The notes under the pieces are model-generated. The model was not told the DNA's origin, made no database searches, and saw only the letters and a program-made list of their open reading frames with translations. Below are positions 1 to 64,000 of a stretch of 64,000 nt of DNA, piece after piece. This DNA comes from Escherichia phage vB_Eco_NicPhage: sequence record OY726582. One strand, written 5' to 3'. The translations under genes were made by a program, and so were the position numbers. Numbering within the stretch: the first letter of the stretch is position 1; each line of letters starts with the position of its first letter.

Positions 1-2112
1 AAAACTAGTAATGCCCCTATTGATTCAGACCCGTTATCTCCGACATATTCCGAACGTTTGTTTGAACAAGAAACATTTAACATCACAGGTAACCCTAAGG
101 CAGTTTGCTATAAAATGGATTCTGTTGGCGGTAAAATATTTGCACTGATTATCGGCGAAGTTGTTAATCTTAATGACGACCCGAGGACCACTCCTATTGT
201 TGATTCTGCTGATAAGGGCGTTTACGTTCTAGACCATGATGCTGGCACATTTAAACGTGTGTTTGGTAATACTGAAGAAGAACGCCGTCGTATTGAACCT
301 GGGTACACCAGTATGTCTACTGATGGTGTTGAGTTATCTATTTCATCTAGTAATTTTAAATTTCTAGAATCGGATATTGTTGATGACCCAAAAACACAAA
401 TCAAGTACGGTTTAATCGGTGCTGTTAAATATGAGTATCCTCGCGAATGGTTGGCTGATAAACATTATCATATGATGGCATTTATTTCAACTGAAGACTC
501 TCAATGGGAATCGTTCACTCCTCAACCGATGGAATACTATGCTGAGCCATTCTTTAGTTATTCTAGAAAGTCCGGTACTCGATGTTGGATTAATAACTCA
601 GACAAGGCTGTTGTAATTTATTCTGATTTACTTTACACTAAGGTTATTGAGAATCATCCACTTAGTTCTTCAGACCGTGAAGTTCATGAATATTGGAAGG
701 ACGGTGACTGTACAATAGTGATGCCTAACGTAGATTTCACCGGATTTAAAAAATATGCATCCGGCATGATTTTCTATAAATCATCAGGTGAGATTATTTC
801 TTATTATGATTTTAGTTATCGTGTTAGAGATAATGTTTCTATAATTTGGAAGCCTACTAATATATTCTTAACAGCATCGTTACAAAACCAAGAAAAAGAT
901 ACCACATGGACTCCTGTAGAAGAGAACGGTATTGCAGACCCAGATTTACGACCATTGCTCACTACAATGATGCCGGAGTCTTATCTTTTAGATAATACAA
1001 ACTTCGAAGCATTCTGCGAGGCTTATATTCAGTATCTTTCTGATGGTTATGGGACCCATTATAACAACCTTTTAAATCTTATTAAAAATCAATATCCGCG
1101 CGAAGAACATGCGTGGGAATATTTATGGTCTGAGATTTATAAACGAAACATTTACTTAAACGCCGAAAAACGCGATTTAGTGTCTCGTTTCTTTGAATCA
1201 AGAAGTTATGACTTCTATTCAACTAAAGGAACTGAAGCGTCATATAAATTCTTGTTTAAAGTGCTTTATAACGAAGATGTTGAAATTGAAATTGAATCTA
1301 GTTCCGGGACCGAATATGATATCATCATTGAATCTGATTCGTTGACAGAAGATTTGGTCGGACAAACCATATACACCGCTACAGGACGTTGTAATGTGAC
1401 GTATATCGAGAGAAGTTACTCTAAAGGTAAATTACAATGGACTGTAACAATTCACAACCTCTTAGGTCGTTTAATCCAAGGACAGGAAGTTAAAGCTGAA
1501 AGACTCCCTGGTTTTGAAGGTGAAATTGTTCGTGGTATTAAAGGTAAAGAGCTTTCTCAGAACAACATCGATTACATAAATCGTGGTAGAGCATACTACG
1601 TAATGAAGATTAAATCTAAACTTCCATCATCTCGTTGGAAATCAGACGTATTACGTTTTGTTCATCCGGTTGGATTTGGATTTATCGCAATTACCCTTCT
1701 CACAATGTTTATTAACACCGGATTAACACTTAAACATGTTGAAACCATTATTAATAAATACAAAAACTATAAGTGGGATTCTGGATTACCGACTAAATAT
1801 GCAGACCGAGTGGCTAAATTAGACCCACAAGGAAATGTTGAGTTTGACCCTATTACAGGTAAAGCGATATATGAAATAGGCCCTATGGCTGGTCAAGATT
1901 ATCCATTACCTGAAGATTATAACGCTGAAAACAATAACTCCATATTTCAAGGTCAACTTCCATCGGAACGACGTAAACTGATGAGCCCATTATTTGATGC
2001 GTCCGGAACAACATTCTCTAGATTTAGAGATTTGGTTGAACAACGGTTAATCGATACTGTAGGAAATCCAAGAGACCCCGTGAATCCACCACAGGTTAAA
2101 TTAGATGAATGA
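1..2112 (+). CDS. 7: Baseplate wedge protein gp7, C-terminal part (5' end lies outside the window)
   Basis: Reading frame is open from position 1 (no stop upstream of the first Met at 58) to the stop at 2112; followed by gp8-gp12 in canonical T4 order; T4 gp7 is about 1030 aa so a truncated product is expected. Confidence 0.75.
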   Translation, partial: KTSNAPIDSDPLSPTYSERLFEQETFNITGNPKAVCYKMDSVGGKIFALIIGEVVNLNDDPRTTPIVDSADKGVYVLDHDAGTFKRVFGNTEEERRRIEPGYTSMSTDGVELSISSSNFKFLESDIVDDPKTQIKYGLIGAVKYEYPREWLADKHYHMMAFISTEDSQWESFTPQPMEYYAEPFFSYSRKSGTRCWINNSDKAVVIYSDLLYTKVIENHPLSSSDREVHEYWKDGDCTIVMPNVDFTGFKKYASGMIFYKSSGEIISYYDFSYRVRDNVSIIWKPTNIFLTASLQNQEKDTTWTPVEENGIADPDLRPLLTTMMPESYLLDNTNFEAFCEAYIQYLSDGYGTHYNNLLNLIKNQYPREEHAWEYLWSEIYKRNIYLNAEKRDLVSRFFESRSYDFYSTKGTEASYKFLFKVLYNEDVEIEIESSSGTEYDIIIESDSLTEDLVGQTIYTATGRCNVTYIERSYSKGKLQWTVTIHNLLGRLIQGQEVKAERLPGFEGEIVRGIKGKELSQNNIDYINRGRAYYVMKIKSKLPSSRWKSDVLRFVHPVGFGFIAITLLTMFINTGLTLKHVETIINKYKNYKWDSGLPTKYADRVAKLDPQGNVEFDPITGKAIYEIGPMAGQDYPLPEDYNAENNNSIFQGQLPSERRKLMSPLFDASGTTFSRFRDLVEQRLIDTVGNPRDPVNPPQVKLDE

Positions 2113-3109
2113 TTCAAGTGTTATCTATCGTGCAATAGTTACATCAAAATTTAGAACAGAGAAAATGCTGAATTTTTATAATTCAGTTGGGGATGGAGAC
2201 GATAAGAACTCCATTTATATTACGTTTGGACGTTCAGAGCCTTGGGCGTCAAATGAAAATGAGGTGGGCTTCGCCCCACCTTATCCTACAGATTCTGTTC
2301 TTGGTGTTACTGATATGTGGACCCATATGATGGGTACCGTTAAAGTTTTACCTTCAATGTTAGATTCTGTTATTCCTAGGCGTGATTGGGGAGATGTGCG
2401 ATATCCAGACCCTTACACGTTTAGAATTAACGATATAGTCGCATGTAATACTGCTCCGTACAACGCGACAGAAGTTGGAGCCGGTTGGTTAATTTACCGT
2501 TGTTTAGACGTCCCTGACGTAGGGCTCTGTTCAATAGAATCTTTAGATAATAAAGATGAATGTCTTAAATTAGGTGGTAAATGGACCCCGTCTGTTCGTT
2601 CTATGTCTCCTCCTGAAGGCAGAGGCGATGCTAATGGGGTTATCGAAACCGGTGATGGATATATTTGGGAATACCTTTATGAGATTCCTGCCGATGTGTC
2701 AATTAACCGTTGCACTAACGAATATCTTGTAGTTCCATGGCCGGAAGAAATTAAAGAAGACCCCACCCGTTGGGGATATGAAAATAACTTAACTTGGCAA
2801 CAAGATGACTACGGCTTGATTTACCGTGTTAAAGCTAATACGATGCGCTTTAAAGCATATTTTGATTCGGTTTATTTCCCTGAGGCAGCTTTGCCTGGTA
2901 ACAAGGGGTTTAGACAGATATCAATTATCGCAAACCCATTAGAAGCTAAGAAAAATCCAAATGACCCTAATGTTAAAGCAGAAAAGGATTATTACGACCC
3001 TAGAGACCTACAACGTCATTCTGGTGAAATGATTTATATGGAAAACCGCCCACCTGTTATTATGGCAATGGACCAAACAGAAGAAATTAACATTTTGTTT
3101 ATGTTTTAA
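2105..3109 (+). CDS. 8: Baseplate wedge protein gp8
   Basis: 334-aa ORF, same length as T4 gp8, in syntenic position between gp7 and gp9; overlaps gp7 stop. Confidence 0.85.
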   Translation: MNDSSVIYRAIVTSKFRTEKMLNFYNSVGDGDDKNSIYITFGRSEPWASNENEVGFAPPYPTDSVLGVTDMWTHMMGTVKVLPSMLDSVIPRRDWGDVRYPDPYTFRINDIVACNTAPYNATEVGAGWLIYRCLDVPDVGLCSIESLDNKDECLKLGGKWTPSVRSMSPPEGRGDANGVIETGDGYIWEYLYEIPADVSINRCTNEYLVVPWPEEIKEDPTRWGYENNLTWQQDDYGLIYRVKANTMRFKAYFDSVYFPEAALPGNKGFRQISIIANPLEAKKNPNDPNVKAEKDYYDPRDLQRHSGEMIYMENRPPVIMAMDQTEEINILFMF

Positions 3110-3112
3110 TTA

Positions 3113-3136
3113 GGGAGCCTTCGGGCTCCCATTTTT
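3113..3136 (+). terminator. Intrinsic terminator after gene 8 (GGGAGCC-UUCG-GGCUCCC + U-tract)
   Basis: 7-bp GC-rich stem, UUCG tetraloop, followed by ATTTTT. Confidence 0.7.
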
Positions 3137-3141
3137 GTATC

Positions 3142-3149
3142 TATAAATA
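3142..3149 (+). promoter_or_regulatory. Late promoter TATAAATA upstream of gene 9
   Basis: Exact TATAAATA 33 nt upstream of the gp9 ATG, just after the gp8 terminator. Confidence 0.6.
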
Positions 3150-3181
3150 GAATATAATATCGGACAACAAAAGGCAGAATT

Positions 3182-4054
3182 ATGGCATTTTTTAAGCAAA
3201 CTCCTAAACAATTAATCGATACCGGCGAAATTGGTAATGCCTCAACAGGTGATATCTTATTCGACGGTGGTAATAAAATAAATGACGATATCAACGCTAT
3301 TTACAATGCATTTGGCGATCAACGTAAAATGGCCGTAGCAGATGGAACCGGACCTACAGGTCAAACTATTCATGCCACAGGTTATTATCAAAAAGGAAAG
3401 GCGATCGATTATCAAACTCCTATTAAACCCGGCACCATGCATGATATTGATGCTTCTGATGGCGGTGTGATTGTTATTATTGACCGTCCTGAATTAGGTG
3501 ATTCTGTAGAATTCATAAACTCTAATGGGTCTATTTCTGTTAACAATCCTTTAAGTATCCAAGTAACCGATGGTTCAATTAAAGGTGTTCTTAATAATCT
3601 TGTTATTTCCACCCCTTATACCCATGTTGTTCTTCGTTGTGTTGAACTTAACGGGCCAACTTCAGTATGGAATTATTCTACTGATAGCATGTTTGGGCAG
3701 AAAGAATCTCCTGTCGATGGGACTTGGAGTCTTACAGGAAACTCAGTTTCTATTCCTCTGTTTTATCGCACAGATTATAATATGGCTAAATTGCTTGTTA
3801 CATGCCAATCCGCCGACGGTAGAAAAATAAAAACATGCGAAATAAATATTCTAATAGATACAATTAACTCAGAAGTTCTTTCTACTGAATTTGCAGTAAT
3901 GCGAGTTGGTAATGTAGATGAAACCGACGAGATTGCTAATATTAGCTTTAGTATTATTAACAACTTTGCTACTATGACGATTACATCCGATATTATTGGA
4001 TTACGTTCAGCAGTTAAAATTATCTCAACTCAGAAAATTGGGGTCGCTCAATAA
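3182..4054 (+). CDS. 9: Baseplate wedge protein gp9 (long tail fiber socket)
   Basis: 290 aa; N-terminal LIDTGEIGNASTGDILFDGGNKIN and C-terminal KIGVAQ recognised as T4 gp9-like; late promoter TATAAATA 33 nt upstream. Confidence 0.9.
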   Translation: MAFFKQTPKQLIDTGEIGNASTGDILFDGGNKINDDINAIYNAFGDQRKMAVADGTGPTGQTIHATGYYQKGKAIDYQTPIKPGTMHDIDASDGGVIVIIDRPELGDSVEFINSNGSISVNNPLSIQVTDGSIKGVLNNLVISTPYTHVVLRCVELNGPTSVWNYSTDSMFGQKESPVDGTWSLTGNSVSIPLFYRTDYNMAKLLVTCQSADGRKIKTCEINILIDTINSEVLSTEFAVMRVGNVDETDEIANISFSIINNFATMTITSDIIGLRSAVKIISTQKIGVAQ

Positions 4055-5859
4055 TGAAACAAAATATTAAAATTGGTAACGTCGTTGATGACGGACAAGG
4101 CGATTACCTTCGTCGAGGTGGTGAAAAAATAAATGAGAACTTTGACGAAATCTATTATGAATTAGGTGATGGTGAAGTTCCTTATGCCGCTGGCGCATGG
4201 AAGACTTATGATGCGGCTGATGGTCTTAATCTTAAGGCCGCTTGGGGTAAATCTTATGCAATTAATACTACTTCTGGGCGAGTTTCGGTAAATCTTCCTA
4301 AAGGTACAATTGCAGACTATAATAAAGTTATTCGTGCTCGTGACGTATTTGCAACTTGGAACATTAACCCTGTTACTTTAATTCCGGCAAACGGAGACAC
4401 GATTAAAGGTTCTTCATCTCCAGTAGAAATTAACGTTCAGTTCTCTGATTTAGAATTAGTTTATTGTGCTCCTGGACGTTGGGAATACATCAAGAACAAA
4501 CAAATTGATAAAATAGTTAGCTCTGACATTAGTAATGTTGCTCGTAGAGAATATCTGGTTGAAACCCAAGGTCAGACCGATTTCATGGATGTTTTTAACG
4601 GGACCTCTTATAACGTTAACAACATTCGCGTAAAACATCGTGGCAACGAATTATATTATGGTGATGTGTTCAGTGATAATAGTGATTTTGGTTCTCCTGG
4701 TGCTAATCCTGGTGAACTGGTTGCACTTGATGGATTTAATATTAGATTACGCCAACCATGTAATGTTGGGGACACTGTACAAATTGAGACATTCCTAGAT
4801 GGTGTTTCTCAGTGGCGTAGTTCATATACTCGTCGCCAAGTTCGCATTTTAGATAGTAAATTGACTGCTAAAAAGTCTATTGACGGAAGTATTTACGTCA
4901 CTGATTTGAGTACGTTCCGGTCTATTCCATTTACAGCATTTGGTATTAATCCTACAGAACCACCTAACCCGAATTCATTAGAAGTTCGCTTCAATGGTAT
5001 TCTCCAAGAATTAGCTGGTACTGTTGGAACTCCTATTTTCCGTTGTGAAGGTGTGGATGCTGATTCTGAAGAGTCATGCGCTAATCTCGGTGGGACATGG
5101 ACTCAATCGTATACAGATTATGCGATTGAATATACTGATAATATCCCTAGCGCAATTCTGTTTGACCGTCAATTTGAAGACCAAGACATTATTACCATCA
5201 CATGGTTTAATAACGATTTAGGAACTCTTCTTGAAATGGAAGAAATTCTTGATGTCGCTGATGAGAAATATGTTTCTCAAGGGTCTAACATTGAAATTAC
5301 TGGTGACGTTGCATTAACCGATTTCGATAAAATTGGATGGCCTAATGTAGAACCTGTTCCTAAGTATGAACGTGAATTCTCGACTATCTCAGCAATATTT
5401 GATACAATTTATCCTGTCGGGACTATTTACGAAAATGCGGTTAACCCTAATAATCCGGCCACTTATTTAGGTTTTGGTTCATGGAAAATTTGGGGACAAG
5501 GCAAAGTATTAGCAGGTTGGAATGACGACGCGTCGGATCCTAATTTTGCATTAAATAATAATGACCTTGACGTCAATGGTAACCCTACTCATACTGCAGG
5601 TGGTACCGTTGGTGTAACAACCATCACATTAGAAAATGCTGATTTACCAGCTACACAAACCGATGAAAAGGTTCTTATTTCTGATGATAATGGTACAGTA
5701 ATTATAGGCGGTTGCCAATACGACCCGGATGAAGAAGGTCCTATTTACACTAAATATCGTGAAGACCATGCAAAGACTAATGAATCTCATGTTCCAGCGC
5801 GTTCTATAACTAATATTCAGCCATCTATAACTGTATACCGTTGGGTAAGGATTGCATAA
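4054..5859 (+). CDS. 10: Baseplate wedge protein gp10
   Basis: 601 aa (T4 602); start overlaps gp9 stop; sequence colinear with remembered T4 gp10 ([13 protein letters not shown]...YRWVRIA). Confidence 0.9.
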
Positions 5860-6518
5860 TGACTGTACTTAATACAAAGGCGGGAGTTATTTCCCGCCAT
5901 GCTGATTTTTTGAATTACAGAAAAAATCCAGCTCAAATTGATGTTTTAAACAACCAAGCTGTAGGTTCCGTGACTATTTCTCAGTTAGCTCGCGGTTTTT
6001 ATGACGCTAACGTAGAATCTGCAATAAATGATGTCCATAATATGGCACGAGCTGATATTGGTACTGTTGTCACAAACACTTCAGGCATATCGCCTGAAGG
6101 TACAGCACAAGTTGATTATTGGACTTTTTCTGGTGATGTTCTCGACGATACTTTGGCCCCTGGAACGCCGGTCGTTATTAACGTATTTGGACTTGCTGTT
6201 AAAGCAACAATTGGTATGACTGATAACGAATTAACGGCACAAGTTCGTATAGCTTTACAAGAAGCCATTGCTAATCAAATCGCTATTTCTTCTTATAAAG
6301 ACCATCCGTCTGAAGGTAATAAACTTCAGGTGACATATTTAGATAACCAACGTCATGTGTTGCCAACATATGCTTCGTTTGGTGTAACAATTTCGCAAGA
6401 AATTTTGTCTGAAGCAAAATCCGGATACGGAACATGGAATTTATTGGGTGCCCAAACGGTTACTCTTGATAACCATGATACTCCTACCGTTTTCTACCAC
6501 TTTGTGAGAGCCTCATGA
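5859..6518 (+). CDS. 11: Baseplate wedge protein gp11 (short tail fiber attachment)
   Basis: 219 aa from the in-frame Met that overlaps the gp10 stop (TAATG); the ORF-track start at 5841 is probably a 6-codon over-extension; T4 gp11 is 219 aa. Confidence 0.85.
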
Positions 6519-8098
6519 GTAATAACAATACATACCAACACGTTTCAAACGAATCCATTTACGTTGAATTCGACCCTACGGGGTCGAATTTTCCAGACAC
6601 AGTCACTAATGTCCAAGCCGCATTAGCTGCCATTTCTCCTTCAGGTGTTAATGGTGTACCTGAAGCAACAACTACTACACCAGGAATTATTCAAATAGCT
6701 ACTCCACAAGAAGTTATTGATGGATTAGATAATAGTAAAGCTGTTACTCCGGCAACACTGAATGCTCGTCTACAATATCCTAATGCAACTGAAACTCAAT
6801 ATGGCTTAACTCGTTATGCTACTGAAGATGAAGCAGTAACCGGAACTATTGACGATGCATCAATTACTCCGCTTAAATTGAATCAAAAAATAGACAATGT
6901 ATTTCAGACAAAAGTGTCAACAGAAGCAACAAATGGTGTAATTAAAATTTCAACTTCTGCTGCGGCATTAGCTGGTTCTGACGATACAACGGCAATGACC
7001 CCGTTAAAAACACAACAATTAGCAATTAAACTTATTTCACAAATTGCTCCAAATAATAGTGACGCCACCGAATCTATTAGCGGTGTTGTTCGTTTGGCTA
7101 CAGTTGCTCAAGCGCAACAAGGCACCCTTCGTGAAGGCTATGCAATTTCACCTTATACCTTTATGAATTCAGTAGCATCAGAAACTAATAAAGGTGTCGT
7201 TAAACTAGGGACACAGACCGAAGTAAATAGTAACAACTCTTCAGTTGTAGTGACCGGCGCAACATTAAACGGGCGTGGGGCTACAACTTCTTTACGTGGA
7301 GTTGTTCGTTTAACTACACAAGCGGGTAGCCAATCAGGTGGTGATGGTTCTTCTGCCCTTGCTTGGAATGCTGATGTTATCCACCAACGAGGCGGACAAA
7401 CTATTAATGGCACGCTTCGCATTAATAATACGTTGACGGTTGGTTCTGGTGGCGCTAATATAACGGGTAATGTCAATATGACCGGCGGTTATATTCAAGG
7501 CAATCGTATTGTGACTCAAAATGAATTAGACCGAATTCTTCCAGTTGGCGCTATTACAATGTGGGCTGCAGATAGTTTACCGAGTTCTGACTGGCGCTTC
7601 TGTCACGGTGGGACCGTTTCTGCTTCAGAATGTCCGGTATATGCTTCTAGAATTGGGACACGATATGGTGGTAGTTCTTCTAACCCAGGCTTGCCTGATA
7701 TGCGTGGATTATTTGTTCGCGGCTCAGGTCGTGGTAACCATTTAACTAACCCTAATGTTAATGGTAATGACCAATTCGGTAAGCCTCGTCTGGCGGTAGG
7801 TTGTACCGGTGGATATGTCGGTGAAGTGCAAAAACAACAGATGTCGTATCATAAGCATGCTGGTGGTTTTGGCGAACATGACGATTCCGGTGCATTTGGT
7901 AATACTCGTCGTTCAAACTTTGTTGGTACTCGTAAAGGACTTGACTGGGATAACCGTTCATATTTTACTAACGAAGGATATGAAATTGATCCAGCGTCTC
8001 AGCGTAACTCTAAATATACCATGAATCGTCCAGAATTAATTGGAAATGAAACTCGTCCATGGAATATTTCTTTAAACTATATCATTAAGGTAAAATAA
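6515..8098 (+). CDS. 12: Short tail fiber protein gp12
   Basis: 527 aa, identical length to T4 gp12; Thr/Ser/Gly-rich repetitive fibrous middle region; syntenic. Confidence 0.9.
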
Positions 8099-9546
8099 TG
8101 ACTGATATAACTCTGGTAGATTTACCATATGTTGACGGCCCGCCAGACGCGGGTCAGAGTCGTATTGAATGGATTAAAAACGATGAAGAAATAACAGGTG
8201 CTGACACAAAATACGGTTCTGAAGGTGTAATGAACCGCCCTATTGTTGAAGTTCAACGTAACGTAGAAGCGTTAGATGTTAATATTAAAACTATAGCATC
8301 TTCTTTGAATACGGCCAATGAAGATATCAAAGTTATTCAAGGTATTTTAGATGTTTCTGGGGATGTTGATGCTCTTGCACAGATAGGCCAGAACACCCAA
8401 GATATTGATGTCATTAAAGTCACAGTTCAAACCCATGCTAATGAATTGAATGATTTGAATGAACATATTGATGCGAATACTGATGATATTGGTGTTTATA
8501 ATCAGGAAACAGATTCAGTTTATAGAACGGTTCGTAATGACCTGCTTTGGATTAAAAATGAATTAGGACAATATACTGGTCAAGATATTAATGGGGTTCC
8601 TACTCCAGGAAATGATAGCACTGGTATGAAACGCCGTATTATGACTAATAGCTCCGTAATTGTTGACCACGGTGTTCGATTAACTGATTTAGAAACTAAA
8701 TTTGCTGATTCTGACGTCGGCTCTTTAACTATTGAAGTCGAACACTTGCGCGAAGAAATGGGCCCTCGTACTTCTTTCACTACTCCAGTGTTTAGTCGTC
8801 TTTCCGGTATTGATTTAACTTTGTCGCGTCAAAATGCTGACTTGGATGGCATTAAACAGTCTATTGGGTATCCTAATACGACTTCTATTATTACTACAAC
8901 TAATGCGAATAGTTCAGCAATAAACGACATTAATCTTGAGCTCAATCAATCAGGTGGTATTAAACCTCGTTTGACTACGGTAGAAACTGCCATTGGCGCT
9001 GATGATTTGCCTACTACAATCCAAGGACGTATTAAACTCAATACTGATGCTATCGGAGCATTGAACACTGTTGTCGGCTCTGATTCTTCGTCAGGACTGC
9101 GTTTTAATGTGTCATGGTTAAATAACGTAGTTGGTGTTGACGCTTCAGGTGGGAAACCGGAACCAGACGGCTCTTTGCTTTATCGTACTCGAGAGCTTGA
9201 AGGAACTATCAGTGGGATGAGTAATGACATTCAGAACATTCAAACTGATGTTGGGACTAATAGCACAGGAATTAAGGGTTCTGTAAACACATTAAATACT
9301 CTTATAAATGGCACCAACCCAAATGGTTCGACTGTTGAAGAACGCGGTATATTGCCTACAGTTAAAAGTCATGATATGACAATTAATGGTTTAACTTCTA
9401 GAATTGCTACTCTTGAAACTGATTTGGCCGCTGCAGAAGCTGAAATCCAAACTCTTAAGGACGCTGGATATATTGAAGATGCTCCTTCAGACGGTAAATT
9501 CTATGTTCGCAAAGATGGCGCATGGGTTGAACTTCCTACAGCTTAA
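8098..9546 (+). CDS. wac: Fibritin (whisker antigen control protein) with C-terminal foldon
   Basis: 482 aa; coiled-coil-like heptad-rich body; C-terminal GYIEDAPSDGKFYVRKDGAWVEL matches the fibritin foldon motif. Confidence 0.9.
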   Translation: MTDITLVDLPYVDGPPDAGQSRIEWIKNDEEITGADTKYGSEGVMNRPIVEVQRNVEALDVNIKTIASSLNTANEDIKVIQGILDVSGDVDALAQIGQNTQDIDVIKVTVQTHANELNDLNEHIDANTDDIGVYNQETDSVYRTVRNDLLWIKNELGQYTGQDINGVPTPGNDSTGMKRRIMTNSSVIVDHGVRLTDLETKFADSDVGSLTIEVEHLREEMGPRTSFTTPVFSRLSGIDLTLSRQNADLDGIKQSIGYPNTTSIITTTNANSSAINDINLELNQSGGIKPRLTTVETAIGADDLPTTIQGRIKLNTDAIGALNTVVGSDSSSGLRFNVSWLNNVVGVDASGGKPEPDGSLLYRTRELEGTISGMSNDIQNIQTDVGTNSTGIKGSVNTLNTLINGTNPNGSTVEERGILPTVKSHDMTINGLTSRIATLETDLAAAEAEIQTLKDAGYIEDAPSDGKFYVRKDGAWVELPTA

Positions 9547-9552
9547 TGAAAA

Positions 9553-9566
9553 GGGCCTTCGGGCCC
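9553..9566 (+). other. RNA hairpin GGGCC-UUCG-GGCCC after wac (no U-tract)
   Basis: GC stem with UUCG tetraloop 7 nt after the fibritin stop, followed by the gp13 ribosome-binding region. Confidence 0.45.
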
Positions 9567-9578
9567 TAAAGGATTTAT

Positions 9579-10505
9579 ATGTCAGGTTATAATGCACAAA
9601 ACCCTAAAGAATTAAAGGATGTAATATTACGTCGTTTAGGCGCTCCTATTGTAAATGTTGAATTAACTACGGACCAAATTTATGATTGTATTTCACGAGC
9701 GTTAGAACTTTATGGCGAATACCATTTTGACGGGTTGAATAAAGGTTTCCATGTATTTTTTGTTGATGACGAAGAAAAATACCGTCACGGCGTATTTGAT
9801 ATGCGTGGTTCTAACGTATTTGCCGTAACAAGAATTATAAGAACAAATGTTGGCTCTATTACTTCAATGGATGGTAATGCAACTTATCCATGGTTCACCG
9901 ATTTCCTTTTAGGAATGGCTGGTGTTTCAGGTGGTATGGGTAGTAATTGTGGTAAATTCTACGGCCCAAACGCTTTTGGCGCTGACCTCGGGTATTATTC
10001 TCAATTAGTATCTTATATGGGTATGCTTCAAGATATGATTGCTCCTCTTCCAGATTTTTGGTTTAACTCTGCAAACGAGCAATTAAAAGTAATGGGTAAC
10101 TTTAGACAGAAAGATGTCATTATCGTTGAATCGTATGTTCGCTCTTATATCGAGACCCATAAGATGGTAGGAAATACAGTAGGGTACGGTCAGGTTGGTC
10201 CTCGTGATTCATGGTCTATTTCTGAACGTTATGATAATCCAGACCATAATTTGGTAGGACGTCGAGTTGGTGAAGATCCTGCAACTAAACAAGGCGCATA
10301 TAACAACCGCTGGGTTAAAGATTATGCAACTGCATTAGCTAAAGAGCTTAATGGACAAATTCTTGCTAAACATCAAGGTATGATGTTACCTGGTGGCGTC
10401 ACTGTTGATGGTGTTCGATTAATTGAAGAAGCTCGTTTAGAGAAAGAAGCTTTACGAGAAGAGTTATATTTACTGGACCCTCCTGCAGGTATTTTGGTAG
10501 GTTAA
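9579..10505 (+). CDS. 13: Neck protein gp13
   Basis: 308 aa (T4 309) in syntenic position after wac. Confidence 0.85.
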
Positions 10506-10506
10506 T

Positions 10507-11142
10507 ATGGCAACATACTACAGATTGTATATTACAACATTTGAAACATCCACCGGTATAAAGATTTATGGTGGTAAACACAAATCAGTTTACGAAGACC
10601 CTTCAAAAGACCCTTATACTGGGTCTGGTACCTTTATACGAAGGGCCAAAAGAAAATACGGTCCGTCTTGTATAAAAGAAATTATATGGTCTAAGCCATT
10701 TGAATCTAAAGCTCTAATGGACGAAGCTGAAGAGTTACTGGTAGATGAATTATCCATTTTAGAAAATTGCGCAAATCTTGTTAAAGGTGGTGCAGGCGGA
10801 AGGTCGTATATTAACCCAGAAGATAATCCATCTATAGGACAAAAACGTTCAGCCCAATCTAAAAAGAAAATGTCTGACGCCGCAAAATCAAGAAAATGGA
10901 CTGAAGAAGGGTTAAGAAAACGTAAAGAATCTACAGCAAGAATGTGGAAAGATTTCAAACATAGACATCCTGATTTTTCTGGTTCAAAAAATCCGGCAGC
11001 TCGAAAAGTTAGTGTAAATGGTAAAATATTTAACACCTGCAAAGAATGTGGTGAAGAATTTAATATCACATCAAGCGCGGTTATAGGCCGATGCAAAAAC
11101 AACAAACCTAAATGGGCAGGATGGAATTATGTCGACGTATAA
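10507..11142 (+). CDS. GIY-YIG family homing-endonuclease-like protein (Seg-like), inserted between genes 13 and 14
   Basis: N-terminal YRLYITTF...GIKIYGGKH...YTGSG resembles the GIY-YIG catalytic module; basic Lys/Arg-rich central region (NUMOD-like) and C-terminal Cys-containing segment (CKECGEE...GRCKN); no gene at this position in T4; 3' end overlaps gp14 start by 14 nt. Confidence 0.65.
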
Positions 11143-11893
11143 TTCAAATTTATTTGCAAAGTTAGAAAACCGAGAAGGCTATTCTAAAACTAATGAAACC
11201 GAGATTTTAAACAAATACGTGAACTTCAACAAATACGAAAATAGTCAAACCCTAGCTGATGTGTTAGTAGCAGAAAGCATACAGATGCGCGGTATTGAAT
11301 GTTTTTATGTTCCACGTGAATATGTTGCCGTGGACCTTATCTTTGGTGAGGACCTTAAAAATAAATTTACTAAAGCATGGAAATTTGCTGCATATCTGAA
11401 CTCTTTTGAAGGTTATGAAGGAGCGAAATCGTTCTTCAGCAACTTCGGAATGCAAGTTCAAGACGAAGTTACATTATCTATTAACCCAGGTCTTTTCAAA
11501 CACCAGGTCAACAATCAGGAGCCTAAGGAAGGTGATTTAATATACTTCCCAATGGACAACAGTTTGTTTGAGATTAACTGGGTTGAACCATATGACCCAT
11601 TCTATCAAGTAGGTAAAAATGCGATTCGTAAAATTACTGCAGGCAAGTTTATTTACTCTGGCGAAGAAATCAATCCGGTGCTTCAGAAAAATGAAGGTAT
11701 CAATATACCTGAATTTAGTGACTTGGAACTTAACCCTGTTAGAAATCTTGACGGTATCCATGACATTAATATCGATGAATATTCTGAAGTTGAGCAAATC
11801 AATTCAGAGGCAAGTGAATACGTTGAGCCGTATGTAGTAGTTAACAACCGTGGTAGACAAAATTCACCATTTGACGATGGGTTTATGAATTAA
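11129..11893 (+). CDS. 14: Neck protein gp14
   Basis: 254 aa (T4 256), syntenic, N-terminus ..NLFAKLEN.. recognised. Confidence 0.85.
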
Positions 11894-11945
11894 TAAATAG
11901 ATAAGATAAAGCAAACACCGGTCGAAAGGCCGGTTAGGAGAAATG

Positions 11946-12894
11946 ATGTTTGGTTATTTTTACAACTCGTCGTTCAGGCGATATATCACAATGATGGGCG
12001 ATTTGTTTTCAAATATCCAAGTTAACCGTCAATTGTCTACAGGCAATAAATTAATTAGAGTTCCTATTACGTATGCATCTAAAGAGCACTTTATGATGAA
12101 ACTTAATAAATGGACCTCTATAAACTCACAAGAAGATGTGGCTAAAGTCGAAACTATTCTACCACGTATAAATCTCCAAATGGTGGATTTCGTTTATAAC
12201 CCAACGTTTAAAACGAATATATTGAATAACTCTCTTTTGAGTAAATCGACTAAGGATATTGTAGACCAATACAACCCATCACCAATTAAAATGATTTTTG
12301 AACTGAGCATCTTTACTCGTTATGAAGATGATATGTTCCAAATCGTTGAGCAAATTATTCCATATTTTCAGCCGCATTTTAATACGACTATGATTGAGCA
12401 ATATGGGCAGGATATTCCATTTGAAAGGGATATTAAAGTCGTATGGATGGCAGCAGCAATGGATGAACAAATAGACGGTGATAATTTATCTCGTCGACGT
12501 TTAGAGTGGTCATTAACATTTGAAGTAAATGGATGGATGTATCCTCCGGTAGGCGCAGCTGAAGGCCTTATTAAAACGACTTATCTTGATTTTCATGCTA
12601 AACGGTGATAATTTATCTCGTCGACGTTTAGAGTGGTCATTAACATTTGAAGTAAATGGATGGATGTATCCTCCGGTAGGCGCAGCTGAAGGCCTTATTA
12701 AAACGACTTATCTTGATTTTCATGCTAATGAACGAGACCTTCAAACAGCCGCCAGTGTTTTTGAATCAGTTGATACAGAAATTAAACCGAGAGACGTTGA
12801 AGCACAAGATTGGAATGGTGAAGTTGAACAAACTTATACTCATGATATTCCAATCCCGTCTCCACCAACCCCTCCTGGTCCTAGAAAACAATAA
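11946..12894 (+). pseudogene. 15: Gene 15 (tail sheath stabiliser / tail completion protein) interrupted by a 127-bp tandem duplication; split into ORFs 11943..12608 and 12586..12894
   Basis: The two ORFs share the identical peptide DNLSRRRLEWSLTFEVNGWMYPPVGAAEGLIKTTYLDFHA; removing one 127-nt copy restores a single ORF of about 272 aa, the T4 gp15 length; the first ORF ends HAKR-stop two codons into the second copy. Confidence 0.75.
12475..12728 (+). repeat. Perfect direct tandem duplication, 2 x 127 bp (copy 1 12475-12601, copy 2 12602-12728), inside gene 15
   Basis: Read directly: acggtgataatttatctcgtcgacgtttagagtgg...cttgattttcatgctaa occurs twice back to back; 127 is not a multiple of 3. 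Confidence 0.9.
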
Positions 12895-12903
12895 GAGGTA
12901 AAT

Positions 12904-15220
<2,317 letters not shown>

Positions 15221-15247
15221 AAATAAAGCAAATTAAGAGGAATTAAA

Positions 15248-17230
15248 ATGTCACTTCTCTCTCCGGGCGTTGAGCTCAAAGAAACTACCGTACAGAGTAC
15301 TGTAGTTAATAACTCCACTGGTACTGCTGCCCTGGCTGGAAAATTCCAATGGGGACCTGCATTCCAGATTAAACAAATCACTGATGAAGTTGCATTAGTT
15401 GATATGTTTGGTACTCCTAATACGGATACAGCAGATTATTTCATGTCTGCTATGAACTTCCTTCAATATGGTAATGACCTTCGTGTTGTACGCGCAGTTG
15501 ACCGTGATACTGCTAAGAACTCATCTCCTGTAGCGGGCAATATTGAATTCACAATCTCTGCTGCTGGTAGTAACTATGCAGTTGGTGATAAAATTATCGT
15601 TAAGTATTTGACCGAAACTGTTGAAGCAGATGGTTATGTCACTTCAGTTGATGTCGATGGTAAAATTCTTAACATTTATATCCCAACCGGTAAAATTATT
15701 GCTCGTGCAAAAGAAATTAATGAATATCCGGCATTGGGTTCTAACTGGACCGCCGAAGTTGCCAGTTCTTCTTCTGGACTCTCTGGCGTTATTACAATTG
15801 GTTCTATCGTAACCGATTCGGGTATTCTGTTAACTGAAGTTGAAACTTCTGAAGAAGCTATTACTTCTCTAACTTTCCAAGAATCTATTAAAAAATATGG
15901 TGTCCCAGGCGTAGTTGCTCTTTATCCTGGTGAACTTGGCGACCAGCTCGAAATTGAAATCGTATCTAAAGCAGACTACGACAAAGGTGCTTCAGCCCAG
16001 TTAAAAATTTATCCTGATGGTGGTACTCGTGCATCTACTGCTAAAGCAATCTTTGGGTATGGCCCACAAACTGATGACCAATATGCAATTATCGTTCGTC
16101 GTAACGATGCTGTAGTTCAGAGCGTAGTTCTTTCTACTAAACGTGGTGAACGCGATATTTATGGTAGTAATATCTTTATTGATGATTTCTTTGCTAAAGG
16201 CGCAAGCAATTATATTTTCGCTACTGCACAAGGTTGGCCAAAAGGTTTCTCTGGCGTAATCAAACTGGGCGGTGGTTTATCATCTAATGAAACGGTTGAC
16301 GCTGGTGATTTAATGGAAGCTTGGGATTTGTTTGCTGACCGCGAATCTGTTAATGCGCAGTTGTTTATTGCCGGTTCTTGTGCAGGTGAATCTTTAGAAG
16401 TTGCTTCTACAGTTCAGAAACATGTTGTAGCAATTGGTGATTCTCGCCAAGATTGCTTGGTTCTTTGCTCACCGCCACGTGCAACTATAGTCGGTATTCC
16501 TGTTAATCGTGCAGTTGATAATCTGGTTGATTGGCGTACTGCATCAGGATCTTACACTGATAATAACTTTAATGTAAGTTCTACTTATGCTGCTATTGAC
16601 GGTAACTATAAATATCAATACGACAAATATAACGATGTGAATCGTTGGGTTCCGTTAGCTGCTGATATTGCCGGTCTTTGTGCTCGCACAGACAATATTT
16701 CTCAGCCTTGGATGTCTCCGGCCGGTTATAACCGTGGACAAATTCTTAACGTTATTAAGCTTGCAATTGAAACTCGTCAACCACAACGTGATCGTTTGTA
16801 TCAGGAAGCTATTAACCCTGTTACTGGTACCGGTGGTGATGGATATGTTCTGTATGGTGATAAAACTGCCACTTCCGTTCCTTCACCATTTGACCGTATT
16901 AACGTTCGTCGTTTGTTCAATATGGTTAAAACGAACATTGGTTCAGCATCTAAATATCGCCTGTTTGAATTGAACAACGCATTTACCCGTTCTTCTTTCC
17001 GTACAGAGACTTCTCAATATCTACAGGGTATTAAAGCTCTCGGTGGTGTATATAACTTTAAAGTTGTTTGTGATACTACCAATAACACCCCAGCAGTTAT
17101 CGACCGTAATGAATTTGTAGCTACTTTCTACTTACAACCTGCCCGCTCGATAAATTATATTACGTTGAACTTTGTAGCAACAGCAACTGGTGCCGATTTC
17201 GACGAACTAATTGGTGCTGTAGGTGGCTAA
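15248..17230 (+). CDS. 18: Tail sheath protein gp18
   Basis: 660 aa (T4 659); late promoter TATAAATA at 15213-15220; syntenic. Confidence 0.95.
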   Translation: MSLLSPGVELKETTVQSTVVNNSTGTAALAGKFQWGPAFQIKQITDEVALVDMFGTPNTDTADYFMSAMNFLQYGNDLRVVRAVDRDTAKNSSPVAGNIEFTISAAGSNYAVGDKIIVKYLTETVEADGYVTSVDVDGKILNIYIPTGKIIARAKEINEYPALGSNWTAEVASSSSGLSGVITIGSIVTDSGILLTEVETSEEAITSLTFQESIKKYGVPGVVALYPGELGDQLEIEIVSKADYDKGASAQLKIYPDGGTRASTAKAIFGYGPQTDDQYAIIVRRNDAVVQSVVLSTKRGERDIYGSNIFIDDFFAKGASNYIFATAQGWPKGFSGVIKLGGGLSSNETVDAGDLMEAWDLFADRESVNAQLFIAGSCAGESLEVASTVQKHVVAIGDSRQDCLVLCSPPRATIVGIPVNRAVDNLVDWRTASGSYTDNNFNVSSTYAAIDGNYKYQYDKYNDVNRWVPLAADIAGLCARTDNISQPWMSPAGYNRGQILNVIKLAIETRQPQRDRLYQEAINPVTGTGGDGYVLYGDKTATSVPSPFDRINVRRLFNMVKTNIGSASKYRLFELNNAFTRSSFRTETSQYLQGIKALGGVYNFKVVCDTTNNTPAVIDRNEFVATFYLQPARSINYITLNFVATATGADFDELIGAVGG

Positions 17231-17241
17231 TAAGACGCCTG

Positions 17242-17263
17242 ATGGGCTATTTCGGTAGCCCAT
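17242..17263 (+). other. RNA hairpin ATGGGCTA-TTTCGG-TAGCCCAT abutting the gene 19 late promoter
   Basis: 8-bp inverted repeat 12 nt after the gp18 stop; no U-tract; its 3' arm overlaps the first base of the TATAAATA at 17263. Confidence 0.5.
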
Positions 17264-17270
17264 ATAAATA
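17263..17270 (+). promoter_or_regulatory. Late promoter TATAAATA upstream of gene 19
   Basis: Exact TATAAATA in the gp18-gp19 intergenic region, adjacent to a hairpin. Confidence 0.6.
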
Positions 17271-17342
17271 TACTATATCGTTTAAAAATTAATTCTATGG
17301 GCATCAGGTTAATCCTAAGCCCATATTACTACAGAGGCTAAT

Positions 17343-17834
17343 ATGTTTGTAGATGACGTAACTCGTGCCTTCGAATCAGGTGATTTCGCTCGCCCTAACC
17401 TGTTCGAAGTAGAAATCTCTTATCTTGGGCAAAACTTTAGCTTCCAGTGTCGTGCTACGGCTCTTCCTGCTGCGATTGTTGAAAAGGTTCCTGTTTCTTA
17501 TATGAACCGTAAAATTAACGTGGCCGGTGATCGTACATTCGATGATTGGACTATTACAGTAATGAACGATGATGCTCATAGCATTCGTCAGAAATTTGTT
17601 GATTGGCAAGGTATTGCAGCAGGACAAGGTAATGAAATTACCGGTGGTAAACCTGCTGAATATAAAAAGTCTGCTATCGTTCGTCAATTTGCCCGTGATG
17701 CTAAAACGGTCACTAAAGAAGTTGAAATTGTCGGCTTGTGGCCTACTAACGTTGGCGAAGTATCTCTTGACTGGGACAGCAATAACGAGATTGAAACGTT
17801 CGAAGTAACTCTTGCTCTTGATTGGTGGGAATAA
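17343..17834 (+). CDS. 19: Tail tube protein gp19
   Basis: 163 aa, identical to T4 gp19 length; late promoter at 17263-17270. Confidence 0.9.
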   Translation: MFVDDVTRAFESGDFARPNLFEVEISYLGQNFSFQCRATALPAAIVEKVPVSYMNRKINVAGDRTFDDWTITVMNDDAHSIRQKFVDWQGIAAGQGNEITGGKPAEYKKSAIVRQFARDAKTVTKEVEIVGLWPTNVGEVSLDWDSNNEIETFEVTLALDWWE

Positions 17835-17882
17835 TCTGGTTGGGGAGAAATCCCCAGCTTCCCGTGATGACGGAGAAGTCCA

Positions 17883-17890
17883 TATAAATA
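17883..17890 (+). promoter_or_regulatory. Late promoter TATAAATA upstream of gene 20
   Basis: Exact TATAAATA 29 nt upstream of the gp20 ATG; same CATATAAATATA context as the gene 19 promoter. Confidence 0.6.
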
Positions 17891-17918
17891 TAACTATAAT
17901 TCCCATTCGGAGAATACA

Positions 17919-19490
17919 ATGAAATTTAATATCTTAAGTTTGTTTGCTCCATGGGCAAAAATGGACGAACGTGATTACAAAGACCAAGAAAAAGAAAATT
18001 TAGAATCTATCACCGCACCAAAATTAGACGACGGCGCTAAAGAATACGAAGTATCTGAAAATGAAGCACAGCAAACATATAATGCTATGTTTCAGAGAAT
18101 GTTCGGTAGTCAAGAACCAGGGCTCAAATCAACCCGTGAATTAATCGATACGTATCGAAATTTGATGACGAACTATGAAGTGGATAATGCAGTCTCTGAA
18201 ATAGTTTCCGATGCTATCGTGTATGAAGATGATACAGAAGTCGTTTCTATAAATTTAGACAACACAAAATTTAGTCCAAATATCAAATCAATGATGTTGG
18301 ATGAATTTAACGAAGTGTTAAATCATTTATCTTTCCAACGTAAAGGTTCAGATCATTTTAGACGTTGGTATGTAGATTCTCGAATTTTCTTCCATAAAAT
18401 TATTGACCCTAAACGCCCTAAAGAAGGTATTAAAGAGCTTCGTCGTTTAGATCCACGTCAAGTTCAATATGTCCGTGAAGTTATTACAACCACTGAAGCC
18501 GGTGTTAAAATAGTCAAGGGTTATAAAGAATATTTCATTTATGACACATCACACGAATCTTACGCTTGTGATGGTCGCATATATGAAGCTGGCACAAAAA
18601 TAAAAATCCCTAAAGCCGCGATTGTTTATGCCCATTCTGGTTTAGTTGATTGTTGTGGTAAAAATATCATTGGTTATTTGCATCGGGCTATTAAGCCGGC
18701 GAACCAATTAAAACTTCTTGAAGATGCCGTCGTAATTTATCGTATTACTCGTGCTCCTGATCGTCGTGTATGGTACGTTGATACAGGTAATATGCCTTCA
18801 AGAAAAGCAGCAGAACATATGCAACATGTTATGAATACGATGAAAAACCGTATTGCATATGATGCTACTACAGGCAAGATTAAAAACCAGCAGCATATTA
18901 TGTCGATGACCGAAGATTATTGGTTACAACGACGTGATGGTAAAGCAGTAACAGAAGTTGATACATTACCAGGTGCAGATAATACCGGAAATATGGAAGA
19001 TGTACGTTGGTTCCGTAATGCGCTTTATATGGCTTTACGTATTCCTATTACCCGTATTCCAAGTGACCAAGGTGGTATACAGTTTGATGCTGGTACTTCT
19101 ATTACACGAGATGAATTATCATTTGGTAAATTTATTCGTGAGCTGCAACATAAATTTGAAGAGATATTCCTAGACCCGCTTAAAACTAATTTAATTCTTA
19201 AAGGAATTATTACAGAAGATGAGTGGAATGATGAAATAAATAATATTAAGATAAAATTTCATCGGGATAGTTATTTCTCGGAATTAAAGGATGCTGAGAT
19301 TCTGGAGCGTCGCATTAATATGCTTCAGATGGCCGAACCATTTATTGGTAAATATATTTCTCACAGAACAGCTATGAAAGATATTCTTCAGATGTCTGAC
19401 GAGGAAATTGAACAAGAGGCTAAGCAAATTGAAGAAGAGTCGAAAGAGGCTCGTTTCCAAGACCCCGACCAAGAACAAGAGGATTTTTAA
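17919..19490 (+). CDS. 20: Portal vertex protein gp20
   Basis: 523 aa (T4 524); late promoter at 17883-17890; syntenic. Confidence 0.9.
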
Positions 19491-19723
19491 TGGACGATTT
19501 AATTCAAGCTATTAAATCAAACGACCTCGTTGCTACTCGAAAGTTTTTTGAAAGTGCAATGGCAGAAAAAACGGTTCGTTTGATTGAAGCACGCAAAGCA
19601 GAAATCGCGTCTCAATTTTTGATTGAAGGCGAAGAACCTGAAGAAGAAGAAAAGAAAGCTTCGGAAGACGACGCTGATGAAGGCGATGACGACGAAGACG
19701 AAGATGATGAGGACGATGAATAA
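19490..19723 (+). CDS. 67: Prohead core protein gp67 with poly-acidic C-terminal tail
   Basis: 77 aa; C-terminus [27 protein letters not shown]; start overlaps gp20 stop; syntenic with T4 gene 67. Confidence 0.75.
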
Positions 19724-20148
19724 TGTATCTTATCCCTGAATCTTATGAATTGGTACTCGAAAATGTCGAAGCACTTATTCCTGAAGCACAGGGCCGAATC
19801 GATGCATTGTCTTCTGCTCTCGATATTGACGATATAAATACTATTATCGAGAACATGCTTGAAACTGAAACGGATTTAGCTGTTGCAATGGCTTCCATTA
19901 TTAATGAAGAACAGTTAAATGAGTTTATCGTTAAACATGTTTCTTCTCGTGGTGAAGTCACCCGCACTAAAGACCGTAAAACTCGTGAACGTAACGCGTT
20001 CCAAACAACCGGACTTTCTAAAGCAAAACGTAGACAAATCGCTCGTAAGGTCGTTAAAGCTAAAAAAGCTAACCCTTCAGGCCAAGTTAAAGGCTTGCGT
20101 AGGCGTAAAAAGGCTCTTAAACGTCGTAAAGCATTAGGATTAAGCTAA
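19723..20148 (+). CDS. 68: Prohead core protein gp68
   Basis: 141 aa, same as T4 gp68; very basic C-terminus; translationally coupled to gp67 and gp21. Confidence 0.75.
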
Positions 20149-20789
20149 TGAATAAACCCGAGTTACTTATTGAAACTTGGGGTCAACCCGGTGAGATTAT
20201 TGATGGCGTTCCAATGTTGGAATCTCATGATGGAAAAGATTCTGGCTTAAAACCAGGGCTTTATATAGAAGGTATTTTTCTTCAGGCAGAGGTTGTTAAC
20301 CGAAATAAACGTTTATATCCTAAACGCGTTTTGGAAAAAGCAGTAAGTGACTATATTAAAGAACAAGTCGCAACCAAACAAGCCCTTGGAGAATTAAACC
20401 ATCCACCTCGTGCAAATGTTGACCCTATGCAAGCCGCTATCATTATTGAAGATATGTGGTGGAAAGGAAACGATGTATATGGACGTGCTAGAATTATTGA
20501 AGGCGACCATGGTCCCGGCGATAAATTAGCTGCTAATATACGAGCTGGTTGGATTCCAGGTGTTTCCTCTCGTGGTCTTGGTTCTTTAACCGACACCAAT
20601 AAAGGGTACCGTATCGTGAACGAAGGATTTAAATTAACCGTCGGTGTAGATGCCGTATGGGGTCCTTCTGCTCCAGATGCTTGGGTTACTCCTAAACAAA
20701 TATCAGAATCAGAAAATTCGGTGGAAATCACCAAAAACAGTGCTGATGAAGCATTTAAAGCTCTCGCAGAGAGTTTAAAAGCATTATAA
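20148..20789 (+). CDS. 21: Prohead core scaffold and protease gp21
   Basis: 213 aa (T4 212); syntenic upstream of scaffold gp22. Confidence 0.85.
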   Translation: MNKPELLIETWGQPGEIIDGVPMLESHDGKDSGLKPGLYIEGIFLQAEVVNRNKRLYPKRVLEKAVSDYIKEQVATKQALGELNHPPRANVDPMQAAIIIEDMWWKGNDVYGRARIIEGDHGPGDKLAANIRAGWIPGVSSRGLGSLTDTNKGYRIVNEGFKLTVGVDAVWGPSAPDAWVTPKQISESENSVEITKNSADEAFKALAESLKAL

Positions 20790-20792
20790 ATA
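20785..20792 (+). promoter_or_regulatory. Late promoter TATAAATA upstream of gene 22
   Basis: Exact TATAAATA overlapping the gp21 stop, 31 nt before the gp22 ATG. Confidence 0.55.
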
Positions 20793-20822
20793 ATAATGTA
20801 ATCTAAACCACAGGACACTAAA

Positions 20823-21635
20823 ATGATCAAAGAACAACTTTTGAAAGAAGCTCAGAATATCGAGACTTCAGTTGCTCTTAATAGTGTTTTCGAATCAGTA
20901 GAACTGTCTCCGGACGTTAAAGCTAATTTCAGCACTGTATTCGAAGCCACCGTTAAGCAGGAAGCAGTCAAACTAGCTGAATCTCATATCAAAGCTATCG
21001 CCGAAAAAGCCGAAGAAGAAGTTGAAAAGGCTAAAGAAGATGCTGAAGAGAAAGCTGATAAAAAATTGGCTGAACAAGCTTCTAAATTCCTGGACCATCT
21101 TGCAAAAGAATGGCTCGCAGAAAACCAAATCGCAGTTGATAAAGGCATTAAAGCTGATTTGTTCGAATCCATGCTTGGTGGTCTGAAAGAACTGTTTGTT
21201 GAACATAACGTTGTTGTTCCAGAAGAATCTGTAGATGTTGTAGCAGAAATGGAAGAAGAGCTGGCCGAACATAAAGAAGAAACCGCTCGTTTGTTCGAAG
21301 AAGTTACCAAACGTGATGCATATATCAATTACGTTCAGCGTGAAACCGCTATTAATGAAAGCGTAAAAGACCTGACTGAATCTCAGAAAGAAAAAGTTAT
21401 TGGCCTGGTTGAAGGTATGGATTATTCTGACGCATTTGGTACTAAGTTAACTGCTATTGTAGAAATGGTTAAAGGTTCTACTAAAGAAGAAGCCGCTATT
21501 ACCGAAAGTATAAATACAGTTGACAATGACGCTGCCGGTCTTAATTTTGTTGCCGAAGCAGTTGACACTACCACAACTCAGGTAGAACAGAATTCTAATG
21601 TAAGTTTATATGCGAAAGTCGCATCTCGTTTCTAA
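20823..21635 (+). CDS. 22: Prohead core scaffold protein gp22
   Basis: 270 aa (T4 269); Glu/Ala/Lys-rich helical sequence; late promoter at 20785-20792. Confidence 0.85.
   Translation: MIKEQLLKEAQNIETSVALNSVFESVELSPDVKANFSTVFEATVKQEAVKLAESHIKAIAEKAEEEVEKAKEDAEEKADKKLAEQASKFLDHLAKEWLAENQIAVDKGIKADLFESMLGGLKELFVEHNVVVPEESVDVVAEMEEELAEHKEETARLFEEVTKRDAYINYVQRETAINESVKDLTESQKEKVIGLVEGMDYSDAFGTKLTAIVEMVKGSTKEEAAITESINTVDNDAAGLNFVAEAVDTTTTQVEQNSNVSLYAKVASRF
21509..21516 (+). promoter_or_regulatory. Late promoter TATAAATA for gene 23, inside the 3' end of gene 22
   Basis: Exact TATAAATA about 137 nt upstream of the gp23 ATG; T4 gene 23 is known to be driven by a late promoter within gene 22. Confidence 0.55.
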
Positions 21636-21652
21636 TTTAAAGGTTAACACAA

Positions 21653-23221
21653 ATGACTACTATCAAAACTAAAGCTCAGCTCGTAGACAAATGGAAAGAA
21701 CTGCTGGAAGGTGAAGGCCTGCCGGAAATCGCTAATAGCAAGCAGGCTATTATCGCTAAAATCTTCGAAAACCAGGAAAAAGATTTCGAAGTATCCCCTG
21801 AATATAAAGACGAGAAAATCGCTCAGGCATTTGGTTCTTTCTTGACCGAAGCTGAAATTGGTGGTGACCATGGTTATAATGCTCAGAACATCGCAGCAGG
21901 TCAAACCTCTGGTGCAGTAACCCAAATTGGGCCGGCAGTTATGGGTATGGTTCGTCGTGCTATTCCTAATCTAATCGCTTTTGATATTTGTGGTGTTCAG
22001 CCTATGAACAGCCCGACCGGTCAGGTATTTGCTCTCCGTGCAGTATATGGTAAAGACCCTATCGCTGCTGGCGCTAAAGAAGCTTTCCATCCGATGTATG
22101 CCCCAGACGCGATGTTCTCTGGTCAGGGTGCTGCTAAGAAATTCCCAGCTCTGGCTGCTGACACTACTACTGTTGTAGGTGATATCTATACTCACTTCTT
22201 CCAAGAAACTGGTACTGTATATCTGCAAGCTTCTGCTGTCGTAACACTTGATTCTGGTGCAACTGATGCAGCTAAATTAGATGCAGAAGTTAAGAAACAA
22301 ATGGAAGCTGGTGCACTGGTAGAAATCGCTGAAGGTATGGCTACTTCTATCGCTGAACTCCAGGAAGGTTTCAACGGTTCTACCGATAACCCATGGAATG
22401 AAATGGGCTTCCGTATCGATAAACAAGTTATCGAAGCTAAATCTCGCCAGCTGAAAGCTGCTTACTCTATCGAATTAGCACAAGACCTCCGTGCAGTACA
22501 CGGTATGGATGCTGATGCTGAACTGAGCGGTATTCTGGCTACAGAAATTATGCTAGAAATCAACCGTGAAGTTGTTGATTGGATTAACTACTCAGCACAG
22601 GTTGGTAAATCTGGTATGACCCTGACTCCGGGTTCTAAAGCTGGTGTATTTGACTTCCAGGACCCGATTGATATCCGTGGTGCTCGTTGGGCCGGTGAAA
22701 GCTTTAAATCTCTGTTGTTCCAGATTGATAAAGAAGCAGTTGAAATTGCTCGTCAAACCGGTCGTGGTGAAGGTAACTTCATTATCGCTTCCCGTAACGT
22801 AGTTAACGTACTGGCTTCAGTTGATACTGGTATTTCTTACGCTGCACAGGGCCTGGCTTCTGGTTTTAATACCGACACTACTAAGTCTGTATTTGCCGGT
22901 GTACTTGGTGGTAAATACCGCGTATACATCGACCAGTATGCTAAACAGGATTACTTCACCGTTGGTTACAAAGGCGCTAACGAAATGGATGCAGGTATTT
23001 ACTATGCTCCTTACGTTGCACTTACCCCGCTGCGTGGTTCCGATCCTAAGAACTTCCAGCCGGTAATGGGCTTTAAAACTCGTTACGGTATCGGTGTTAA
23101 CCCGTTTGCTGAAAGTTCCCTGCAGGCTCCAGGTGCTCGCATCCAGTCCGGTATGCCATCTATCCTGAACAGCCTTGGTAAGAACGCTTACTTCCGCCGT
23201 GTATATGTAAAAGGCATCTAA
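21653..23221 (+). CDS. 23: Major capsid protein gp23
   Basis: 522 aa; near-identical over long stretches to remembered T4 gp23 (e.g. GDHGYNA.NIAAGQTSGAVTQIGPAVMGMVRRAIPNLIAFDICGVQPMNSPTGQVFALRAVYGKDP); late promoter inside gene 22 at 21509-21516; strong terminator downstream. Confidence 0.97.
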   Translation: MTTIKTKAQLVDKWKELLEGEGLPEIANSKQAIIAKIFENQEKDFEVSPEYKDEKIAQAFGSFLTEAEIGGDHGYNAQNIAAGQTSGAVTQIGPAVMGMVRRAIPNLIAFDICGVQPMNSPTGQVFALRAVYGKDPIAAGAKEAFHPMYAPDAMFSGQGAAKKFPALAADTTTVVGDIYTHFFQETGTVYLQASAVVTLDSGATDAAKLDAEVKKQMEAGALVEIAEGMATSIAELQEGFNGSTDNPWNEMGFRIDKQVIEAKSRQLKAAYSIELAQDLRAVHGMDADAELSGILATEIMLEINREVVDWINYSAQVGKSGMTLTPGSKAGVFDFQDPIDIRGARWAGESFKSLLFQIDKEAVEIARQTGRGEGNFIIASRNVVNVLASVDTGISYAAQGLASGFNTDTTKSVFAGVLGGKYRVYIDQYAKQDYFTVGYKGANEMDAGIYYAPYVALTPLRGSDPKNFQPVMGFKTRYGIGVNPFAESSLQAPGARIQSGMPSILNSLGKNAYFRRVYVKGI

Positions 23222-23245
23222 TCTTAATTGATTAAATCTTATTTT

Positions 23246-23270
23246 GGGAGACTTCGGTCTCCCATTTTTG
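23246..23270 (+). terminator. Intrinsic terminator after gene 23 (GGGAGAC-UUCG-GUCUCCC + AUUUUUGG)
   Basis: Perfect 7-bp stem with UUCG tetraloop followed by U-tract, 25 nt after the gp23 stop. Confidence 0.8.
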
Positions 23271-23273
23271 GTT

Positions 23274-23543
23274 TTATTTCTGTGCAATTTCGATGTAAGT
23301 TTTCAAAATATTTTGCCAATTAGGCATACCTTCTTGGACATATGCCGGAGAACCATCTTTGTTTTTGAATGATGCAAGTTTATCAGTGGCCCAATAACCT
23401 TTAGCTCGAGCTTCAGAATCAACTTTCATCCATACTTTGTTGAAGGCATTACCATTAACTTTTGCACCATATTTTTCTACTAACTTAACTGCTTCAGCTT
23501 CCAGAACTTTTAAAGTATCTCGTAAGAAACGTGCTTTAGTCAT
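23274..23543 (-). CDS. Hypothetical early protein (89 aa) between gp23 and gp24, opposite strand
   Basis: ORF preceded on the minus strand by TTTACA-N17-TACTAT early-promoter-like element (23574-23602); no recognisable motif; occupies the position where T4 carries a seg endonuclease gene. Confidence 0.5.
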   Translation of the reverse strand: MTKARFLRDTLKVLEAEAVKLVEKYGAKVNGNAFNKVWMKVDSEARAKGYWATDKLASFKNKDGSPAYVQEGMPNWQNILKTYIEIAQK

Positions 23544-23573
23544 TTTGTTTACTCCTCTGTAGTTGATAAGTCT

Positions 23574-23602
23574 ATAGTATCACATACTAAATACGTTGTA
23601 AA
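23574..23602 (-). promoter_or_regulatory. Early (sigma70-type) promoter TTTACA-N17-TACTAT for the 89-aa ORF
   Basis: Minus strand reads gattgTTTACA-17 nt-TACTAT; divergent from the gene 24 late promoter. Confidence 0.5.
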
Positions 23603-23609
23603 CAATCTT

Positions 23610-23617
23610 TATAAATA
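23610..23617 (+). promoter_or_regulatory. Late promoter TATAAATA upstream of gene 24
   Basis: Exact TATAAATA 28 nt upstream of the gp24 ATG. Confidence 0.6.
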
Positions 23618-23644
23618 ATCTATATCACATAAGGAAAAAATGCA

Positions 23645-24928
23645 ATGAGTAAAATCCAAAAATTATTGCGTGAATCTACAACGTCTACTAGCAACTCAAT
23701 TGGTCGCCCAAATCTCGTTGCTTTGACTCGCGCTACGACTAAATTAGTATATTCTGACATTGTAGCAACACAAAGAACTAATCAACCTGTTGCTGCTTTT
23801 TATGGTATCAAATATCTTAACCCAGATAATGAATTTACATTTAAAACTGGTGCTACTTATGCTGGCGAAGTTGGATATGTAGACCGAGAAAAAATTACTG
23901 AACTCACAGAAGAATCAAAAGTCACACTAAATAAAGGTGATTTTTTCAAATATAATAATATCGTCTATAAAGTGTTAGAAGATACACCATTTGCAGATAT
24001 TCAAGAAAGTGATCTAGAATTAGCTCTTCAGATTGCAGTCGTTCATTTAAAGGTACGGTTATTTTCAGATGCAGCGGTAACAAGCAAATTTGAAAGCTCT
24101 GATAGCGAAATTTCTGATGCAAGATTCCAGATTAATAAATGGCAAACTTCAGTCAAATCTCGTAAACTTAAAACTGGCCTCACGGTTGAATTAGCGCAAG
24201 ATTTGGAAGCGAATGGATTTGATGCCCCTAACTTCTTAGAAGATTTGCTTGCTACTGAAATGGCTGATGAAATTAATAAAGATATTCTTCAGTCTTTAAT
24301 TACTGTATCGAAACGTTATAAAGTTACTGGAATTACTGACACCGGATTTATTGACTTGAGCTATGCATCCGCTCCAGAAGCAGGTCGTTCATTATATCGA
24401 ATGGTGTGTGAAATGGTATCACACATTCAAAAAGAGACAACTTATACTGCAACGTTTTGTGTAGCCTCAGCTCGTGCAGCTGCTATTCTTGCTGCTTCTG
24501 GTTGGTTAAAACATAAGCCAGAAGATGACAAGTATCTTTCACAAAATGCTTATGGATTCTTGGCAAATGGATTACCTCTTTACTGCGATACCAACAGTCC
24601 GTTAGATTATGTTATTGTGGGTGTTGTAGAAAATATCGGCGAAAAAGAAATTGTAGGGTCCATCTTTTATGCTCCATACACTGAAGGAGTAGATTTAGAT
24701 GACCCGGAACATGTCGGTGCATTTAAAGTTGTAGTTGATCCGGAAAGTTTGCAACCGTCTATCGGATTATTGGTTAGATATGCTTTATCAGCAAATCCTT
24801 ACACAGTAGCAAAAGACGAAAAAGAAGCGAGAATAATTGATGGTGGGGACATGGATAAAATGGCAGGACGTTCAGACTTGTCTGTTTTACTCGGTGTTAA
24901 ATTGCCTAAAATTATTATAGATGAATAA
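23645..24928 (+). CDS. 24: Capsid vertex protein gp24
   Basis: 427 aa, identical to T4 gp24 length; colinear with remembered T4 gp24; late promoter at 23610-23617. Confidence 0.95.
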   Translation: MSKIQKLLRESTTSTSNSIGRPNLVALTRATTKLVYSDIVATQRTNQPVAAFYGIKYLNPDNEFTFKTGATYAGEVGYVDREKITELTEESKVTLNKGDFFKYNNIVYKVLEDTPFADIQESDLELALQIAVVHLKVRLFSDAAVTSKFESSDSEISDARFQINKWQTSVKSRKLKTGLTVELAQDLEANGFDAPNFLEDLLATEMADEINKDILQSLITVSKRYKVTGITDTGFIDLSYASAPEAGRSLYRMVCEMVSHIQKETTYTATFCVASARAAAILAASGWLKHKPEDDKYLSQNAYGFLANGLPLYCDTNSPLDYVIVGVVENIGEKEIVGSIFYAPYTEGVDLDDPEHVGAFKVVVDPESLQPSIGLLVRYALSANPYTVAKDEKEARIIDGGDMDKMAGRSDLSVLLGVKLPKIIIDE

Positions 24929-24937
24929 ACAAAAAAA

Positions 24938-24959
24938 GGGACCTTACGGTCCCTTTTTT
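24938..24959. terminator. Bidirectional intrinsic terminator between convergent gene 24 and rnlB
   Basis: AAAAAAA-GGGACC-TTAC-GGTCCC-TTTTTT: hairpin flanked by an A-tract and a T-tract. Confidence 0.8.
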
Positions 24960-24961
24960 CG

Positions 24962-25960
24962 TTATGATACTAATTCAATCCATGCAGGACGCAGAACATC
25001 TTGCACCATTCGGACTAATTCTTTCTTAACAAGATTCGGATTATCAGATGATGTTAATACAATACCTTCACGAGAAGTTTCTTCCAGAATATCTTGAACA
25101 GTCAATCCCATCACTTTGCCAAAATCTTTTGGCGTTACAGTCCCAATCTTAGAAATAACATTATTAACACGATTTAATGTAACATAACAAGCTAGAACAT
25201 CAAGCAAGTTTTTGTCAATTTCGGTTAATGGAACCTGAGTTTTAATAGGCTTATCAGACTTTTTCTTTTCACTGAATTTAGAGTTCTTGCACTTAATAGC
25301 TACACGAGTACCGTTTGGCAGCCATTTAGGAAAACAAGGCTTCAGAACATAACCTTCTGCTGTATTATCGCCAATAACATTAGCATCAAATACACAATTA
25401 TTTGCTTCTACAAGGTCTTCTGACGCAGTAGCATTATAAGCGGCTAAGACAGAATCAAGGTCGTTTGGAATCATGATAAGAGCATCAAATGTGCCACGTC
25501 CAAGCATTGGTGCCATTTTAAAACCGAATTCATTACAGAAATCTTGCATTTCGTAATCGGTCAAATACGTATTATCACCACTTTCTGTATTGATAAGGAT
25601 ATCGAACACATAAAAATCTTTTTCACCGTAGTCAACACCTTTCTGGATTCCACCACCAGCGAATTCACCAAAGACCTGATATGATACAGCTCGAGAACTA
25701 CCCATTACTTCTTGAACGTTTTTAATAGCCTTATCATACTTCTTGAGTACAATTTCATAACCATAAAAATCTTCTGCTGGAAGAATAGGGCCTGTGCGCT
25801 TGGCGCATGTGACGTTGTCACGTTCAATTATTAACGAGAAGTTAGTCCCATGGATTTTCTCACGTGCTACCCAAACACCAGTAGTCAAACCATTAGTGTA
25901 GAGTTTTTCAATAAACTTAGAGTTGTAGTGGTTTTCAAGACTGCTGTATTTCTTAAACAT
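24962..25960 (-). CDS. rnlB: RNA ligase 2 (Rnl2)
   Basis: 332 aa (T4 334); nucleotidyltransferase motif I KIHGTN (lysine adenylylation site KxHG); syntenic after gene 24. Confidence 0.85.
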
Positions 25961-26079
25961 AAATCACCATTATAAATAATAATATCAAAATAATTAGCAG
26001 AGACTCTATCTCTGACCGGATGTTTAATTTGAATGGATAGAACCTAGATTCATTATACCATCAAAAATTGTAAAGCATA

Positions 26080-26331
26080 TTAGAACTTGATTTCTATCCA
26101 ATGACCATCACGCTGGTCGTGATTAATTTTGTACTGAAAGCCGTTATCACGAAGCCATTGACCGACTTGTTCAGTTATAGTTAAATCATTCTTTGACGGA
26201 TAGTACGTGAATTGTGTCTGGCCTTTATCAGCGGCTTTCTCTGCCATCACAGAGAAGTTAGTAATAAAATCACTCAACAAATTAGCTTTAGTGGCCAGCG
26301 CCCTTTCTCTTAATTCCTGTGCAAAACTCAT
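26080..26331 (-). CDS. Hypothetical protein (83 aa), T4 24.2/24.3-position
   Basis: ORF tightly packed between rnlB and hoc; overlaps next ORF by 4 nt; no motif recognised. Confidence 0.5.
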   Translation of the reverse strand: MSFAQELRERALATKANLLSDFITNFSVMAEKAADKGQTQFTYYPSKNDLTITEQVGQWLRDNGFQYKINHDQRDGHWIEIKF

Positions 26332-26528
26332 TTCTTCACCTTTTTGTTAATCAAACGTTTACGGTATACAACTTTTTCTTTTGCTTTAAACTTTGACCGA
26401 GCTGTCTCGGCTTTAGTCCATAGTAATCCAACTTCTTTAGGTTGTAAACCAATTTTTTGAGCAATTTCTACGAATGAAAATCCCGCCTCATGTAATGTAT
26501 AAACTTCAACTTCAGCTCTCATAATCAA
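26328..26528 (-). CDS. Small helix-turn-helix-like protein (66 aa) with basic C-terminus
   Basis: Segment SFVEIAQKIGLQPKEVGLLWTKA resembles an HTH DNA-binding motif; C-terminal KFKAKEKVVYRKRLINKKVKK is strongly basic. Confidence 0.5.
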   Translation of the reverse strand: MIMRAEVEVYTLHEAGFSFVEIAQKIGLQPKEVGLLWTKAETARSKFKAKEKVVYRKRLINKKVKK

Positions 26529-26602
26529 TCCCGTATTATTTGGTTTGTGCCATTATATACATAAATCTCAAGTTGTGTTTTGTATGCTTTAAAAACGAAG
26601 AA

Positions 26603-26618
26603 AGGGGCCGAAGCCCCT
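26603..26618 (-). terminator. Minus-strand terminator hairpin downstream of hoc
   Basis: On the minus strand AGGGGC-UUCG-GCCCCU followed by a U-rich stretch. Confidence 0.55.
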
Positions 26619-26623
26619 TACGA

Positions 26624-27754
26624 TTATGGATACGTATAGATGATACCAGTTTCCAAAGCAGTTTTATGGATGATGTATCCATTACGTGATTCTTGAACAT
26701 CAACTTCCGGATAGTCTTTCATCATCTTCTGAAGAGTGTAACGATGCAGGTAGTATTTACTATCTGGATCTTCAGTTTTCCAATCTTTACCTTCTTCAGT
26801 CATTTTTTGGATTTCATCCATAACCCACCAACCGCACCAGATGTAAGCTGAAGTACGATGTGGAAGAGGATGAACATAAGGTAGTTCACCTTCTGGTTCT
26901 GGAGCAACTTTATCAGTTACCTGAACTTGACCTTCTGCTGTAATAGTTTTGCTATCGTAATCAGTTGCAGTAATAGTTGCAGTAACTTCAATAGTTTGAC
27001 TTCCAATAGACGAGGTATCAACGGTATATACATTAGTTGACCCTTCTACAGGAGAAGAATCTTTCTTCCATGAATACGCAATTTGCGCTTCTTCTGGAGC
27101 ATCCGTAACATTAGCCGTAAATGTAGCCGAAGCATCTTGTTGAACATTAATAGAAGGAGGAGTCAATGTAACCTGTGGATTCATTGTCTTCTTATTAACC
27201 GTTAATGATACTTCATTCGAAGTAACTTCCTTTGCATCATAATCTGTCGCAGTTACTTGGGCTACACATTTAATTCTTTTTACTCCACTTGTAGTTGGAG
27301 TATAGCTAAATGTAGAGTTAGTTTCTCCACCAACCTGTGAATCATCTACATACCACTGATACGTAGCAGACGCTCCAGCTGGTTGAGAAGCTAAGGCAGC
27401 AGTAAATTGAACTGGGGTTCCAATTACTCCAGCTGAAGGACTATTGGGAGTTACAGCTAAGGTAGTCGTTTGTGTCTTGTTTTGAACTGTGATGGTTGTA
27501 GAAGCTTCTGCTGTTTCAGCTTCAGCTTCTGGAACTGTATTTGTTGCAACTACTTTAATAGTCTTTTGACCGGCAGGTCCTTTTAGTACATAACTAAAAG
27601 TTGCTTCAGCTCCATCTTGCGGAACATCATCTACAGACCAAGCATATGTAATAGTTCCACCTCCAGTTTCACCACTGGGAGTAGCAGTAAACTGCTTAGT
27701 CTCATCTATAACTCCAGTAGGTGTTTTAGGAGTTATATCAACTGTAAAAGCCAT
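26624..27754 (-). CDS. hoc: Highly immunogenic outer capsid protein Hoc (Ig-like domains)
   Basis: 376 aa, identical to T4 Hoc length; near-identical N-terminus MAFTVDITPKTPTGVIDETKQFTATPSG and C-terminal capsid-binding region; Thr-rich repeated Ig-like modules. Confidence 0.9.
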   Translation of the reverse strand: MAFTVDITPKTPTGVIDETKQFTATPSGETGGGTITYAWSVDDVPQDGAEATFSYVLKGPAGQKTIKVVATNTVPEAEAETAEASTTITVQNKTQTTTLAVTPNSPSAGVIGTPVQFTAALASQPAGASATYQWYVDDSQVGGETNSTFSYTPTTSGVKRIKCVAQVTATDYDAKEVTSNEVSLTVNKKTMNPQVTLTPPSINVQQDASATFTANVTDAPEEAQIAYSWKKDSSPVEGSTNVYTVDTSSIGSQTIEVTATITATDYDSKTITAEGQVQVTDKVAPEPEGELPYVHPLPHRTSAYIWCGWWVMDEIQKMTEEGKDWKTEDPDSKYYLHRYTLQKMMKDYPEVDVQESRNGYIIHKTALETGIIYTYP

Positions 27755-27763
27755 AAGTTATCC

Positions 27764-28432
27764 TTATTTTAATGTTACGAAAGAAGAATTACGAGTTTCA
27801 CGAATTAGAACTGATCCATCGCGATTAATATAATAAATTAAGCTAAATAATGTTTGGTGAGCAGAAGCATGCACAAAACTAGTTGGGCGAGATTTCCAAT
27901 CTGGGGTTTCGGCTATCCATTGATAAATCCACCAAGGAACAGTAACATATCCTGGGCCTTTGCCTAATTTAATGAGTGTAGGACTAAAATTTTCAGGCAG
28001 AACAAATTTTACTTCTTTATTTACCTCTGGCTCCGGCTCTTTTTCAGATTCAACAACCTGAGTAATTGCTTCTTCGAATTTATCATGGTCGAATTCTTTT
28101 TCTTGTTCGACAACTTCTAATACTTCAACTTGTTCTGTTGGAGAATCAAACAACAGAATAGCTTCTTCTTTAACTTCTTCGTTGGTGAAATTAACACCGT
28201 CCACATCATCTGCGGCAGTAATTAAATCGGTGATAGATAATCCATCGGTTTCAGGTAATGGTTCATCAGCCAGTGCGTTAAGAGCTTCTTCGATATCAAT
28301 AACAATATTATCGAATGATTTTGTTTTCTTAACACTAATGCCAAATTGTTCCGCATATTCAAACAGTTTAGCTTTGGCTTCCTTTTTATCAGAAAGAGCA
28401 CGTAACTCTTCAATATAGTCTTTATCGATCAT
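27764..28432 (-). CDS. inh: Inhibitor of prohead protease (Inh)-like acidic protein
   Basis: 222 aa (T4 Inh about 226), acidic, directly downstream of hoc as in T4; assignment is by position and length. Confidence 0.65.
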   Translation of the reverse strand: MIDKDYIEELRALSDKKEAKAKLFEYAEQFGISVKKTKSFDNIVIDIEEALNALADEPLPETDGLSITDLITAADDVDGVNFTNEEVKEEAILLFDSPTEQVEVLEVVEQEKEFDHDKFEEAITQVVESEKEPEPEVNKEVKFVLPENFSPTLIKLGKGPGYVTVPWWIYQWIAETPDWKSRPTSFVHASAHQTLFSLIYYINRDGSVLIRETRNSSFVTLK

Positions 28433-28445
28433 GGTATTTCCTCAT

Positions 28446-28453
28446 TATAAATA
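28446..28453 (+). promoter_or_regulatory. Late promoter TATAAATA upstream of the SegE-like gene
   Basis: Exact TATAAATA 17 nt upstream of the Met at 28470. Confidence 0.45.
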
Positions 28454-28469
28454 TAACTATATTTATTAC

Positions 28470-29213
28470 ATGGAAAAGAGTATGTATCACTTTGTTTATG
28501 AGACCGTAAATTTAATTAATGGTAAAAAGTACATTGGCAAACATTCTACAGAAAATTTAAATGATTCGTATCTAGGGTCAGGTGTTGCCTTAAATCGCGC
28601 TATCAAAAAATACGGAGAAGAATCATTTAAACGTTCAATAATTAAACAATTTGAAACTTCCGCTGAAGCTTTAGAATACGAAGCTCAGTTAGTAACAGAG
28701 GATTTGGTCAAATCTAACGAGTATTATAATATGCGCCAAGGCGGTGAAGGTGGAAGGTATAAGTACACCGAAGCTGATAAGACTAAAATGTCTAATAGTG
28801 CTAAAGAACGAATAAAGAGGCTTGGTCATAATCTTTTAGGAAAACACAGATCGGAAGAAACAAAAAGAAAACTATCTGAAACAAATAAACGTCGATACTC
28901 TGAAGACCCAACATGCCACGGGCGGTATGGTACAGGAAAGCCAAAGATTGATAAAATTAAAGGTCCTAAAAATCCTACAACTCTAAATAAAATTTGTGTT
29001 AACAACGGTAAAGAAAACAGATTTATATCAGCCGAGGACCCGATGCCTGAAGGATTTGTAAAAGGAATGGTCCAACTTAATAGAAAATCTAGAAAGGGCT
29101 GTGAAGTAAAACCTACGACCACCGGCAGAATATGGGTAAATAACGGGGCTATAAATAAATTAGTAAATCCGTTATCCATCCCAGATGGATATGTTAAAGG
29201 CCGTTTAAGGTAA
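28470..29213 (+). CDS. GIY-YIG homing endonuclease with NUMOD3-like repeats (SegE-like by position)
   Basis: YHFVYETVNLINGKKYIGKHS...YLGSG is a canonical GIY-YIG N-terminus; repeated GxxxSEETKxK modules (NUMOD3-like); start moved from ORF-track 28431 to in-frame Met at 28470 because a TATAAATA late promoter (28446-28453) lies inside the longer ORF. Confidence 0.8.
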   Translation: MEKSMYHFVYETVNLINGKKYIGKHSTENLNDSYLGSGVALNRAIKKYGEESFKRSIIKQFETSAEALEYEAQLVTEDLVKSNEYYNMRQGGEGGRYKYTEADKTKMSNSAKERIKRLGHNLLGKHRSEETKRKLSETNKRRYSEDPTCHGRYGTGKPKIDKIKGPKNPTTLNKICVNNGKENRFISAEDPMPEGFVKGMVQLNRKSRKGCEVKPTTTGRIWVNNGAINKLVNPLSIPDGYVKGRLR

Positions 29214-29218
29214 TTATT

Positions 29219-30733
29219 ATGACAGATATTAAAGTACATTTTCACGATTTTAGCCATGTAAGAATTGAATGCGACGAAAGCGTGTTCTATGAATTACGCG
29301 ACTTTTTTAGCTTTGAAGCCGATGGGTACAAATTCAACCCGCGTTACAAATATGGGAACTGGGATGGTAGAATTCGACTTTTAGATTACAACCGTTTGTT
29401 ACCATATGGACTTGTAGGACAAATAAAAAAGTTCTGTAGCAATATGAGTTATTCTGTATGGGTTGACCCTAAAATCTTTGAGACCGAAGACCTTACCAGA
29501 GAAGATTTTGACGCATGGCTTTCTAAACAAGAAATTTATTCGGGCAACGCCAAAATCGAACCACATTGGTATCAAAAAGATGCAGTATATGAAGGACTAG
29601 TTAATCGTCGTCGAATTTTAAACCTTCCGACATCAGCAGGTAAATCACTAATCCAAGCACTTTTAGCTCGATATTATCTAGAGAACTATGAAGGTAAAAT
29701 TCTCATTATCGTCCCTACAACAGCATTGACAACCCAGATGGCTAATGATTTTGTTGATTATCGCTTGTTTAGTCATTCGATGATTAAGAAAATTGGCGGT
29801 GGTGCTGATAAAGCAGACAAATCTAAAAACGACGCTCCAATTATTGTTGGCACATGGCAAACAGTAGTTAAGCAGCCTAAAGAATGGTTCTCTCAGTTCG
29901 GTATGATGATGAACGATGAATGCCACTTAGCAACAGGCAAAAGTATTTCTTCAATCATCGCAGGATTAAATAATTGTATGTTTAAATTCGGTTTATCTGG
30001 CTCATTAAGAGACGGAAAGGCCAATGTAATGCAGTACGTAGGTATGTTCGGCGAAATCTTCCGTCCTGTTAGCACGTCTAAATTAATGGAAGATGGACAG
30101 GTAACTGAGCTTAAGATTAATAGTATTTTCCTTCGTTATCCAGACGAATTCGCCACCAAATTAAAAGGTAAAACATACCAAGAAGAAGTTAAAATTATTA
30201 CCGGACTAAAACGACGTACAAAGTGGATTGCTCAACTTTCAGTCAAATTGGCTAAGAAAGACGAGAACGCTTTTGTAATGTTTAAACACGTTACACACGG
30301 TAAAGAAATATTTGAAGCTATTAAAGAGCTTGGATACGAAAAAGTTTATTACGTATCAGGTGAAGTTGATACTGAAACACGTAACGCGCTTAAAGTCATG
30401 GCAGAAAATGGTAAAGGCATTATTATTGTCGCATCATATGGAGTATTCTCTACTGGTATTTCAGTCAAGAATCTTCATCATGTTATTTTTGCCCATGGTG
30501 TTAAATCAAAAATTATCGTACTTCAAACCGTAGGTCGCGTGCTTCGTAAGCATGGTTCTAAATCTGTTGCTACAGTTTGGGATCTCATCGACGATGCAGG
30601 TGTAAAACCTAAATCATTAAATACTAAAAAGAAGTATACTCATCTTAATTACTTGTTAAAACACGGTATTGATCGTATCCAACGTTACGCTGATGAGAAA
30701 TTTAACTATGTAATGAAAACAATTAATTTATAA
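29219..30733 (+). CDS. uvsW: DNA/RNA helicase UvsW (SF2)
   Basis: 504 aa; Walker A LNLPTSAGKS, DEAH-like NDECH; syntenic. Confidence 0.85.
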   Translation: MTDIKVHFHDFSHVRIECDESVFYELRDFFSFEADGYKFNPRYKYGNWDGRIRLLDYNRLLPYGLVGQIKKFCSNMSYSVWVDPKIFETEDLTREDFDAWLSKQEIYSGNAKIEPHWYQKDAVYEGLVNRRRILNLPTSAGKSLIQALLARYYLENYEGKILIIVPTTALTTQMANDFVDYRLFSHSMIKKIGGGADKADKSKNDAPIIVGTWQTVVKQPKEWFSQFGMMMNDECHLATGKSISSIIAGLNNCMFKFGLSGSLRDGKANVMQYVGMFGEIFRPVSTSKLMEDGQVTELKINSIFLRYPDEFATKLKGKTYQEEVKIITGLKRRTKWIAQLSVKLAKKDENAFVMFKHVTHGKEIFEAIKELGYEKVYYVSGEVDTETRNALKVMAENGKGIIIVASYGVFSTGISVKNLHHVIFAHGVKSKIIVLQTVGRVLRKHGSKSVATVWDLIDDAGVKPKSLNTKKKYTHLNYLLKHGIDRIQRYADEKFNYVMKTINL

Positions 30734-30746
30734 GGGCTTCGGCCCT
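30733..30746 (+). other. RNA hairpin AGGGC-UUCG-GCCCU between uvsW and uvsW.1
   Basis: GC stem with UUCG tetraloop immediately followed by the AGGAG Shine-Dalgarno of uvsW.1. Confidence 0.45.
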
Positions 30747-30758
30747 TAGGAGATAAAA

Positions 30759-30989
30759 ATGGTACTTGAATTTAAACAATTTTTATACGAAGCATCTATT
30801 GACGAATTCATGGGTAAAATTGCTAGTTGTCATACCCTAGAAGGGCTTGAAGAATTGGAAGCTTATTATAAGAAACGTATAAAAGAAACGGAATTAAAAG
30901 ATACAGATGATATTTCTGTCAGGGATGCCTTAGCAGGTAAGCGTGCCGAACTTGAAGGCGATGATGAGGATGTGGAAGAAGACTTCTAA
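30759..30989 (+). CDS. UvsW.1-like small acidic protein
   Basis: 76 aa, same length as T4 UvsW.1, Shine-Dalgarno AGGAG 7 nt upstream, directly downstream of uvsW. Confidence 0.6.
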   Translation: MVLEFKQFLYEASIDEFMGKIASCHTLEGLEELEAYYKKRIKETELKDTDDISVRDALAGKRAELEGDDEDVEEDF

Positions 30990-31070
30990 TTAAAAAAAGG
31001 CCCGACCTTTTTGGAAGGGCCAAAAACCATAGGCAAAAAAGGTAACACTATAGTAAAAGTTGGGTTTCAT

Positions 31071-31214
31071 TCAATTGCTCTTCTGAACTTTCTGAAACCG
31101 GCAATTGTTGGACATAATTATAACAAGGACCAGGATGTGCTGGACCTTTGTCTGTTTCAACAACCAATGCAGAATCGATTGGAGTTTTACAGACAACACA
31201 AATCTTATCTGACA
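31071..31214 (-). CDS. Small hypothetical protein (47 aa), candidate late gene downstream of uvsY
   Basis: Minus-strand ATG at 31214 preceded by AGGAGG (5-nt spacing) and by a minus-strand TATAAATA at 31244-31251; not in the ORF track (below 60 aa); competes with overlapping plus-strand ORF 31011..31217. Confidence 0.3.
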   Translation of the reverse strand, partial: CQIRFVLSVKLQSILHWLLKQTKVQHILVLVIIMSNNCRFQKVQKSN

Positions 31215-31243
31215 TGATTGCCTCCTAAGTTGAAATTACATAT

Positions 31244-31251
31244 CTATTTAT
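31244..31251 (-). promoter_or_regulatory. Minus-strand late promoter TATAAATA upstream of the small ORF at 31071..31214
   Basis: Reverse complement of plus-strand tatttata; 30 nt upstream of a minus-strand AGGAGG-ATG. Confidence 0.4.
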
Positions 31252-31472
31252 ACCACTCGCATGCACATATCGATACCCATATCTTTTGTATAAAAATACT
31301 CGTCGATGTACCCAGCAAACTTCCCTTTAATATAAAGGACGTCTTCGCCACAAGGGTGGTCTGCCAGGATACGAATATCCTGACGACGTAGACGATACTT
31401 TTCCATTAAGAATTTAATTTCAGTTTCAAATTCTTCGTCATTATTAAAGGCATCTTCAATTGAATAACGCAT
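31248..31472 (-). CDS. Hypothetical protein (74 aa), uvsY-downstream small gene
   Basis: Start codon overlaps uvsY stop (ATGA-type coupling); T4 has small uvsY.-1/-2 genes here. Confidence 0.5.
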   Translation of the reverse strand: MRYSIEDAFNNDEEFETEIKFLMEKYRLRRQDIRILADHPCGEDVLYIKGKFAGYIDEYFYTKDMGIDMCMRVV

Positions 31473-31885
31473 TATTGCCCCGCTTCAAATTCTCGCATAT
31501 CCTGGATATGTTTAAGTGCAAAACTACGAGACTTAACTGCGTCAAGTGCACCACTACAGAACTCAAGTAAAATTCCCCAGTATTGTAAAGTAGTCTCTAT
31601 TTTAAGCACATCTTTATCTGCAGCCAGGACAGTTTTCATTTCAGATTTCTCGTATCGGTCCATACTGAATTCATCACCGTCACCTCGTCCCGAGTAGTAG
31701 TCTAATCTTGCTTTTAGAGCAGTTTTCTTCTGAGTCTCTATACGCAACATTTCTTTACGAATAAATGAGTGCTTACGTAGCCATTTGCTGTATAACTTAA
31801 CATTATTCGCCGTCTCATATTGCAACTTTGTCATATCAATAGCTAAGTCTGCGTCTAACTCTTCCTGTAAATCTTCCAGCTTCAT
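31472..31885 (-). CDS. uvsY: Recombination mediator protein UvsY
   Basis: 137 aa, identical to T4 UvsY length; syntenic between uvsW and gene 25. Confidence 0.8.
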   Translation of the reverse strand: MKLEDLQEELDADLAIDMTKLQYETANNVKLYSKWLRKHSFIRKEMLRIETQKKTALKARLDYYSGRGDGDEFSMDRYEKSEMKTVLAADKDVLKIETTLQYWGILLEFCSGALDAVKSRSFALKHIQDMREFEAGQ

Positions 31886-31964
31886 AATATTCTCTCTTTA
31901 ACTAATAATCTCCCGGCTGTATCGGAAGGACCTAAAACCATTATACATAGGTTGCCTTGAAGCA

Positions 31965-32363
31965 TTACACTCTATTGCTTGACGCTAACTGAAGTTTAAT
32001 TTGTTCAATATCGTCAGGGTTGTCTACGACCGAAAATCTAATCTCTACTATAACCGTATAGTCATCATATACTGGCGTTACACTTACAGAAAGTTTGTCG
32101 ATGCGTGGCTCATAGTTACGAACAGCTGCCTGGATATTACGCTCAATCGTATCGGCTGTAAGTGGTGTCATGTTCTCGAAAAGTTCATCAACCAAATCGC
32201 ATCCAAATTCAGGGTCGAAGGGGCGTGAGCCTTTTCTAGTTGTCACTATACCAAGAAGACTATTTTTAATAGAACGAAGTCCTACAGAACGAGCAACGTC
32301 CTTGTTCCAATCCATACGCATTTCTGGATCGATATCTGAATAAAGTTTATTGATATTAGACAT
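31965..32363 (-). CDS. 25: Baseplate wedge protein gp25
   Basis: 132 aa, identical to T4 gp25 length; syntenic. Confidence 0.85.
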   Translation of the reverse strand: MSNINKLYSDIDPEMRMDWNKDVARSVGLRSIKNSLLGIVTTRKGSRPFDPEFGCDLVDELFENMTPLTADTIERNIQAAVRNYEPRIDKLSVSVTPVYDDYTVIVEIRFSVVDNPDDIEQIKLQLASSNRV

Positions 32364-32989
32364 TATAGTAACTCAAAGAATTCTTTGAGGCCTCGTATTG
32401 TGTGAACGTGTGACGCCCCACATTTGGGACATTTAATAGGGGTTGCCAGATAAATTGATGGCGACACCAAAAGATTTTTAATATTGATCATATCATCTTC
32501 TGTTATAAGGCCGTAAAGGTCGTTTATTTCTGCTTCAGTTAAATCTTCAACAGGGATGGACTCTCCATTGACAAAAACGGCCTCAATACATGAAGCAATC
32601 ATTAATGCGATATTTTTATCGTCAAATAATTTAGGTTGACGGAACTTAATTTTAATACCACTGAACGAATACCAGGGATCGGCCTGTTCATCTAATTGAG
32701 TGTGCAATAAATTCATATAGACTTGAAATGAATGCCCACAGGAACAATTCCAGGTGTGTTCTTGATTCACTTCACCTAATGAATGGGCCCACAGATTTAC
32801 CAACAATAACTCGGCTTCTTGTTTAGTCAAGTTTTTAGCGTTAGAGCAATTAGTGATAATATTGTTCACTGCTGATTCAATAGTACCGGTAGCCCGTGCA
32901 CCTATGAGTCCTAAATATTCTTTTAAAGTAAAGGCTCTACAATTCACTTCTTTATCGCCTAAACGTACGGTAAACGTATATTTGTACAT
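32363..32989 (-). CDS. 26: Baseplate hub protein gp26
   Basis: 208 aa, identical to T4 gp26 length; divergent from gene 51 with overlapping late promoters. Confidence 0.8.
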   Translation of the reverse strand: MYKYTFTVRLGDKEVNCRAFTLKEYLGLIGARATGTIESAVNNIITNCSNAKNLTKQEAELLLVNLWAHSLGEVNQEHTWNCSCGHSFQVYMNLLHTQLDEQADPWYSFSGIKIKFRQPKLFDDKNIALMIASCIEAVFVNGESIPVEDLTEAEINDLYGLITEDDMINIKNLLVSPSIYLATPIKCPKCGASHVHTIRGLKEFFELL

Positions 32990-33007
32990 GTTAACTCCTT
33001 TATTGTG

Positions 33008-33019
33008 TATTTATAAATA
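33008..33019. promoter_or_regulatory. Overlapping divergent late promoters (TATTTATAAATA) for gene 26 (minus) and gene 51 (plus)
   Basis: 12-nt sequence tatttataaata contains TATAAATA on the plus strand (33012-33019) and its reverse complement on the minus strand (33008-33015), between the divergent gp26 and gp51 start codons. Confidence 0.55.
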
Positions 33020-33036
33020 ATAGAAAAGGAGTAATT

Positions 33037-33789
33037 ATGGCTAATATAATTCGTTGTAAATTACCGGATGGTGTTCATCGTTTTAAGCCGTTCACCGTAG
33101 CGGATTATAGAGACTTTTTACTAGTTAGAAATGATATCGAACATCGTTCGCCGCAAGAACAAAAAGAAATAATTGCCGATCTGATTGATGATTATTTTGG
33201 CGAGTACCCTAAAACATGGCAACCATTTATATTCCTGCAAGTTTTTGCAGGCTCTATAGGCAAAACAAAAGTTCCCGTTATTTTCACTTGCCCTAAATGC
33301 TCTAAAGAAAAAACTGCACCATTTGAGATATATCAAAAAGAACTAGTCGAACCTGAACTTGATGTTGCTGGTATAAAAATACGTTTTTCTTTCCCTGAAA
33401 AGTTTTATGACAACAAAGCATTAATGATAAGTGAAAACATAAAAGAAATATATTATAATGACGAATGGTACCCATGGAATGATTTGACTGAAGAGAACCA
33501 AATCCAAGTAATAGAAGCAATAGACATTGACTCGCTCGAGAAGGTTATTGCTTCTATGAATCCTATTAATTTGACCCTTAGATTAGGATGTTGTGAACGA
33601 CATGTTAAAACATATACTGATATCTTAGAGGTTTTTAAATTGTTAGTTAACCCTGATGAGATTTTTACATTCTATCAGATAAACCATTCACTGGTAAAGA
33701 GTCAATACACATTGGATTCTATTATGCAAATGATTCCTGTTGAACGTGGTATTGCTTTAACATTAGTAGAAAAGGACCATAAAAAATGA
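33037..33789 (+). CDS. 51: Baseplate hub assembly protein gp51
   Basis: 250 aa (T4 249); late promoter at 33012-33019; syntenic. Confidence 0.8.
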
Positions 33790-34958
33790 AAGTATTCCAA
33801 CGTCCAGGATATCCTAACTTAAGCGTTAAATTATACCAAGATTATTCGGCTTGGCAAGAAAATAGATACGTTGAACTCGCGGCAACAATAACAACTTTAA
33901 CCATGCGAGATTCGCTATATGGAAGAAATGAAGGGATTCTTCAATTTTATGACACTAAAAACATCCACACTAAAATGGACGGTAGACAGATAGTTCAAAT
34001 CTCTGTTTCAAATTCAAACACACCTCTCCAAGTTAGAACTCGAATTTACGGATGCAGACATTATTCTGTGTCTGTGGACTCAAAAGGTGACAATATTATT
34101 GCAATTGAGCTTGGAACAATACATTCTATAGAGAACCTTAAATTTGGGCGTCCATTCTTCCCGGATGCAGGCGAATCTATACGTGAAATGTTAGGTGTCA
34201 TATACAAAGACCGTGCGTTAATTACTCCGCCAATAAACACTATTAATGCTTATGTTCCTGATATCCCTTGGACAAGCACATTTGATGATTATTTGGCATA
34301 TGTCAGAGAATTAGGACTTGCTACAGCGAGTGATAAGTTCGTATTCGTATGGCAAGATATTTTAGGCGTAAACATGATTGACTACGATACTCTTATTGGT
34401 CAGGAAGGCATTAAGATGATTGTAGGTGAGCCAAATACTGTAGGTCAGTATATTCAAGAGCTTGAGTATCCATTAGTATGGGATTTTACCTGGATGACTA
34501 AAGCCAACCAATTTACAAGAGACCCTATTAAAAACGCCACGATATTCGCTCATTCATTTTTAGATACATCTATTCCGGTTATTGTTACAGGCGATGGTGA
34601 TAATGCTATTCTTGTGTCAAGATCCGGTGGATATTCCGAAATGACCTATCGTAATGGATTTGAAGAAGCAAGTCGTCTTCAGACAATGGCTCAATATGAC
34701 GGATATGCTAAATGCACTACTACAGGTAATTTTAACATAACGCCTGCTACTAAAATTATATTTGTTGACCAAAAGAACCAATTCAAATCCGAATTTTACG
34801 TCGATGAAGTTATTCATGAGTTATCAAATAACAACTCACAAACTCATCTGTACATGTTTACCAACTCAATGGTGTTAGAACCTGTTAACCCAGTTAAGGT
34901 TAAAAATGAACTTAAATCTGATTCTACCTCTAAAGAAAATAATTCTACCACAGTCTAA
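33786..34958 (+). CDS. 27: Baseplate hub protein gp27
   Basis: 390 aa (T4 391); syntenic. Confidence 0.85.
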
Positions 34959-35439
34959 TAAAAAGGTAATGATTCCCAAATTAGGGCTCAAACATTATAA
35001 TCTTTTAAAGGACGTTAAAGGCCCTGATGAAAACATGAAAATCTTAGCTGATTCTATTTGTAAAAATATGAGTCCCGCAGATTTTGATTTTGCATGTCTA
35101 CACATATTGGAATTTAATAACAAACTTAAGTCTGAAGTTGAAAAAGATGGATTCACTTATAAACTAGATGACGTCTATGTATGCCAACGAACAGAATTCC
35201 AATTTCAAGGTAATACTTTTTATTTTAGACCCCCAGGCAAATTTGAACAATTCGCTACAATCAGTGAAATGCTATCAAATTGCTTAATAAAAGTTAATGA
35301 CGAAGAGAAAGAAATTTCTTTCCTTGAGATGCCTGCTTTTGTAATCAAATGGGCAGAAGACCTTTCGACAACTATTGCTATTCCAGGCCCTAATGGTCCT
35401 ATTAAGGGTATAGCAGAAATTATTGGATTGCTTGAATGA
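34906..35439 (+). CDS. 28: Baseplate hub protein gp28
   Basis: 177 aa as T4 gp28; 53-nt overlap with gp27 so the true start may be a downstream in-frame Met. Confidence 0.7.
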
Positions 35440-37208
35440 AACCTGAAGAAATGAAATCCATGCGTAGAAATAAGGTCATTGCCGATAATAAACCACAAAA
35501 AGTAGCTGCAACAGCAGCTACCGATTCATTAGAAGCATTGAATGACATTTCATCAAAACTAGACGATGTCCAAGCCGCGTCTGAACTCACATCACAAAGT
35601 GTAGAAGATAAAGGCAATGGAATTATTGAATCAATTGGAGACTTAAAGAATTCGACAGATAATACTGCTGAAGGCACAGAGCTTATCGCAGAAGTTATTG
35701 AAAAACAAACTGAAGTCACTAAAAGTATAAACGAAGTTTCTAGTGCAATAAGCTCTAAGTTAGACCGATTAGCTACATTATTAGAGCAAAAATTACAAAC
35801 ATCTACCGCTATTCAAAATACAGGAGGCACCTCTCTTGAAGTAATTGAGAACGCAATACCTGTTAAAGTTGTTGAGAATGAAACTTCTGATGAGCTGTTT
35901 AAAGCATTCCCTACACCTGAAAAGATTGATAATAAGCCGGACGAAGATTTCTTCCCGGCTCCGGTTCAAGAAAGTGCTAATTCTACTTCTGATTCTAAAG
36001 GCGGAATTAGCTTTAAATTGAGCGATAAAATTGCAATGCTCACCAAAACAGTTCAAACCGGGTTTAATAAATCAATATCAATTTCAGACAGAATTGCTGG
36101 AATGCTTTTCAAATACACTATAACAGCTGCTATTGAAGCAGCAAAAATGGCCGCACTTATTCTTGGTATTGTTATCGGTATTGATTTATTGATAGTCCAT
36201 TTCAAATATTGGACAGACAAGTTCACTTCTGCCTGGGATTTATTTGATGAAAACTTTACTAAATTCTCCGATGAAGCTAAAGAGTGGGGTAAATTCTTAA
36301 GTGATATATTCACTTCTATTGACTCTATAAAACAATTGTGGGAAGCTGGAGACTGGGGTGGTTTAACCGTTGCTATTGTCAAAGGTGTAGGAACAGCATT
36401 AATGAACTTAGGTGAACTAATTCAATTAGGAATGGCTAAACTCTCTGCGTCTATATTGCGTGCTATAGGTTTTGGCGATACCGCGGACGAAATAGAAGGA
36501 CGTGCTTTAGAAGGATTCCAAGAAACTACTGGGAACAAATTAAAGAAAGAAGACCAAGAGAAAGTCGCTAAATATCAAATGAAACGTGACGATGGGGAAT
36601 TAGGAACCGTTTCTAAAGGTCTTGATATGTTACAACGCGGCAAAACATTCGTTACTAACTGGGTTCGTGGTAATGACAATAAAGAAGAGTTTAGTACAAG
36701 CGATGAGCGTGCTGCGGAATCAGCAAAATTAAAAGAGTTACCTGAAGAGGAGCGTAAAGAGGCGTATATAAAAGCTAATGAAACTCGTGCGGCACTAGTT
36801 AGATTTGAGGATTATATCGATAAAATCGATATGACTAATCCGGAAAATGCTAAAAACGTCGAGAAGTCTTATGCTGATTTAAGTAAACTTATTAAAGACC
36901 CTGAACTTAATAAAACTCCTGTTATTAAAAAGGAATTAGATGCTAGATTTGAAAAGCTAAATAATAAAATGACTGAAGCCAAAAAGGCTCAGACAACAGT
37001 TAAGCCTGAATCTTCGTCTAAATCTCCAGAAGCAAAACAAGTTCAGTCAATAGAGAAAGGACGTGCTTCTGAATCTAAACAACAGCAACCGGTAGCGGCG
37101 ATTAGTAACACAAATAATGTCGTCAAAAAGAATACCGTAGTCCAGAATATGACCCCTGTAACAAGTACAACGGCTCCTGGAATTTTCCATGCCACCGGTG
37201 TTAATTAA
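35436..37208 (+). CDS. 29: Baseplate hub / tail length determinator gp29
   Basis: 590 aa, identical to T4 gp29 length; syntenic. Confidence 0.8.
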   Translation: MKPEEMKSMRRNKVIADNKPQKVAATAATDSLEALNDISSKLDDVQAASELTSQSVEDKGNGIIESIGDLKNSTDNTAEGTELIAEVIEKQTEVTKSINEVSSAISSKLDRLATLLEQKLQTSTAIQNTGGTSLEVIENAIPVKVVENETSDELFKAFPTPEKIDNKPDEDFFPAPVQESANSTSDSKGGISFKLSDKIAMLTKTVQTGFNKSISISDRIAGMLFKYTITAAIEAAKMAALILGIVIGIDLLIVHFKYWTDKFTSAWDLFDENFTKFSDEAKEWGKFLSDIFTSIDSIKQLWEAGDWGGLTVAIVKGVGTALMNLGELIQLGMAKLSASILRAIGFGDTADEIEGRALEGFQETTGNKLKKEDQEKVAKYQMKRDDGELGTVSKGLDMLQRGKTFVTNWVRGNDNKEEFSTSDERAAESAKLKELPEEERKEAYIKANETRAALVRFEDYIDKIDMTNPENAKNVEKSYADLSKLIKDPELNKTPVIKKELDARFEKLNNKMTEAKKAQTTVKPESSSKSPEAKQVQSIEKGRASESKQQQPVAAISNTNNVVKKNTVVQNMTPVTSTTAPGIFHATGVN

Positions 37209-37216
37209 GGATTATT

Positions 37217-38326
37217 ATGATTAGTGTAAAAGAAATAGTAGTAGATGCAAAGGATTTAAATAAAGCAATCCCAGTCTCAGAAAGTGCTGGGCAAAGCACT
37301 AAAACCGAAACAACTACTAAAACTTATGTTGCTCAATTTCCTACAGGAAGAGCAGCCGGAAATGACTCCACAGGAGACTTCCAGGTAACAGACCTTTATA
37401 AGAATGGATTATTATTTACCGCGTACAATATGTCTGCACGCGATTCAGGATCCCTCAGGAATTTACGTCCGGCATATGCCGGTACTTCATCTAATGGTAT
37501 CATATCAGATTTAACTGATAATGTTAAAGATGCAGTGACTAAATTCTCTAATGGATTGCTTCCTGCCGGGGCTAATAAATCTACTATAAATAAAACTCCT
37601 GTTGCTAATATACTTTTGCCACGTTCCAAATCTGACGTCGATACAACTTCACATCGTTTTAATGATATCGGTGATAGCCTTATTACTAAAGGTGGAGGTA
37701 CTGCTACGGGTGTTTTAAGTAACATTGCTTCTACTGCAGTCTTTGGTGCATTAGATTCTATTACTCAAGGGCTTATGGCTGATAATAACGAACAGATTTA
37801 TACGACTTCTCGTAGTATGTACGGTGGTGCTGAGAACCGTACCAAAGTCTTTACATGGGATTTAACTCCGCGTTCAACTGAAGACCTTATGGCTATTATA
37901 AACATTTACCAGTATTTTAACTATTTCTCATATGGTGAGACCGGTAAATCACAGTACGCCCAAGAGATTAAAAGTTATTTAGACGAATGGTACCGTTCAA
38001 CGTTTATTGAGCCTATGACACCGGACGATGCAGTAAAAAATAAGACATTGTTTGAAAAGATTACTGCGTCATTAACAAATGTATTAGTTGTAAGCAACCC
38101 TACAATTTGGATGGTTAAAAACTTTGGTTATACGTCTAAATTTGATGGATTAACTGACGTATTTGGTCCATGTCAAATTCAAAGCGTACGTTTTGATAAA
38201 ACTCCAAATGGACAATTTAATGGTCTCGCTGTTGCTCCTAACTTACCATCAACATTTACGTTAGAGATAACAATGCGAGAAATTATTACATTAAACCGTT
38301 CTTCACTTTATGCGGGGACTTTCTAA
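37217..38326 (+). CDS. 48: Baseplate tail tube junction protein gp48
   Basis: 369 aa (T4 364); syntenic. Confidence 0.8.
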   Translation: MISVKEIVVDAKDLNKAIPVSESAGQSTKTETTTKTYVAQFPTGRAAGNDSTGDFQVTDLYKNGLLFTAYNMSARDSGSLRNLRPAYAGTSSNGIISDLTDNVKDAVTKFSNGLLPAGANKSTINKTPVANILLPRSKSDVDTTSHRFNDIGDSLITKGGGTATGVLSNIASTAVFGALDSITQGLMADNNEQIYTTSRSMYGGAENRTKVFTWDLTPRSTEDLMAIINIYQYFNYFSYGETGKSQYAQEIKSYLDEWYRSTFIEPMTPDDAVKNKTLFEKITASLTNVLVVSNPTIWMVKNFGYTSKFDGLTDVFGPCQIQSVRFDKTPNGQFNGLAVAPNLPSTFTLEITMREIITLNRSSLYAGTF

Positions 38327-39288
38327 TGTATTCTTTAGAAGAATTTAATAACCAAGCTATAAATGCAGATTTCCAACGAAACAATATGTTTAGTTGTGTA
38401 TTTGCTACTACACCATCGACCAAATCATCTTCACTAATTTCGTCAATTGGTAGTTTTGCTTATAATAACTTAGGGTTGGATTCAGATTGGCTAGGATTGT
38501 CTCAAGGTGATATCAATCAGGGCGTAACAACCCTGATTACAGCAGGAACACAGAAATTAATTCGAAAATCAGGTATAAGTAAATATCTGATTGGAGCAAT
38601 GAGTCAACGTACGGTACAAAGCTTGTTAGGTGAGTTCACAGTAGGAGCTTATCTGATAGACTTCTTCAATATGGCATATAATAATACAGGTTTAATGATT
38701 TATTCTGTAAAAATGCCTGAGAACCGATTATCTTATGAAACGGATTTCAACTATAACTCCCCGAACATCCGAATTACAGGCCGTGAAATGGACCCGTTAG
38801 TAATAAGCTTTAGAATGGATTCTGAAGCATCTAACTTTAGAGCAATGCAAGACTGGGTAAACTCGGTCCAAGACCCTGTAACAGGTCTTCGCGCTTTACC
38901 ACAAGATGTCGAAGCAGATATTCAGGTTAATTTACACGCACGAAATGGTTTACCACATACCGCTGTCATGTTCACAGGATGTATTCCTGTTAGTGTCTCT
39001 TCTCCTGAATTAACGTATGATGGTGATAATCAGATAACAGTTTTTGATGTAACATTTGCTTATCGCGTTATGCAATCAGGTGCTGTAAATAGACAGGCTG
39101 CTTTAGAATGGCTGGAATCAGGACTTATTAGTAGTGTTTCAGGAATGTTTGGAAATAATCAGAATGATTCTGGACTAGGAAGTGCAGTATCAAGACTTTC
39201 TAGATTAGGTGGGACTGCCGGTGGTGTGTCTAATATAAACACATTGACAGGTGTTGTGAATTCTGCGTCAAGAGTTTTAGGACTATAA
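38326..39288 (+). CDS. 54: Baseplate tail tube initiator gp54
   Basis: 320 aa, identical to T4 gp54 length; syntenic; followed by bidirectional terminator. Confidence 0.8.
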   Translation: MYSLEEFNNQAINADFQRNNMFSCVFATTPSTKSSSLISSIGSFAYNNLGLDSDWLGLSQGDINQGVTTLITAGTQKLIRKSGISKYLIGAMSQRTVQSLLGEFTVGAYLIDFFNMAYNNTGLMIYSVKMPENRLSYETDFNYNSPNIRITGREMDPLVISFRMDSEASNFRAMQDWVNSVQDPVTGLRALPQDVEADIQVNLHARNGLPHTAVMFTGCIPVSVSSPELTYDGDNQITVFDVTFAYRVMQSGAVNRQAALEWLESGLISSVSGMFGNNQNDSGLGSAVSRLSRLGGTAGGVSNINTLTGVVNSASRVLGL

Positions 39289-39314
39289 GAAAAAGGGAGA
39301 CGTTGTCTCCCTTT
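39286..39314. terminator. Bidirectional terminator between convergent gene 54 and the alt operon
   Basis: GGGAGA-cgttg-TCTCCC hairpin with AAAAA on the left and TTT on the right; the minus strand has the better U-tract. Confidence 0.65.
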
Positions 39315-39320
39315 AGTGGT

Positions 39321-39614
39321 TTATTTACGGAATGAAAGGAATGCTGGTGCTCGGAATGGAGTATCATCTTTAGAGTATTTAACTAATACGACCATTGGTA
39401 CCTCTGTTTCTAAATGACCTGTCACTACACCGATAAAAATTTGATCAGTGTGCTCAGGGTCACGAAAGTTTTTAAGAGGTTCCATAGCAATATGGAATGC
39501 ACCTGGGAATACTCGATTCAATTCGTCAATCACAGCTTCGTTAAAAACATCATCCGCTGGGATAGCATCTTCAACTACTAGTTCTTGACCATTAAAGCGA
39601 AGCATAGATTTCAT
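39321..39614 (-). CDS. Hypothetical early protein (97 aa), alt-downstream
   Basis: Start moved from ORF-track 39686 to Met at 39614: a TTTACA-N17-TACTAT promoter at 39644-39672 and GAGGAA Shine-Dalgarno precede this Met, so the longer ORF would begin upstream of its own promoter. Confidence 0.5.
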   Translation of the reverse strand: MKSMLRFNGQELVVEDAIPADDVFNEAVIDELNRVFPGAFHIAMEPLKNFRDPEHTDQIFIGVVTGHLETEVPMVVLVKYSKDDTPFRAPAFLSFRK

Positions 39615-39643
39615 AACGTTTTCCTCATGTTGTTGATGGGATG

Positions 39644-39672
39644 ATAGTATCACACATCCGTGTGTTTGTAAA
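39644..39672 (-). promoter_or_regulatory. Early promoter TTTACA-N17-TACTAT upstream of the alt-downstream small gene
   Basis: Minus strand reads TTTACA-aacacacggatgtgtga-TACTAT; spacer contains inverted repeat ACACA...TGTGT. Confidence 0.5.
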
Positions 39673-41760
39673 CTATCCTTGGACAAATTTAAACGGAACT
39701 GATTCTAAATCCATTAAAGATGCTAACAATTTCAAACCTTTAGGTGCACTAGTTTTTTCTACAAATGAGGCAAAAGATACCGGCTCATCTGATTCGATTT
39801 CACCCGTCATAGCAACTACCTCGCCTGTTTCCATGAGAACATCACCATCGTAAATGACAGCTTCGTCCAACTGGTCCGAGGACATGACTTCAGCTTGAAT
39901 AAATTTAAGGTTGGATTCTAAACCTGCACCAGTGTCAGATGACGCATCTGTAATTTTATTTATCTGCAAGAGAATGCCTCTAGGCAAAATAATTTCTTGC
40001 TCATTAGGGTGATTACTCAACTGTCCGGGATAAATCACGTTAACTTTATGAGCGCCATCAATAGCCCATCCAACATTAACACGAATTTGTTCTGGCGCAT
40101 GCATAGCGGTACGTGCCAGGCTAGGAGAAATAGTAACACCTTCGTCATTATTGTCAATGTTAAGCTCTTTGCGAACTTCTTCAGGAGCAAGTCCAAGGGC
40201 AACGTTCTCTTTAAACCCACCAAAAATAATAGGAGCTAATGAAGTAGAAACATAGTTTCTGAAGTAGAATACCTTATTTTTAACCATTGCTTCGTAAATA
40301 GGCATTCTGATAGACTGGGCTCTATACAACGTTAGTCCTTCAGGTAAACGGTCTCCATTTAAAAACGCCGAATCAAGACCATCAATAGCGCGTTTAACTT
40401 CATCTTCATCTGCAACATCATAAAAATCCGGTTTATAACGGCCTAACAACATATTATTGATATCGGTATACGCAGAAGAGGCATATTCGCGAATAGCTCG
40501 TTTTTCAGCAACAGAGTATTGTTTAGGGTCCCGATTCATTGTTATATTAAAGGTGCCTCTAGCCGATTCTCGTGCATAAGTATACATCACATTAGACAAG
40601 AACGCTGATTTACGTTGTTTCCAAGTTTTTTCAGATACTTCAGCTAAAACATCGTCGGCCAGTTGGAAATTATCACGTCTAAAATCTTCAAACCATTCGT
40701 CTTTAATAGAGTCCGCAATTTCGTTTGCAGCTTCAACAAAAGCAGCTAATGCTTTAACAGATGTTGTTTTTTCAGTTTTAATTTTCTTAGCAAACTTTTC
40801 TAAAGTTGGCTTAATAACACTACCATAAGAAACTTCATCAGCAAATCTAAAGGATTCATCAATACGATTATAAATCTTATTTTCGATATCAGCAACTAAA
40901 GTGCCTTTTGCTGTGGATGATGCTTGGGCTAGTACGATTTCATATGCTTCAGGAAGTAATTCGGCTGTAGCCGGGCCACTAACTTCTTTAGCAGAATTTT
41001 CGTATTTCTGGAATAACTCACCTTCTTGGCGGTCAGCTTCTAAAGATTGGCTTGCGGCAATAGCACGACGAGAAATTTTAGTACGAGCAATAACAGGCTT
41101 ATCTTTACGTTTTTCTTCTACAGCAGCAATAGAACCAGCGATAGCCGTTTCTTTGGTGACTTTTTCGCCGGTCTTTTTACTCACATAAACTTCGCCAACA
41201 TCAGAATCTACTTTCGTGTACAACTCTGTGTTAATGTTAGGGATGCCTTTAATATCTTCAATGTTGGCATTTTTACGAACCATCATCACATAGGTGTGTT
41301 TACCTGTGAATTGATACATTGCCGACAATACTTTAAAACGACCACCGGTTTTAGTAGAAACTAAACGAGCAAGAAGAGTTTGAAGCTGTTGTCCACGTCC
41401 TTTCAATTTCTTGGTAGGGAATCGGAACAGAACTGCATCCATACGAAGAGCTTTAACCTGTTCATATACCGTATTGAAAATGGTGTTGATTGCATCAATA
41501 GGAGCAGGACCAAGGCCATTTTTCAATTCAGCGAGATTACCCTTTTCAGACAGACTCATAATAACAACATGAGCGTATTTGTCGCCAAGTTTAACTTGTT
41601 TTACAGCATCGCCTTCAGAAAGGTAAGAGAATAAGCGAACTACGATGTTTGTATCGATATCACCAATTTTCCAGACTTGTGGAACTTTAGCTTTAGGGTT
41701 CAAATTGACGACAGGAAGACTGCCTTCAGATTCAAACACTTCATTTAATTGTTCAGACAT
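39673..41760 (-). CDS. alt: ADP-ribosyltransferase Alt (virion-packaged, modifies host RNA polymerase)
   Basis: 695 aa (T4 682); position between gene 54 and DNA ligase gene 30 as in T4. Confidence 0.8.
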   Translation of the reverse strand: MSEQLNEVFESEGSLPVVNLNPKAKVPQVWKIGDIDTNIVVRLFSYLSEGDAVKQVKLGDKYAHVVIMSLSEKGNLAELKNGLGPAPIDAINTIFNTVYEQVKALRMDAVLFRFPTKKLKGRGQQLQTLLARLVSTKTGGRFKVLSAMYQFTGKHTYVMMVRKNANIEDIKGIPNINTELYTKVDSDVGEVYVSKKTGEKVTKETAIAGSIAAVEEKRKDKPVIARTKISRRAIAASQSLEADRQEGELFQKYENSAKEVSGPATAELLPEAYEIVLAQASSTAKGTLVADIENKIYNRIDESFRFADEVSYGSVIKPTLEKFAKKIKTEKTTSVKALAAFVEAANEIADSIKDEWFEDFRRDNFQLADDVLAEVSEKTWKQRKSAFLSNVMYTYARESARGTFNITMNRDPKQYSVAEKRAIREYASSAYTDINNMLLGRYKPDFYDVADEDEVKRAIDGLDSAFLNGDRLPEGLTLYRAQSIRMPIYEAMVKNKVFYFRNYVSTSLAPIIFGGFKENVALGLAPEEVRKELNIDNNDEGVTISPSLARTAMHAPEQIRVNVGWAIDGAHKVNVIYPGQLSNHPNEQEIILPRGILLQINKITDASSDTGAGLESNLKFIQAEVMSSDQLDEAVIYDGDVLMETGEVVAMTGEIESDEPVSFASFVEKTSAPKGLKLLASLMDLESVPFKFVQG

Positions 41761-41800
41761 AGTGTTTTCCTTTTAGTAATAATTTATATTTATGCCAAAA

Positions 41801-41816
41801 AGAGCCCGAAGGCTCT
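41801..41816 (-). terminator. Minus-strand hairpin (AGAGCC-UUCG-GGCUCU + U-tract) just upstream of alt
   Basis: Hairpin overlapping the stop of ORF 41816..42004, followed on the minus strand by TTTTTGG. Confidence 0.55.
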
Positions 41817-42004
41817 TAATCCACAATCGGGAGCAAAGTACGATAAACTTCAAAATTAGGACCTTTTTCGTACTTATCGAAATTGTCCATAAAAATATGA
41901 TAGGAATCGTTATTAGGAAAATCTAATATAATCTGAGAGCAAGAGGTGGAAACATCTCCACCATCCTTCTTAGCTACAATAACTGTTTCTAAATAAGCTT
42001 TCAT
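41816..42004 (-). CDS. Hypothetical protein (62 aa) between gene 30 and alt
   Basis: Start taken at the Met overlapping the gp30 stop (ATGA-type coupling) rather than ORF-track 42025. Confidence 0.45.
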   Translation of the reverse strand: MKAYLETVIVAKKDGGDVSTSCSQIILDFPNNDSYHIFMDNFDKYEKGPNFEVYRTLLPIVD

Positions 42005-43497
42005 TATAAACCTGTCTGGGACCACGGTCCAAATACGTCTTCAAACGAATCCGCTTCTGTTTTATCAAAACGGAACCCTTTAATAATTGGGAGGAAAATA
42101 CCTACAGTGCCTTCACGTCCTTTAGAATGAACCCAACCATTACATTCACAATCAGCAATACGTCCAATCAATTTACCTTCACGAGCTTCGGCCATTAATC
42201 GTTCACGGTCCAAATCATGTCGCTCATCTAAAGGAATAAGAACCTTTACACCATCAACTGTTTTATGAGTTGTATCTTTAAACCCTGAACCACAATCGGT
42301 TGTAATACGACGACAACGTGATACGAGTTCGACACCACCTAATTTGTTAGGGTCTTTAGAGTGTTCATAGTATCCTACAACTTCTAAAGCGATATCAATA
42401 ACTTCTTTAAATTTAATTAGGTTCTTAGAACGTTTGTTTTCCCAATATGAATCACGGTTTTTAAGGATAATACCTTCAAGACCTTGGTCAACATATTTTT
42501 TATAAACCACTTTAGCTTCGTCAAGATTACGAACTAACTGATTTTCAATTGGCTCAATTCGTTTAAAGCCTTCAGCCATATTTTCAAGAGCAGCAAAACG
42601 AACATCGTATTTCTGACCTTTAATTTTGCCATCAGAATAGACTTCATCTAAAGGAACATAGTCCCAGGCTTGAAGAACCATACCTTCAGCTTCTTTAGGA
42701 GAAATAGTCCCTTGAAGAGATTTATTTGCTAAACCGTTTGAAGTGCTACGGTCCGCAACTTGTACTTCTTCGGATTCTTCATTATCACCAAATAAGAACG
42801 ACAGGTCATTTCCTGAGCTCACAGCCTTTTTAATATCAAATGAATGGTAAACTAATTCACCGTCGATTAAAACCCCATTATGGTGTCTTTCACGAGCTTC
42901 TTTAGTCATTTCCATTAGTTCATCCGCTAATAGAGTAAGACCATGATATTCGTTGCCGGCACGAGAAAAGAATTGAACACCATCATCGCGAACTTCAGCG
43001 AAACAACGAGCACCATCTGCTTTTAATTGGGCAAATGCGGGCCATTTAATATTTTTAGTAATCAATTTCTCGTCATATGCAGATGCTAACATCTGTGGTT
43101 GCAATTGAATAAGTCCAGGCCACACCTTATTCGCGATAGACACTGAAGCACCTACTTCAAGGTCGCGCATCATTACACGACGAAGGACTTCTACATCATC
43201 AGGTTTACCATCAGCGATATAACCCATGAGCTCTTTAATTGCAGCATTACCAGTGAGTTTACGAGTGGCTAATGTGAACTCAATAAAATCCAACATGTCA
43301 TCTAATTCAAGAAGACCATACGCTTGAGACCTTTCACCTGGTCCTGGCCATTTCTTAATATAATACTGGATACCACGTGCATATGTTAAACGATACACAC
43401 GTTCAAGTAATTTGTTGTCCTTATTTTTCTTAAGGATTTCCTGTTTTGTTTTAGTAGAACCGATCGCAGCTATTTGGTTTAAAATATCTAAAATCAT
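42004..43497 (-). CDS. 30: ATP-dependent DNA ligase gp30
   Basis: 497 aa; adenylation motif KADGARCF (KxDG); C-terminal CECNGW; colinear with remembered T4 ligase. Confidence 0.9.
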   Translation of the reverse strand: MILDILNQIAAIGSTKTKQEILKKNKDNKLLERVYRLTYARGIQYYIKKWPGPGERSQAYGLLELDDMLDFIEFTLATRKLTGNAAIKELMGYIADGKPDDVEVLRRVMMRDLEVGASVSIANKVWPGLIQLQPQMLASAYDEKLITKNIKWPAFAQLKADGARCFAEVRDDGVQFFSRAGNEYHGLTLLADELMEMTKEARERHHNGVLIDGELVYHSFDIKKAVSSGNDLSFLFGDNEESEEVQVADRSTSNGLANKSLQGTISPKEAEGMVLQAWDYVPLDEVYSDGKIKGQKYDVRFAALENMAEGFKRIEPIENQLVRNLDEAKVVYKKYVDQGLEGIILKNRDSYWENKRSKNLIKFKEVIDIALEVVGYYEHSKDPNKLGGVELVSRCRRITTDCGSGFKDTTHKTVDGVKVLIPLDERHDLDRERLMAEAREGKLIGRIADCECNGWVHSKGREGTVGIFLPIIKGFRFDKTEADSFEDVFGPWSQTGL

Positions 43498-43679
43498 TTG
43501 ATGTCCTCGATTTTGGTTACGGTTCTATTATAAGCCACTTCATCTAGAAGCGATTTCAGCGTTTTCTGATAAGTTGTAATCCATTTACCGAGTCCTTCAA
43601 CATAGTATTCTGAAATGTAGATGAACCCTTGTTCAACACACTCTTTAAATATTTCTGCGTCTTTTACTGAACGAAACAA
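43494..43679 (-). CDS. Hypothetical protein (61 aa), 30.1-position
   Basis: Small ORF translationally coupled (4-nt overlap) to gene 30. Confidence 0.45.
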   Translation of the reverse strand: MFRSVKDAEIFKECVEQGFIYISEYYVEGLGKWITTYQKTLKSLLDEVAYNRTVTKIEDIK

Positions 43680-43772
43680 TGGTCAGTCTCGAAAGAACAT
43701 GTTAACGTGACCGTAGTCACGTGTGGTATTTTTGCCATCTGTAATATCATGAACTACAAACATAATTAACCC

Positions 43773-44597
43773 TTAACAATTTATAGACCAAGTCCATTTA
43801 GACGAATCTAAAGGAAAGTTTTGAATCGTCCACCACGGCTGCATATCAGTTGGTCCTGGGGTTCGCCAGGTATATGGAGTACGTGTTGTCGAGGGGCCAC
43901 CAATTTGATTGGGCCATGCACCTGGACTTGTTGCACCAGATTCTTTAAGCAAATCCGCCAATCGTTTTAAAAGGTCTTCACGATCTGAATCTGAATTATT
44001 CTTAGGCAGAACCAAACGAGATTCAATATCATCCCACGTGTGTACACGTTGTGCAGTACGAGGAATGGCATCACGTTCACCACGAGCCAACCAATAAATC
44101 GGTACATTAAGAATTTCTGCCGCATGGTCACAATGATGAGCTAAATCGTCAACGTAACAAATTACGTTATATTTTGTTTTAGCTAGTTCGAATAATTGTT
44201 CCTTTGAAGAATCATGACCACACATCATTACTTCAGAGAAAGCGCCTGGGAACAAAGCATTCAAATTAAATTGTCTATTCAATCGAGCATCAATTGAATC
44301 ACCTAGCGCCGTCACGGCTACAAAATTATAGTCTTCTTTTAGTTTATTGATAACTCGAAGAGCATCAGAATAAGGCGCTAAGTAACGAATAAAATCAGAG
44401 CTATTATATTTTTCTATTAATTGTTTACCAAGGTTATCGTCGGTATTGAACAGTTTACCAGGAGAAATAAATTTTTCGTCCTGAATCATTTTTAAAATAT
44501 GTTCTAATGGAAGGTTATATTTTTGGGCAAAATAAGGAAGTCCAGATTGCCAGCTTAAACATACACCATCAATATCAGTCAAAATAGTAGGCTTCAT
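43773..44597 (-). CDS. HAD-superfamily-like hydrolase (nucleotidase-like), 30.2-position, with Pro/Trp/Thr-rich C-terminal tail
   Basis: N-terminal LTDIDGVCL fits HAD motif I (DxDxV); later YVDD fits motif IV; C-terminal about 50 aa is low complexity. Confidence 0.55.
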   Translation of the reverse strand: MKPTILTDIDGVCLSWQSGLPYFAQKYNLPLEHILKMIQDEKFISPGKLFNTDDNLGKQLIEKYNSSDFIRYLAPYSDALRVINKLKEDYNFVAVTALGDSIDARLNRQFNLNALFPGAFSEVMMCGHDSSKEQLFELAKTKYNVICYVDDLAHHCDHAAEILNVPIYWLARGERDAIPRTAQRVHTWDDIESRLVLPKNNSDSDREDLLKRLADLLKESGATSPGAWPNQIGGPSTTRTPYTWRTPGPTDMQPWWTIQNFPLDSSKWTWSINC

Positions 44598-45061
44598 AAA
44601 GAGTCTCTTAATAGGTTTAACACGTCAATAAATTCATCTTCAGTTAGTATTGTATCATCTTTTGTTAGGTGGCTGGCCATGCTGTGCTTCAAAATTTTTC
44701 CTTTAGAGGCTTGTAAGGCATCACGAAACCCCTTGTTTTGGATCGCGGCTTCAAAATATGCATTTGTGTATAATTCTTTCCACGCTTCGGAGTATCTTGA
44801 AAATGGAACTCCTAACCAGAAGAGAGTCCCACGGTCCTGAGCTCTTGCGTAAGACCTTCCAGCTTGCTGTGCGGCCAGTCCTGACAGCCCAAATATACGT
44901 CTTTGTTGTTCAACATTTTTCACCTTACATCCTTGGAGAAATCCTTCAAGACCTCCGAATTGAATACCATCCATAACAAAAGGCCATTGAGCAAAGTTAC
45001 TTAATGCACATGACGGCCATTTGAAATTACTTCTTATTTCTAATTCAGACATCTTTAACAC
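44594..45061 (-). CDS. NADAR-domain (YbiA-like) protein, 30.3-position
   Basis: 155 aa; SNF.QWPF..DG..F...E......K and FGLSGLAAQQAGRS segments resemble the NADAR/YbiA fold; T4 30.3 is a NADAR family member. Confidence 0.55.
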   Translation of the reverse strand: MLKMSELEIRSNFKWPSCALSNFAQWPFVMDGIQFGGLEGFLQGCKVKNVEQQRRIFGLSGLAAQQAGRSYARAQDRGTLFWLGVPFSRYSEAWKELYTNAYFEAAIQNKGFRDALQASKGKILKHSMASHLTKDDTILTEDEFIDVLNLLRDSL

Positions 45062-45263
45062 TTATAATTTCAACATCAGCCCAATGTCCGTATCCAGGTA
45101 TACGGTCTTCGATAGATAAATTTCTGTCATTTTTAGGCATTTTAATTGACGTAACGTATGGTTCTAAACGGTTTTCCGCGTAATATGGAAAAACGTCGGT
45201 TACACGATAAGTAACTTCAATCATTTCCGTACCAAACAATTTCTGGATTAATTTATTCAACAT
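45045..45263 (-). CDS. Hypothetical protein (72 aa)
   Basis: ORF in tightly packed minus-strand early cluster, overlaps both neighbours. Confidence 0.4.
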   Translation of the reverse strand: MLNKLIQKLFGTEMIEVTYRVTDVFPYYAENRLEPYVTSIKMPKNDRNLSIEDRIPGYGHWADVEIISVKDV

Positions 45264-45450
45264 GTTTCAACCCTTTAATAGGAGATAACTCTTTACCCAT
45301 ACGTATGTCAGAAGTCCCATCAACCCATTGAACAGCATACGCTTCATTGATAATTCCAACGGCAGTTTTAAATTCTTTGAGAACTTTAAAAATCATCCCA
45401 GGGATTCCAACACCTTTTAATTGGACTGTTTGTGCTATTAAAAATTTCAT
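45253..45450 (-). CDS. Hypothetical protein (65 aa)
   Basis: ORF in early cluster; possible sigma70-like promoter 45475-45504 upstream. Confidence 0.4.
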   Translation of the reverse strand: MKFLIAQTVQLKGVGIPGMIFKVLKEFKTAVGIINEAYAVQWVDGTSDIRMGKELSPIKGLKHVE

Positions 45451-45504
45451 ATTTTTCCACTTACTAAAGAAATCATTATACTCTAATCCGTCCTTGGATG
45501 TACA

Positions 45505-46119
45505 CTACTTAATGAAATTAATTTCTACCGGATGAACAACAGGTTGAGCAGTGATATATTGAGTAATTGCTTTCATGACTAGAGCTTCAGAACCAGGATT
45601 TTTCTCAACGAATTCACGTGCTAGGTTATGAGCTTCGAGTTCACTCAATAAACCGGAACGCTGGCATCGGCGGTCTTGAGTACCCTGTTCAGATAAAAGG
45701 ACTACTACATATTTTTCATCGTCGTAGGGCTTAGCCAGTTGAGCAAATGTTCCTTTACTTCCAAAAGGAGAGTTATGTCGCCACATCACGCCGTGAGGAG
45801 TTTCAACCTTCGTATATTCGTGCGGTCCATTTTTCTTAGTTTCTTGATGTGGAACTTCATAGACCTTAGGGTTAGGACATTCAATAAAATGCTCATCTAA
45901 ATCGGTCGAGAATATTAAAGTAAAACAATTACTGAATTTACCAACACCGGCCTGATAAATTTTACCTTCAGAAGTTCTAATTTCACAAACTGAGCCGGCA
46001 TCAGTAACTTCTAAAACTTCAAAAGGCTCAATAAGGTCATATGAGAACATGTTTTTAAGGCGTGGAGTAATATCCCCATTTTTAAAATTCATTTTATAAA
46101 AAGTATTAACTTTAAACAT
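45505..46119 (-). CDS. Hypothetical protein (204 aa)
   Basis: Start moved to Met at 46119 (MFKVNTFYK..., AGGAA Shine-Dalgarno) because the ORF-track start at 46149 lies inside the terminator hairpin 46132-46147. Confidence 0.5.
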   Translation of the reverse strand: MFKVNTFYKMNFKNGDITPRLKNMFSYDLIEPFEVLEVTDAGSVCEIRTSEGKIYQAGVGKFSNCFTLIFSTDLDEHFIECPNPKVYEVPHQETKKNGPHEYTKVETPHGVMWRHNSPFGSKGTFAQLAKPYDDEKYVVVLLSEQGTQDRRCQRSGLLSELEAHNLAREFVEKNPGSEALVMKAITQYITAQPVVHPVEINFIK

Positions 46120-46131
46120 AATTTCCTCAGT

Positions 46132-46147
46132 GGGAGCCGAAGCTCCC
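46132..46147 (-). terminator. Minus-strand hairpin GGGAGC-UUCG-GCUCCC between ORFs 46155..46520 and 45505..46119
   Basis: GC stem with UUCG loop; weak U-tract, so possibly an RNA-processing or stability element rather than a full terminator. Confidence 0.45.
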
Positions 46148-46154
46148 AATTAAT

Positions 46155-46520
46155 TTAGATATCAAATTCGTTAAGAACTACATCAAAGATTGCTTCGAGA
46201 TGTTCAGGTTTAGCTCGGTTGCTCAGGATATGACGAATCCAAGTTTTAACCAGAAGTTTACGATTAACACCATTCCAGCAAGGATGAATACCTAAATCAC
46301 GCTGACGGAAATCATCATCTAATGCAATTTTAAAATTTGAACCTTCCATCGTGATTGAAACCGTGATACCATTTTCAAATCGCATATAAACGTAATTAGG
46401 AGTCATGCACTGTTCGATTTCACAAACTGTACCGTTTTCGTGTTTCCATAAGCAAATAACTTCAGAAGAACCAGCAATACCGTTAGAAACATATTTACGT
46501 TCGAAGTTGGTGTAGTTCAT
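46155..46520 (-). CDS. Hypothetical protein (121 aa), possible paralog of the next gene
   Basis: Own early-promoter-like element (46561-46590); shares a G(S/T)VCEI / CMTP-containing segment with neighbouring ORFs. Confidence 0.55.
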   Translation of the reverse strand: MNYTNFERKYVSNGIAGSSEVICLWKHENGTVCEIEQCMTPNYVYMRFENGITVSITMEGSNFKIALDDDFRQRDLGIHPCWNGVNRKLLVKTWIRHILSNRAKPEHLEAIFDVVLNEFDI

Positions 46521-46560
46521 TTTATTCTCCAGATGTTTAAGTTGTTTGTTGGTACAGGTC

Positions 46561-46590
46561 TATAATAACATAACCTGTACCAAAGTAAAC
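46561..46590 (-). promoter_or_regulatory. Early promoter (GTTTAC-N17-TATTAT) for ORF 46155..46520
   Basis: Minus strand reads cagTTTACtttggtacaggttatgtTATTATagacc. Confidence 0.45.
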
Positions 46591-46594
46591 TGTT

Positions 46595-46963
46595 TTATGC
46601 AACTTTAATCCAATTGTCTAAATTTAAAACACCTTTGGCTTTCATTTTTTCGATCAGGTTATCTGCTGTAATGCGTCCATTTTGATACCATGTAACATCT
46701 TCAGAGTAACCAGTTTCTTCGTCAACATATGTTTCTGAACGAATTTTACCGGTAATAATAGTTTTTAATTCATATGTGTCACCTGTGAAAAAGTTTGCTA
46801 ACACAATTTTCCAAGAGAAATCATCTGAAGGACCTTCAGGGGTCATACAACCTACGAACTCAAATTGCTCTTTGTATAACATCCACTGGAATTCTTTAAT
46901 TTCGATAGCTTTATAACCGTCGTGGTCTTTACATTTGATGTATGAGTTCAGATTGATTTTCAT
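46595..46963 (-). CDS. Hypothetical protein (122 aa), possible paralog of the previous gene
   Basis: Own early-promoter-like element (47006-47034); FVGCMTPEG segment. Confidence 0.55.
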   Translation of the reverse strand: MKINLNSYIKCKDHDGYKAIEIKEFQWMLYKEQFEFVGCMTPEGPSDDFSWKIVLANFFTGDTYELKTIITGKIRSETYVDEETGYSEDVTWYQNGRITADNLIEKMKAKGVLNLDNWIKVA

Positions 46964-47005
46964 TTTGTTCTCCGGTTTGTTTTATCGATTAGGTGGTACA
47001 AGTCT

Positions 47006-47034
47006 ATAGTAACACATCCTACAGGAGAGTAAAC
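47006..47034 (-). promoter_or_regulatory. Early promoter (TTTACT-N16-TACTAT) for ORF 46595..46963
   Basis: Minus strand reads gTTTACTctcctgtaggatgtgtTACTATagac. Confidence 0.45.
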
Positions 47035-47071
47035 ATCTTTTTTAAACTTTTTCTGCCCTAAACGCACAAAA

Positions 47072-47089
47072 GGGAGACCGAAGTCTCCC
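47072..47089 (-). terminator. Minus-strand terminator GGGAGAC-UUCG-GUCUCCC + UUUUGUG downstream of the small basic ORF
   Basis: Identical stem-loop to the gene 23 and gene 32 terminators. Confidence 0.7.
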
Positions 47090-47094
47090 TAAAA

Positions 47095-47274
47095 TTATGC
47101 AACAACCTTTCCAAAACGAGAAGCATCATCTCGAAGAACTGCACGTGCTCTGCGCATGATCTTCTCAACTGTTTGATTAATACGAGAGTTCGACCCACGC
47201 TTGTATCCAGCGCGTTTAGAGGTACCATCAACTTTCTTTTCAACTGCTTTCTTTGCTTTAGCTTGTTTTGCCAT
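47095..47274 (-). CDS. Small highly basic protein (59 aa), not in the ORF track
   Basis: Hand translation of the minus strand: MAKQAKAKKAVEKKVDGTSKRAGYKRGSNSRINQTVEKIMRRARAVLRDDASRFGKVVA; followed by the terminator hairpin at 47072-47089; the ORF-track entry 47058..47243 is in another frame of the same region. Confidence 0.4.
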   Translation of the reverse strand: MAKQAKAKKAVEKKVDGTSKRAGYKRGSNSRINQTVEKIMRRARAVLRDDASRFGKVVA

Positions 47275-47569
47275 TATAAATTCTCTTTAAATGAAAATGC
47301 AGGACTTATTGACATTGCCTGCGCAAGCCCTCAAGGGGAACATAGGTTTTGGATATTTAACGACAGGATAACCATAAACCCGTCATCATACCAACCACGA
47401 CTTAGACAGATAACCTTTTTCTGACGCGTGATAGTACAAAATACATTCAAGAGGTACACCGTAAAACTGCCGGGGCCTTAAAACTATAATGATTCGCAAA
47501 TCATTAATCAGACAGTTCGACGGCTCCTCGATTTTCTAGCCGCACTTAAGGTAGCGAATCACCTAAAAC

Positions 47570-47818
47570 TTATTTAAGGGTAATAACAAAATGACGTACT
47601 GCTTTACGAGCTGCAGAAGCCAAAGGCTTAGCATATTTCAGTTCATCTTTTGCTTCCAGTTCAGAGGCCAAAGCTGCCTGTACCGGGTTCAGATGTTTGA
47701 AATAATGCAGGATTTCCAGTGCTTCGGCTTCAACATCAATCGACGCGCCGTAGTTTTCGTGACCGTTATTCCATGCGTTTCGTTGCAGTTCAAGAGCGTG
47801 TTGTAATTGTTTAATCAT
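47570..47818 (-). CDS. rIII: rIII lysis-inhibition accessory protein
   Basis: 82 aa, identical to T4 RIII length, immediately downstream of gene 31 as in T4. Confidence 0.75.
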   Translation of the reverse strand: MIKQLQHALELQRNAWNNGHENYGASIDVEAEALEILHYFKHLNPVQAALASELEAKDELKYAKPLASAARKAVRHFVITLK

Positions 47819-47923
47819 TTTAAATTCTCAATTCGAGATAATATTTAGTAGCCACGTTCGTCTGAATTTCACCTTCTTTCGACAAGTCTCTCAGTTGTAG
47901 GCTACCGCTTAGAAGAGTGTTCT

Positions 47924-47931
47924 CTTCATAT
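47924..47931 (-). promoter_or_regulatory. Minus-strand late promoter TATAAATA between gene 31 and rIII
   Basis: Reverse complement of plus-strand tatttata in the gp31-rIII intergenic region. Confidence 0.4.
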
Positions 47932-47942
47932 AGTTATTTATA

Positions 47943-48275
47943 TCACTTATAAAGACACGGAATAGCTTTATAGTGGCATGTTACGAATTTCTGTTTAATT
48001 TCTTTAGGTTGTTTAAGTCCCAAAGCCACAAATGGATGTGGAACATTTCGAATTTGTCCAACTGGTAGTGGAGTCAAATCACCGACTTCAACAAAACCTT
48101 CAGGAACATCAGGACCTACAGAATGAACTACACATAGTTCAGGAACTTCACCTTGAACACGTTTACCAATCACAAGTCCTGATTCGGTAACTTCTTCATC
48201 ACCTGCTTGAGCGGGTTCAGAAACCAGAATGACATATTCACCAACAGCACGAATTGGGAGTTGTACTTCAGACAT
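47943..48275 (-). CDS. 31: Co-chaperonin gp31 (GroES functional analogue)
   Basis: 110 aa (T4 111); near-identical to remembered T4 gp31 ([34 protein letters not shown]...). Confidence 0.9.
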
Positions 48276-48332
48276 CTTATTTCCTTGTTGTTTGACGATA
48301 GATTAATAATACCATACTATTCGTAAAGCATA

Positions 48333-48641
48333 TTACATAAGAAGCAAACGTTCTACCGGAGTACCATCAACCGAAATTACTTTATCAAGGCGGAAAGAAC
48401 GCCACTGACCTAACTTGGTATCGAATGCTCGAACTGATTCACGAGGTTCAGAACGAACTTCTGATGCCGGATTGTTATTTTCATATTTGACTTCAAGTTC
48501 ATCGCGAGAAGCAAACATAGTGCGTACCTCACCGTTAGCCTTTTCAAATACAACACAATGAACGCCTACAGACAGAATAGTTTTAATACGTTCACGAAGA
48601 ACCATAGTTTCTTGTTCAGTTAAAATCATATTATTCACCAC
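48333..48641 (-). CDS. Hypothetical protein (102 aa), 31.1-position
   Basis: ORF between cd and gene 31, overlapping the cd stop region. Confidence 0.5.
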   Translation of the reverse strand: MVNNMILTEQETMVLRERIKTILSVGVHCVVFEKANGEVRTMFASRDELEVKYENNNPASEVRSEPRESVRAFDTKLGQWRSFRLDKVISVDGTPVERLLLM

Positions 48642-49212
48642 AAAAGTTTCGGATTTGTTCCCAATTCAGAGAACGAAGATTATTACGAGAGTACTGAATT
48701 ACTTCAATACCGGCTTGTTTTAGAATGTCTGCCCAATTTTCAGGAGATCGGTCGTATAATTCTGCATATACAACCTTTTTAATACCTGACTGTGTAATAG
48801 CTTTAGTGCAATCAGGACACGGAGAAAGCGTCGTATATAACGTAGCACCTTCAATAGAATTACCTTTACGAGCTGCAAATAAAATTGCATTCAGTTCAGC
48901 ATGGATTTCATTATTAGCAGACCATGCACTATGAGCGGCCCGATGTTCTTTAGCCAAAACAAAATTATCCACCCGTCCAAATGCTGTAGTGCCTTCTTTA
49001 TGCCCAGCAACGATGACCGGGCTTGGTTTATTCTTCAACCAACCGTTTTCGGATGCATGTTCGCAACAGTTTGTACCACCTGAAGGAGAGCCATTATAAC
49101 CTGTAGAAATAATGCGTCCATCTTTTTCAATGACGGCACCAACTTTCCATGAACAACATTTTGATTCTTGAGAAATCAAATAAGCAATTTGAAGATATGT
49201 GCTAGCTTTCAT
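48631..49212 (-). CDS. cd: dCMP deaminase
   Basis: 193 aa, identical to T4 Cd length; zinc-binding motifs HAELNAI and PCPDC; N-terminus MKASTYLQIAYLISQESKCCSWKVGAVIEK. Confidence 0.9.
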   Translation of the reverse strand: MKASTYLQIAYLISQESKCCSWKVGAVIEKDGRIISTGYNGSPSGGTNCCEHASENGWLKNKPSPVIVAGHKEGTTAFGRVDNFVLAKEHRAAHSAWSANNEIHAELNAILFAARKGNSIEGATLYTTLSPCPDCTKAITQSGIKKVVYAELYDRSPENWADILKQAGIEVIQYSRNNLRSLNWEQIRNFCGE

Positions 49213-50204
49213 TATTGAACCTTATTAATATAAGTTAACAGCTCTTTAGTTTGTTCCCAACTGATGCACGCATCGGTAACGGAAACGCCATAGGACATAT
49301 TATCAGAAATTTTTTGATTTCCTTCATGTAGGAATGATTCTATCATAATTCCTTTGACCAAATCATTAGCTGCTAAATTTTTACCAATACCAATTTGATT
49401 GCTATAATGCCCAGCAGCGTTTGCATGGCTACAGTCAACCATTACATAATGATTCAGACCTACTGCACTTGCTTTGTTAGAAGCTTCTTGAATATCAGAA
49501 GAATGATAGTTCGGGCCGTTGGTCCCGCCACGCAATACGATATGCGTATTCTGATTACCTTCAGCTTCAACAATGCCTACAGTACCATCGACGTCCATAC
49601 CCATATACCGATGAGGCCTGGCGGCACTATACATCGCGTCTGTAGCTACTTTAATAGAACCATTGGTTGCGTTCTTGAAGCCTACGCACATCGGTAGACC
49701 TGAAGCAATTTCACGATGTGTCTGACTTTCAGTCGTACGGGCGCCAATAGCAACCCATGAGAAAATACCAGAAAGATACTTAATCGTGAATGGGTCTAAT
49801 ACTTCAGTTGCTAATGGAAGTCCCATACGTAGAAGTTTACGACACAATGTTCGTGCAACTATAAGACCGTGGTTCATATCAAAACTTCCGTCAAGATATG
49901 GATCATTTACAAGACCTTTCCAACCTACGGTAGTTCGAGGCTTTTCAAAATAAACGCGCATCACTAACAGAACATTAGGAAGACGAGTTTGAAGTTCAGC
50001 TAGACGTTTGCCGTATTCAACAGCAGCAATAGGGTCATGAATTGAACAAGGACCTACAACAATAAGTTTGCGTGGGTCTTCACCGTTCATAATCGAATTA
50101 ACTTGTTCGCGATGAGAAGCCACTTGTGATGCGTAAGCTTCCGACAAAGGAATAATCTCAGCCAGTTCTTTTGGAGAAATAAGTTTTCTGACGACAGGTA
50201 ACAT
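49212..50204 (-). CDS. 3-deoxy-D-arabino-heptulosonate-7-phosphate (DAHP) synthase, class I-alpha (AroF/AroG-like)
   Basis: 330 aa; full-length colinearity with E. coli AroF/AroG, including KLIVVGPCSIHD, VMRVYFEKPRTTVGWKGL, IGARTTESQTHRE, GFKN, ILRGG, VDCSHAN, ESFLHEGNQ, VTDACISWE; AAGGA Shine-Dalgarno 6 nt upstream; stop overlaps cd start (TAATG). Confidence 0.9.
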   Translation of the reverse strand: MLPVVRKLISPKELAEIIPLSEAYASQVASHREQVNSIMNGEDPRKLIVVGPCSIHDPIAAVEYGKRLAELQTRLPNVLLVMRVYFEKPRTTVGWKGLVNDPYLDGSFDMNHGLIVARTLCRKLLRMGLPLATEVLDPFTIKYLSGIFSWVAIGARTTESQTHREIASGLPMCVGFKNATNGSIKVATDAMYSAARPHRYMGMDVDGTVGIVEAEGNQNTHIVLRGGTNGPNYHSSDIQEASNKASAVGLNHYVMVDCSHANAAGHYSNQIGIGKNLAANDLVKGIMIESFLHEGNQKISDNMSYGVSVTDACISWEQTKELLTYINKVQ

Positions 50205-50324
50205 AACAATCCTTAGGAGATATAAACAGATTCTGATTCAACAATACCTTTAACCGGATTAGACAGGCTAAGTTGGTAGTGCTCAGATTTATGACCATTC
50301 TCGATAGTAATGAGATAGCTCTCA

Positions 50325-50561
50325 TTATAGTGTTCCATATACTCGAGTTGCTTCAACAAGACCATCACTGCCTAATTTAAGATTAGTAATTTGGTCACCA
50401 TCTTTAGGATTAACGATTATGAGAAAAGAACGTGGAGATTCTTGAATAACTCGTAATGTTGCATCTTGGAAACGTTCAGACACTTTATTGATGAGTGCTT
50501 GAGCAAATTCTTTTACTTTAATCTGAAATTCGTGTACTGTAATTGGGTTTTCACTTAGCAT
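50325..50561 (-). CDS. Hypothetical protein (78 aa)
   Basis: ORF with upstream TTTACA-N17-TACTAT element (50590-50618). Confidence 0.45.
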   Translation of the reverse strand: MLSENPITVHEFQIKVKEFAQALINKVSERFQDATLRVIQESPRSFLIIVNPKDGDQITNLKLGSDGLVEATRVYGTL

Positions 50562-50589
50562 TTCTATTTCCTCATTTGTTGGTAGAGTT

Positions 50590-50618
50590 ATAGTATCACA
50601 ACTCCACCACGTTGTAAA
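50590..50618 (-). promoter_or_regulatory. Early promoter TTTACA-N17-TACTAT for ORF 50325..50561
   Basis: Minus strand reads ggTTTACAacgtggtggagttgtgaTACTATaac. Confidence 0.5.
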
Positions 50619-50621
50619 CCA

Positions 50622-50897
50622 TTAAATTGCTTTGCATTCAATTTTTTGTGTACCGAAATTGATATCACATTGGATAACTAAATCGCCGTCAAGATCAAAT
50701 ACCACGATGACGTGTGCAGACCCAGGGAGAAGAGTAATAGCAATAGAATCTACTTGGTCTGGGAGCAAAGCATTGAGTACATGAGTTACTTGAGCATGAA
50801 CTCTGAGTTCGGCTGCATTATCAAGCACTTCAAACATATTATTAGCAATAATCTGACTGAAGACTACCTTTACAATTTCAGAATAAGTTGGGAACAT
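50622..50897 (-). CDS. Hypothetical protein (91 aa)
   Basis: ORF in minus-strand early cluster between pseT and the DAHP synthase gene. Confidence 0.45.
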   Translation of the reverse strand: MFPTYSEIVKVVFSQIIANNMFEVLDNAAELRVHAQVTHVLNALLPDQVDSIAITLLPGSAHVIVVFDLDGDLVIQCDINFGTQKIECKAI

Positions 50898-50904
50898 AAT
50901 TACC

Positions 50905-51129
50905 TCAGTGCACAGTATTTACTTTAACTCGAACAACAAATCGCTCGGTTGGATCACCTACAGGAACAAACTCTACATGATATTCACCTTTGTAACGAGT
51001 ATTCAGATCATTACGAATTCCTGCGAGTTTGTTGATTAATGTAGGACTCATATTAAGTCCCACTAGTTTACGAAGCATTTTGTATGCTTCATCTTCGATT
51101 TCATGATGTTTATCGTACATAGTTTTCAT
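50905..51129 (-). CDS. Hypothetical protein (74 aa)
   Basis: ORF in minus-strand early cluster. Confidence 0.45.
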   Translation of the reverse strand: MKTMYDKHHEIEDEAYKMLRKLVGLNMSPTLINKLAGIRNDLNTRYKGEYHVEFVPVGDPTERFVVRVKVNTVH

Positions 51130-51301
51130 TTAACCATTCAATTGCCTGGTCGACGTTATCAAATATCCCGCCGTCCAAACGTTCTTCATGCTCATAGTCC
51201 AGCACATCAATACCGAACTGTCCATTTACTAAAGGCCAGGCAACAAACAAATATTCTTTATGCTGTTCGATGGCCTCAATCACTTCATATAATCGTTTCA
51301 T
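51110..51301 (-). CDS. Hypothetical protein (63 aa)
   Basis: ORF immediately downstream of pseT, abutting its stop. Confidence 0.4.
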   Translation of the reverse strand: MKRLYEVIEAIEQHKEYLFVAWPLVNGQFGIDVLDYEHEERLDGGIFDNVDQAIEWLNENYVR

Positions 51302-52388
<1,087 letters not shown>

Positions 52389-52389
<1 letters not shown>

Positions 52390-52688
52390 TATTTTATTCC
52401 TAAGAAAATTTCAAGAATACGAATGTTATGCTCGCGCCGGTCTTTATTAATTTCAGCAACGTTTTTATTAATTGACGTACTTCTAACGTTTGAAGAAATA
52501 AATTTAATCATATGACTTTTGAGTTGTTGCAAATCCAACCCTTTTTCTTTAGCAGCTTTACGAAGAGCTTTACCTGCTTCATCTAGTGCCTTTGCTGCAT
52601 CTTTGTCATAATTGCCAAGTGACATTCCACGACAGATATCAATATACTCATCAGACCGTTTGATGTAATTCTCTAGTAATGTTTTCAT
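52389..52688 (-). CDS. Hypothetical protein (99 aa)
   Basis: ORF with upstream TTTACA-N17-TATAAT element (52717-52745). Confidence 0.45.
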
Positions 52689-52716
52689 TTAGATTTCCTC
52701 AATTATCCATAGGAGC

Positions 52717-52745
52717 ATTATACTCTGCTCCTGAGAGTTTGTAAA
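52717..52745 (-). promoter_or_regulatory. Early promoter TTTACA-N17-TATAAT for ORF 52389..52688
   Basis: Minus strand reads agTTTACAaactctcaggagcagagTATAATg. Confidence 0.5.
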
Positions 52746-52970
52746 CTATTTTACTAAAGATTCAATATACTCGTGAAGAGCTTTAGTCGCTACTGCCCAC
52801 TTATTCTGATATTCATTTTTCAGATTAGCACGAGACTGAACTAACAATCGGTCATTAGTCGGAGGCAAAGATTCTAATCGTTGAATCTGGCGCCCATAAA
52901 TCATAGCCGCCATTTCAGATTCATAGATAAGCCCTTTAATGTATTCATGCTGTTCTTTAGTCATTGGCAT
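52746..52970 (-). CDS. Hypothetical protein (74 aa)
   Basis: ORF overlapping the lipoprotein gene stop. Confidence 0.4.
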   Translation of the reverse strand: MPMTKEQHEYIKGLIYESEMAAMIYGRQIQRLESLPPTNDRLLVQSRANLKNEYQNKWAVATKALHEYIESLVK

Positions 52971-53251
52971 TTTTCCTCTTTTAAACCACTACGATAATAA
53001 CATAACATAGTCTTCTGGTCATGTATATATCTTTTTACGTCGTTTAACCAGATACGAAATTCTTGAGAGTCTTCAAATGGCATTCCAACCCACGGATTAC
53101 CATCAATAACCTTTACTTGCCATTTCTGGTTGTATTCGGAAATAGGCGTAGGCCATGAAGGATGTAAAGTTTCTTTAGGGCTTACTGGCACATCCTGAGT
53201 ACATCCAACTAGGAGACCAATAGATAATACAGCCACAGTTAATTTAATCAT
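52961..53251 (-). CDS. Outer-membrane lipoprotein, candidate o-spanin (Rz1-like)
   Basis: N-terminal signal peptide with lipobox LLVGC (MIKLTVAVLSIGLLVGCTQ); 96 aa; immediately downstream of and overlapping a membrane/coiled-coil protein gene; T4 spanins map to the pseT.2/pseT.3 position. Confidence 0.6.
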   Translation of the reverse strand: MIKLTVAVLSIGLLVGCTQDVPVSPKETLHPSWPTPISEYNQKWQVKVIDGNPWVGMPFEDSQEFRIWLNDVKRYIHDQKTMLCYYRSGLKEEKCQ

Positions 53252-53604
53252 TCTGAGAGCTTCCTGAGGTCTTCTGCAAAGGAATCGAAGGACCTGTTGA
53301 TTTGTTTTTCGACCAATCCTGGCTTACTTGCCACCACGTTCTTCTTCTTCGAATCCTTACGGAGCTTTTCATTTTCAGCCTTAAGTTGGTCAACTAAAAC
53401 ACGGTTCTTATAAGTCATTTCTTCGATTGACTGATATTGAATCTTGAAGTCGTCTAATACTTTAGCATTGTTTTTAGCAGTCTCTTTAACAGAAGCCAAT
53501 TCAGTATTCAGCGAATCGACTTTATGGTTCAGAAATGCTATTGTTACAGTAGCAACAACTGCAAAAGCTGCCACTACAATATATGATGCATTTACTTTAA
53601 GCAT
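53248..53604 (-). CDS. Inner-membrane coiled-coil protein, candidate i-spanin (Rz-like)
   Basis: N-terminal hydrophobic segment YIVVAAFAVVATVTIAF followed by charged helical coiled-coil-like sequence; 118 aa; overlaps the lipoprotein gene start. Confidence 0.6.
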   Translation of the reverse strand: MLKVNASYIVVAAFAVVATVTIAFLNHKVDSLNTELASVKETAKNNAKVLDDFKIQYQSIEEMTYKNRVLVDQLKAENEKLRKDSKKKNVVASKPGLVEKQINRSFDSFAEDLRKLSE

Positions 53605-54092
53605 GTTTGAATAATCTCAATGATTTCGTCTCGGGATAATCCATTGATAAGAACTGTTTTAGGCCCGTCAGTTTGGATTTTGTATGATTCAAACAATACA
53701 CACAACTCTTCTGCTGTATGATATGGGCTTGAGATTCCGAGACGGTTGAATTTGTCGGTAAGAGGGTCGCAAATAATATAGAATTTGATACCTGCGATAT
53801 GTACGTTTGGTTGACTAATATTAATGAACACATTAGCGTCATATTTAGTCAAATTGTTTTGAAGAAATTCTACCATAGAATTAACTGCTTCTGGCATCGC
53901 TTCGCGTTTCTCTTCAGCGTATCGGGTTGAATACTCTTTTTGTTTTACTTTCTTTTTAAGATTTTTGGCCAGTGTAACACGTAGGTCAGTAAGATAACCA
54001 ACTGGACGTCCTTTCTTAAAGACCCGGATTCCGTCAGTTGTGTCTCCAAAAGCGTTTACGATCATATCGTTAGTAATCAATTGCATATTCAT
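53592..54092 (-). CDS. alc: Alc-like protein (host transcription shutoff), by position
   Basis: 166 aa from the Met at 54092 (T4 Alc 167 aa); GAGGAG Shine-Dalgarno; the ORF-track start at 54134 lies upstream of the promoter at 54122-54150; position between spanins and rnlA as in T4. Confidence 0.55.
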   Translation of the reverse strand: MNMQLITNDMIVNAFGDTTDGIRVFKKGRPVGYLTDLRVTLAKNLKKKVKQKEYSTRYAEEKREAMPEAVNSMVEFLQNNLTKYDANVFINISQPNVHIAGIKFYIICDPLTDKFNRLGISSPYHTAEELCVLFESYKIQTDGPKTVLINGLSRDEIIEIIQTCLK

Positions 54093-54121
54093 AATTTTCT
54101 CCTCGTGTTGTTGATAAACCC

Positions 54122-54150
54122 ATAGTATCACCATCCTTGGTGTTTGTAAA
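54122..54150 (-). promoter_or_regulatory. Early promoter TTTACA-N17-TACTAT for the alc-like gene
   Basis: Minus strand reads ggTTTACAaacaccaaggatggtgaTACTATggg; spacer contains inverted repeat CACCA...TGGTG. Confidence 0.5.
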
Positions 54151-54153
54151 CCG

Positions 54154-55287
<1,134 letters not shown>

Positions 55288-55305
55288 TCAGTTAGTTTTT
55301 TTTAA

Positions 55306-55334
55306 ATTGTACCACAATCCTTGTGGTATGTAAA
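55306..55334 (-). promoter_or_regulatory. Early promoter TTTACA-N17-TACAAT for rnlA
   Basis: Minus strand reads agTTTACAtaccacaaggattgtggTACAAT; spacer contains inverted repeat CCACAA...TTGTGG. Confidence 0.5.
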
Positions 55335-55745
55335 CTACTTTTTCTTATGTTGGATATTCCAAGGCGGGTTGAACTTTTTGATAAAAAGTGGTTCTTCAAG
55401 GTCCATTGTTGCGATGGTCATTGAACCAAGTTCGTTGGTGACTGAAAGGTCAAAACATTGGCGGGCCCAGAATTCAACCTTTTTGCCTTGCATTAAGGCA
55501 TCCAAAATCATAAGTGATTTTCTTGAATCTGAAGTCTGGTCTTTTCGATTTATGGCTGTTCGATAATAGTTAATGCGTTTCTTTAAATTCTTGGTTTTAC
55601 CAATATACACGAGTTCGTCATCTATAGCAATAGCATATATGACATTTTTCTTATTAGGGACATCAACTGTTTTAATTGTTGCATCTTCTAATAGCTCCAA
55701 TTCTGTATATTTAATAAAGGAATATTCGGCGGCGATATCTTTCAT
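55335..55745 (-). CDS. denA: Endonuclease II
   Basis: 136 aa, identical to T4 DenA length; near-identical to remembered T4 sequence (..YSFIKYTELEL...VYIGKTKNL.KRINYYRTAINRKD...FNPPWNIQHKKK). Confidence 0.9.
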   Translation of the reverse strand: MKDIAAEYSFIKYTELELLEDATIKTVDVPNKKNVIYAIAIDDELVYIGKTKNLKKRINYYRTAINRKDQTSDSRKSLMILDALMQGKKVEFWARQCFDLSVTNELGSMTIATMDLEEPLFIKKFNPPWNIQHKKK

Positions 55746-55753
55746 AATAAAGT

Positions 55754-55767
55754 GGGACCGAAGTCCC
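55754..55767 (-). terminator. Minus-strand hairpin GGGAC-UUCG-GUCCC between nrdB and denA
   Basis: GC stem with UUCG loop followed by ACTTTATT on the minus strand. Confidence 0.5.
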
Positions 55768-55771
55768 GTCC

Positions 55772-56950
55772 TTAGAAATATTTTTTGTATGAATTGATTA
55801 CATTTTGGTCTACATCATTATCAATTTGTGCGACAAGATAAGAACTGATTTCAACTTCCTGAGGAGCTGCTTGAACTAAATCAGAGTTCAGATATTCACG
55901 AATCCAAGGATACGGATGCTTGGTCGGAGCATCCGTAATTGGACATGGCAAACCACACTGTTTCATACGAGACACAGTCAAGTAATCAACAAAAGCACAC
56001 ATACTCTGCGTATTGATACCTGGACATGTACCATCTTTAAAGAGGTGTGCAGCCCATTCCTTCTCTTGACTATTTACTTCCATAAAAATGTCAACTGCTT
56101 CTTGTTCACATTCTTTAGCAATTTGAACCCACTCATCACCGTCAGTACCAGATTGAAGTTGACGGATAATGTACTGAGTACCCTTGAGATGGAGTTGTTC
56201 GTCACGAGCAATGAACTTCATAATCTTTGCATTGCCTTCCATAATTTCCATATTTTTATGGAAGTTAAAGGTACATGCAAATGATACGTAAAAACGAATA
56301 GCTTCCAAGGCGTTAATTACATGAAGGCAAAGATAAAGAGATTTCATTAGCTCACGCTTCCAATATGTCTCATGCTCAATAGCATCTTCAATAACGTCTT
56401 CGTCTGCATTAATTTCTTTTTGGTATTCGATATCGGCTTTAGCGTTTTCCCAATAACGAGTTTTAACCAGAACATCATCGTAATATTTACCTATTGATTC
56501 AGCTCGTTTCATGATTGCTTCGTCTAATACAATCTCATCAAATACTTTGGATGGATCGGTATAAAGATTTCGCATAATATGAGTGTACGAACGAGAGTGA
56601 ATAGTTTCACTGAATGTCCATGTTGCAACCCACGTATCTAATGAAGGGTCGGAAATCAGTGCCATAAGTACCGCAGATGGGGCCCTGCCTTGGATAGAAT
56701 CTAATAATGATTGATACTTAAGATTGTTTGTAAAGATGTCCTGTTGGAACTGAGGAAGCTTATTGAACTGCGCAGAGTCCAACATCAAGTTTACCTCTTC
56801 TGGGCGCCAGAAAAATGACAATTGCTTTTCAATAAGTTCTTCAAAAACTTTATGTCGCTGAATATCATAACGTGCGAGGCCAAGACCAGAACCAAAGAAC
56901 ATTGGTTCATTCAAAACATCGACTTGTTGTGTGTTAAAAACTGTACTCAT
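55772..56950 (-). CDS. nrdB: Ribonucleotide reductase small subunit (class Ia), uninterrupted
   Basis: 392 aa contiguous ORF (T4 NrdB 388 aa, where the gene carries a group I intron); syntenic. Confidence 0.9.
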   Translation of the reverse strand: MSTVFNTQQVDVLNEPMFFGSGLGLARYDIQRHKVFEELIEKQLSFFWRPEEVNLMLDSAQFNKLPQFQQDIFTNNLKYQSLLDSIQGRAPSAVLMALISDPSLDTWVATWTFSETIHSRSYTHIMRNLYTDPSKVFDEIVLDEAIMKRAESIGKYYDDVLVKTRYWENAKADIEYQKEINADEDVIEDAIEHETYWKRELMKSLYLCLHVINALEAIRFYVSFACTFNFHKNMEIMEGNAKIMKFIARDEQLHLKGTQYIIRQLQSGTDGDEWVQIAKECEQEAVDIFMEVNSQEKEWAAHLFKDGTCPGINTQSMCAFVDYLTVSRMKQCGLPCPITDAPTKHPYPWIREYLNSDLVQAAPQEVEISSYLVAQIDNDVDQNVINSYKKYF

Positions 56951-57005
56951 TATATTTTCTCACTTAGTTATTAACTCATCCATGAGTAAATTATAATCAA
57001 AAGTC

Positions 57006-59261
57006 TTAAAGCTTACAAGCAGAACAATCTTCAGCTTTAGGTGTTTCTAATTCATAGTCATCTGTACCTGACCCATCACGAGTGTTATGATAGTAGAGGT
57101 TTTTTCCGCCAAAGTACCAGAAGTAAAGCAGATCGTCAAGCATTACCGACATTGGCACTTTACCTTTCTCAAATACTGCAGGGTCATAGTAAGTATTAGC
57201 AGAAGCAGATTGGCACACCCATTTCAACATGATAGCAACTTGGGTCAAATAAGGTTTATTACCTTTCTTAGCAAGTTTCCACGCGTAGTCGTAAAGACTC
57301 ATGTTATGTTCTATATTAGGAACAACCTGACGGAAGTTGCCTTCTTTAGATTCTTTAATACTCACTGGACCGCGTGGGGGCTCAATCCCGTTTGTAGAGT
57401 TCGATACTTGACTGCTTGACTCACAAGGCATGAGTGCAGACAACGTTGAGTTACGAATTCCATGTTCTTTGAGTTCAGCTCGAAGTTCTTCCCAATCACA
57501 TACGTAGTTCGGGGCTGCGATTTGGTCAATCTTTTTATTGTACCAGTCGATAGGTAATTCGCCTCTAGACCATTTAGTGTCTGAATAATACTCGCAACAT
57601 CCTTTTTCTTTGGCGAGTTTGATTGAAGCTTTGATAAGGCCATATTGCAATCTCTCAAACAATTCATGAGTCAAATCGTTAGCGTCTTCATATGAAGCGA
57701 AGTTAGAAGCTAACCATGCAGCATAGTTCGTAACACCAACACCAAGATTACGACGCTTTTTGGCTTTTAAAGCTTCTGGAACCGGATAATCTTGATAGTC
57801 TAACAGGTTATCAAGTGCACGTACTTGTACTTCAGCAAGTTCATTAATTTTATCTTGGTCTTGCCAATCAAATTTATCTAACACGAATGCAGATAACGTG
57901 CATAAACCAATTTCAGCATCAGGACCATTCACATCATTAGTTGGAATAGCGATTTCACAACATAAGTTACTCTGACGAATTGGAGCTTTTTCACGAATAA
58001 ACGGAGTGTAGTTATTCGTGTTATCAACAAACTGTGGATAAATTCGAGCAGTACCAGAGCGTTCAGTCATGAACAATTCAAAGAGTTCTAGTGCTTTGAT
58101 TCTTTTCTTTCTGATTGTTGGGTCTTTTTCAGCTTTCTCATAAAGCTCACGGAATTTATCTTGATCTTCAAAGAACGAGTAGTATAGTTCGCCTGACATT
58201 TCGTGAGGGCTAAATAAAGTAATATAATCATTTTTACCAAGGCGTTCCATCATAAGGTCATTAATCTGAATTCCGTAGTCCATATGTCGAATACGGTTTT
58301 CATCCACGCCTTTGTTATTTTTCAGAACTAATAGGTTCTCTACTTCTAAGTGCCACATCGGATAATACGCTGTAGCAGCACCACCACGAATACCACCTTG
58401 AGAACAAGATTTTACTGCAGTTTGGAAATGTTTCCAGAATGGAATAACACCCGTATGTCGAACTTCACCCATACCGATCTTAGAACCTTCTGCACGAAGC
58501 ATACCAACGTTTATACCAATACCAGCTCGTTTAGAAATATATTCAATAATTGATGCTGAAGTTTTGTTAATAGATTTTAACGAATCACCGGCTTCAATAA
58601 CTACACAACTAGAGAACTGGCGAGTTGGAGTACGAGCACCTGCCATAATTGGGGTTGGCAATGAAACTTGATGAGTAGAAACGGCATTATAAAAACGAAT
58701 AATATGTTTCAAACGGTCATGAGTTTCGTTTTGGTGTAAGGCCATGCCAATAGCCATGATAGCAAACTGGGGAGTTTCATAAATCTTCCCAGTTGTTTTA
58801 TCTTTAACTAGATATTTTTCTTTAAGCTGCATAGCACCAGCATAAGTCAGGTCAAAGTCTCGTTCATGTTTAATCTGTGAATCGAGATAAATGATTTCTT
58901 CTGCTGAATATTGAGACAACAGCTCAGGGTCATATTTGCCTTCATTAACACAATAAGAAATATGGTCGATAAAAGCAGGCGGTTCAAACTGCCCATATAC
59001 ATCTTTACGAAGTGCAAACATTAGCCCTTTGGCGGCGACATACTGATAATCAGGTTCTTCGACAGAAATCGAGTTAGCTGCAACTTTAATACAAATCTTC
59101 TGGATATCTTTGGTGCTCATCCCGTCGACAAGATGGGTCTTAATTTCTTCATACAATTCATATGGGTCAATTTGTGTTCCTTCACATTGCCAAGTTAAGA
59201 CTTGAATAATTTTCTGTGCATCAAAATTTTGTGATACACCACTGCTCTTAGTTACTTGCAT
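57006..59261 (-). CDS. nrdA: Ribonucleotide reductase large subunit (class Ia)
   Basis: 751 aa (T4 754); C-terminal CSACKL; syntenic. Confidence 0.95.
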   Translation of the reverse strand: MQVTKSSGVSQNFDAQKIIQVLTWQCEGTQIDPYELYEEIKTHLVDGMSTKDIQKICIKVAANSISVEEPDYQYVAAKGLMFALRKDVYGQFEPPAFIDHISYCVNEGKYDPELLSQYSAEEIIYLDSQIKHERDFDLTYAGAMQLKEKYLVKDKTTGKIYETPQFAIMAIGMALHQNETHDRLKHIIRFYNAVSTHQVSLPTPIMAGARTPTRQFSSCVVIEAGDSLKSINKTSASIIEYISKRAGIGINVGMLRAEGSKIGMGEVRHTGVIPFWKHFQTAVKSCSQGGIRGGAATAYYPMWHLEVENLLVLKNNKGVDENRIRHMDYGIQINDLMMERLGKNDYITLFSPHEMSGELYYSFFEDQDKFRELYEKAEKDPTIRKKRIKALELFELFMTERSGTARIYPQFVDNTNNYTPFIREKAPIRQSNLCCEIAIPTNDVNGPDAEIGLCTLSAFVLDKFDWQDQDKINELAEVQVRALDNLLDYQDYPVPEALKAKKRRNLGVGVTNYAAWLASNFASYEDANDLTHELFERLQYGLIKASIKLAKEKGCCEYYSDTKWSRGELPIDWYNKKIDQIAAPNYVCDWEELRAELKEHGIRNSTLSALMPCESSSQVSNSTNGIEPPRGPVSIKESKEGNFRQVVPNIEHNMSLYDYAWKLAKKGNKPYLTQVAIMLKWVCQSASANTYYDPAVFEKGKVPMSVMLDDLLYFWYFGGKNLYYHNTRDGSGTDDYELETPKAEDCSACKL

Positions 59262-59557
59262 ATGTCCTCTATATTAAATTCGTCTTTAAAAAGTTTATTA
59301 ACCACTAGAGCTATTATATCACCATGACAGGCTTTTGGTTTACATGTGCATCCCAGACGCATACCACGTAAAGGTTCTAGATGAGCTTTTGTGATTTCTC
59401 CACACTTAATTCTCTTAATAAAATCCTTTTTGAAAAGCTCAATAGCTTCTTCTCGGGAAGAGGCATCCTTGCCTACATAATTTCCCCAGAATGTGCCACG
59501 ATGAATATTAACATCAAAATCGGATTTATATTTATTCACAACGCGGCACATTTTCAT
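59252..59557 (-). CDS. Hypothetical Cys/His-motif protein (101 aa)
   Basis: Contains FWGN and LGCTCKPKACHGD segments suggestive of a small metal-binding domain; between td and nrdA. Confidence 0.5.
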   Translation of the reverse strand: MKMCRVVNKYKSDFDVNIHRGTFWGNYVGKDASSREEAIELFKKDFIKRIKCGEITKAHLEPLRGMRLGCTCKPKACHGDIIALVVNKLFKDEFNIEDICK

Positions 59558-59811
59558 TACATGTCCTCTGCAATAATTTCTTCGTATTCTTTAGGAGTCA
59601 AGACCGTGATATTAAAATAAACCAACGGTTCTTTTTCTATACCGAATCCACCACAGAATTCACGATATTCATAAATTCGTTCATGTGAATAACAAATGAA
59701 TCGTTCACCTTTAACTGTGATTTCACTATTTGGTGAAGGGATATCCAGTTCACTTGGATTTTTCATTTCAAAAATTGTGGTGCCATATGAATTAATAAAA
59801 CGTAAAATCAT
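59557..59811 (-). CDS. Hypothetical protein (84 aa)
   Basis: ORF translationally coupled to td (start adjacent to td stop). Confidence 0.45.
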   Translation of the reverse strand: MILRFINSYGTTIFEMKNPSELDIPSPNSEITVKGERFICYSHERIYEYREFCGGFGIEKEPLVYFNITVLTPKEYEEIIAEDM

Positions 59812-60672
59812 TTATACCGCCATTTTAGCTTTGATAGTTGGATGAGATTCGTAATTTTTAAGAACGAAATCAGAATGTGTCATCGTTCCAGTAACCCAGT
59901 CCATTTGGATTTTTGTAGGCCAATTCTCAAAATTACTAGGCCAATTAATTTCAAGAGAACATAACTCTTTAGGTTCACGACGAAGAACTTCTTTGCATTG
60001 TTCTACATGATTGCTGTAGATATGCGTGTTGCCGCCTGAGAACACTAAATCACCTGGGATAAGGTTACACATCTTCGCTACAATATGCGTCAAGGCAGCG
60101 TACGAGGCAATGTTGAACGGCAGGCCCAAGAAAACATCTACACTGCGTTGATACCATTGTAAATCAAGATGCCCATTACGCACATTAAATTGATAGAACA
60201 TATGACAAGGAGGAAGAGCCATTTGGTCAATTTCGGCTGGGTTCCATGCAGAAACTATTTGACGACGATCATTAGGAAGAGCTTTAATACGGTCGATAGT
60301 TTTGACCAATTGGTCTACACCACCAAAATCACGCCATTGCTTACCATAAATAGGACCAAGTTCGCCGCTATGATATCCAAGGTCTTTTGCCTGATTTTCA
60401 TAGTTGTCGTCCCAAATAGTTTTACCTTGAATAAGACTACCATGAGTACGAATACGCAAATCATTAACATTGGTAGAACCAGACATGAACCACAGTAACT
60501 CGGCAATACAAGCTTTCCATGCTAATTTCTTAGTTGTTACCGCAGGGAATCCTTTAGTCAGATCCCAACGTAATTTAGTTCCGAACAGGGCAATAGTGCC
60601 GGTACCTGTACGGTCGTCTGTTTCGTAGCCATTTTCTAGGATATCATTAATCAGGTATTGGTATTGTTTCAT
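59812..60672 (-). CDS. td: Thymidylate synthase, uninterrupted (no intron)
   Basis: 286 aa contiguous, identical to T4 Td mature length; active-site region LPPCH and conserved TS core visible. Confidence 0.95.
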   Translation of the reverse strand: MKQYQYLINDILENGYETDDRTGTGTIALFGTKLRWDLTKGFPAVTTKKLAWKACIAELLWFMSGSTNVNDLRIRTHGSLIQGKTIWDDNYENQAKDLGYHSGELGPIYGKQWRDFGGVDQLVKTIDRIKALPNDRRQIVSAWNPAEIDQMALPPCHMFYQFNVRNGHLDLQWYQRSVDVFLGLPFNIASYAALTHIVAKMCNLIPGDLVFSGGNTHIYSNHVEQCKEVLRREPKELCSLEINWPSNFENWPTKIQMDWVTGTMTHSDFVLKNYESHPTIKAKMAV

Positions 60673-61256
60673 TTATAAACGCTCTCAGTAATTTCGGTGA
60701 GTTCATCGATTCTGTAGTAATGAGATTCTACCATAGAACGTTGAAGCATAATATCTTGGACGAAATCTTTATCAAGTTGAACATCGGAATTAACACGACA
60801 TTTCTTAATGATTTTAGTCATCACGATTTCATCGGCATAAGGCAGTGCTTGTTTAAGTAGAGCAGGACCGCCGATAACAGATACATTAACATGTTCAGTA
60901 GAAAGTTTAAACGGTACATCAGTTGCAGGGCTAAACAGGTTAATTTCACCACCTGTTACCAAGGTAATAAATTCAGATTGGGTGATATAGAACCGTGCAA
61001 GTTCATCAGTTTTAGTCCTAGGCAGTTTTCTGGCCATATCAGTGACAACCACATGAGTACGATCTGGGAGTAGACGAGGTAATGATGCAAAAGTCTTAGC
61101 ACCCATAACCATTACAGTGTTTTTAGTGCGAGCAACAAAGTTACTCATATCTTGTTTGATATGCTTCCATGGAAGTCCATCACCTAATCCAAAAGCATAT
61201 TCCAGTTTATCATCAACTGTTTTAGATGGTGCGCATGCGAATACTAATTTAAGCAT
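60669..61256 (-). CDS. frd: Dihydrofolate reductase
   Basis: 195 aa (T4 193); overlaps td start by 4 nt as in T4. Confidence 0.85.
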   Translation of the reverse strand: MLKLVFACAPSKTVDDKLEYAFGLGDGLPWKHIKQDMSNFVARTKNTVMVMGAKTFASLPRLLPDRTHVVVTDMARKLPRTKTDELARFYITQSEFITLVTGGEINLFSPATDVPFKLSTEHVNVSVIGGPALLKQALPYADEIVMTKIIKKCRVNSDVQLDKDFVQDIMLQRSMVESHYYRIDELTEITESVYK

Positions 61257-61497
61257 TTTTAAGTCCTTTAATAACTTTTTGGATTTGTGATTTAGACGAA
61301 ACTAGTTCTGTCTGAATTTCCAAACCATCGGTTTGGTCAAATGTTGTAACACAAACACGGGGTTTTGTTGTGTATCGTCCAGACAAATCAAATGCATCAC
61401 CAATGAATTCGGCCAAATCCGGATGGTCTAAATTAACTGAAGTATAAACTTCATATCCGACATCAGCGCCTTGAGAGTATTCAACAACAACATTCAT
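61249..61497 (-). CDS. Hypothetical protein (82 aa)
   Basis: ORF overlapping frd start; frd.1-position. Confidence 0.45.
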   Translation of the reverse strand: MNVVVEYSQGADVGYEVYTSVNLDHPDLAEFIGDAFDLSGRYTTKPRVCVTTFDQTDGLEIQTELVSSKSQIQKVIKGLKNA

Positions 61498-61499
61498 AA

Positions 61500-61748
61500 T
61501 TATTTCCTCAGATTTTTCTTAACAACTTTCCAATCGGCTTTGAACATTTCAACATCAGAGTGGCAAATCCAGAATCCTGCACTTTCACCATCTTCGTAGA
61601 GTGGACATCCATCACATTCTTCGTTCCAACCCATTTCGCGTAAAGCTTCTTCAGCTTGTTCAAGGAGTTCAGCATCTTTACCAACGATGTTGAAGTACCA
61701 TTTACCTCTAACTTCCGAATCTTTGATGCTCTGGCGTTGCAATCTCAT
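61500..61748 (-). CDS. Hypothetical protein (82 aa)
   Basis: ORF adjacent to the previous one; contains CDGC...CH segment. Confidence 0.45.
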   Translation of the reverse strand: MRLQRQSIKDSEVRGKWYFNIVGKDAELLEQAEEALREMGWNEECDGCPLYEDGESAGFWICHSDVEMFKADWKVVKKNLRK

Positions 61749-61811
61749 TTTATTCTCCTCTTCACTTTTATTTTATAGGGCTACTATAACATAGCCCTAT
61801 CTTGTTATAAA

Positions 61812-62204
61812 CTACTTTTTAAAAGTTTTTTGCAAAAGTTTGATGATTTCGTCGACGTTAGTTTCATCTACGATACAATGGATTTTTGTTACACCTAAAG
61901 TTATACCTTCGTTAGTAGGTTGAGGCTTTACTAAATCTACCTCAGTAAAGTATTTGAACTCGTCAGGATAAATCTCAAAATAAGTTTCAATTTCATCACC
62001 GGCAGAACATACAGTACCATCTTCCATAGTTACACTTACTACGTTTGACGTATCGCTATCATAATCAGGTTCCATTCCGTTTACAACAAAACTAGGCCCG
62101 TGGAGTTCAATCAATTTTAACATCTTAGCGTTATTATGTGGTGCTTCTTGAACAAAGTCGTCTTTAAATAAAGGGTTAATGATATAAGATTTTCCGATTT
62201 CCAT
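61812..62204 (-). CDS. Hypothetical protein (130 aa)
   Basis: ORF with upstream TTTACT-N16-TAGTAT element (62232-62260). Confidence 0.5.
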   Translation of the reverse strand: MEIGKSYIINPLFKDDFVQEAPHNNAKMLKLIELHGPSFVVNGMEPDYDSDTSNVVSVTMEDGTVCSAGDEIETYFEIYPDEFKYFTEVDLVKPQPTNEGITLGVTKIHCIVDETNVDEIIKLLQKTFKK

Positions 62205-62231
62205 TTTGATTTCCTCATGTTGTTAATAGGT

Positions 62232-62260
62232 CTATACTAACACATCCAGGGAAGAAGTAA
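62232..62260 (-). promoter_or_regulatory. Early promoter (TTTACT-N16-TAGTAT) for ORF 61812..62204
   Basis: Minus strand reads gTTTACTtcttccctggatgtgtTAGTATagacc. Confidence 0.4.
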
Positions 62261-62293
62261 ACAACTTTTTCGGCAATTTACAGATACTCAAAA

Positions 62294-62311
62294 GGGAGAC
62301 CGAAGTCTCCC
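62294..62311 (-). terminator. Minus-strand terminator GGGAGAC-UUCG-GUCUCCC + UUUUGAG downstream of gene 32
   Basis: Perfect 7-bp stem, UUCG loop, U-tract; 7 nt after the gp32 stop. Confidence 0.75.
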
Positions 62312-62317
62312 AATTTA

Positions 62318-63220
62318 TTATAGACCGGCTAACAGGTCATCGAGGTCACCATCATCAGAGGACGAGGTAGAACTCATGAAGTCATCTTCAGTTTTTGCAG
62401 AACTAAAGGCTTCCATGTCTTTATCGAAATCGTCAAGGTCAGAAGCAACTTTATCTGCAACAGAAGCTGCTGCGGCTGCTGCACCACCAAGAGCGGCAGT
62501 ACCAAGAACCTTAGCGAAAGATTCATTTAATTTTTCAAAGGATTTGAACTGGTCTTTAGCCGTCAAAGTAGTAAGGTCTACCATCTGGTCATATAGTTCT
62601 TTCTGGAATGCTTCATCATTAATACGAGGAATTTCAGATTGACCCAAGAATTTAGATTCGTCATAGTTGCTAAAACCGGAAACCTGCTTAGCTTTCAGAA
62701 CGAAGTTGGCACCTTCAAACGGACAAGTAACATCAACTGGAGTTTCACCCATTTCGGTATCAACAGCAATCATTGCATTGATTTTGTCCCAAATCTTTTT
62801 ACCGAAACGATATTTAAATACTTTACCTTCGTTATCTGGAGCTTGAGGGTCTTTAACAACCAGAATATTAGCCCAATAAGAAGTTTTACGTTTCAGTTGA
62901 GAATATTCATTTTTGTTGGTATTGTACAGGTCATTTTTACTAATGTACTGACATACAGGACAAGAGTCATAATCACCATGTGTAGAAGAGCAATTTTCAA
63001 TATACCATTTACCATTTTTCTTGAAACCGTGGTTAACAAGAATTGCAAATGGTAGTGCATCATCAGTTTTTGCTGGCAAGAAACGAATTACCGCTTGACC
63101 ATTACCGGATGCATCTAGCTTCAGCTTCCATTCGCCTTTATCTTCTGAAGAGAAACCTTTGTTACCATTCAGTTTAGCCATTTGAGCAGCGAGGTCAGCA
63201 GTAGATTTACGTTTAAACAT
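62318..63220 (-). CDS. 32: Single-stranded DNA-binding protein gp32
   Basis: 300 aa (T4 301); N-terminus [35 protein letters not shown]; zinc-binding Cys/His region; acidic C-terminal tail. Confidence 0.95.
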
Positions 63221-63300
63221 GGATTATTACCTTTTATTTAGATTATTTAATTTATTTACAGTTGGTTGCTACGACACTTATACCTCGTAGCTGGTATGAT
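63221..63300 (-). promoter_or_regulatory. Gene 32 mRNA leader, candidate autoregulatory translational operator
   Basis: AU-rich, largely unstructured-looking 80-nt leader upstream of the gp32 start; T4 gp32 is known to autoregulate by binding its own leader; assignment by analogy only. Confidence 0.35.
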
Positions 63301-63301
63301 T

Positions 63302-63309
63302 TATTTATA
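63302..63309 (-). promoter_or_regulatory. Minus-strand late promoter TATAAATA upstream of gene 32
   Basis: Reverse complement of plus-strand tatttata about 80 nt upstream of the gp32 ATG. Confidence 0.45.
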
Positions 63310-63338
63310 AAGTAATTTTAACACACAAGAAATAAAGC

Positions 63339-63992
63339 TTAATACTTACATGATTTGATTGTTTCTATGAACAATTTCTTAGCAACATTTCCATCGATTT
63401 GAAGTATTTTTCGATATGCCTTTAATTTGGTAGAATAATTTTGCCAGACTAAGTTATCGGTGAGTTCGTCGTGCTTATCTATAATATTCAAAAACGAGTC
63501 CAACAATAAGAAAGTTTCAAATGAAATTATATTGCTTTGTAGCAATTTAAATATGTAGCTCGACTGAACGTTGTTATTATAATCAAATATCTCTTGAAGC
63601 GCACTAACTTCAACTTTCTTACTGAAATAGTAGATGTTACGTACGTCTTCAGCAAACGTCTCCTTGGCTTGTTTGAGACGTCCAATATATTCCCTATAGA
63701 AAACTAATGCATCAGCGTCTGATATCTCACCAATCCATGCGTCTTGGTTAGCAACTAAGTTGCTTATGAATATCAAGGTGAGTTCCTTCAATTTATATTT
63801 CTCTGCTAGTTTTTCAAAGAAATATTTATCTCGGCGTTTTTGATACGCATTATCCGAAACACGCATGCACCAGTTATATTTGATTACGTCATACCGACCA
63901 TTAAAATGTTGTTTGCACATCAAGTATAGTTTGTATACCGATTTTCCGTTAATATAACGTTCTCCATCAGGAGGCATGCGTATTTTAATCAT
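63339..63992 (-). CDS. 59: Helicase loader gp59
   Basis: 217 aa, identical to T4 gp59 length; near-identical to remembered T4 gp59. Confidence 0.9.
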   Translation of the reverse strand: MIKIRMPPDGERYINGKSVYKLYLMCKQHFNGRYDVIKYNWCMRVSDNAYQKRRDKYFFEKLAEKYKLKELTLIFISNLVANQDAWIGEISDADALVFYREYIGRLKQAKETFAEDVRNIYYFSKKVEVSALQEIFDYNNNVQSSYIFKLLQSNIISFETFLLLDSFLNIIDKHDELTDNLVWQNYSTKLKAYRKILQIDGNVAKKLFIETIKSCKY

Positions 63993-64000
63993 AATAAGAA

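Follow-up and report, generated by a model that had tools for sequence, protein, structure and literature searches.

What is a 211-codon open reading frame doing between genes 13 and 14 of a T-even phage, two neck genes that lie 1 nt apart in T4? The window analysed here, a stretch of 64,000 nucleotides from Escherichia phage vB_Eco_NicPhage (OY726582), carries such a frame (Table 1), at exactly the position and on the strand given for it in the original prediction, which took it for a GIY-YIG homing-endonuclease-like insert where T4 has no gene. The comparison with T4 bears out the latter point, and the overall interpretation is supported by a full-length match to PHROG_314 'homing endonuclease' (E 2.6e-37), by a family profile and by the likeness of the protein to SegF of T4. 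We consider it probable, at about 80%, that the product of the frame is a functional homing endonuclease, a free-standing member of the T-even Seg family, with proposed homing at the 13/14 junction.

Table 1. Features at the gene 13-14 junction of the window
Feature	Position	Strand	Evidence or remarks
Gene 13 (neck / head-tail adaptor), upstream neighbour	9579..10505	+	PHROG_211 head-tail adaptor Ad2, E 2.2e-43
Captured gene 14 translation start, now that of the endonuclease	10496..10518	+	GGTAGGTTAAT followed by ATG GCA ACA TAC (M-A-T-Y)
Putative free-standing Seg-family GIY-YIG homing endonuclease gene	10507..11142	+	ATG start, 211 aa
N-terminal catalytic domain (aa 1-100), SegF subtype of GIY-YIG	10507..10806	+	
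NUMOD3-like DNA-binding motif (aa 105-123), Lys/Arg-rich helical linker	10819..10875	+	Pfam NUMOD3 E 6.3e-3, sub-threshold
C-terminal I-TevI-type helix-turn-helix DNA-binding domain (aa 159-204)	10981..11118	+	Pfam PF20987 (I-TevI_DNA-bd) E 9.9e-5, sub-threshold
Replacement gene 14 start within the last endonuclease codons	11118..11131	+	AGGA 11118-11121, 7-nt spacer, ATG 11129-11131
Gene 14 (neck / head closure), downstream neighbour	11129..11893	+	Pfam T4_neck-protein E 2e-127; PHROG_679
Re-coded 5' patch of gene 14 (nt 4-48)	11132..11176	+	16 substitutions vs empty-site allele

The reading frame and its expression

The window comes from a Mosigvirus-type T-even phage; from gene 13 through the inserted frame to gene 14 it matches phages F2, S143_2, moskry, SQ17 and others at 98.3-99.3% identity. 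The identical protein has been deposited from phages F2, SQ17 and RPN187, and the deposited labels are 'putative endonuclease', 'GIY-YIG endonuclease', 'homing endonuclease' or 'segC'. Judged by the PHROG_314 match, the 7100 family relatives described below and these identical deposited proteins, a chance reading frame is excluded. The TAA stop codon of gene 13 (10503-10505) is followed after 1 nt by the ATG of the endonuclease, as had been described; the 14-nt spacing that had been described towards gene 14 is really a 14-nt overlap, since gene 14 starts 14 nt before the endonuclease stop codon. This tight packing on both sides leaves no room for an intron structure, and no Rfam family, group I introns included, is found at E<=1 within 9000-12500. 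Phage F2 (MN864145.1 / NC_054913.1; our locus L007) is filed under Tequatrovirus ('Tequatrovirus efftwo'), although between gene 13 and gene 14 it shares 99.3% identity with both the window and phages placed in Mosigvirus; this may be a taxonomic inconsistency or may reflect a mosaic genome.

The T4 late-promoter consensus TATAAATA does not occur on either strand within 3142-15213, where only sites with one mismatch are present, one of them inside the frame at 10557, and scans for sigma-70-like promoters and for terminators gave counts at or below shuffle expectation. Predicted hairpins at the two translation starts are no better than those of shuffled sequences (z-scores +1.27, -0.47 and +0.85). 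With no late promoter, intron or folded element, the gene therefore acts as a cassette that lacks a promoter of its own and is carried on the gene 13-14 message, which is also how segC, segF and segG have been described (PMC2988022). In the window as a whole TATAAATA occurs 18 times as compared to 7.9 expected from shuffles, with 12 of the 18 occurrences on the + strand at 15.2-37.6 kb.

Family recognition and domain architecture

Single-sequence searches are misleading for this protein, and profile and structural methods are needed to place it. The Pfam GIY-YIG models PF01541 and PF19835 give no match to the protein itself at E<=1, nor do they match any of 12 core family members; the profile-detected relatives P0014, P0052, P0054 and P0076 pass PF19835 (SegE_GIY-YIG), a link that is transitive only. 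NCBIfam recognises the C-terminal half only (TIGR01453, sub-threshold), phmmer against the PDB returns noise apart from a weak match to 1I3J, and Foldseek, whose best match is 1i3j_A (probability 1.00), recovers no GIY-YIG catalytic domain. An exhaustive search with the family profile collects 7100 representative proteins at E<=1e-3, from which we extracted 68 diverse N-domains for the comparisons below. Thus, of the domains for which an HMM search had been suggested, NUMOD3 appears below threshold and GIY-YIG is missed by Pfam, but the latter is recognised through the family profile.

The N-terminal domain has the fold of the catalytic domain, a three-stranded antiparallel sheet with flanking helices in about 100 aa, and carries the signature Y-R-L-Y8, Y21-G-G23-K-H25, D35-x-Y37-x-G-S-G41, K50-Y-G52, E75, N90 and G94-G95. 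The Lys/Arg-rich region that had been noticed in the middle of the protein is indeed there, as a linker with a NUMOD3-like motif, and NUMOD3 is matched in 13/14 family members with a best E value of 1.7e-6. [quoted passage not shown] The C-terminal segment does contain cysteines, as the original prediction had stated. We considered a zinc finger here and ruled it out: the protein has three cysteines in all, which lie within the helix-turn-helix, and only C181 is conserved in the family, C178 and C196 being variable.

Likeness to the T4 Seg proteins and to I-TevI

Comparison with all seven T4 Seg proteins places the window protein among them. The N-domain HMM finds SegF, SegB, SegC, SegD, SegE and SegA at E values from 2e-29 to 9e-23, while SegG gives no match, and every element of the Seg-type signature Y-x-G-x-H-x-[ST] ... 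D-x-Y-x-G-S-G ... K-Y-G ... E ... N ... G-G is present. The C-terminal NUMOD-type and helix-turn-helix architecture of T-even Seg proteins is likewise found, through the family matches and the profile match to 1I3J, and the gene is free-standing between genes 13 and 14.

Among the T4 proteins, SegF fits the N-domain profile best (E 2.3e-29), and it is 37% identical to the window protein over 97 aa (aa 4-98). Its first strand, F-Y-R-T-Y-I-V, is of the Y-R-x-Y-I type that the window protein also has, its Y-R-x-Y...Y-A-G-K-H-E-S signature has the same 13-residue spacing from Tyr to Tyr, and the motifs G-K-H-x-S, N-P..D-x-Y-x-G-S-G, K-Y-G and W-S-K are common to both proteins. The genes are also alike in being promoter-less cassettes set tight against their neighbours, segF having an 11-bp overlap with the upstream ORF (PMC2988022). 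Different from the N-domains, the C-terminal halves cannot be aligned, blastp covering aa 4-98 only; moreover, segF occupies the soc/56 site instead of 13/14, and for SegF cleavage and homing have been demonstrated whereas for the window gene we infer them. SegC, in turn, is the sole T4 Seg protein that aligns over its full length (33% identity, aa 4-197, 198 aa, E 1.8e-15) and shares the H-K after the YxG motif and the layout of the C-terminal part with NUMOD3 and helix-turn-helix, but it has the canonical first strand Y-x-Y-x-I-T-N with 11-residue spacing instead of Y-R-x-Y, and its gene lies between genes 5.1 and 5.3. An identity of 33% is that of a paralogue and not of an orthologue, and the label 'segC', under which the 13/14 gene is often annotated in databases (Phi1, SP18, VR26), is therefore misleading. 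I-TevI, encoded in the T4 td intron (PDB 1LN0/1MK0, 1I3J/1T2T), differs in several respects: the window gene lies outside any intron, and its product is shorter (211 aa vs 245 aa), lacks helix 1 with Arg27 and has no zinc finger in the linker.

The catalytic motif

The original prediction rightly recognised the N-terminus as GIY-YIG-like, as both the family profile and the alignment with SegA-F confirm, yet called the motif GIKIYGG degenerate. The 68 N-domains and the T4 proteins say otherwise, as this is the normal form of the YIG element in the family. When the 68-N-domain profile is aligned to residues 1-97 of I-TevI with hhalign (88% probability, E 2.8e-6), and also with MAFFT, Y21 corresponds to I-TevI Y17, G23 to G19, E75 to E75 and N90 to N90, the last two in both alignments. 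The Tyr and Gly of YIG are thus found in Y21-G22-G23, and the metal-binding Glu and the conserved Asn in E75 and N90. Residues Y21, G23, Y37, G39, G41 and E75 are invariant in 68/68 N-domains, and N90 is present in 67/68. I-TevI Y6 lies opposite T10 in both alignments; the conserved Tyr is Y8 (63/68), two residues upstream and on the same predicted strand face, and the active enzyme SegF of T4 is arranged identically.

Of the catalytic residues that had been proposed for checking (Tyr, Arg, Glu), the YIG tyrosine Tyr21 and Glu75 are in place, but neither hhalign nor MAFFT finds an Arg at the position of the central catalytic Arg of I-TevI, R27, since the whole helix-1 segment FEKRWKRH of I-TevI is missing. 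The central Arg is part of the definition of GIY-YIG proteins (PMC1564403). Its absence is a trait common to the whole Seg family and therefore weakens strict membership in the motif class but not the case for activity: the helix-1 Arg occurs in 0/68 sampled N-domains, 49/68 of which have Y-R-x-Y, and T4 SegA-F all lack the R27 helix and have His at the position of H25 of the window protein (YYGTHST, YIGVHST, YVGVHKT, YIGAHAT, YIGKHST and YAGKHES, respectively). In the 68 N-domains this position is occupied by Arg 37 times, by His 29 times and by Lys once, and is thus basic in 67/68. SegA, SegB, SegC, SegE, SegF and SegG are listed as experimentally active and SegD as ND (PMC2988022, Table 1). 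Since SegA-F share the unusual motifs and most of them are listed as active, the features in question represent the normal state of an active subfamily rather than decay. As Pfam, Foldseek and the R27 and Y6 alignments remain without a match, we assume the catalytic geometry to be SegF-like by analogy.

Capture and replacement of the gene 14 start

Junctions with and without the insert are available in both Mosigvirus and Gaprivervirus, so that the comparison among relatives that had been recommended could be run. The Mosigvirus empty site reads ...GGTAGGTTAAT ATG GCA ACT TAT GAT AAA AAT... (gp14 MATYDKNLF), and that of T4 is almost identical. In KAW3E185 the empty site is GGTAGGTTAAT ATGGCAACTTATGAT (gp14 MATYD...), and the window has GGTAGGTTAAT ATGGCAACATACTACAGA (endonuclease MATYYRLY) instead. 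The Shine-Dalgarno region together with ATG GCA ACA TAC now opens the endonuclease, which places the insert within the opening codons of gene 14 and gives it the original translation start of that gene. The assumption of the original prediction that it had entered an intergenic gap does not agree with this, as the frame opens with the first four codons of gene 14. At the other end, the new ATG of gene 14 is formed by the endonuclease codons TGG AAT T[AT G] (W-N-Y-V). The same capture is seen when Gaprivervirus RZ is compared with DK-13/TH41: the empty-site gp14 begins MATYDSRLF, the RZ endonuclease opens with the same ATG GCT ACT TA, and gene 14 of RZ restarts as MRNSYDASLF, with divergence clustered near the junction.

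T4 endonuclease cassettes are known to embed signals for downstream genes, and the conserved capture and replacement of the gene 14 start is a variation on this habit. It is a tentative idea, with the odds rather against it, that the cassette has thereby taken over translation initiation of the essential gene 14, an 'addiction by start-codon capture'. Were gp14 synthesis to depend on ribosomes that finish the endonuclease frame, the element would set the dose of a neck protein, and it could be lost only by precise reversal, which would stabilise the gene independently of homing. An 8-bp stem (GAAUUAUG / UAUAAUUC, loop UCGACG) at 11124-11151 encloses the AUG of gene 14 and pairs the last endonuclease codons with codons 4-6 of gene 14, and RZ has a similar 6-bp stem. 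Although the pairing (GAAUU/AAUUC) recurs in some lineages, we reject it as an RNA element: it is weak (z-score of the region -0.47), it differs from one lineage to the next, and the W-N and N-S codons account for it.

The insert is further linked to a re-coded stretch at the 5' end of gene 14. In a junction alignment anchored on the gene 14 ATG, the 16 substitutions touch 12 codons and cause 4 amino acid changes (A2S, D5N, K6S, G16E), whereas the remaining 705 nt of the gene contain 5 differences. Within the final 100 nt of gene 13, phages with and without the insert do not differ in any way that is linked to its presence. All 6 insert-bearing genomes compared share the patch, and it is present in exactly the 12 records that have the insert and is thus in perfect linkage with it. 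The database holds no closer donor lineage, the best matches without the insert being 73-84% identical. We propose that the patch may be a self-immune version of the endonuclease target or DNA transferred together with the cassette; in the latter case it could be foreign DNA.

Selection and mobility

All 12 Mosigvirus copies of the gene are full length, and the sister copies examined are likewise free of frameshifts and stop codons. The six Mosigvirus copies compared differ at 8 sites, 6/8 of them synonymous. The Gaprivervirus RZ and VR26 copies have diverged enough for dN/dS estimates by the Nei-Gojobori method, which gave 0.041 for the whole endonuclease gene (nuclease domain 0.027, C-terminal part 0.071), as compared to 0.033 and 0.034 for the essential genes 13 and 14 of the same pair. 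As judged from these ratios the endonuclease gene is shown to be under purifying selection, and values as low as those of the essential neighbours exclude a decaying insert.

The insert is present in 12 records (11 phages, F2 being represented twice) as opposed to a contiguous empty junction in 145. Among six phages the endonuclease gene differs by 1-4 nt while the backbones differ far more, and for gene 12, wac and gene 13 alike the window has its nearest relatives among phages that lack the insert, gene 13 of APCEc01, for example, being 99.9% identical. Phage SQ17 (L010, 1-2968) shows 62-72% identity to the other Mosigvirus loci (L007-L017) in gene 12 and wac but 97-99% in genes 13-17, so that a swapped host-range/whisker module lies directly upstream of its endonuclease locus. 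The Gaprivervirus insert is present in 9 records and missing from about 24 close relatives; between RZ and SP18, dS of the endonuclease gene is 0.038 as compared to 0.22-0.29 for the flanks, and the insert of VR26 is joined to a gene 13 3' end of the empty-site type, those of RZ and SP18 to another. The locus thus shows a presence/absence polymorphism in which the element is younger than its flanks and sits on several backbones, a pattern that homing predicts. Ordinary recombination is frequent in T-even phages, and the mosaic flanks could also be explained by it.

A lineage specific to the 13/14 site

Homologues are found between genes 13 and 14 in Gaprivervirus RZ, in Slopekvirus phT4A and KP13MC5-1, in Krischvirus Phi1 and in six metagenomic lineages, with 53-64% identity for the core family and 27-29% for Phi1. 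The locus specificity is strict, as 11/11 lineages examined have the gene at 13/14, and in 11/11 the gene 14 ATG lies inside terminal codons for aromatic-x-Tyr-x (usually W-x-Y-x), usually together with the Shine-Dalgarno sequence; the endonuclease terminus ...K-W-x-x-W-x-Y is conserved across the 13/14 lineages. The M-A-T-Y start derived from gene 14 is confined to three lineages (the window, RZ and P0007), whereas the others have a start of their own 2-17 nt past the gene 13 stop codon, or after a 66-nt spacer in Phi1. The 13/14 genes are therefore alike in their slot and in the overlap with the gene 14 ATG, to which Gaprivervirus adds the presence/absence polymorphism and the re-coded junction, but they represent distinct lineages with their own start contexts. 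In the searchable literature we found no paper on this protein, its target or any member of the 13/14 lineage. The protein as such is already deposited; what it adds is a Seg lineage specific to 13/14, a site that is empty in T4.

Two related records contain annotation errors at this locus. In VR26 (L025, 939-1574) the endonuclease is annotated from a downstream start at 993, yet the full 211-aa frame is intact from an ATG that overlaps the gene 13 stop codon. The SP18 record (L026, 1571-2359) places the start of gene 14 at 1673, about 100 nt past the ATG that overlaps the endonuclease gene.

How the cassette would spread, and what else it might do

By analogy with SegF, SegG and I-TevI we suggest that in a mixed infection the C-terminal half with its helix-turn-helix and NUMOD3 elements would bind the insert-free 13/14 junction of a related phage, that the GIY-YIG domain would make a double-strand break nearby, and that repair from the insert-bearing genome would carry the endonuclease gene, along with markers next to it, over into the recipient. 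Going by where the alleles differ, the target would most likely lie at the 5' end of gene 14, which is conserved and reads ...GGTAGGTTAATATGGCAACTTATGATAAAAATCTTTTCGCC...; the cleavage sites of T4 Seg enzymes can be hundreds of bp away from the point where their genes are inserted (PMC2988022). Re-coding of the first 48 nt of gene 14 would shield the carrier genome itself from cleavage. The cassette itself would be read from the gene 13-14 message by means of the original ribosome-binding site and the first four codons of gene 14, and gene 14 expression would be restored by the Shine-Dalgarno sequence and ATG inside the cassette's own last codons.

But could the protein have lost its nuclease activity and persist as a domesticated DNA-binding protein, a site-specific binder or regulator of the late neck and tail operon? 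The positions of the canonical GIY Tyr and of R27 are unmatched relative to I-TevI, the protein itself has no Pfam GIY-YIG match, strong purifying selection would also fit a role other than cleavage, and autorepression by I-TevI is documented (PMC2988022). A pure binder, though, would have no reason to keep Glu75, Asn90 and Tyr21, which are invariant or nearly so in the 68 N-domains, and the same unusual N-terminal motif is found in SegF, a listed active endonuclease (PMC2988022, Table 1). Moreover, a useful regulator would not be expected to be missing from 145 of 157 closely related records, and an insert younger than its flanks points to selfish spread, and we therefore regard domestication as quite improbable. 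Less probable still is an inactive or decaying remnant that is kept only because its deletion would remove the start codon of gene 14. The location of the Shine-Dalgarno sequence and ATG of gene 14 in the last codons of the frame, such that only precise excision would be tolerated, and motifs that look non-canonical beside I-TevI would speak for such a remnant, but the seemingly odd residues are the norm of the family, and full-length copies throughout the 12 Mosigvirus records and the sister phages examined, the predominance of synonymous changes (6/8) and dN/dS values at the level of essential neighbours (0.04 overall, 0.03 in the nuclease domain) are difficult to reconcile with it. The selection data have already largely refuted this reading.

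Even an active nuclease might benefit the phage mainly by means other than its own homing, namely by cutting the genomes of co-infecting competitors at an essential gene and so excluding them, or by promoting recombination or amplification of its neighbours. Seg activity has been documented to cause marker exclusion (PMC2988022), a 2026 study reports SegB-driven amplification of anti-defence genes (PMC13096335), and the adjoining host-range module, gene 12/wac, is highly mosaic when the insert-bearing phages are compared. On the other hand, the cassette of about 0.66 kb between two structural genes shows no sign of a cargo beyond the endonuclease, and the low frequency of the insert (12/157 records) speaks against its bringing the phage a strong advantage. 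We consider it unlikely that such a benefit is the main one, although it is compatible with homing and does not exclude it.

For the reading that we prefer, a functional Seg-type homing endonuclease, natural alleles with and without the target are in hand in the form of the 145 empty-site phages, the nearly identical T4 site included, so that cleavage and homing can be put to the test directly. In the T-even phages that serve in therapy, Seg enzymes influence both marker exclusion and genome mosaicism, and the insert adjoins the mosaic gene 12/wac module. The SegF-type variant of GIY-YIG, widespread yet missed by current Pfam models, also matters for annotation. The general understanding of homing endonucleases is unchanged by the 13/14 gene, which is otherwise ordinary.

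Further observations in the window

A GC-rich palindrome, GGGCCTTCGGGCCC, lies at 9552-9567 in the 32-nt spacer between wac (end at 9546) and gene 13 (start at 9579); the records of KAW3E185 and MM02 label it a putative terminator, but it is not followed by a T-run on the + strand. Downstream of gene 14, gene 15 (tail sheath stabiliser/completion; 11943-12894) is interrupted by a tandem duplication of 127 nt at 12472-12725, whose two copies (12472-12598 and 12599-12725) are 99% identical. A length of 127 nt is not divisible by 3, so the gene falls into two frames, of 221 aa (11943..12608) and 102 aa (12586..12894). In 11/11 relatives compared gene 15 is intact with 822 nt, and among the matches listed from 149 matching phage records none contains the duplication junction contiguously. 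The duplication is thus unique to the window among the records compared, and an assembly artefact, a defective genome and a recent duplication are all possible.

The window finally contains a second Seg-type GIY-YIG gene at 28482-29213 on the + strand (stop-to-stop 28419-29210; N-domain HMM E 5.4e-24), between ORFs resembling inh and uvsW. Its N-terminus, MYHFVYETVNLINGKKYIGKHST, is nearly identical to that of T4 SegE, which identifies it as the SegE orthologue, and a late-promoter consensus TATAAATA is located just upstream of it, at 28446.

Follow-up and report, generated by a model that had tools for sequence, protein, structure and literature searches.

A perfect 127-bp tandem duplication that splits gene 15 in the record of Escherichia phage vB_Eco_NicPhage is very probably an untrimmed assembler overlap

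Gene 15 and the 127-bp repeat

In the sequence record of Escherichia phage vB_Eco_NicPhage (OY726582), the essential tail gene 15 is interrupted by a perfect tandem duplication and written as two fragments in different frames, which raises the question of whether the phage carries a broken structural gene or the record carries an error. We analysed a 64,000-nt stretch of this record (hereafter, the window). Self-comparison at an offset of 127 revealed that 12602-12728 is an exact repeat of 12475-12601 over 127 consecutive positions, and TRF analysis of the unit returned a period of 127, 2.0 copies, 100% matches and a score of 508. The unit begins with ACGGTGATAATTT and ends with TTTTCATGCTAA; the two copies meet between 12601 and 12602 (CATGCTAA before the junction, ACGGTGAT after it), where the sequence therefore reads from TTTTCATGCTAA directly into ACGGTGATAATTT. 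The bases flanking the repeat differ (G/A before, A/T after), and these mismatched flanks fix the unit at exactly 127 bp with a microhomology of 0 bp. The chance expectation of an exact repeat of this length is ~1e-72. It is the sole exact tandem duplication with a period of 15-1000 and the sole exact direct repeat of at least 40 nt in the 64-kb window. The features of the locus are as follows:

11129..11893, plus strand: gene 14 (neck protein), intact, 100% identity over its full length; upstream neighbour
11946..12608, plus strand: gene 15 fragment 1, 100% identity to residues 1-218 of a relative's gp15; PF16724
12475..12601, plus strand: copy 1 of the 127-bp unit, gp15 codons ~177-219
12602..12728, plus strand: copy 2 of the 127-bp unit, identical to copy 1
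12604..12894, plus strand: gene 15 fragment 2, in the +1 frame, matching residues 176-273 of a relative's gp15; PF16724
12904..13398, plus strand: gene 16 (small terminase), intact; downstream neighbour

Because 127 mod 3 = 1, gene 15 is frameshifted in the sequence, as any gene hit by a repeat of this length would appear to be. Fragment 1, for which an alternative ATG lies at 11943, continues after native residue 218 with K and R across the junction, is stopped by a TGA at 12606-12608, and encodes a product of 220 aa ending in ...YLDFHAKR. Fragment 2 repeats residues ~178-218, continues into the native C-terminal sheath-binding domain and stops at 12892-12894; its mechanical ORF extends from a TTG start at 12586 to 12894 (...DFHANERDL...PPGPRKQ). 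As written, the sequence contains no single ORF that includes the sheath-binding C-terminal domain. Such an ORF is present only after one 127-bp copy is removed, which yields 273 aa from MFGY. The original prediction had given the coordinates of the repeat, a frame that runs two codons into copy 2 before stopping, and a collapsed product of about 272 aa; self-comparison, TRF and the ORFs bore out each of these.

The collapsed protein was compared with T4 gp15 (272 aa; PDB 3J2M, 4HUD, 9MKB), and residues 1-271 were aligned with E=3.8e-146. The Pfam family PF16724 (T4-gp15_tss) was matched by fragment 1 at profile positions 1-209 of 245 (E=2e-86) and by fragment 2 at positions 168-242 of 245, and the overlap between the two matches corresponds to the duplicated segment. 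The synteny is also that of T4, with gp14 upstream and gp16/gp17 downstream. By sequence similarity and gene order, the split gene is unambiguously assigned as gene 15, predicted to encode the T4 gp15-type tail terminator and sheath stabiliser, in agreement with the identity first proposed for it. The collapsed length, the full-length similarity and the gp14-gp15-gp16 order are thus shared with T4, whereas the gene in the window lies in two frames, a split that no relative among the matches listed shows.

The same gene cluster contains a 211-aa ORF (10507-11142, plus strand) between gp13 and gp14 that overlaps the start of gp14. It is present in both this genome and that of a relative, where it is called 'intron-associated endonuclease', and it scored 22.6 bits against the I-TevI DNA-binding domain PF20987, below the cut-off of 27. 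From its sequence, this ORF is a putative free-standing homing-endonuclease-like gene inside the neck gene cluster.

In T4, the C-terminal domain of gp15 (residues 209-272) binds gp18 (PMC12929629), and the lesion as written would remove nearly this whole domain, with a loss of ~55 residues. Homologues of the 55 lost residues were found in 1,051 phage records, ranging from Escherichia to Acinetobacter phages. Among the lost-domain matches listed, every one in an annotated record fell under an annotated CDS, and nearly all were named as tail-completion or sheath-stabiliser proteins. Because the lesion removes the gp18-binding domain, which is conserved in 1,051 phage records, a C-terminally truncated gp15 as the consensus of a propagating phage is implausible. 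The ORFs, the sheath-binding role of the domain and its conservation likewise support the earlier expectation that a loss of about 55 residues should be deleterious.

Quality of the window and searches for the junction

The window belongs to Mosigvirus (Straboviridae, T4-like) and is 98-99% identical to many E. coli phage records, with the best public match at 98.6-99.1% identity. When the coding sequences of relatives were projected onto it, 83 of 84 were full-length in one frame (counting gp7, which is cut by the window start), and gp15 was the sole broken one. The first 12.6 kb aligned to the closest relative, OR062945.1, with zero gaps; past this point, indels relative to the closest relatives were only compensating or confined to divergent or intergenic patches. 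A generally noisy assembly was rejected given the gap-free first 12.6 kb and the 83 of 84 intact CDSs. The sequence is a clean assembly with one very specific anomaly.

We also considered uvsY as a second frameshifted gene and rejected it. At position ~31897, the window has an A-run of A3 compared with A4 in OR062945.1, and this 1-nt difference lies just upstream of the conserved MKLEDLQ start, which we take to be the N-terminus of T4 UvsY. In the window, uvsY (minus strand, ~31475-31890) is unbroken, and the uvsY annotation of OR062945.1 (164 aa) appears to be over-extended by ~27 codons upstream of the likely true start.

Two other regions of the window differ from OR062945.1. A 260-aa ORF at 28431-29213 (plus strand), located between inh and uvsW, contains a SegE-type GIY-YIG endonuclease domain (PF19835, E=8.5e-07; PF01541), and the whole stretch of ~745 bp is missing from OR062945.1. 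Judged by its domain content, this ORF is probably a mobile seg-like homing endonuclease insertion. At 19667-19719, the acidic D/E run that ends a prohead core (PIP/gp67-like) gene comes from an imperfect tandem repeat of 21 nt (GACGACGATGACGAAGACGAT, 2.5 copies); shortly before this repeat, at 19651-19655, the window and OR062945.1 differ by a 3-nt indel. Variation of this kind looks unremarkable for an in-frame repeat.

To assess whether the duplication occurs elsewhere, 50,697 phage records were searched by megablast with the region and with a 90-nt probe spanning the junction. The region matched 651 phage records, and the best 40 of these 651 were all single-copy, spanning 924 bp (1051 minus 127) in two pieces. 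The junction probe gave no one-piece match among the 50,697 records. An exact scan of viral, metagenome and genome contig collections did not recover the junction 30-mer, and exact look-up of the 220- and 221-aa truncated products returned no entry on record. A 38-mer from inside the unit, with which a contig having both ends inside the repeat unit was sought, found no such contig and retrieved two independent environmental contigs only, both single-copy (one from IMG/VR and one metagenome contig of 170.9 kb that is 99.4-99.7% identical to the window). Among the public sequences searched, the duplication is private to the NicPhage sequence.

K-mer overlaps in Mosigvirus records

The length of the repeat, 127 bp, is the maximum k of SPAdes and its auto-selected top value, and it belongs to the SPAdes k series 21/33/55/77/99/127. 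A de Bruijn assembler gives a circular path as a linear contig in which the first and last k bases are identical. Such '127 bp artificial overlaps' have been reported for SPAdes (PMC5923482), and the genome of phage U136B was 'reopened to be syntenic' with a reference after its 'terminal repeats of 127 bp' had been cut away (PMC8104045). The Phage Annotation Guide warns that a contig can be longer than 100% of the genome and requires a check for duplicated regions (PMC8785237). The NicPhage repeat resembles these terminal overlaps in its length of 127, perfect identity, arbitrary position and 0 bp microhomology; it differs in that they lie at contig ends, whereas the NicPhage repeat is internal and requires one extra step, in which the ends are joined and the genome re-opened with the overlap left in.

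Seven sister Mosigvirus records were examined for an exact prefix=suffix overlap within the 400 nt at either end. Four of the seven had one, with every non-zero value falling in the SPAdes k series:

OR062945.1: end overlap 99 bp; the closest relative of the window
OR062947.1: end overlap 99 bp
OR844765.1: end overlap 77 bp; SPAdes-style name NODE_1_length_170762_cov_13.97
PQ511148.1: end overlap 127 bp; a 'complete genome' in which both ends carry annotated gene fragments
MK047718.1, MZ560701.1 and MZ234025.1: end overlap 0

The end overlaps of 77, 99, 99 and 127 bp are untrimmed assembler k-mer overlaps, and the stated lengths of these records are inflated by k. In silico joining of the PQ511148.1 ends produced a tandem duplication of 127 bp that has 0 bp microhomology and shifts the frame by +1; joining the ends of the other overlapping sisters gave duplications of 99 or 77 bp with a chance extension of 1-2 nt.

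One of the records with no end overlap, MZ560701.1 (phage TU01, 'partial genome'), carries CDSs named rIIA at both 1-2214 and 168846-169046, and comparison of its ends found no shared 25-mer. The double rIIA may reflect a different end-handling problem or a mis-named rIIA.1-type gene.

An internal counterpart of the NicPhage repeat was found in Escherichia phage vB_EcoM_G53 (MK327943.1, 'complete genome'), which contains a perfect 55-bp tandem duplication with 0 bp microhomology at 133379-133488 of the record. This duplication frameshifts a DAHP-synthase-family gene (PF00793), for which the G53 annotation has only a misc_feature labelled 'similar to hypothetical protein'; the window encodes it unbroken on the minus strand at 49211-50204 (330 aa, PF00793). 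The G53 record opens with a 2214-nt CDS, the length of the rIIA CDS that opens MZ560701.1. G53 was assembled with SPAdes at '55kmer', and T4-like genomes, handled as circularly permuted, were then rearranged to published relatives (PMC6563267). Since the documented k of G53 equals the length of its internal duplication, the mechanism is demonstrated within the genus. The two phages, both Mosigvirus, each have a perfect tandem duplication that lies inside the record, shows 0 bp microhomology and frameshifts a gene intact in relatives; they differ in k (55 in G53, 127 in NicPhage), in the gene affected (DAHP synthase and gp15, respectively), and in that the assembly method is published for G53 only.

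Origin of the duplication and its meaning for Mosigvirus records

Taken with the window, these records make it very probable that the 127-bp duplication is an untrimmed k-mer overlap that circularisation or rotation moved into the interior of the sequence. A circularly permuted T4-like genome would be assembled as a circular path that a de Bruijn assembler opens at an arbitrary position, and the contig from SPAdes run at its maximum k would have identical first and last 127 bp. The break would have fallen within gene 15, and the ends would have been joined with the overlap left in place, either when the contig was re-opened or rotated to a reference or at a later circularisation; the terminal overlap would thereby have become a perfect tandem duplication of 127 bp inside the sequence. 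The assembly of such genomes as circles is borne out by the Mosigvirus affiliation of the window and by the prefix=suffix overlaps in four of the seven sisters; for NicPhage itself, we infer both the assembly at k = 127 and the untrimmed joining or rotation. The original prediction had listed an assembly artefact, a defective or minority variant, and recoding as its options and had not given a mechanism for the first; the k-mer end overlap is added here. Its artefact option is strengthened by the identity of 127 with a SPAdes k, the private junction, the sister overlaps and G53, and its other two options are weakened by the 0 bp microhomology, the private junction, and the lack of a slippery site or ribosome-binding site.

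A real 127-bp tandem duplication present at high frequency in the phage population, as a defective genome propagated by co-infection or as a tolerated truncation, is improbable, even though a faithfully assembled, very recent event would give an identical sequence and cannot be told from an artefact by sequence alone. Tandem duplications arise readily in T4 (PMC9391042, which cites Wu et al. 1991 and Kumagai et al. 1993), and the truncated product would keep the ring-forming core (PF16724 positions 1-209). However, the borders of T4 tandem amplifications typically carry microhomologies of 6-10 bp (range 2-10), one copy of which is kept per junction (PMC9391042), whereas the NicPhage repeat, although likewise a head-to-tail copy in a T-even-type genome, lacks such short 2-10 bp border repeats, having 0 bp. 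T4 duplications are moreover usually kilobase-scale, selected for benefit and unstable, whereas this one spans 127 bp and would knock out a structural gene. Its length coincides exactly with an assembler k, its junction is found in no other public genome searched, and a like structure is shown to be an artefact in sister records. With strong selection acting to keep gp15 intact, T4 recombination would soon collapse a 127-bp direct repeat. Some duplications do form in the absence of microhomology, and chance alone could give a length of 127, which we estimate at roughly one in a few hundred. We regard as decidedly improbable the specific case in which the duplication is physically in the stock, having arisen spontaneously and independently of microhomology, cutting gp15 just before its sheath-capping domain and matching the SPAdes k only by coincidence. 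If true, it would mean either that a viable tail, though perhaps a less stable one, needs no more of gp15 than the core ring, or that a defective genome is carried along with the wild type.

Other forms of artefact, such as a long-read or hybrid mis-join, an error of polishing or manual editing, or scaffolding against a reference, are very unlikely. Long-read circular assemblies also leave end duplications, but errors of this kind give overlaps of variable length that are usually imperfect, and the exact 127, the perfect identity and the otherwise indel-free sequence point instead to a de Bruijn k-mer overlap. There is hardly any chance of a real duplication in which gp15 is still made, whether through +1/-2 ribosomal frameshifting close to the stop or through reconstitution of gp15 from two separately translated polypeptides. 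The ORFs share 42 duplicated residues and in principle encode the whole of gp15 between them; however, a frameshift product would hold a 42-residue internal duplication, and a free C-terminal domain could not be expected to tether the sheath to the gp15 ring, judging from the structure (PMC12929629). A search of the frame junction of gene 15 found no in-frame slippery heptamer of the form X XXY YYZ, and none of the candidate starts of fragment 2 (12586, 12595 and 12664) was preceded by a Shine-Dalgarno sequence, compared with GGAG, GAGG and AAGG for genes 15, 16 and 17, respectively. Among the matches listed, the relatives encode gp15 as one uninterrupted ORF, with no conserved frameshift arrangement. 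Rescue by recoding or by a split gene was rejected for want of a slippery site and a Shine-Dalgarno sequence.

The explanation by an untrimmed k-mer overlap gives the finding little biological weight, since gene 15 of the phage is almost certainly normal, with a single copy of the unit and an intact 273-aa product; its value is that of a curation flag. As it stands, the record misrepresents an essential structural gene, in two fragments or as a pseudogene, and overstates the genome length by 127 bp. Errors of this type are common in Mosigvirus, being present at the ends of four of the seven sampled sisters and as the internal 55-bp copy in G53. Microhomology-free perfect tandem duplications of 21, 33, 55, 77, 99 or 127 bp should be flagged automatically as assembler overlaps by a filter rule in genome scans (the counterpart k length for MEGAHIT is 141), and this flagging should precede any reading of such repeats as mutations, recoding or split genes.

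Follow-up and report, generated by a model that had tools for sequence, protein, structure and literature searches.

The window analysed here, a stretch of 64,000 nucleotides from Escherichia phage vB_Eco_NicPhage (OY726582), comes from a Mosigvirus, a T4-like coliphage of the Straboviridae (Tevenvirinae). The region under study is at least 99% identical to that of more than 120 deposited genomes of Escherichia and Shigella phages of the genus Mosigvirus. Its genes are arranged in the order portal, gp67, gp68, gp21, gp22, gp23, a small reverse ORF, gp24 and rnlB, the last of these on the reverse strand. In the ORF list, gp23 occupies positions 21653-23221 and gp24 positions 23645-24928, both on the plus strand, and the gap between the end of gp23 (23221) and the start of gp24 (23645) measures 423 nt, 270 nt of which are taken up by the reverse ORF. 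This 89-codon minus-strand ORF, which the initial annotation had placed amid the two plus-strand genes, is indeed present at 23274..23543, TAA stop included, with an ATG start; its assignment draws on the sequence, on a match to the profile PHROG 6003 and on syntenic homologues. No paralogue was found within the window, and the "second places" reported by megablast for the region correspond to similar terminators and early promoters elsewhere rather than to paralogues.

On its left side, the ORF borders the intrinsic terminator of gene 23 (23245..23264, plus strand), which was located by hairpin scan and folding and constitutes the 3' boundary of the cassette. The terminator reads TGGGAGAC-UUCG-GUCUCCCA, an 8-bp GC-rich stem with a UUCG loop, and has a folding energy of -14.8 kcal/mol on the plus strand (z = -4.4). 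It is followed by a T tract, TTTTTGGTTT, at 23265..23274 (plus strand), whose last base overlaps the stop codon of the 89-aa ORF. The distance of 3 nt between ORF and hairpin given previously must therefore be corrected: stop and stem are 9 nt apart. The minus-strand version of the same hairpin also forms, at -13.5 kcal/mol, and has no U tract after it; the 3' end of an early transcript is consequently uncertain, and some antisense read-through into gene 23 is possible. On the right side, the T4-type late motif TATAAATA, assigned as the late promoter of gene 24, is located at 23610..23617 on the plus strand, 27 nt ahead of the gp24 start. The motif was counted 18 times against 7.9 expected, mainly on the plus strand, and is absent from the minus strand of the gp23-gp24 gap. 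Only 6 nt separate it from the -35 element of a divergent early promoter, and the back-to-back arrangement described earlier is thereby confirmed.

This early promoter lies on the minus strand. Its -35 element, GTTTACA, is found at 23597..23603 (TTTACA at 23602-23597, G at 23603) and is of the T4 early type. The -10 element, TACTAT (23579-23574), together with an extended TG (23582-23581), occupies 23574..23582, as identified from sequence and conservation. The two hexamers are 17 nt apart and the TG is placed one base 5' of the -10, giving the form GTTTACA-N17-TGaTACTAT. A Shine-Dalgarno sequence, GAGGAG, is located at 23552..23557 on the minus strand, 8 nt before the ATG, and forms part of a leader motif (ATCAAC.ACA.GAGGA) that is common to other early genes in the window. 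The consensus of T4 early promoters in Miller et al. 2003 reportedly consists of a GTTTAC -35 and a TAnnAT -10 about 17 nt apart, with an extended TG and an AT-rich upstream region. The promoter of the 89-aa ORF agrees with a T4-type early (sigma-70) promoter in its hexamers, its spacing and its TG, as well as in the conservation of the hexamers rather than of the spacer.

A loose consensus scan yielded four promoter-like sites against 3.8 expected, which is chance level, so that a bare hexamer match proves nothing in this case. For the specific pattern GTTTAC-N18-TANNAT, in turn, 0.27 sites would be expected in the 64-kb window; there are seven, every one of them on the minus strand. Six of them have an ATG 27-30 nt past the -10, and four share the leader ATCAAC or ACCAAC, in the form ATCAAC(A/T)ACA.GAGGA. 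As judged by these common features, the seven GTTTAC sites are a family of putative early promoter and leader modules, of which the site at 23574-23603 is a typical member. An alignment of gap sequences from Mosigvirus, Gaprivervirus VR20, Dhakavirus WG01 and 04086, and two metagenomic T4-like phages showed that the complement of the late promoter, the -35 and the -10 are all retained. Across six lineages (Mosigvirus, Gaprivervirus, Dhakavirus, the two metagenomic phages and T4 segD), both hexamers persist, in contrast to the 17-nt spacer, which is nearly randomised; the -35 reads TTTACA in five lineages, T4 segD included, and TGTACA in one. The sigma70-type promoter TTTACA-N17-TACTAT proposed for the ORF thus stands, as one of seven strand-specific sites and with conserved hexamers.

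The promoter of T4 segD, composed of tatttataaagttATTTACA, 17 nt and TGaTATTAT with about 30 nt to the ATG, is arranged as in the 89-aa ORF. In time-resolved T4 omics, segD is classified as "early RNA, middle protein" (PMC9697503, supplementary files 4 and 6). By promoter type, and by analogy with segD, which occupies the same slot behind a corresponding promoter, the 89-aa ORF is very likely transcribed early, in agreement with its first description as an early gene. Our literature search found no published transcriptome of a Mosigvirus or a Dhakavirus.

The ORF is widely conserved among T4-like phages. A tblastn search with the 89-aa protein returned 239 phage records, about 120 of which are at least 90% identical, all those listed or inspected being Mosigviruses. 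Another 119 records are less than 60% identical, and those inspected belong to Gaprivervirus and Dhakavirus, with the ORF on the opposite strand between gp23 and gp24. Synteny therefore extends over Mosigvirus, Dhakavirus and Gaprivervirus at 30-38% identity, and it is also retained in metagenomic homologues at 62% and 70% identity. The dN/dS of the ORF is 0.14 between the window and L006, a metagenomic phage, 0.12 between VR20 and WG01, and 0.14 between WG01 and 04086, a pair whose dS of 0.32 is unsaturated; for comparison, the values range over 0.06-0.16 for gp24 and 0.05-0.20 for gp23. Between genera, the 89-aa protein diverges much faster than its neighbours, with 30-37% identity versus 70% for gp24 and 84% for gp23. 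Across 14 diverse members, the length of the ORF varies from 84 to 93 aa, and residues M1, K3, F6, G31, N32, N35 and Q70 are invariant. Because it is under purifying selection (dN/dS 0.12-0.14), we are practically certain that the 89-aa ORF is a genuine protein-coding gene. A lack of coding constraint had been named at the outset as an observation that would count against the locus; the constraint is there, together with synteny in three genera.

The encoded protein is soluble and basic, contains neither a hydrophobic segment nor cysteines, and has a pI of 9.6; in 13 of the 14 family members, the pI falls between 9.2 and 9.9. AlphaFold2, run on the 14-sequence alignment, predicts a fold with helices at residues 3-25, 31-48 and 76-88 and a beta-hairpin at 56-70 (pLDDT 89, pTM 0.76), and this fold recurs in a BFVD model predicted independently for a homologue of 31% identity (TM 0.77). 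The match to PHROG 6003, a family of unknown function, is full-length (E = 2.1e-45, residues 1-89 against profile positions 1-90 of 90). The initial annotation could place no motif in the protein, and neither profile nor structure-prediction searches provided a functional lead at the level of sequence, profile or fold. PADLOC and NCBIfam profiles gave noise only, Foldseek found no match below E = 0.4 in the PDB, and none of the 14 members had a Pfam match to GIY-YIG or another nuclease motif. The protein shows no similarity to SegD and is much shorter (89 aa versus 223 aa). No match to a characterised anti-defence protein was obtained in PDB, BFVD, Pfam, NCBIfam or PADLOC, nor is there a strongly acidic surface of the kind found in DNA mimics of the Ocr/Arn type; with a pI of 9.6, the protein is basic and hence not a DNA mimic. 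Two weak matches were discarded. Pfam DUF4859 scored 17.9 bits against a cut-off of 22.6, appeared in two of the 14 members and was treated as chance. The RFC1 BRCT domain, the one weak match in PDB sequence searches, gave E = 0.076 with the single sequence and 0.93 with the family profile, and the predicted three helices and hairpin do not fit it.

A HMMER search against 1.84 billion cluster representatives returned nine proteins, seven of which are family members or carriers of a fragment. Among the matches, P0019 is a shortened copy of a family protein. P0020, a 160-aa ENA protein, matches one of the two alleles described below (allele B) in its C-terminal part and looks unrelated in the rest, and was read as a chimeric metagenomic call. 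P0022 (1347 aa) and P0024 (3916 aa) are Big_2 and filamin Ig-repeat proteins in which many weak repeat matches were summed, and their matches are artefacts given that both proteins are all-beta. Two genuine family members are distant. The first sits in an array of small genes on a contig related to the Vequintavirinae phage ABPH49. The second follows directly after the tail-tip genes of a siphovirus contig, with a terminator, a TTGACG-17-TATATT promoter and a hairpin on its flanks; of the promoter-like and hairpin sites near these two genes, those of the siphovirus contig are the clearest. Since the HMMER search recovered this family only, and two distant members lie beyond the T4-like phages, the family appears to be mobile between unrelated lineages, and as far as these searches reach it is rare and restricted to phages.

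The content of the gp23-gp24 gap was sampled across the Straboviridae. T4 and T6 carry segD on the minus strand, Acinetobacter phage 133 a large endonuclease on the minus strand, Slopekvirus an endonuclease on the plus strand, and Krischvirus about 720 nt with two tiny plus-strand ORFs. The gap is empty, at 81-100 nt, in RB51, Karamvirus, Jiaodavirus and Kagamiyamavirus, and these four empty gaps hold a hairpin and a late-promoter motif alone: the loop is UUCG and the motif TATAAATA in three of the four, and Karamvirus has UUGC and GATAAATA, respectively. None of the four contains a minus-strand GTTTAC promoter, which implies that the early promoter comes with the cargo. The statement in the initial annotation that T4 carries a seg endonuclease gene at this site is correct, as T4 segD lies on the same strand in the same gap. 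The description of the gap as a landing site is likewise borne out by this sampling of presence and absence across T4-like genomes, the content being different from lineage to lineage.

Exchange of the cargo can be followed in individual genomes. In the Mosigvirus LF82-4, identity to the window is 97.7% through gp23 as far as about position 23277, where the ORF stops; beyond position 23552, which lies 9 nt upstream of the ATG, it is 94.9%. The left recombination breakpoint thus falls at the gene 23 terminator and ORF stop, and the right one 9 nt upstream of the ATG. Between them, LF82-4 carries a Dhakavirus-type allele (allele B) that is 33% identical to the allele of the window (allele A), and 3 nt past it a GIY-YIG endonuclease of 219 aa with 57% identity to T4 SegD. 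The tandem of allele B and SegD-like gene is also present in Dhakavirus 04086, and in 38 records overall. Other records, the Dhakaviruses JS98, JS10 and WG01 included, match the allele B part of LF82 only, at about 87-95% nucleotide identity, and these copies are far closer to the LF82 copy than the backbones of their phages are to one another. The metagenomic phage L006 represents a further combination: its gp23 and gp24 are of the Gaprivervirus type (92% identical to VR20), and its ORF is of the allele A type, 62% identical to the window and 29% to VR20. Read from these junctions, the moving module is the segment from the ribosome-binding site to the stop codon, with the promoter and the terminator as putative homology arms. 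For allele B, co-conversion driven by the endonuclease is a plausible vehicle. Most genomes with the ORF have no endonuclease, and T4 and T6 have segD without the ORF; the two genes are accordingly independent of each other. At 33% identity, alleles A and B need not share a function.

Two records bear on whether the gene can be lost. In the RB69 reference record, the ORF is annotated as two fragments, ORF188c and ORF189c, and the copy contains a divergent nine-codon patch with an extra A, plus a 1-nt deletion further along; in the copy of phage mogra, a T run has lost 1 nt. In both records, three frames jointly still spell the protein, and for this reason the frameshifts may be sequencing errors rather than signs of pseudogenes, a possibility that weakens the argument for dispensability. 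We nevertheless consider it likely that the 89-aa ORF is a dispensable accessory gene.

The gene is not new to the databases. More than 200 phage genomes on deposit already list it as a "hypothetical protein", and the identical 89-aa sequence is deposited on 262 contigs; the ORF is, therefore, less novel than first implied. Literature searches with accession numbers, locus tags and peptide strings found no publication on it, and the ORF188c mentioned in PMC1524935 refers to 44RRORF188c and RB49ORF188c, not to the RB69 ORF. The gene was not included in the early-protein screen of Mosigvirus AV110, which took only proteins with T4 homologues and so excluded it; the supplements of two accessory-gene screens do not list it either.

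Taken together, the reading that we hold to be probable on balance is that the 89-aa ORF is a real, monocistronic, early-transcribed accessory cassette in a recombination hot spot between genes 23 and 24. During the first minutes after infection, host sigma-70 RNA polymerase would initiate at GTTTACA-N17-TGaTACTAT and transcribe about 300 nt leftwards, producing a monocistronic mRNA. This early RNA would end at or near the hairpin that doubles as the gene 23 terminator, or be stabilised by it. Binding is the most likely mode of action for a protein that lacks any catalytic motif, and the partner, engaged in stoichiometric amounts, may be a host or phage macromolecule, either a nucleic acid or an acidic protein surface. 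Rather than serving a core function, the protein probably contributes to fitness under certain conditions. What lies between promoter and terminator is exchangeable cargo, the states being nothing, segD, allele A (as here), allele B, and allele B with a SegD-like homing endonuclease, and exchange would proceed by recombination in the conserved promoter and terminator arms, probably aided by the endonuclease. The initial annotation was in this respect half right: the evidence partly supports it, namely in the early and accessory nature of the gene.

Several other explanations were weighed against this cassette reading. That the ORF might be a chance product of an AT-rich intergenic spacer is suggested by the composition of the genome, which at 38% G+C has frequent short ORFs on either strand, and by the generic promoter scan that did no better than chance; yet a chance ORF would not be expected to show a dN/dS of 0.12-0.14, a frame that three genera and unrelated phage families retain at 30% identity, a confident fold prediction and a strand-specific promoter family. 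The conservation analysis already refutes this interpretation, as read from the sequences, and we assign it a negligible probability. It is also conceivable, if very improbable, that the RNA or the promoter matters and not the protein, either as an antisense RNA to the 3' end of gene 23 or through modulation of the gene 24 late promoter. Such roles would make use of the divergent early and late promoters only 6 nt apart and of the hairpin without a minus-strand U tract, which could allow antisense read-through of gene 23. However, selection acts on the protein, whose predicted fold is conserved at 31% identity; the T4-like genera with empty gaps, which have no minus-strand promoter, still express genes 23 and 24; and the cargo can be replaced by an unrelated endonuclease gene.

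The remaining alternatives concern the function of the protein. One alternative, which we regard as possible but doubtful, is a counter-defence or host-takeover effector: soon after infection, the protein would bind a component of host immunity, or a factor essential to the host, and neutralise it, with the two alleles directed at different targets. The early promoter would suit such a role, as would a small, non-enzymatic and fast-evolving product (30-37% identity between genera versus 70% for gp24 and 84% for gp23), horizontal mobility among unrelated virulent phages, two deeply diverged alleles exchanged between backbones, and a possibly dispensable gene. According to Silas et al. (bioRxiv 10.1101/2023.04.06.535777), genes that are small, early, fast-evolving, mobile and dispensable display the usual hallmarks of phage accessory genes; these hallmarks, however, are common to many accessory genes with other roles. 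In addition, the protein has no homology or fold similarity to characterised anti-defence proteins, it is basic and hence no DNA mimic, recent pairs are under purifying rather than positive selection, and the gene is missing from both accessory-gene screens and from the AV110 early-protein toxicity screen. The role in anti-defence or takeover that had been suggested therefore finds no lead in sequence, profile or fold searches and fits in its general profile only. A bolder version, in which the family would be a new class of early effectors with an undescribed small fold that disables a component of host immunity or housekeeping, with different specificities for A and B and the SegD-type endonuclease as the vehicle, seems unlikely to us. 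We are equally sceptical of a small nucleic-acid binder, such as a winged-helix-like regulator or an RNA/DNA chaperone, perhaps tied to the SegD-like endonuclease. A basic pI conserved throughout the family, the helix-helix-beta-hairpin-helix layout and an apparent operon in 38 genomes, with the GIY-YIG endonuclease 3 nt after the ORF, are consistent with it, and the top Foldseek matches in the PDB, far from significant, are mostly winged-helix proteins (DnaD-N, ORC2, Cdt1, MarR-like). These matches, on the other hand, have E above 0.4 and TM of 0.2-0.3, the helices are much longer than those of a helix-turn-helix, no HTH match was found in Pfam, and the ORF mostly occurs without the endonuclease, just as segD of T4 and T6 occurs without the ORF.

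If a function were found, it would add another small early protein to the set that T4-like phages use against their hosts. The accessory cassette also offers a very clean natural case of modular exchange in a slot of about 420 nt within the conserved capsid module: one and the same slot is empty or holds a homing endonuclease, either ORF allele, or the ORF with an endonuclease, and the breakpoints can be mapped to regulatory elements. As the gene is present in often-used Mosigviruses of the BASEL collection, for example AlbertHofmann and ChristianSchoenbein, deletion and allele-swap experiments should be easy.

Among known systems, the PeSL (promoter-early stem-loop) ORFan cassettes of the T4-type phages RB49 and phi1 invite comparison (Arbiol et al. 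2010, PMC2839356; Comeau et al. 2014, PMC4122927). PeSLs are composite elements in which a stem-loop is directly followed by a promoter, and they are repeated in arrays within hyperplastic regions (PMC2839356; PMC4122927). The cassette resembles them in its small ORF of unknown function, in the strong sigma-70-type early promoter that belongs to this ORF and has an AT-rich region upstream, and in its boundary at a terminator stem-loop. It also shares with them regulatory elements that are conserved while the intervening cargo is inserted, deleted or replaced, and recombination breakpoints at the promoter and stem-loop. Unlike in a PeSL, promoter and stem-loop flank a single ORF on opposite sides: the element upstream of the early promoter of the 89-aa ORF is the gene 24 late promoter and not a stem-loop, and the stem-loop, at the 3' end of the ORF, is the terminator of gene 23. 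The site, moreover, lies inside the conserved capsid module.

Another parallel is T4 segD, which agrees with the cassette in place and strand and likewise has a (G/A)TTTACA-N17-TA.TAT promoter, set back to back against the late promoter of gene 24, and a UUCG hairpin as its boundary; in 38 genomes, a SegD-like gene (57% identical to T4 SegD) stands directly downstream of a member of the ORF family. The difference lies in the product, since the 89-aa protein has no GIY-YIG domain: what the slot carries here is cargo other than an endonuclease. PHROG 6003 and the GenBank entries APCEc01_119, MAR005P1_00055, WG01 ORF178 and VR20 gp246 belong to the same family, and no function is given for any member.

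Morons are classically genes of temperate phages, expressed from the prophage. The cassette is similar to them in that one gene, equipped with a promoter and a hairpin of its own, stands amid genes belonging to another transcription class, and the homologue in the siphovirus contig (L010) even shows the classic layout of terminator, promoter, gene and hairpin. In contrast to morons, the 89-aa ORF is found in strictly virulent phages and its predicted expression is early lytic. The 89-aa cassette is, in this comparison, an ordinary member of a well-known kind of phage element, and what it adds is the clean exchange of its cargo.

In L006, a metagenomic T4-like phage, gp23 and gp24 are 92% identical to those of Gaprivervirus VR20, whereas the ORF between them (4001-4273) is of the Mosigvirus type, with 62% identity to the ORF in the window and 29% to that of VR20. 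This mismatch between ORF and flanks is an allele swap in the gp23-gp24 slot, the second one and independent of the first. The Dhakavirus-type allele of the ORF family (allele B) is followed after 3 nt by a SegD-like GIY-YIG homing endonuclease, with 57% identity to T4 SegD, in 38 phage records, including Mosigvirus LF82-4 (L022 1564-2493) and Dhakavirus 04086 (L004 3501-4442). In the latter record, the endonuclease, of 223 aa, lacks annotation.

Two annotated fragments of the ORF-family gene are found in the records of both RB69 (L011, NC_004928, 5292-5532) and phage mogra (L005 2501-2769), a split caused by 1-nt indels; the RB69 copy additionally carries a divergent nine-codon patch. In both copies the combined frames still encode the full protein, so these are either errors of sequencing or pseudogenes that arose very recently.

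Besides the promoter of the 89-aa ORF, six GTTTACA-N17-TA..AT early promoters occur in the window, all on the minus strand (26420-26449, 39644-39673, 50590-50619, 52717-52746, 54122-54151 and 55306-55335). An ATG lies 27-29 nt past the -10 element in five of these six, and the leader A(T/C)CAACAA..GAGGA is common to the ORF's promoter and three of them. As a group, these sites resemble a promoter-plus-leader module that recurs in this phage. Elsewhere in the window, two overlapping copies of the TATAAATA motif occur on opposite strands (33008-33015, minus; 33012-33019, plus), and this pair at 33008-33019 suggests divergent late promoters.

The gp23-gp24 gap of the RB49-like Krischvirus Ec_Makalu_002 (L020 461-1182) spans approximately 720 nt and contains two hairpins; its only annotated ORFs are two tiny plus-strand ones of 45 and 50 aa, and the gap may be what is left of an insert that has decayed. 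Two gp24 (capsid vertex) paralogues stand in tandem in Gaprivervirus, Dhakavirus and the related metagenomic phage (L002 830-3394, L003 836-3399 and L006 1337-3901). T4 and the Mosigvirus of the window each have a single gp24.

Follow-up and report, generated by a model that had tools for sequence, protein, structure and literature searches.

A small gene with similarity to NADAR-family enzymes, located next to a gene for a HAD-like hydrolase, raises the question of whether its product protects the phage against ADP-ribosylating defence systems of the host and whether the neighbour takes part in such an action. The locus comes from Escherichia phage vB_Eco_NicPhage (sequence record OY726582), and the whole 64,000-nucleotide stretch of DNA which was analysed is called the window here. 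The preliminary description of this DNA presented the two genes as a candidate pair for the reversal of ADP-ribosylation. The analysis described below indicates that the flagged open reading frame (ORF) is very likely the orthologue of T4 gene 30.3 (adfN), encoding a putative anti-DarT1 DNA de-ADP-ribosylase, and that the adjoining 30.2 is most likely an independent HAD gene.

Genomic Context of the Flagged ORF

Judging from its sequence, the window belongs to a T4-like coliphage. A segment of 2.1 kb surrounding the flagged ORF shares 99.6% identity with Escherichia phage APCEc01, and matches to it occur in 665 phage records, mostly of Escherichia and Shigella phages. All genes assigned in this region are encoded on the minus strand. 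Following the increasing coordinates, the region starts with the homologue of alt, encoding the packaged ADP-ribosyltransferase (39673..41760), and continues with a 69-aa ORF, the DNA ligase gene 30 (42004-43497), a 30.1 homologue, gene 30.2 encoding a 274-aa HAD-superfamily phosphatase-like protein (43773..44597) and gene 30.3/adfN (44594..45052, with the likely start codon ATG at 45052), encoding a 152-aa protein assigned as a NADAR-fold DNA ADP-ribosylglycohydrolase (anti-DarT factor). Homologues of 30.4, 30.5, 30.7 and 30.8 are located beyond the flagged ORF, and further along the genes of gp31 and dCMP deaminase were recognised by size and position only.

The order alt-30-30.1-30.2-30.3-30.4-30.5 in the window is the same as in T4. 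Relative to T4, the differences in the surroundings of 30.3 concern the tail of gp30.2, the Alt protein, which is just 41% identical, and a 214-aa ORF standing where T4 has 30.6. The whole window contains one NADAR gene and one 30.2 gene. The Alt gene, which the preliminary description had placed about 3 kb away, is indeed located 2.8 kb from 30.3, and its product aligned over the full length with T4 Alt (E 0.0) and matched the Pfam family ADPrib_exo_Tox (E 2.9e-28). This virion protein is the sole ADP-ribosyltransferase (ART) encoded near 30.3, and the connection between the two genes is only positional.

By the direction of transcription gene 30.2 is located downstream of 30.3, at the lower plus-strand coordinates. 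Sequence reading revealed that the two genes share the tetranucleotide ATGA (44594..44597, minus strand), in which the stop codon of 30.3 (TGA) overlaps with the start codon of 30.2 (ATG). Such an arrangement is compatible with the co-transcription and translational coupling of 30.3 and 30.2. As a start/stop overlap also joins 30.4 and 30.3 (45045-45052), this feature is not specific to the 30.3-30.2 pair. In the scan for promoters and terminators between 43000 and 48500, the number of hits was equal to that expected for shuffled sequences.

Identity and Translation Start of Gene 30.3

The flagged ORF, when read from a GTG codon, encodes 155 aa (44594..45061, minus strand). The segments quoted earlier as YbiA/NADAR-like, SNFAQWPFVMDGIQF and FGLSGLAAQQAGRS, were all found inside this ORF. 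The true start of 30.3 is most likely the ATG codon at 45052, located three codons downstream of the GTG at 45061 and giving a predicted protein of 152 aa (MSELEI...). This start was preferred because the resulting length equals that of T4 gp30.3 and of most close homologues, the majority of which comprise 150-153 aa, and because the residue numbers then fit the published E36 and K43.

The comparison with T4 gp30.3 (152 aa) showed 96% identity (146/152 residues) from end to end without gaps (BLASTP E 1e-112), a similarity which excludes a chance finding. Together with the same gene order, it bears out the earlier recognition of this ORF as homologous to an already known T4 locus. Six substitutions, conservative to moderate in character, distinguish the window allele from AdfN-T4 (K11R, E89P, I120V, M125I, H128G and D140A, given in the window-to-T4 direction), and none of them affects the tested catalytic positions.

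Membership of gp30.3 in the NADAR Superfamily

The window gp30.3 protein matched the Pfam family PF08010 Phage_30_3 with an E value of 2.2e-69 and a score of 232 bits against the cut-off of 36, over 138 of the 138 profile positions, the domain beginning at about residue 4 of 152. The scans against NCBIfam and PADLOC gave no useful match, and the direct sequence search against PDB chains revealed nothing meaningful. Relatives are numerous; 3,119 clusters were collected in the profile search and 737 representatives (at the 50% identity level) in the exhaustive HMMER search of the family.

The NADAR domain announced in the preliminary description was not detected by a direct match of the window protein to Pfam PF08719 NADAR at E <= 1, but it emerged through the relatives of gp30.3. 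Among 45 diverse family members, 11 matched the Pfam NADAR profile (best E 3.4e-6), and the profile built from these 45 members found E. coli YbiA (PDB 2b3w) with E 0.0016, in an alignment spanning the SNFA...E-x3-Q-x2-K segment. Taken to the letter, the missing direct match to PF08719 is the outcome which the preliminary description had named as refuting its NADAR proposal, but it only reflects the splitting of the NADAR superfamily in Pfam. In the profile alignment the residues E36, Q40 and K43, all present in the window protein, correspond to E, Q and K of the YbiA sequence SEHYFQAQK. E36 and H123 show no variation among the 45 members, and K43 is nearly invariant. In the predicted model H123 (in the motif LKHS) directly follows the strand 120-122, and the C-terminal helix is complete (residues 138-151). 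Taking these alignments together with the resemblance of the fold to that of E. coli YbiA, the assignment of gp30.3 to the predicted NADAR fold is solid.

The resemblance to YbiA raises a second possibility, namely that gp30.3 is a housekeeping N-glycosidase of the YbiA type acting on intermediates of the riboflavin pathway, with gp30.2 as the matching phosphatase, similar to YigB or YbjI. YbiA-like enzymes are housekeeping proteins tied to riboflavin metabolism (PMC11825919), and apart from the similarity in fold and profile, one homologue of gp30.2 was automatically labelled by JGI as 'FMN phosphatase YigB (HAD superfamily)'. However, that label is a generic superfamily name attached to 1 of 99 homologues, another of which is labelled deoxyribonucleotidase. 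E. coli YbiA is only about 20% identical to the window protein, which has a His at the position of the catalytic Glu of YbiA (PMC11125620). This substitution is characteristic of the whole phage gp30.3 clade, in which the last strand carries His, whereas Glu or Asp is found in other NADARs (PMC11125620), and the clade clusters closest to the DarG1-like NADARs and not to the YbiA group (PMC11125620, PMC11825919). As for the phenotype of the T4 gene, the cited literature reports nothing other than the evasion of defence. A role in riboflavin metabolism is thus hardly credible for gp30.3.

Anti-DarT1 Activity of T4 gp30.3 and Its Expected Counterpart in the Window Phage

The T4 orthologue of the flagged gene has been characterised experimentally. 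Phage NADARs, described in Toxins in 2024 as 'also termed gp30.3 proteins', include T4 gp30.3, which in vitro releases ADP-ribose from guanine in DNA and leaves the linkage to thymidine uncleaved (PMC11125620). Johannesman et al. (Nat Commun 2025) renamed gene 30.3 adfN, for anti-DarT factor NADAR, and mapped the resistance of T2 and T4 to DarTG1 to this gene alone (PMC11825919). The deletion of adfN sensitised T4-GT7, and likewise wild-type T4, to DarTG1, and ectopic AdfN-T4 rescued RB69 on DarTG1 hosts. Purified AdfN-T4 stripped ADP-ribose from DarT1-modified DNA in the absence of gp30.2, and the protein did not bind DarT1. Its action was impaired by the substitutions E36A and K43A, and the RB69-type allele, which lost the last 15 residues forming the C-terminal helix, showed a reduced AdfN activity (PMC11825919). 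Outside T-even infection the effects were poor, as uninfected E. coli gained no protection against DarT1 through T4 gp30.3 (PMC11125620, PMC11825919) and AdfN-T4 barely rescued T5 or Bas25. The authors proposed that a further T-even-encoded factor stands behind the full action of AdfN (PMC11825919).

These experiments bear out the suggestion, made earlier for the NADAR ORF, of a role against ADP-ribosylation (PMC11825919, PMC11125620). The anti-DarT inference was right but not new, as publications of 2024-2025 had reported it for a protein with 96% identity. By analogy with T4, the window gene would encode a stand-alone NADAR-fold enzyme made during infection, which, by cleaving the N-glycosidic bond, would release ADP-ribose from the guanine of phage DNA modified by a DarT1-type toxin of the host. 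The removal of ADP-ribose would restore replication and with it the growth on DarTG1 hosts. The protein would work enzymatically, like an orphan DarG1 antitoxin, and without binding to the toxin. The activity and the DarTG1 phenotype are known for the T4 protein, and the same behaviour may be expected of the window allele. Since the tested residues E36 and K43 as well as the C-terminal helix are intact, the window phage is predicted to be resistant to DarTG1.

The window protein differs in several respects from the DarG1-type (BC4488-family) NADAR antitoxins, such as the Geobacter lovleyi NADAR (PDB 8bat). The operon partner of those antitoxins is darT, whereas the window gene is an orphan; no darT toxin gene adjoins 30.3, the neighbours of which are the 30.4 homologue and the gene of gp30.2 (HAD). 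The window gp30.3 does not have the N-terminal extension typical of DarT1-associated NADARs (PMC11825919), and its last strand carries His in place of the Asp of DarG1-type NADARs (PMC11125620). In uninfected cells DarG1 could not be replaced by the T4 protein (PMC11825919, PMC11125620).

The cleaning of DarT1-modified DNA could also be a secondary activity of a protein acting mainly on soluble ADP-ribose (ADPr) derivatives, such as immune signals, NAD-derived toxins or by-products of RNA repair, or reversing the ADP-ribosylation performed by Alt, ModA and ModB. In a comparative genomic study, ADPr derivatives of low molecular weight were put forward as the preferred substrates of phage NADAR domains, and the early expression of the NADAR genes of T4-like phages together with ADP-ribosyltransferases was pointed out (PMC9503650). 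In the window, alt shares the orientation of 30.3 at a distance of 2.8 kb, and the weak performance of AdfN-T4 outside T-even infection (PMC11825919) is consistent with such a role. Against it stand the hydrolysis of the guanine-ADPr linkage on DNA and the DarTG1-specific phenotype of the T4 adfN deletion (PMC11825919, PMC11125620). No activity of gp30.3 on protein-linked or soluble ADPr is reported in the literature cited, and in Enterobacter phage PG7 the NADAR gene is not located near alt. A main role of this kind is rather improbable. Both this explanation and the riboflavin one are made less likely by the direct experiments and by the His-for-Glu substitution in the gp30.3 clade, which leaves the anti-DarT1 function as the preferred assignment.

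This gene is still called 'hypothetical protein' in RefSeq for T4 as well as in almost all related phage records listed. With the present assignment the gene gains a literature-backed name, AdfN, DNA ADP-ribosylglycohydrolase and anti-DarT1 factor, and the prediction of DarTG1 resistance may be useful for host-range prediction and the annotation of phages for therapy. The value of the finding lies in annotation and not in new biology; it touches, however, on why AdfN needs T-even infection, a dependence for which the adjoining gp30.2 is one candidate among many.

HAD-Like Features of the gp30.2 Protein

The minus-strand ORF of 274 aa encoding gp30.2 (43773..44597) contains the motifs DIDGV and YVDD, on which the earlier HAD assignment was based. 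This part of the preliminary description was confirmed by the motifs and by the fold; the position given there as upstream of the NADAR ORF is really downstream in terms of transcription. The protein is 69% identical to T4 gp30.2, with the first ~200 residues well conserved and the last ~70 residues unrelated in detail. The predicted fold comprises a core with a helical cap (residues 1-200), and the variable C-terminal tail of ~70 aa is rich in Trp, Pro and Gly and predicted to be disordered.

The profile matches of gp30.2 were weak. The score for Pfam HAD_2 was 16 bits (E 0.014), below the curated cut-off of 23.8, and in NCBIfam it reached 12.7 bits against the cut-off of 125.4. No match to PADLOC or to any ADPr-related family was detected. 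Only 4-6 of 40 gp30.2 members gave weak matches to Hydrolase, NT5C or HAD_2, and the direct and profile sequence searches against PDB were marginal, with the 5'(3')-deoxyribonucleotidase 2jao at E 0.11 and 0.88. The fold search with the predicted gp30.2 model returned the HAD fold. The four HAD motifs, I (DxD), II (T/S), III (K) and IV (DD), follow in order on the Rossmann-like core. Among 40 diverse gp30.2 homologues, D8 and D10 (motif I), K132 (motif III) and D150 and D151 (motif IV) are invariant and T96 (motif II) is nearly invariant. The assignment of gp30.2 to the HAD superfamily follows from these conserved motifs and the predicted fold and not from the profile matches below the cut-offs.

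A motif I of the DxD type is usual among phosphatases and phosphomutases, in contrast to dehalogenases. The motifs and the model make it very probable that gp30.2 is an active phosphatase bearing a helical cap; it may be nucleotidase-like and use a small phosphorylated metabolite as its substrate. Its closest relatives are the C1-capped HAD phosphatases, exemplified by the 5'(3')-deoxyribonucleotidases (Pfam NT5C; PDB 3bwv, 6g2n and 2jao), with which it shares only 12-18% identity, the sequence matches being below the family cut-offs. Relative to these enzymes gp30.2 carries the additional variable, disordered C-terminal tail. The literature search on gp30.2 yielded nothing relevant.

Linkage of Genes 30.2 and 30.3 in Phage Genomes

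The linkage of the two genes was evaluated on 80 viral loci with gp30.3-family NADARs and 77 loci with gp30.2 relatives, which were scanned with both profiles. A NADAR gene was found immediately upstream in about 22 of the 77 gp30.2 loci, and about 17 more had it on the same strand at an upstream distance of 0.1-1.2 kb. The linked loci include ones with gp30.2 proteins sharing only 39-50% identity with that of the window (contigs of ~160-233 kb). In contrast, about 38 of the 77 gp30.2 loci had no NADAR gene within 6 kb, and about 58 of the 80 NADAR loci had no gp30.2 within the same distance. Distances of roughly 50-58 kb between 30.2 and the NADAR gene were seen in eight or more large T4-like contigs. 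The GenBank record of Enterobacter phage PG7 (Karamvirus) provides a clear example, as the cluster alt-30-30.2-30.5-30.7 is kept there without 30.3, and the gene annotated as gp30.3 is found 58 kb from the cluster, surrounded by tRNA genes. The adjacency of 30.2 and 30.3 in the window is most likely the inherited gene order of the T4-like ligase (gene 30) cluster.

The proposal that the two genes form a functional pair was not sustained, as the linkage is lost in about half of the gp30.2 loci and the genes are 50-58 kb apart in PG7 and other phages. In one version of this proposal gp30.2 would be the T-even helper of AdfN, which stabilises, localises or activates it, and in the other it would process the products of AdfN by dephosphorylating ribose-5-phosphate, AMP or a phosphorylated ADPr derivative. 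The helper version can draw on the T-even-encoded potentiating factor left open by the authors of the T4 study and on RB69, in which ectopic AdfN-T4 fully works and which is shown with a 30.2-30.3 region (PMC11825919). The ATGA overlap on the same strand and the linked loci with divergent gp30.2 proteins also speak for a pair. Stop/start overlaps are, however, usual in this string of genes and the order is conserved among T4-like phages, so the adjacency carries little weight, and the loci with distant or missing partners argue against an obligate module. DarTG1 resistance is determined by 30.3 alone, purified AdfN is active without gp30.2 (PMC11825919), and many other T-even genes are likewise candidates for the AdfN factor. 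Neither the published nor the computed evidence contains a link between gp30.2 and ADP-ribose, including the family and PADLOC scans mentioned above. A cooperation of gp30.2 with gp30.3 is therefore very unlikely; if true, it would represent a two-gene counter-defence module which has been split in some phage lineages. The independence of 30.2 from the anti-DarT1 gene 30.3 remains the favoured interpretation.

Each of the two genes is present in about 1,450-1,500 phage records, with a nearly identical distribution over host genera. Such co-occurrence at the genome level, considered as an argument for the pair, was rejected, since T4-like phages infecting many host genera commonly carry both genes, and any two genes of wide conservation in this phage family should show the same. 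The existence of a second NADAR paralogue in Tequatroviruses, considered in connection with contig L051, was also rejected. The gp30.2 of this contig is just 49% identical, which indicates a distant T4-like phage with 30.2 and the NADAR gene unlinked.

Possible Mosaicism and Variability of the Gene 30.3 Neighborhood

Three products of the ligase (gene 30) cluster differed considerably in their identity to T4 counterparts. Alt (39673-41760) was only 41% identical, whereas gp30.3 reached 96% and the core of gp30.2 roughly 85%. Such unequal values, obtained by sequence comparison, point to a mosaic exchange inside the cluster. Between the 30.5 and 30.7 homologues, an ORF of 214 aa was located (45505-46149, minus strand), for which no Pfam match was found; at this position, T4 carries the unrelated 95-aa gene 30.6, and the 30.5-30.7 interval looks like a variable slot of the cluster.

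In the Karamvirus Enterobacter phage PG7, the gene encoding the gp30.3-family NADAR protein (L159, PG7 72847-73257) was located among tRNA genes, with 58 kb separating it from the alt-30-30.2 cluster (PG7 loci L159 and L160). The PG7 cluster lacked 30.3 with the order of genes otherwise kept, which suggests that the NADAR gene was relocated or independently acquired.

Variation in gp30.2, Gene 30.1 and the Internal Frame 30.3'

The gp30.2 protein ends with a C-terminal tail of about 70 aa (43773-43990, minus strand) that has a high Trp, Pro and Gly content and is predicted to be disordered. A short TWRTPG-like motif was recurrent. The tail is unlike its T4 version and many gp30.2 homologues (196-220 aa) are devoid of it. 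The GIEYL..N.PT motif, located near the C-terminus in T4 and several other homologues, was not present in gp30.2 of the window.

The adjacent gene 30.1 homologue (43494-43763, minus strand; Pfam DUF3045) was broken by an in-frame TGA at 43685-43683, the position corresponding to Cys27 of T4 gp30.1, and the visible ORF comprised the 61-aa 3' portion alone, with a TTG start. The TGA could be a site of read-through; alternatively, the homologue could have become a pseudogene or be split into two genes. At 43705-43722, the palindrome ACGTGACCGTAGTCACGT was located.

In T4, an internal ORF, 30.3', is annotated out of frame with 30.3, but it was not kept in the window, where the corresponding frame (44689-44916, minus strand) encountered a stop after 34 codons. 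On sequence grounds, this non-conservation argues against 30.3' being a genuine gene.

Relatives of gp30.3 and the Published T4 Construct

Many metagenomic relatives of gp30.3 were probably multidomain proteins, with lengths of 250-500 aa (P0228, P0230, P0235, P0249, P0251 and others). In some of them, the alignment to the query was divided into two or three distinct segments, possibly because the NADAR domain is repeated.

The methods of a Toxins 2024 study describe the construct 'E. coli T4 phage NADAR (gp30.3)' as residues 1-208 (PMC11125620), whereas the product of T4 gene 30.3 (T4 locus L001:6308-6766) has 152 aa. The construct may originate from another phage or include additional sequence.

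Follow-up and report, generated by a model that had tools for sequence, protein, structure and literature searches.

What is kept in the 295 bp that separate rIII from 30.9 in Escherichia phage vB_Eco_NicPhage (OY726582), and is it a gene at all? T4 is the reference lytic phage, and in its genome record the corresponding stretch of ~240-300 nt is unannotated. The initial annotation of the present genome, made from the letters alone, described an ORF-free island here and offered several explanations: a non-coding RNA, the remnant of a deleted gene or mobile element, a replication or recombination site, or a long 5' UTR of the adjoining gene. Below we weigh these readings using a 64,000-nt stretch of the genome, referred to as the window, together with related loci in other phages. 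The source genome is a Mosigvirus, and it shares 99.8% identity with vB_Eco_mar005P1 across 46900-47900.

The locus and its transcription unit

All genes at the locus (gene 31, rIII, and 30.9) lie on the minus strand, on which the island is also read. In the order of reading, the features are as follows.

47943-48275, minus strand: gene 31, annotated neighbour
47853-47900, minus strand: M7, a mobile hairpin module related to those of the island but outside it, between gene 31 and rIII
47866-47838, minus strand: sigma-70-like site upstream of rIII, from a promoter scan
Between gene 31 and rIII: late-promoter motif TATAAATA, read in the sequence
47570-47818, minus strand: rIII, the cistron upstream of the island (ORF and annotation)
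47275-47569, read on the minus strand: the gap between rIII and 30.9, that is, the island (295 bp)
47272-47290, minus strand: ribosome-binding region and AUG of 30.9, AAAGAGAAUUUAUAAUG, read from the sequence
47095-47274, minus strand: 30.9, 59 aa (ORF and annotation), the "small basic gene" of the initial annotation
47072-47093, minus strand: intrinsic terminator 3' of 30.9, GGGAGAC-UUCG-GUCUCCC then UUUU, annotated in three related records

Searches of Pfam, NCBIfam, PHROGs, and the PDB yield nothing on the function of 30.9. Judging from this layout, the terminator at 47072-47093 appears to close a transcription unit made up of rIII, the island, and 30.9, and the island would be an intercistronic leader, running from rIII to 30.9 within one promoter-to-terminator unit. 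According to the literature, rIII has early, middle, and late promoters (PMC9409239); these are the likely source of island transcripts. Within the island itself, scans find no promoter (the scan total is not above that of shuffles) and call no terminator. At the junction of the modules called M4 and M5 below, the window shows a weak -35/-10-like pair, TTTTAC-17-TATTTT, which T4 lacks; one record has a 10-bp "ori type 2 repeat" annotated adjacent to the 30.9 start.

The proposal of a long 5' UTR of 30.9 was right in its topology, an rIII-30.9 leader in one unit, but such a leader does not by itself explain the conservation of the island. The distance from its modules to the 30.9 start is variable.

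Coding capacity and conservation of the island

That the island has no ORF longer than about 28 codons is correct for ATG starts, the longest of which encodes 26 aa (plus strand, 47291-47371). The mechanical ORF list also contains three longer ORFs with alternative starts.

47386-47499, minus strand: 37-aa TTG ORF
47331-47459, minus strand: 42-aa GTG ORF
Antisense to 30.9, plus strand: 83-aa TTG ORF

The 37-aa ORF is annotated in some GenBank records, one of which adds a 33-aa ORF; there is no PHROG family for either the 37- or the 42-aa ORF. These ORFs vary between lineages, their frames broken by 1-nt indels, which fall within the most conserved blocks of the island, and by a 51-bp deletion in T4 that shortens the 37-aa frame to about 20 codons. 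A micro-ORF lying over module M1 (AUGAUG...UAA) looked conserved and was dropped, as a 1-nt indel shifts its frame between close relatives. The gap at 47275-47569 contains no credible or conserved gene. Alignment to relatives, sought as a possible refutation, reveals no intact homologous ORF, and a pseudogene is not supported. No tRNA cloverleaf could be folded in the initial annotation, and ARAGORN finds no tRNA or tmRNA in the whole window or in six related loci.

The inverted repeat AATGATT-CGCA-AATCATT (47488-47505) and two GC-rich patches, CCGGGGCC (47470-47477) and GCCGCACTTAAGGTAGCGAATCACC (47539-47563), lie where they were first reported, to within one or two bases. Reverse-complemented, GCCGCACTTAAGGTAGCGAATCACC reads as a ToxI-like unit, described below, which the initial annotation missed.

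Homologous island DNA is found in 775 phage records. In the suggested alignment to T4, the corresponding region is 93.4% identical, compared with 85.5% for rIII, 89.2% for gene 31, and 52-75% for neighbouring intergenic regions; the island is conserved more strongly than its flanking genes. Its length ranges from 126 to 422 nt across lineages, with whole blocks inserted or deleted, and its RNA modules recur, in differing order, in all but two of the ~55 related loci examined. The divergent lineages L045 and L066 have no island; in both, a terminator closes rIII and 30.9 is served by a promoter of its own. In phi92, a T4-type copy has moved into the tRNA array, where it is oriented as the tRNAs, and this insertion is permuted and flanked by direct repeats. 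The modules persist in TG1 although 30.9 is replaced there, and in phi92 although 30.9 is absent; both rearrangements retain the leader and the AUG of 30.9, fused to new coding sequence. On the best reading of these comparisons, the island is built of independently folding modules that would have been exchanged and reshuffled among T4-like phages. The suggestion of a mobile element was half right, in view of this reshuffling between lineages and the T4-type copy in phi92.

RNA modules on the minus strand

The modules of the island, again in the order of reading, are these.

47533-47564, minus strand: M3, a single ToxI-type pseudoknot unit, AGGUGAUUCGCUACCUUAAGUGCGGCUAGAAA, then an AAAU site (GAAAAUC); degenerate-pattern match and homology
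47443-47535, minus strand: M4, a 93-nt domain of three nested helices; compensatory changes
47487-47506, minus strand: innermost helix of M4, the inverted repeat of the initial annotation
47391-47442, minus strand: M5, a variable insert with a long hairpin; presence or absence across relatives
47407-47423, minus strand: inner hairpin of M5, CAGA-AAAAGGUUA-UCUG
47336-47392, minus strand: M1, an H-type pseudoknot; covariance model and covariation
47379-47386 with 47360-47367, minus strand: stem 1 of M1; covariation
47370-47373 with 47345-47348, minus strand: stem 2 of M1; covariation
Between the stems, minus strand: A-rich loop of M1, GUUAAAUAUCCAAA
47293-47341, minus strand: M6, directly before the 30.9 ribosome-binding site
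47328-47338, minus strand: small hairpin of M6, CCCCUUGAGGG, then CUUG
47300-47322, minus strand: second hairpin of M6, GCAGG...CCUGC, with the U-rich tail AUUUUCAUUU after it

Folding stability alone would have missed the island, because the MFE of the whole is no better than that of shuffles (z = -0.27 on the minus and -1.59 on the plus strand). It is base-pair covariation, judged against controls that only partly remove phylogenetic relatedness, that bears out the non-coding RNA option, and it does so in three modules (M3, M4, and M1), with M3 having a homologue in ToxI. Searches of 2 kb, of the 306-nt island alone, and of five related loci against Rfam 15 gave noise only, with no riboswitch or leader family for the island even at E <= 10. 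Rfam also misses genuine ToxI, so its silence is uninformative on M3.

M3 is only 32 of the 295 nt of the island. It is an exact match to a degenerate pattern at 47533-47564, where none is expected by chance, and is identical at 32 of 36 positions both to the ToxI repeat of Pectobacterium atrosepticum plasmid pECA1039 and to the pPA21A unit. The ToxI repeat used as query stands, at 100% identity, ahead of toxN in pECA1039 and in 75 further plasmids. Relative to this 36-nt repeat, M3 has U9C and A25G, UU for UUU, and AAAAUC for AAAUUC at the 3' junction, the last of which we read as the extra 3' A of variants in phage PhiTE; the four bases 5' of M3 also differ (UUUU for AUUC). Pairing reaches 97.6% in two helices (2-4/13-15 and 9-11/23-25) when 14 units from phages and plasmids are compared; compensatory change is seen in three of the six pairs, with 12 doubly changed cells vs 2.7 in shuffles; these values come from a hand-padded alignment, with helices assigned in this analysis, of which only the pair 9-25 is confirmed in published text (PMC3475682). 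Slid controls gave no doubly changed cells except for two at one offset. The bases that contact ToxN, C27 and U28 (GCUAG), are retained, and C27G or U28A abolishes ToxI activity (PMC3475682). Identity and shared covarying helices together establish M3, at the level of sequence, as a homologue of ToxI, the pseudoknotted RNA antitoxin of ToxIN abortive-infection systems known from pECA1039 and other enterobacterial plasmids.

There are also differences from a genuine ToxI locus. ToxI is a tandem array of 3-10 units, whereas M3 is a complete unit followed by roughly 0.3 of the next (~12 nt that look like its start). The 3' GAAAAU site is present, but the 5' flank, GUUUU, is without the AAAU/GAAAU ToxN site that bounds genuine units. 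Situated within a phage mRNA leader, M3 has rIII and 30.9 as neighbours and no adjacent toxN; we therefore regard it as an orphan, mimic-type unit and not as a toxin-antitoxin locus. It is dispensable, since RB69 and the L018-L020 phages are without it. For the same reason we rejected the idea that RB69 owes its partial toxIN resistance (weak sensitivity) to M3.

The ToxI repertoire itself is varied, with five divergent ToxN loci each having its own ToxI array. By best match, the M3 of the window fits the pECA1039 / E. coli and pPA21A types, that of T4 and 236Ecol the Pantoea type (71-76%), that of L043 the E. cloacae type (84%), and that of L048 the E. coli pRHB30 type (86%). Different phage lineages carry M3 units that match different ToxI subtypes. 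That the T4 unit is a decayed ToxI_Pa was rejected, as it better matches another subtype. Single ToxI-like units are also found in the 3' UTRs of the unrelated phages Bas88 (N4-sized) and SeKF_80 (Moazamivirus), and the T5-like Vibrio phage JSF10 has one within its tRNA array.

M1 is present in every locus that possesses the island. Its covariance-model match scores 70.2 bits (E 4e-15), and it is single copy in the 64-kb window. For stems 1 and 2, covariation in an unfitted MAFFT alignment is 0.32 vs 0.136 in shuffles (0/500), and an alignment-free comparison of cognate with permuted duplex energies gives 0/5000 for each stem, with flat controls. No Rfam family matches M1. Plasmids and 5,426 E. 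coli genomes yielded no bacterial counterpart, and neither did a scan of 185,579 genomes for the M1 pattern. The seven matches to the M1 core in that scan were put down to chance; none is recognised by the M1 model, and three of them are one Photorhabdus coding gene. M1 was also considered as a type III antitoxin of another family (CptI, TenpI). Its ~45-nt H-type pseudoknot, in which the first loop is short and a long loop is rich in A, follows the generic layout only; the ToxN sequence did not lead to CptN/TenpN loci. A riboswitch (e.g. preQ1-I-like) was rejected for M1, with no Rfam match at E <= 10 and with M1 far from the ribosome-binding site or terminator in several lineages.

The remaining island modules, M4, M5, and M6, are lineage-restricted or weakly supported. 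In M4, 98.9% of cells are paired and five pairs show compensatory change, a result reached by 0/500 shuffles, with at most one such pair in slid controls; the helices reappear in the single-sequence MFE fold. Its start, AAAAUCGAGGAG, resembles the ToxI unit junction and the beginning of a second unit in a comparison of junctions with L087 and L088. M5 is absent in T4 and phi92, and VR26-type phages have the 150-nt module M2 instead, in which 20 of 43 pairs are compensatory. M5 and M6 show almost no covariation. The predicted structure of M5 is weak, with one compensatory pair only (A-U to C-G in L011); its homologous hairpins in L028, L048, and TG1 have a U-tract immediately before the 30.9 ribosome-binding site.

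The structure modelled for M6 is uncertain, and RNAalifold on close relatives favours another fold. The motif GUWCCCYUYGAGGRCUUG is found in nearly all lineages, either at M6 or right after the rIII stop, CAGG/CCUG becomes CUGG/CCAG in STML-198, and unrelated hairpins occupy the position of the second M6 hairpin in other lineages. That hairpin was considered as an intrinsic terminator and rejected (no call by the scan; 5-bp stem, 13-nt loop), although better terminator-like hairpins stand at this position elsewhere. M7 matches a hairpin just upstream of 30.9 in L033-type loci (BLAST E 6e-8), and its closing stem covaries (GUAGCC/GGCUAC vs GGGAGC/GCUCCC); other than M7, the 64-kb window holds no further copy of the island. 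BLAST against 72,556 plasmids and 5,426 E. coli genomes returned nothing for M4-M6 or for M2/M7.

Possible functions of the leader

We lean, with only modest conviction, towards the island being a functional, transcribed non-coding RNA leader with an anti-defence and/or regulatory role, in which M3 would serve as a decoy for ToxN. Depletion of toxI upon transcription shutoff is known to activate ToxN (PMC10853763). When infection turns off host transcription, the unstable host ToxI would decay and free the endoribonuclease ToxN to cut phage mRNAs. The rIII promoters would keep up the supply of the phage's own ToxI-like unit, and ToxN would bind this unit, possibly trim it at the 3' GAAAAU site, and remain sequestered. 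M1 and the other non-M3 modules are new RNA motifs, which would be either further protein-binding decoys or elements that provide a scaffold, processing, or translational control for M3 and 30.9.

There is a parallel in the rV5-like phage PhiTE. Its pseudo-ToxI is likewise a phage-encoded orphan, of ~1.3-1.5 repeats, which shares the U9C/A25G and UU variants of M3, changes reported there to be without effect on antitoxic activity (Blower et al. 2012, PMC3475682). Antitoxin RNA mimicry, the mechanism proposed for PhiTE, may by analogy apply to M3. Unlike M3, the PhiTE unit has the inactivating C27G/U28A (PMC3475682); M3, in addition, belongs to a larger, multi-module conserved RNA, which is common among Tevenvirinae and has diversified into several ToxI subtypes.

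Several observations weaken the decoy proposal. The 1.5 repeats of wild-type PhiTE are not protective, protection arising only after expansion (PMC3475682), and M3 has ~1.3 units. T2, T4, and T6 are strongly restricted by E. coli toxIN (PMC9391042) despite carrying an M3, which is of another subtype. The lack of a 5' ToxN site and the dispensability of M3 also count against it, as does M1, ubiquitous where the island exists and with no bacterial counterpart found, and L045 and L066 do without the island altogether. A broader version, in which the island, M2, and M7 form an exchangeable array of decoy RNAs, each aimed at its own host immune system by mimicry of that system's antitoxin or regulatory RNA, strikes us as rather unlikely. 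The rIII promoters would drive transcription of such an array for the whole of infection, the M1 pseudoknot would target a widespread nuclease, and M3 would be the first module recognised.

Somewhat unlikely is a purely cis-acting leader of 30.9, in which M1, together with the hairpin that adjoins the ribosome-binding site, would form a translational operator or attenuator, which might be bound by the 30.9 protein itself or by a small ligand, and the ToxI-like unit would be an incidental passenger. The 30.9 start always has the island immediately 5' of it, and without exception there is a hairpin ahead of the ribosome-binding site; in L028, L048, TG1, and L070 this hairpin bears a U-tract, giving a riboswitch-like layout of pseudoknot plus terminator. 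The joining of leader and AUG to new coding sequence in phi92 and TG1 fits as well, and 30.9 is a 59-aa basic protein. T4 provides a precedent in the gene 32 protein, which binds its own leader pseudoknot (PMC3014915). Like that element, M1 is an H-type pseudoknot in a 5' leader, with A/U-rich sequence after it, ahead of a T4-type gene for a small nucleic-acid-binding-like protein; unlike it, M1 stands at a distance from the start codon that ranges from about 60 to 300 nt, and the two have no sequence relationship. In several lineages (L031, L042), M1 and the ribosome-binding site are 250-300 nt apart, the space between them holding M3 and the 150-nt M2, so that an aptamer-plus-platform unit does not fit. 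A cis-acting leader is also at odds with the shuffled module order, with the lack of an Rfam riboswitch or leader match, and with L066, which expresses 30.9 from its own promoter without an island. It leaves unexplained why M3 tracks ToxI subtypes and why ToxI-like units occur in the tRNA arrays or 3' UTRs of unrelated phages.

It is quite improbable that host RNases process the rIII-30.9 transcript to release from the island at least one stable small RNA that serves housekeeping or host takeover and has nothing to do with defence. A modular array of compact folds does recall a tRNA/sRNA cluster, the phi92 element sits among tRNA genes in their orientation, and the TG1 modules persist without an intact 30.9. 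The stable RNAs C and D of the T4 tRNA cluster are a precedent for phage-encoded structured RNA (PMC3014915), but they lie at another genomic locus, and neither the island nor M2 has sequence similarity to rnaC or rnaD. No module is tRNA-like, and the sole module with an identifiable relative, ToxI, points to defence. A 2010 review knew of no riboswitch or trans-acting regulatory RNA functionally characterised from T4 (PMC3014915).

An element acting at the DNA level (internal promoters, a recombination or mobile regulatory cassette, or an origin-type repeat), with incidental RNA folds, is very improbable, and for the replication or recombination site first proposed there is no evidence. The mosaic exchange of modules between genera would suit such an element, as would the phi92 insertion, whose permuted and direct-repeat-flanked form suggests a circular or tandem DNA intermediate, the 10-bp repeat beside the 30.9 start, and the weak promoter-like pair, but this last reading is not conserved, and the promoter scan speaks against it. 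Moreover, compensatory changes, including a series from G-C to G-U to A-U, keep the minus-strand RNA paired; G-U intermediates are C-A mismatches on the other strand. A functionless leftover of a decayed gene or mobile element is scarcely credible and the deleted-gene remnant unsupported: variable length and block insertions and deletions would allow it, but the island is more conserved than its flanking genes, no relative has an intact ORF here, and substitutions follow base-pairing rather than codon patterns.

Turning again to M3 as a putative ToxN decoy, T-even phages already have an answer to ToxN in TifA (T4 gene 61.4). M3 would act against the same ToxIN in the same phage group, whereas TifA is a protein inhibitor encoded at another locus (PMC9391042, PMC10853763). 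The two TifA papers make no mention of ToxI-like RNA in T-even phages, and our literature search found no description of it or of this locus. Independently of the ToxI reading, covariation supports M1, M2, and M4 as RNA motifs that Rfam does not contain. If M3 does act as proposed, it would be an RNA partner to TifA, and experiments in which toxIN resistance is put down solely to TifA could be confounded by it. The matching of phage units to ToxI subtypes would become a predictor, readable from sequence, of the ToxIN variants that a phage evades. Type III antitoxin RNA mimicry would then be a standing and diversified counter-defence of T-even phages, extending to the unrelated Bas88, SeKF_80, and JSF10, and not a curiosity of PhiTE.

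A conserved gap between rIII and 30.9

The window comes from a Mosigvirus (a coliphage of the T4 type) and over 46900-47900 has 99.8% identity to vB_Eco_mar005P1. The island is the 295-bp gap (47275-47569) between 30.9 and rIII, in the following setting.

47943-48275, minus strand: gene 31
47570-47818, minus strand: rIII
47095-47274, minus strand: 30.9, basic, 59 aa
about 47072-47093, minus strand: intrinsic terminator
46595-46963, minus strand: 30.8

The island alone matched 775 phage records, including T2, T4, and T6; the T4 match (AF158101 130541-130778) is unannotated, and the T4 30.9-rIII gap extends to 130784.

Identity between the window and T4
Island: 93.4%
30.9: 92.1%
Gene 31: 89.2%
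rIII: 85.5%
Neighbouring intergenic regions: 52-75%

The island is conserved and has no conserved ORF. Alignment to T4 and relatives bears out the initial annotation, which had picked out 47281-47569 as ORF-free, and the sequences it quoted, read directly in the window, lie where it placed them. Its ORF-free claim holds for ATG starts (26 codons at most) and has to be relaxed for TTG/GTG starts, which give mechanical ORFs of 37 and 42 codons; neither has a PHROG family. Some submitters have annotated the 37-codon ORF and one a 33-codon ORF as well.

The distance from the rIII stop to the 30.9 start is 126-422 nt across related loci, and no lineage compared (GenBank records and another 60 rIII loci, collected out of viral and metagenome contigs) has an intact ORF there. 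Because of this, and because 1-base indels fall within the best-conserved blocks and a 51-bp block is missing from the T4 and phi92 islands, we reject a pseudogene; a remnant of a deleted gene, also proposed at the outset, is not supported, since the relatives have no intact ORF here.

Some existing labels are probably spurious: the 33- and 37-aa “hypothetical proteins” called over the island in G53 and NRG-P0074, the T6 30.9 lengthened to 72 aa and reaching into the island, and “1,4-alpha-glucan branching enzyme, GH-13-type,” a label in the stretch matching 46900-47900 in AV111 and FP43 and, in EC101, in the stretch matching the island itself. Separately, two close relatives (L002 and L003, 3811-3999 in each) carry an annotated DAHP synthase (AroG-like phospho-2-dehydro-3-deoxyheptonate aldolase) beside cd, a kind of auxiliary metabolic gene not usually seen in T4-like phages; the equivalent place in the window is just beyond cd, above 49212.

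Structured modules and their rearrangement

With RNA position i, numbered from 47572 on the minus strand, equal to window 47573 - i, the island divides into modules as follows.

47533-47564, minus strand: M3
47443-47535, minus strand: M4
47391-47442, minus strand: M5
47336-47392, minus strand: M1
47293-47341, minus strand: M6, followed 3' by the 30.9 ribosome-binding site and AUG

The single-sequence fold of the whole island is unremarkable against shuffles (z = -0.27), and the case for structure therefore rests on covariation. M4 consists of three nested helices, the innermost being the AATGATT/AATCATT inverted repeat noticed initially. Pairing holds in 98.9% of cells, and compensatory change is seen at 5 pairs, a level reached by 0/500 shuffles (slid controls, ≤1); in CCGU/ACGG the intermediate series G-C to G-U to A-U can be observed.

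M1 is an H-type pseudoknot whose stem 1 measures 6-8 bp, with a conserved loop GUUnnnGGUUAUC and an A-rich loop GUUAAAUAnCCAAA; stem 2 pairs the loop with a downstream AACCnnn. Stem 2 varies by lineage (CAAGGUU/AAUCUUG; UUGUUGGUU/AACCAACGG; UGUGAG/CUCACA; UUAGUAGUU/AACUACUAA; GAUGG/CCAUC; UAGUGGG/CCCUACUA), the window itself having only GGUU/AACC. In an unfitted MAFFT alignment covariation is 0.32 versus 0.136 in shuffles (0/500), and the alignment-free comparison of duplex energies for cognate and permuted partners gave 0/5000 for each stem, with control pairings flat. The M1 covariance model has one match in the 64-kb window, and no bacterial counterpart was found in plasmids, 5,426 E. coli genomes, or a pattern scan of 185,579 genomes.

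Many relatives carry in the same gap a domain of ~150 nt that the window does not have, M2, GCGGCAAGUGCAUGCUACC...GCUAACGGUGUGCAACAGAUAAGAG (L009/VR26 799-1196, L023, L033, L041, and others). Compensatory pairs number 20/43 (RNAalifold), and neither Rfam nor the E. coli genomes searched gave a match. M2 looks like an uncharacterised structured RNA. M5 and M6 have little structural support. The suggestion of a non-coding RNA gains from base-pair covariation in M1, M3, and M4, and the sRNA-family scan adds no match to it: none of M1, M2, and M4-M6 is present in Rfam 15, a scan that does not recognise genuine ToxI either.

Relatives hold the same modules in different order and combination.

Module order in relatives
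T4: M3-M4-M1-M6
VR26: M3-M4-M2-M1-M6
Klebsiella-type loci (L031/L041): hairpin-M1-M3-M2-M6a-M7
Yersinia phage TG1: M6a-M1-M3-M5'

M7, a long hairpin immediately 5' of 30.9 in other T4-like phages, lies in the window between gene 31 and rIII (47853-47900, minus strand), where it overlaps a promoter-like site upstream of rIII; its closing stem covaries (GUAGCC/GGCUAC versus GGGAGC/GCUCCC). Downstream of rIII in TG1 (L008/L034), 30.9 is reduced to its first ~16 codons and fused to an unrelated ORF of ~208 aa, with modules M6a, M1, M3, and M5' intact 5' of it. Two divergent rIII lineages, L045 and L066, are missing the island and have a strong terminator directly after rIII; L066 also contains an additional inserted gene, and its 30.9 carries an early-type promoter of its own (GTTTAC...TATAAT).

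Phage phi92 (L005, NC_023693), which is not T4-like, has a T4-type copy at about 2410-2770, between tRNA-Gly and tRNA-Gln and in their orientation, bounded by a 13-nt direct repeat TTTATTGGAGATT whose second copy is the 5' end of tRNA-Gln. After the island, the 30.9 ATGG is joined in frame to rIII codons ~40-82 (annotated as a 43-aa “rIII”), and the copy is therefore a circularly permuted T4 fragment. This layout suggests a circular or tandem intermediate that may have been joined at microhomologies.

M3 and the subtypes of ToxI

M3, AGGUGAUUCGCUACCUUAAGUGCGGCUAGAAAAUC, matches 32/36 positions of the ToxI repeat AGGTGATTTGCTACCTTTAAGTGCAGCTAGAAATTC of P. atrosepticum pECA1039, where tandem repeats lie directly 5' of a terminator and toxN; the repeat also stands in tandem, 100% identical, in 75 other small enterobacterial plasmids. 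M3 differs by the compensatory pair U9C with A25G, by UU for UUU, and at the 3' junction by AAAAUC for AAAUUC, which we read as the extra 3' A of PhiTE variants; outside the repeat, the 4 bases 5' are UUUU versus AUUC. Change groups equivalent to the three within the repeat were reported to leave antitoxic activity unaffected in the pseudo-ToxI of Pectobacterium phage PhiTE, whereas C27G or U28A abolished it (Blower et al. 2012, PMC3475682); M3 retains C27 and U28. In an alignment of 14 units from phages and plasmids, hand-padded and so leaning towards structure, both helices of the pseudoknot are 97.6% paired, with compensatory change in 3/6 pairs.

M3 is one unit only, with no 5' cleavage site. 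The bases directly 3', AAAAUCGAGGAG, are like the unit junction and a second unit's start, which would bring the total to some 1.3 units and recalls the 1.5 units of wild-type PhiTE, from which pseudo-ToxI mimicry is already known (2012). From these matches we identify M3 as a ToxI homologue and a putative antitoxin mimic.

Single ToxI-like units occur in 200 phage records, 163 of them from Klebsiella phages. Each of three unrelated phages inspected carries a single, almost perfect unit: in Bas88 (L074 701-740) it keeps both AAAU sites and sits in a 3' UTR before a terminator, SeKF_80 (L076 701-739) has the same layout, and in the T5-like Vibrio phage JSF10 (L075 701-739) the unit, with the compensatory pair U9A/A25U, lies between tRNA-Lys and tRNA-Arg. 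That such units are found in 3' UTRs and tRNA arrays speaks for their being produced as RNA. M3 is absent from RB69 and some other Mosigviruses, so the partial toxIN resistance of RB69 is not due to it.

Five divergent enterobacterial ToxN loci (34-42% identity to ToxN_Pa) each have their own array of 36-38-nt repeats, and sequence matching shows that M3 variants track ToxI subtypes.

Best-matching ToxI type
Window unit: pECA1039 and pPA21A, tied, 89% each
T4/236Ecol unit: Pantoea pBH6c, 71-76%
L043 (related locus) unit: E. cloacae, 84%
L048 (related locus) unit: E. coli pRHB30 unit 1, 86%

At nt 1-25 and in GAAAAUC the window unit is identical to pPA21A, and it has GCUA (positions 26-29) in common with pECA1039. 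In pPA21A (P. atrosepticum, L086), an array of at least 10 units at 181-600 fills the 420 nt fetched, and the downstream ToxN has only 37% identity to ToxN_Pa. Since this unit carries U9C/A25G and UU, as in the window and PhiTE, these “phage” variants are natural ToxI alleles. The T4 M3 is not a decayed copy, as it matches a different subtype, to which a unit on E. coli pRHB30-C10_4 is related; this fits the strong restriction of T2, T4, and T6 by E. coli toxIN (PMC9391042). The ToxI repeat on small E. coli toxIN-type plasmids is identical to that of pECA1039.

Possible roles of the island

Under a model quoted in PMC10853763, host transcription shutoff would deplete unstable toxI and free ToxN; a phage-made ToxI-like RNA could then re-sequester it. 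The island lies downstream of the promoter signals of rIII and ahead of the terminator that follows 30.9; for rIII the literature gives early, middle, and late promoters (PMC9409239). M1, M4, M5, and M6 could be further decoys, or could act as scaffold, in processing, or in translational control. All type III antitoxins form H-type pseudoknots that have single-stranded tails, and one of them, CptI (45 nt), has a long A-rich loop; the resemblance of M1 to them, in its pseudoknot and A-rich loop, is a lead only.

That the island is a cis-regulatory leader of 30.9 keeps real weight: the 30.9 ribosome-binding site is always preceded by a hairpin, sometimes with a U-tract, and phi92 and TG1, the two rearrangements known, each retained leader and AUG together.

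In the literature searched we found neither this locus nor a T-even ToxI-like RNA described, and the TifA papers (PMC9391042, PMC10853763) mention no such RNA. Against the searchable literature, the composite island, the M1 pseudoknot, and the subtype-matched single units are new. We have shown base-pair covariation, and ToxI homology with subtype tracking. The island is a genuine locus of conserved and structured non-coding RNA, uncharacterised apart from one part, which is identified as a probable antitoxin mimic.
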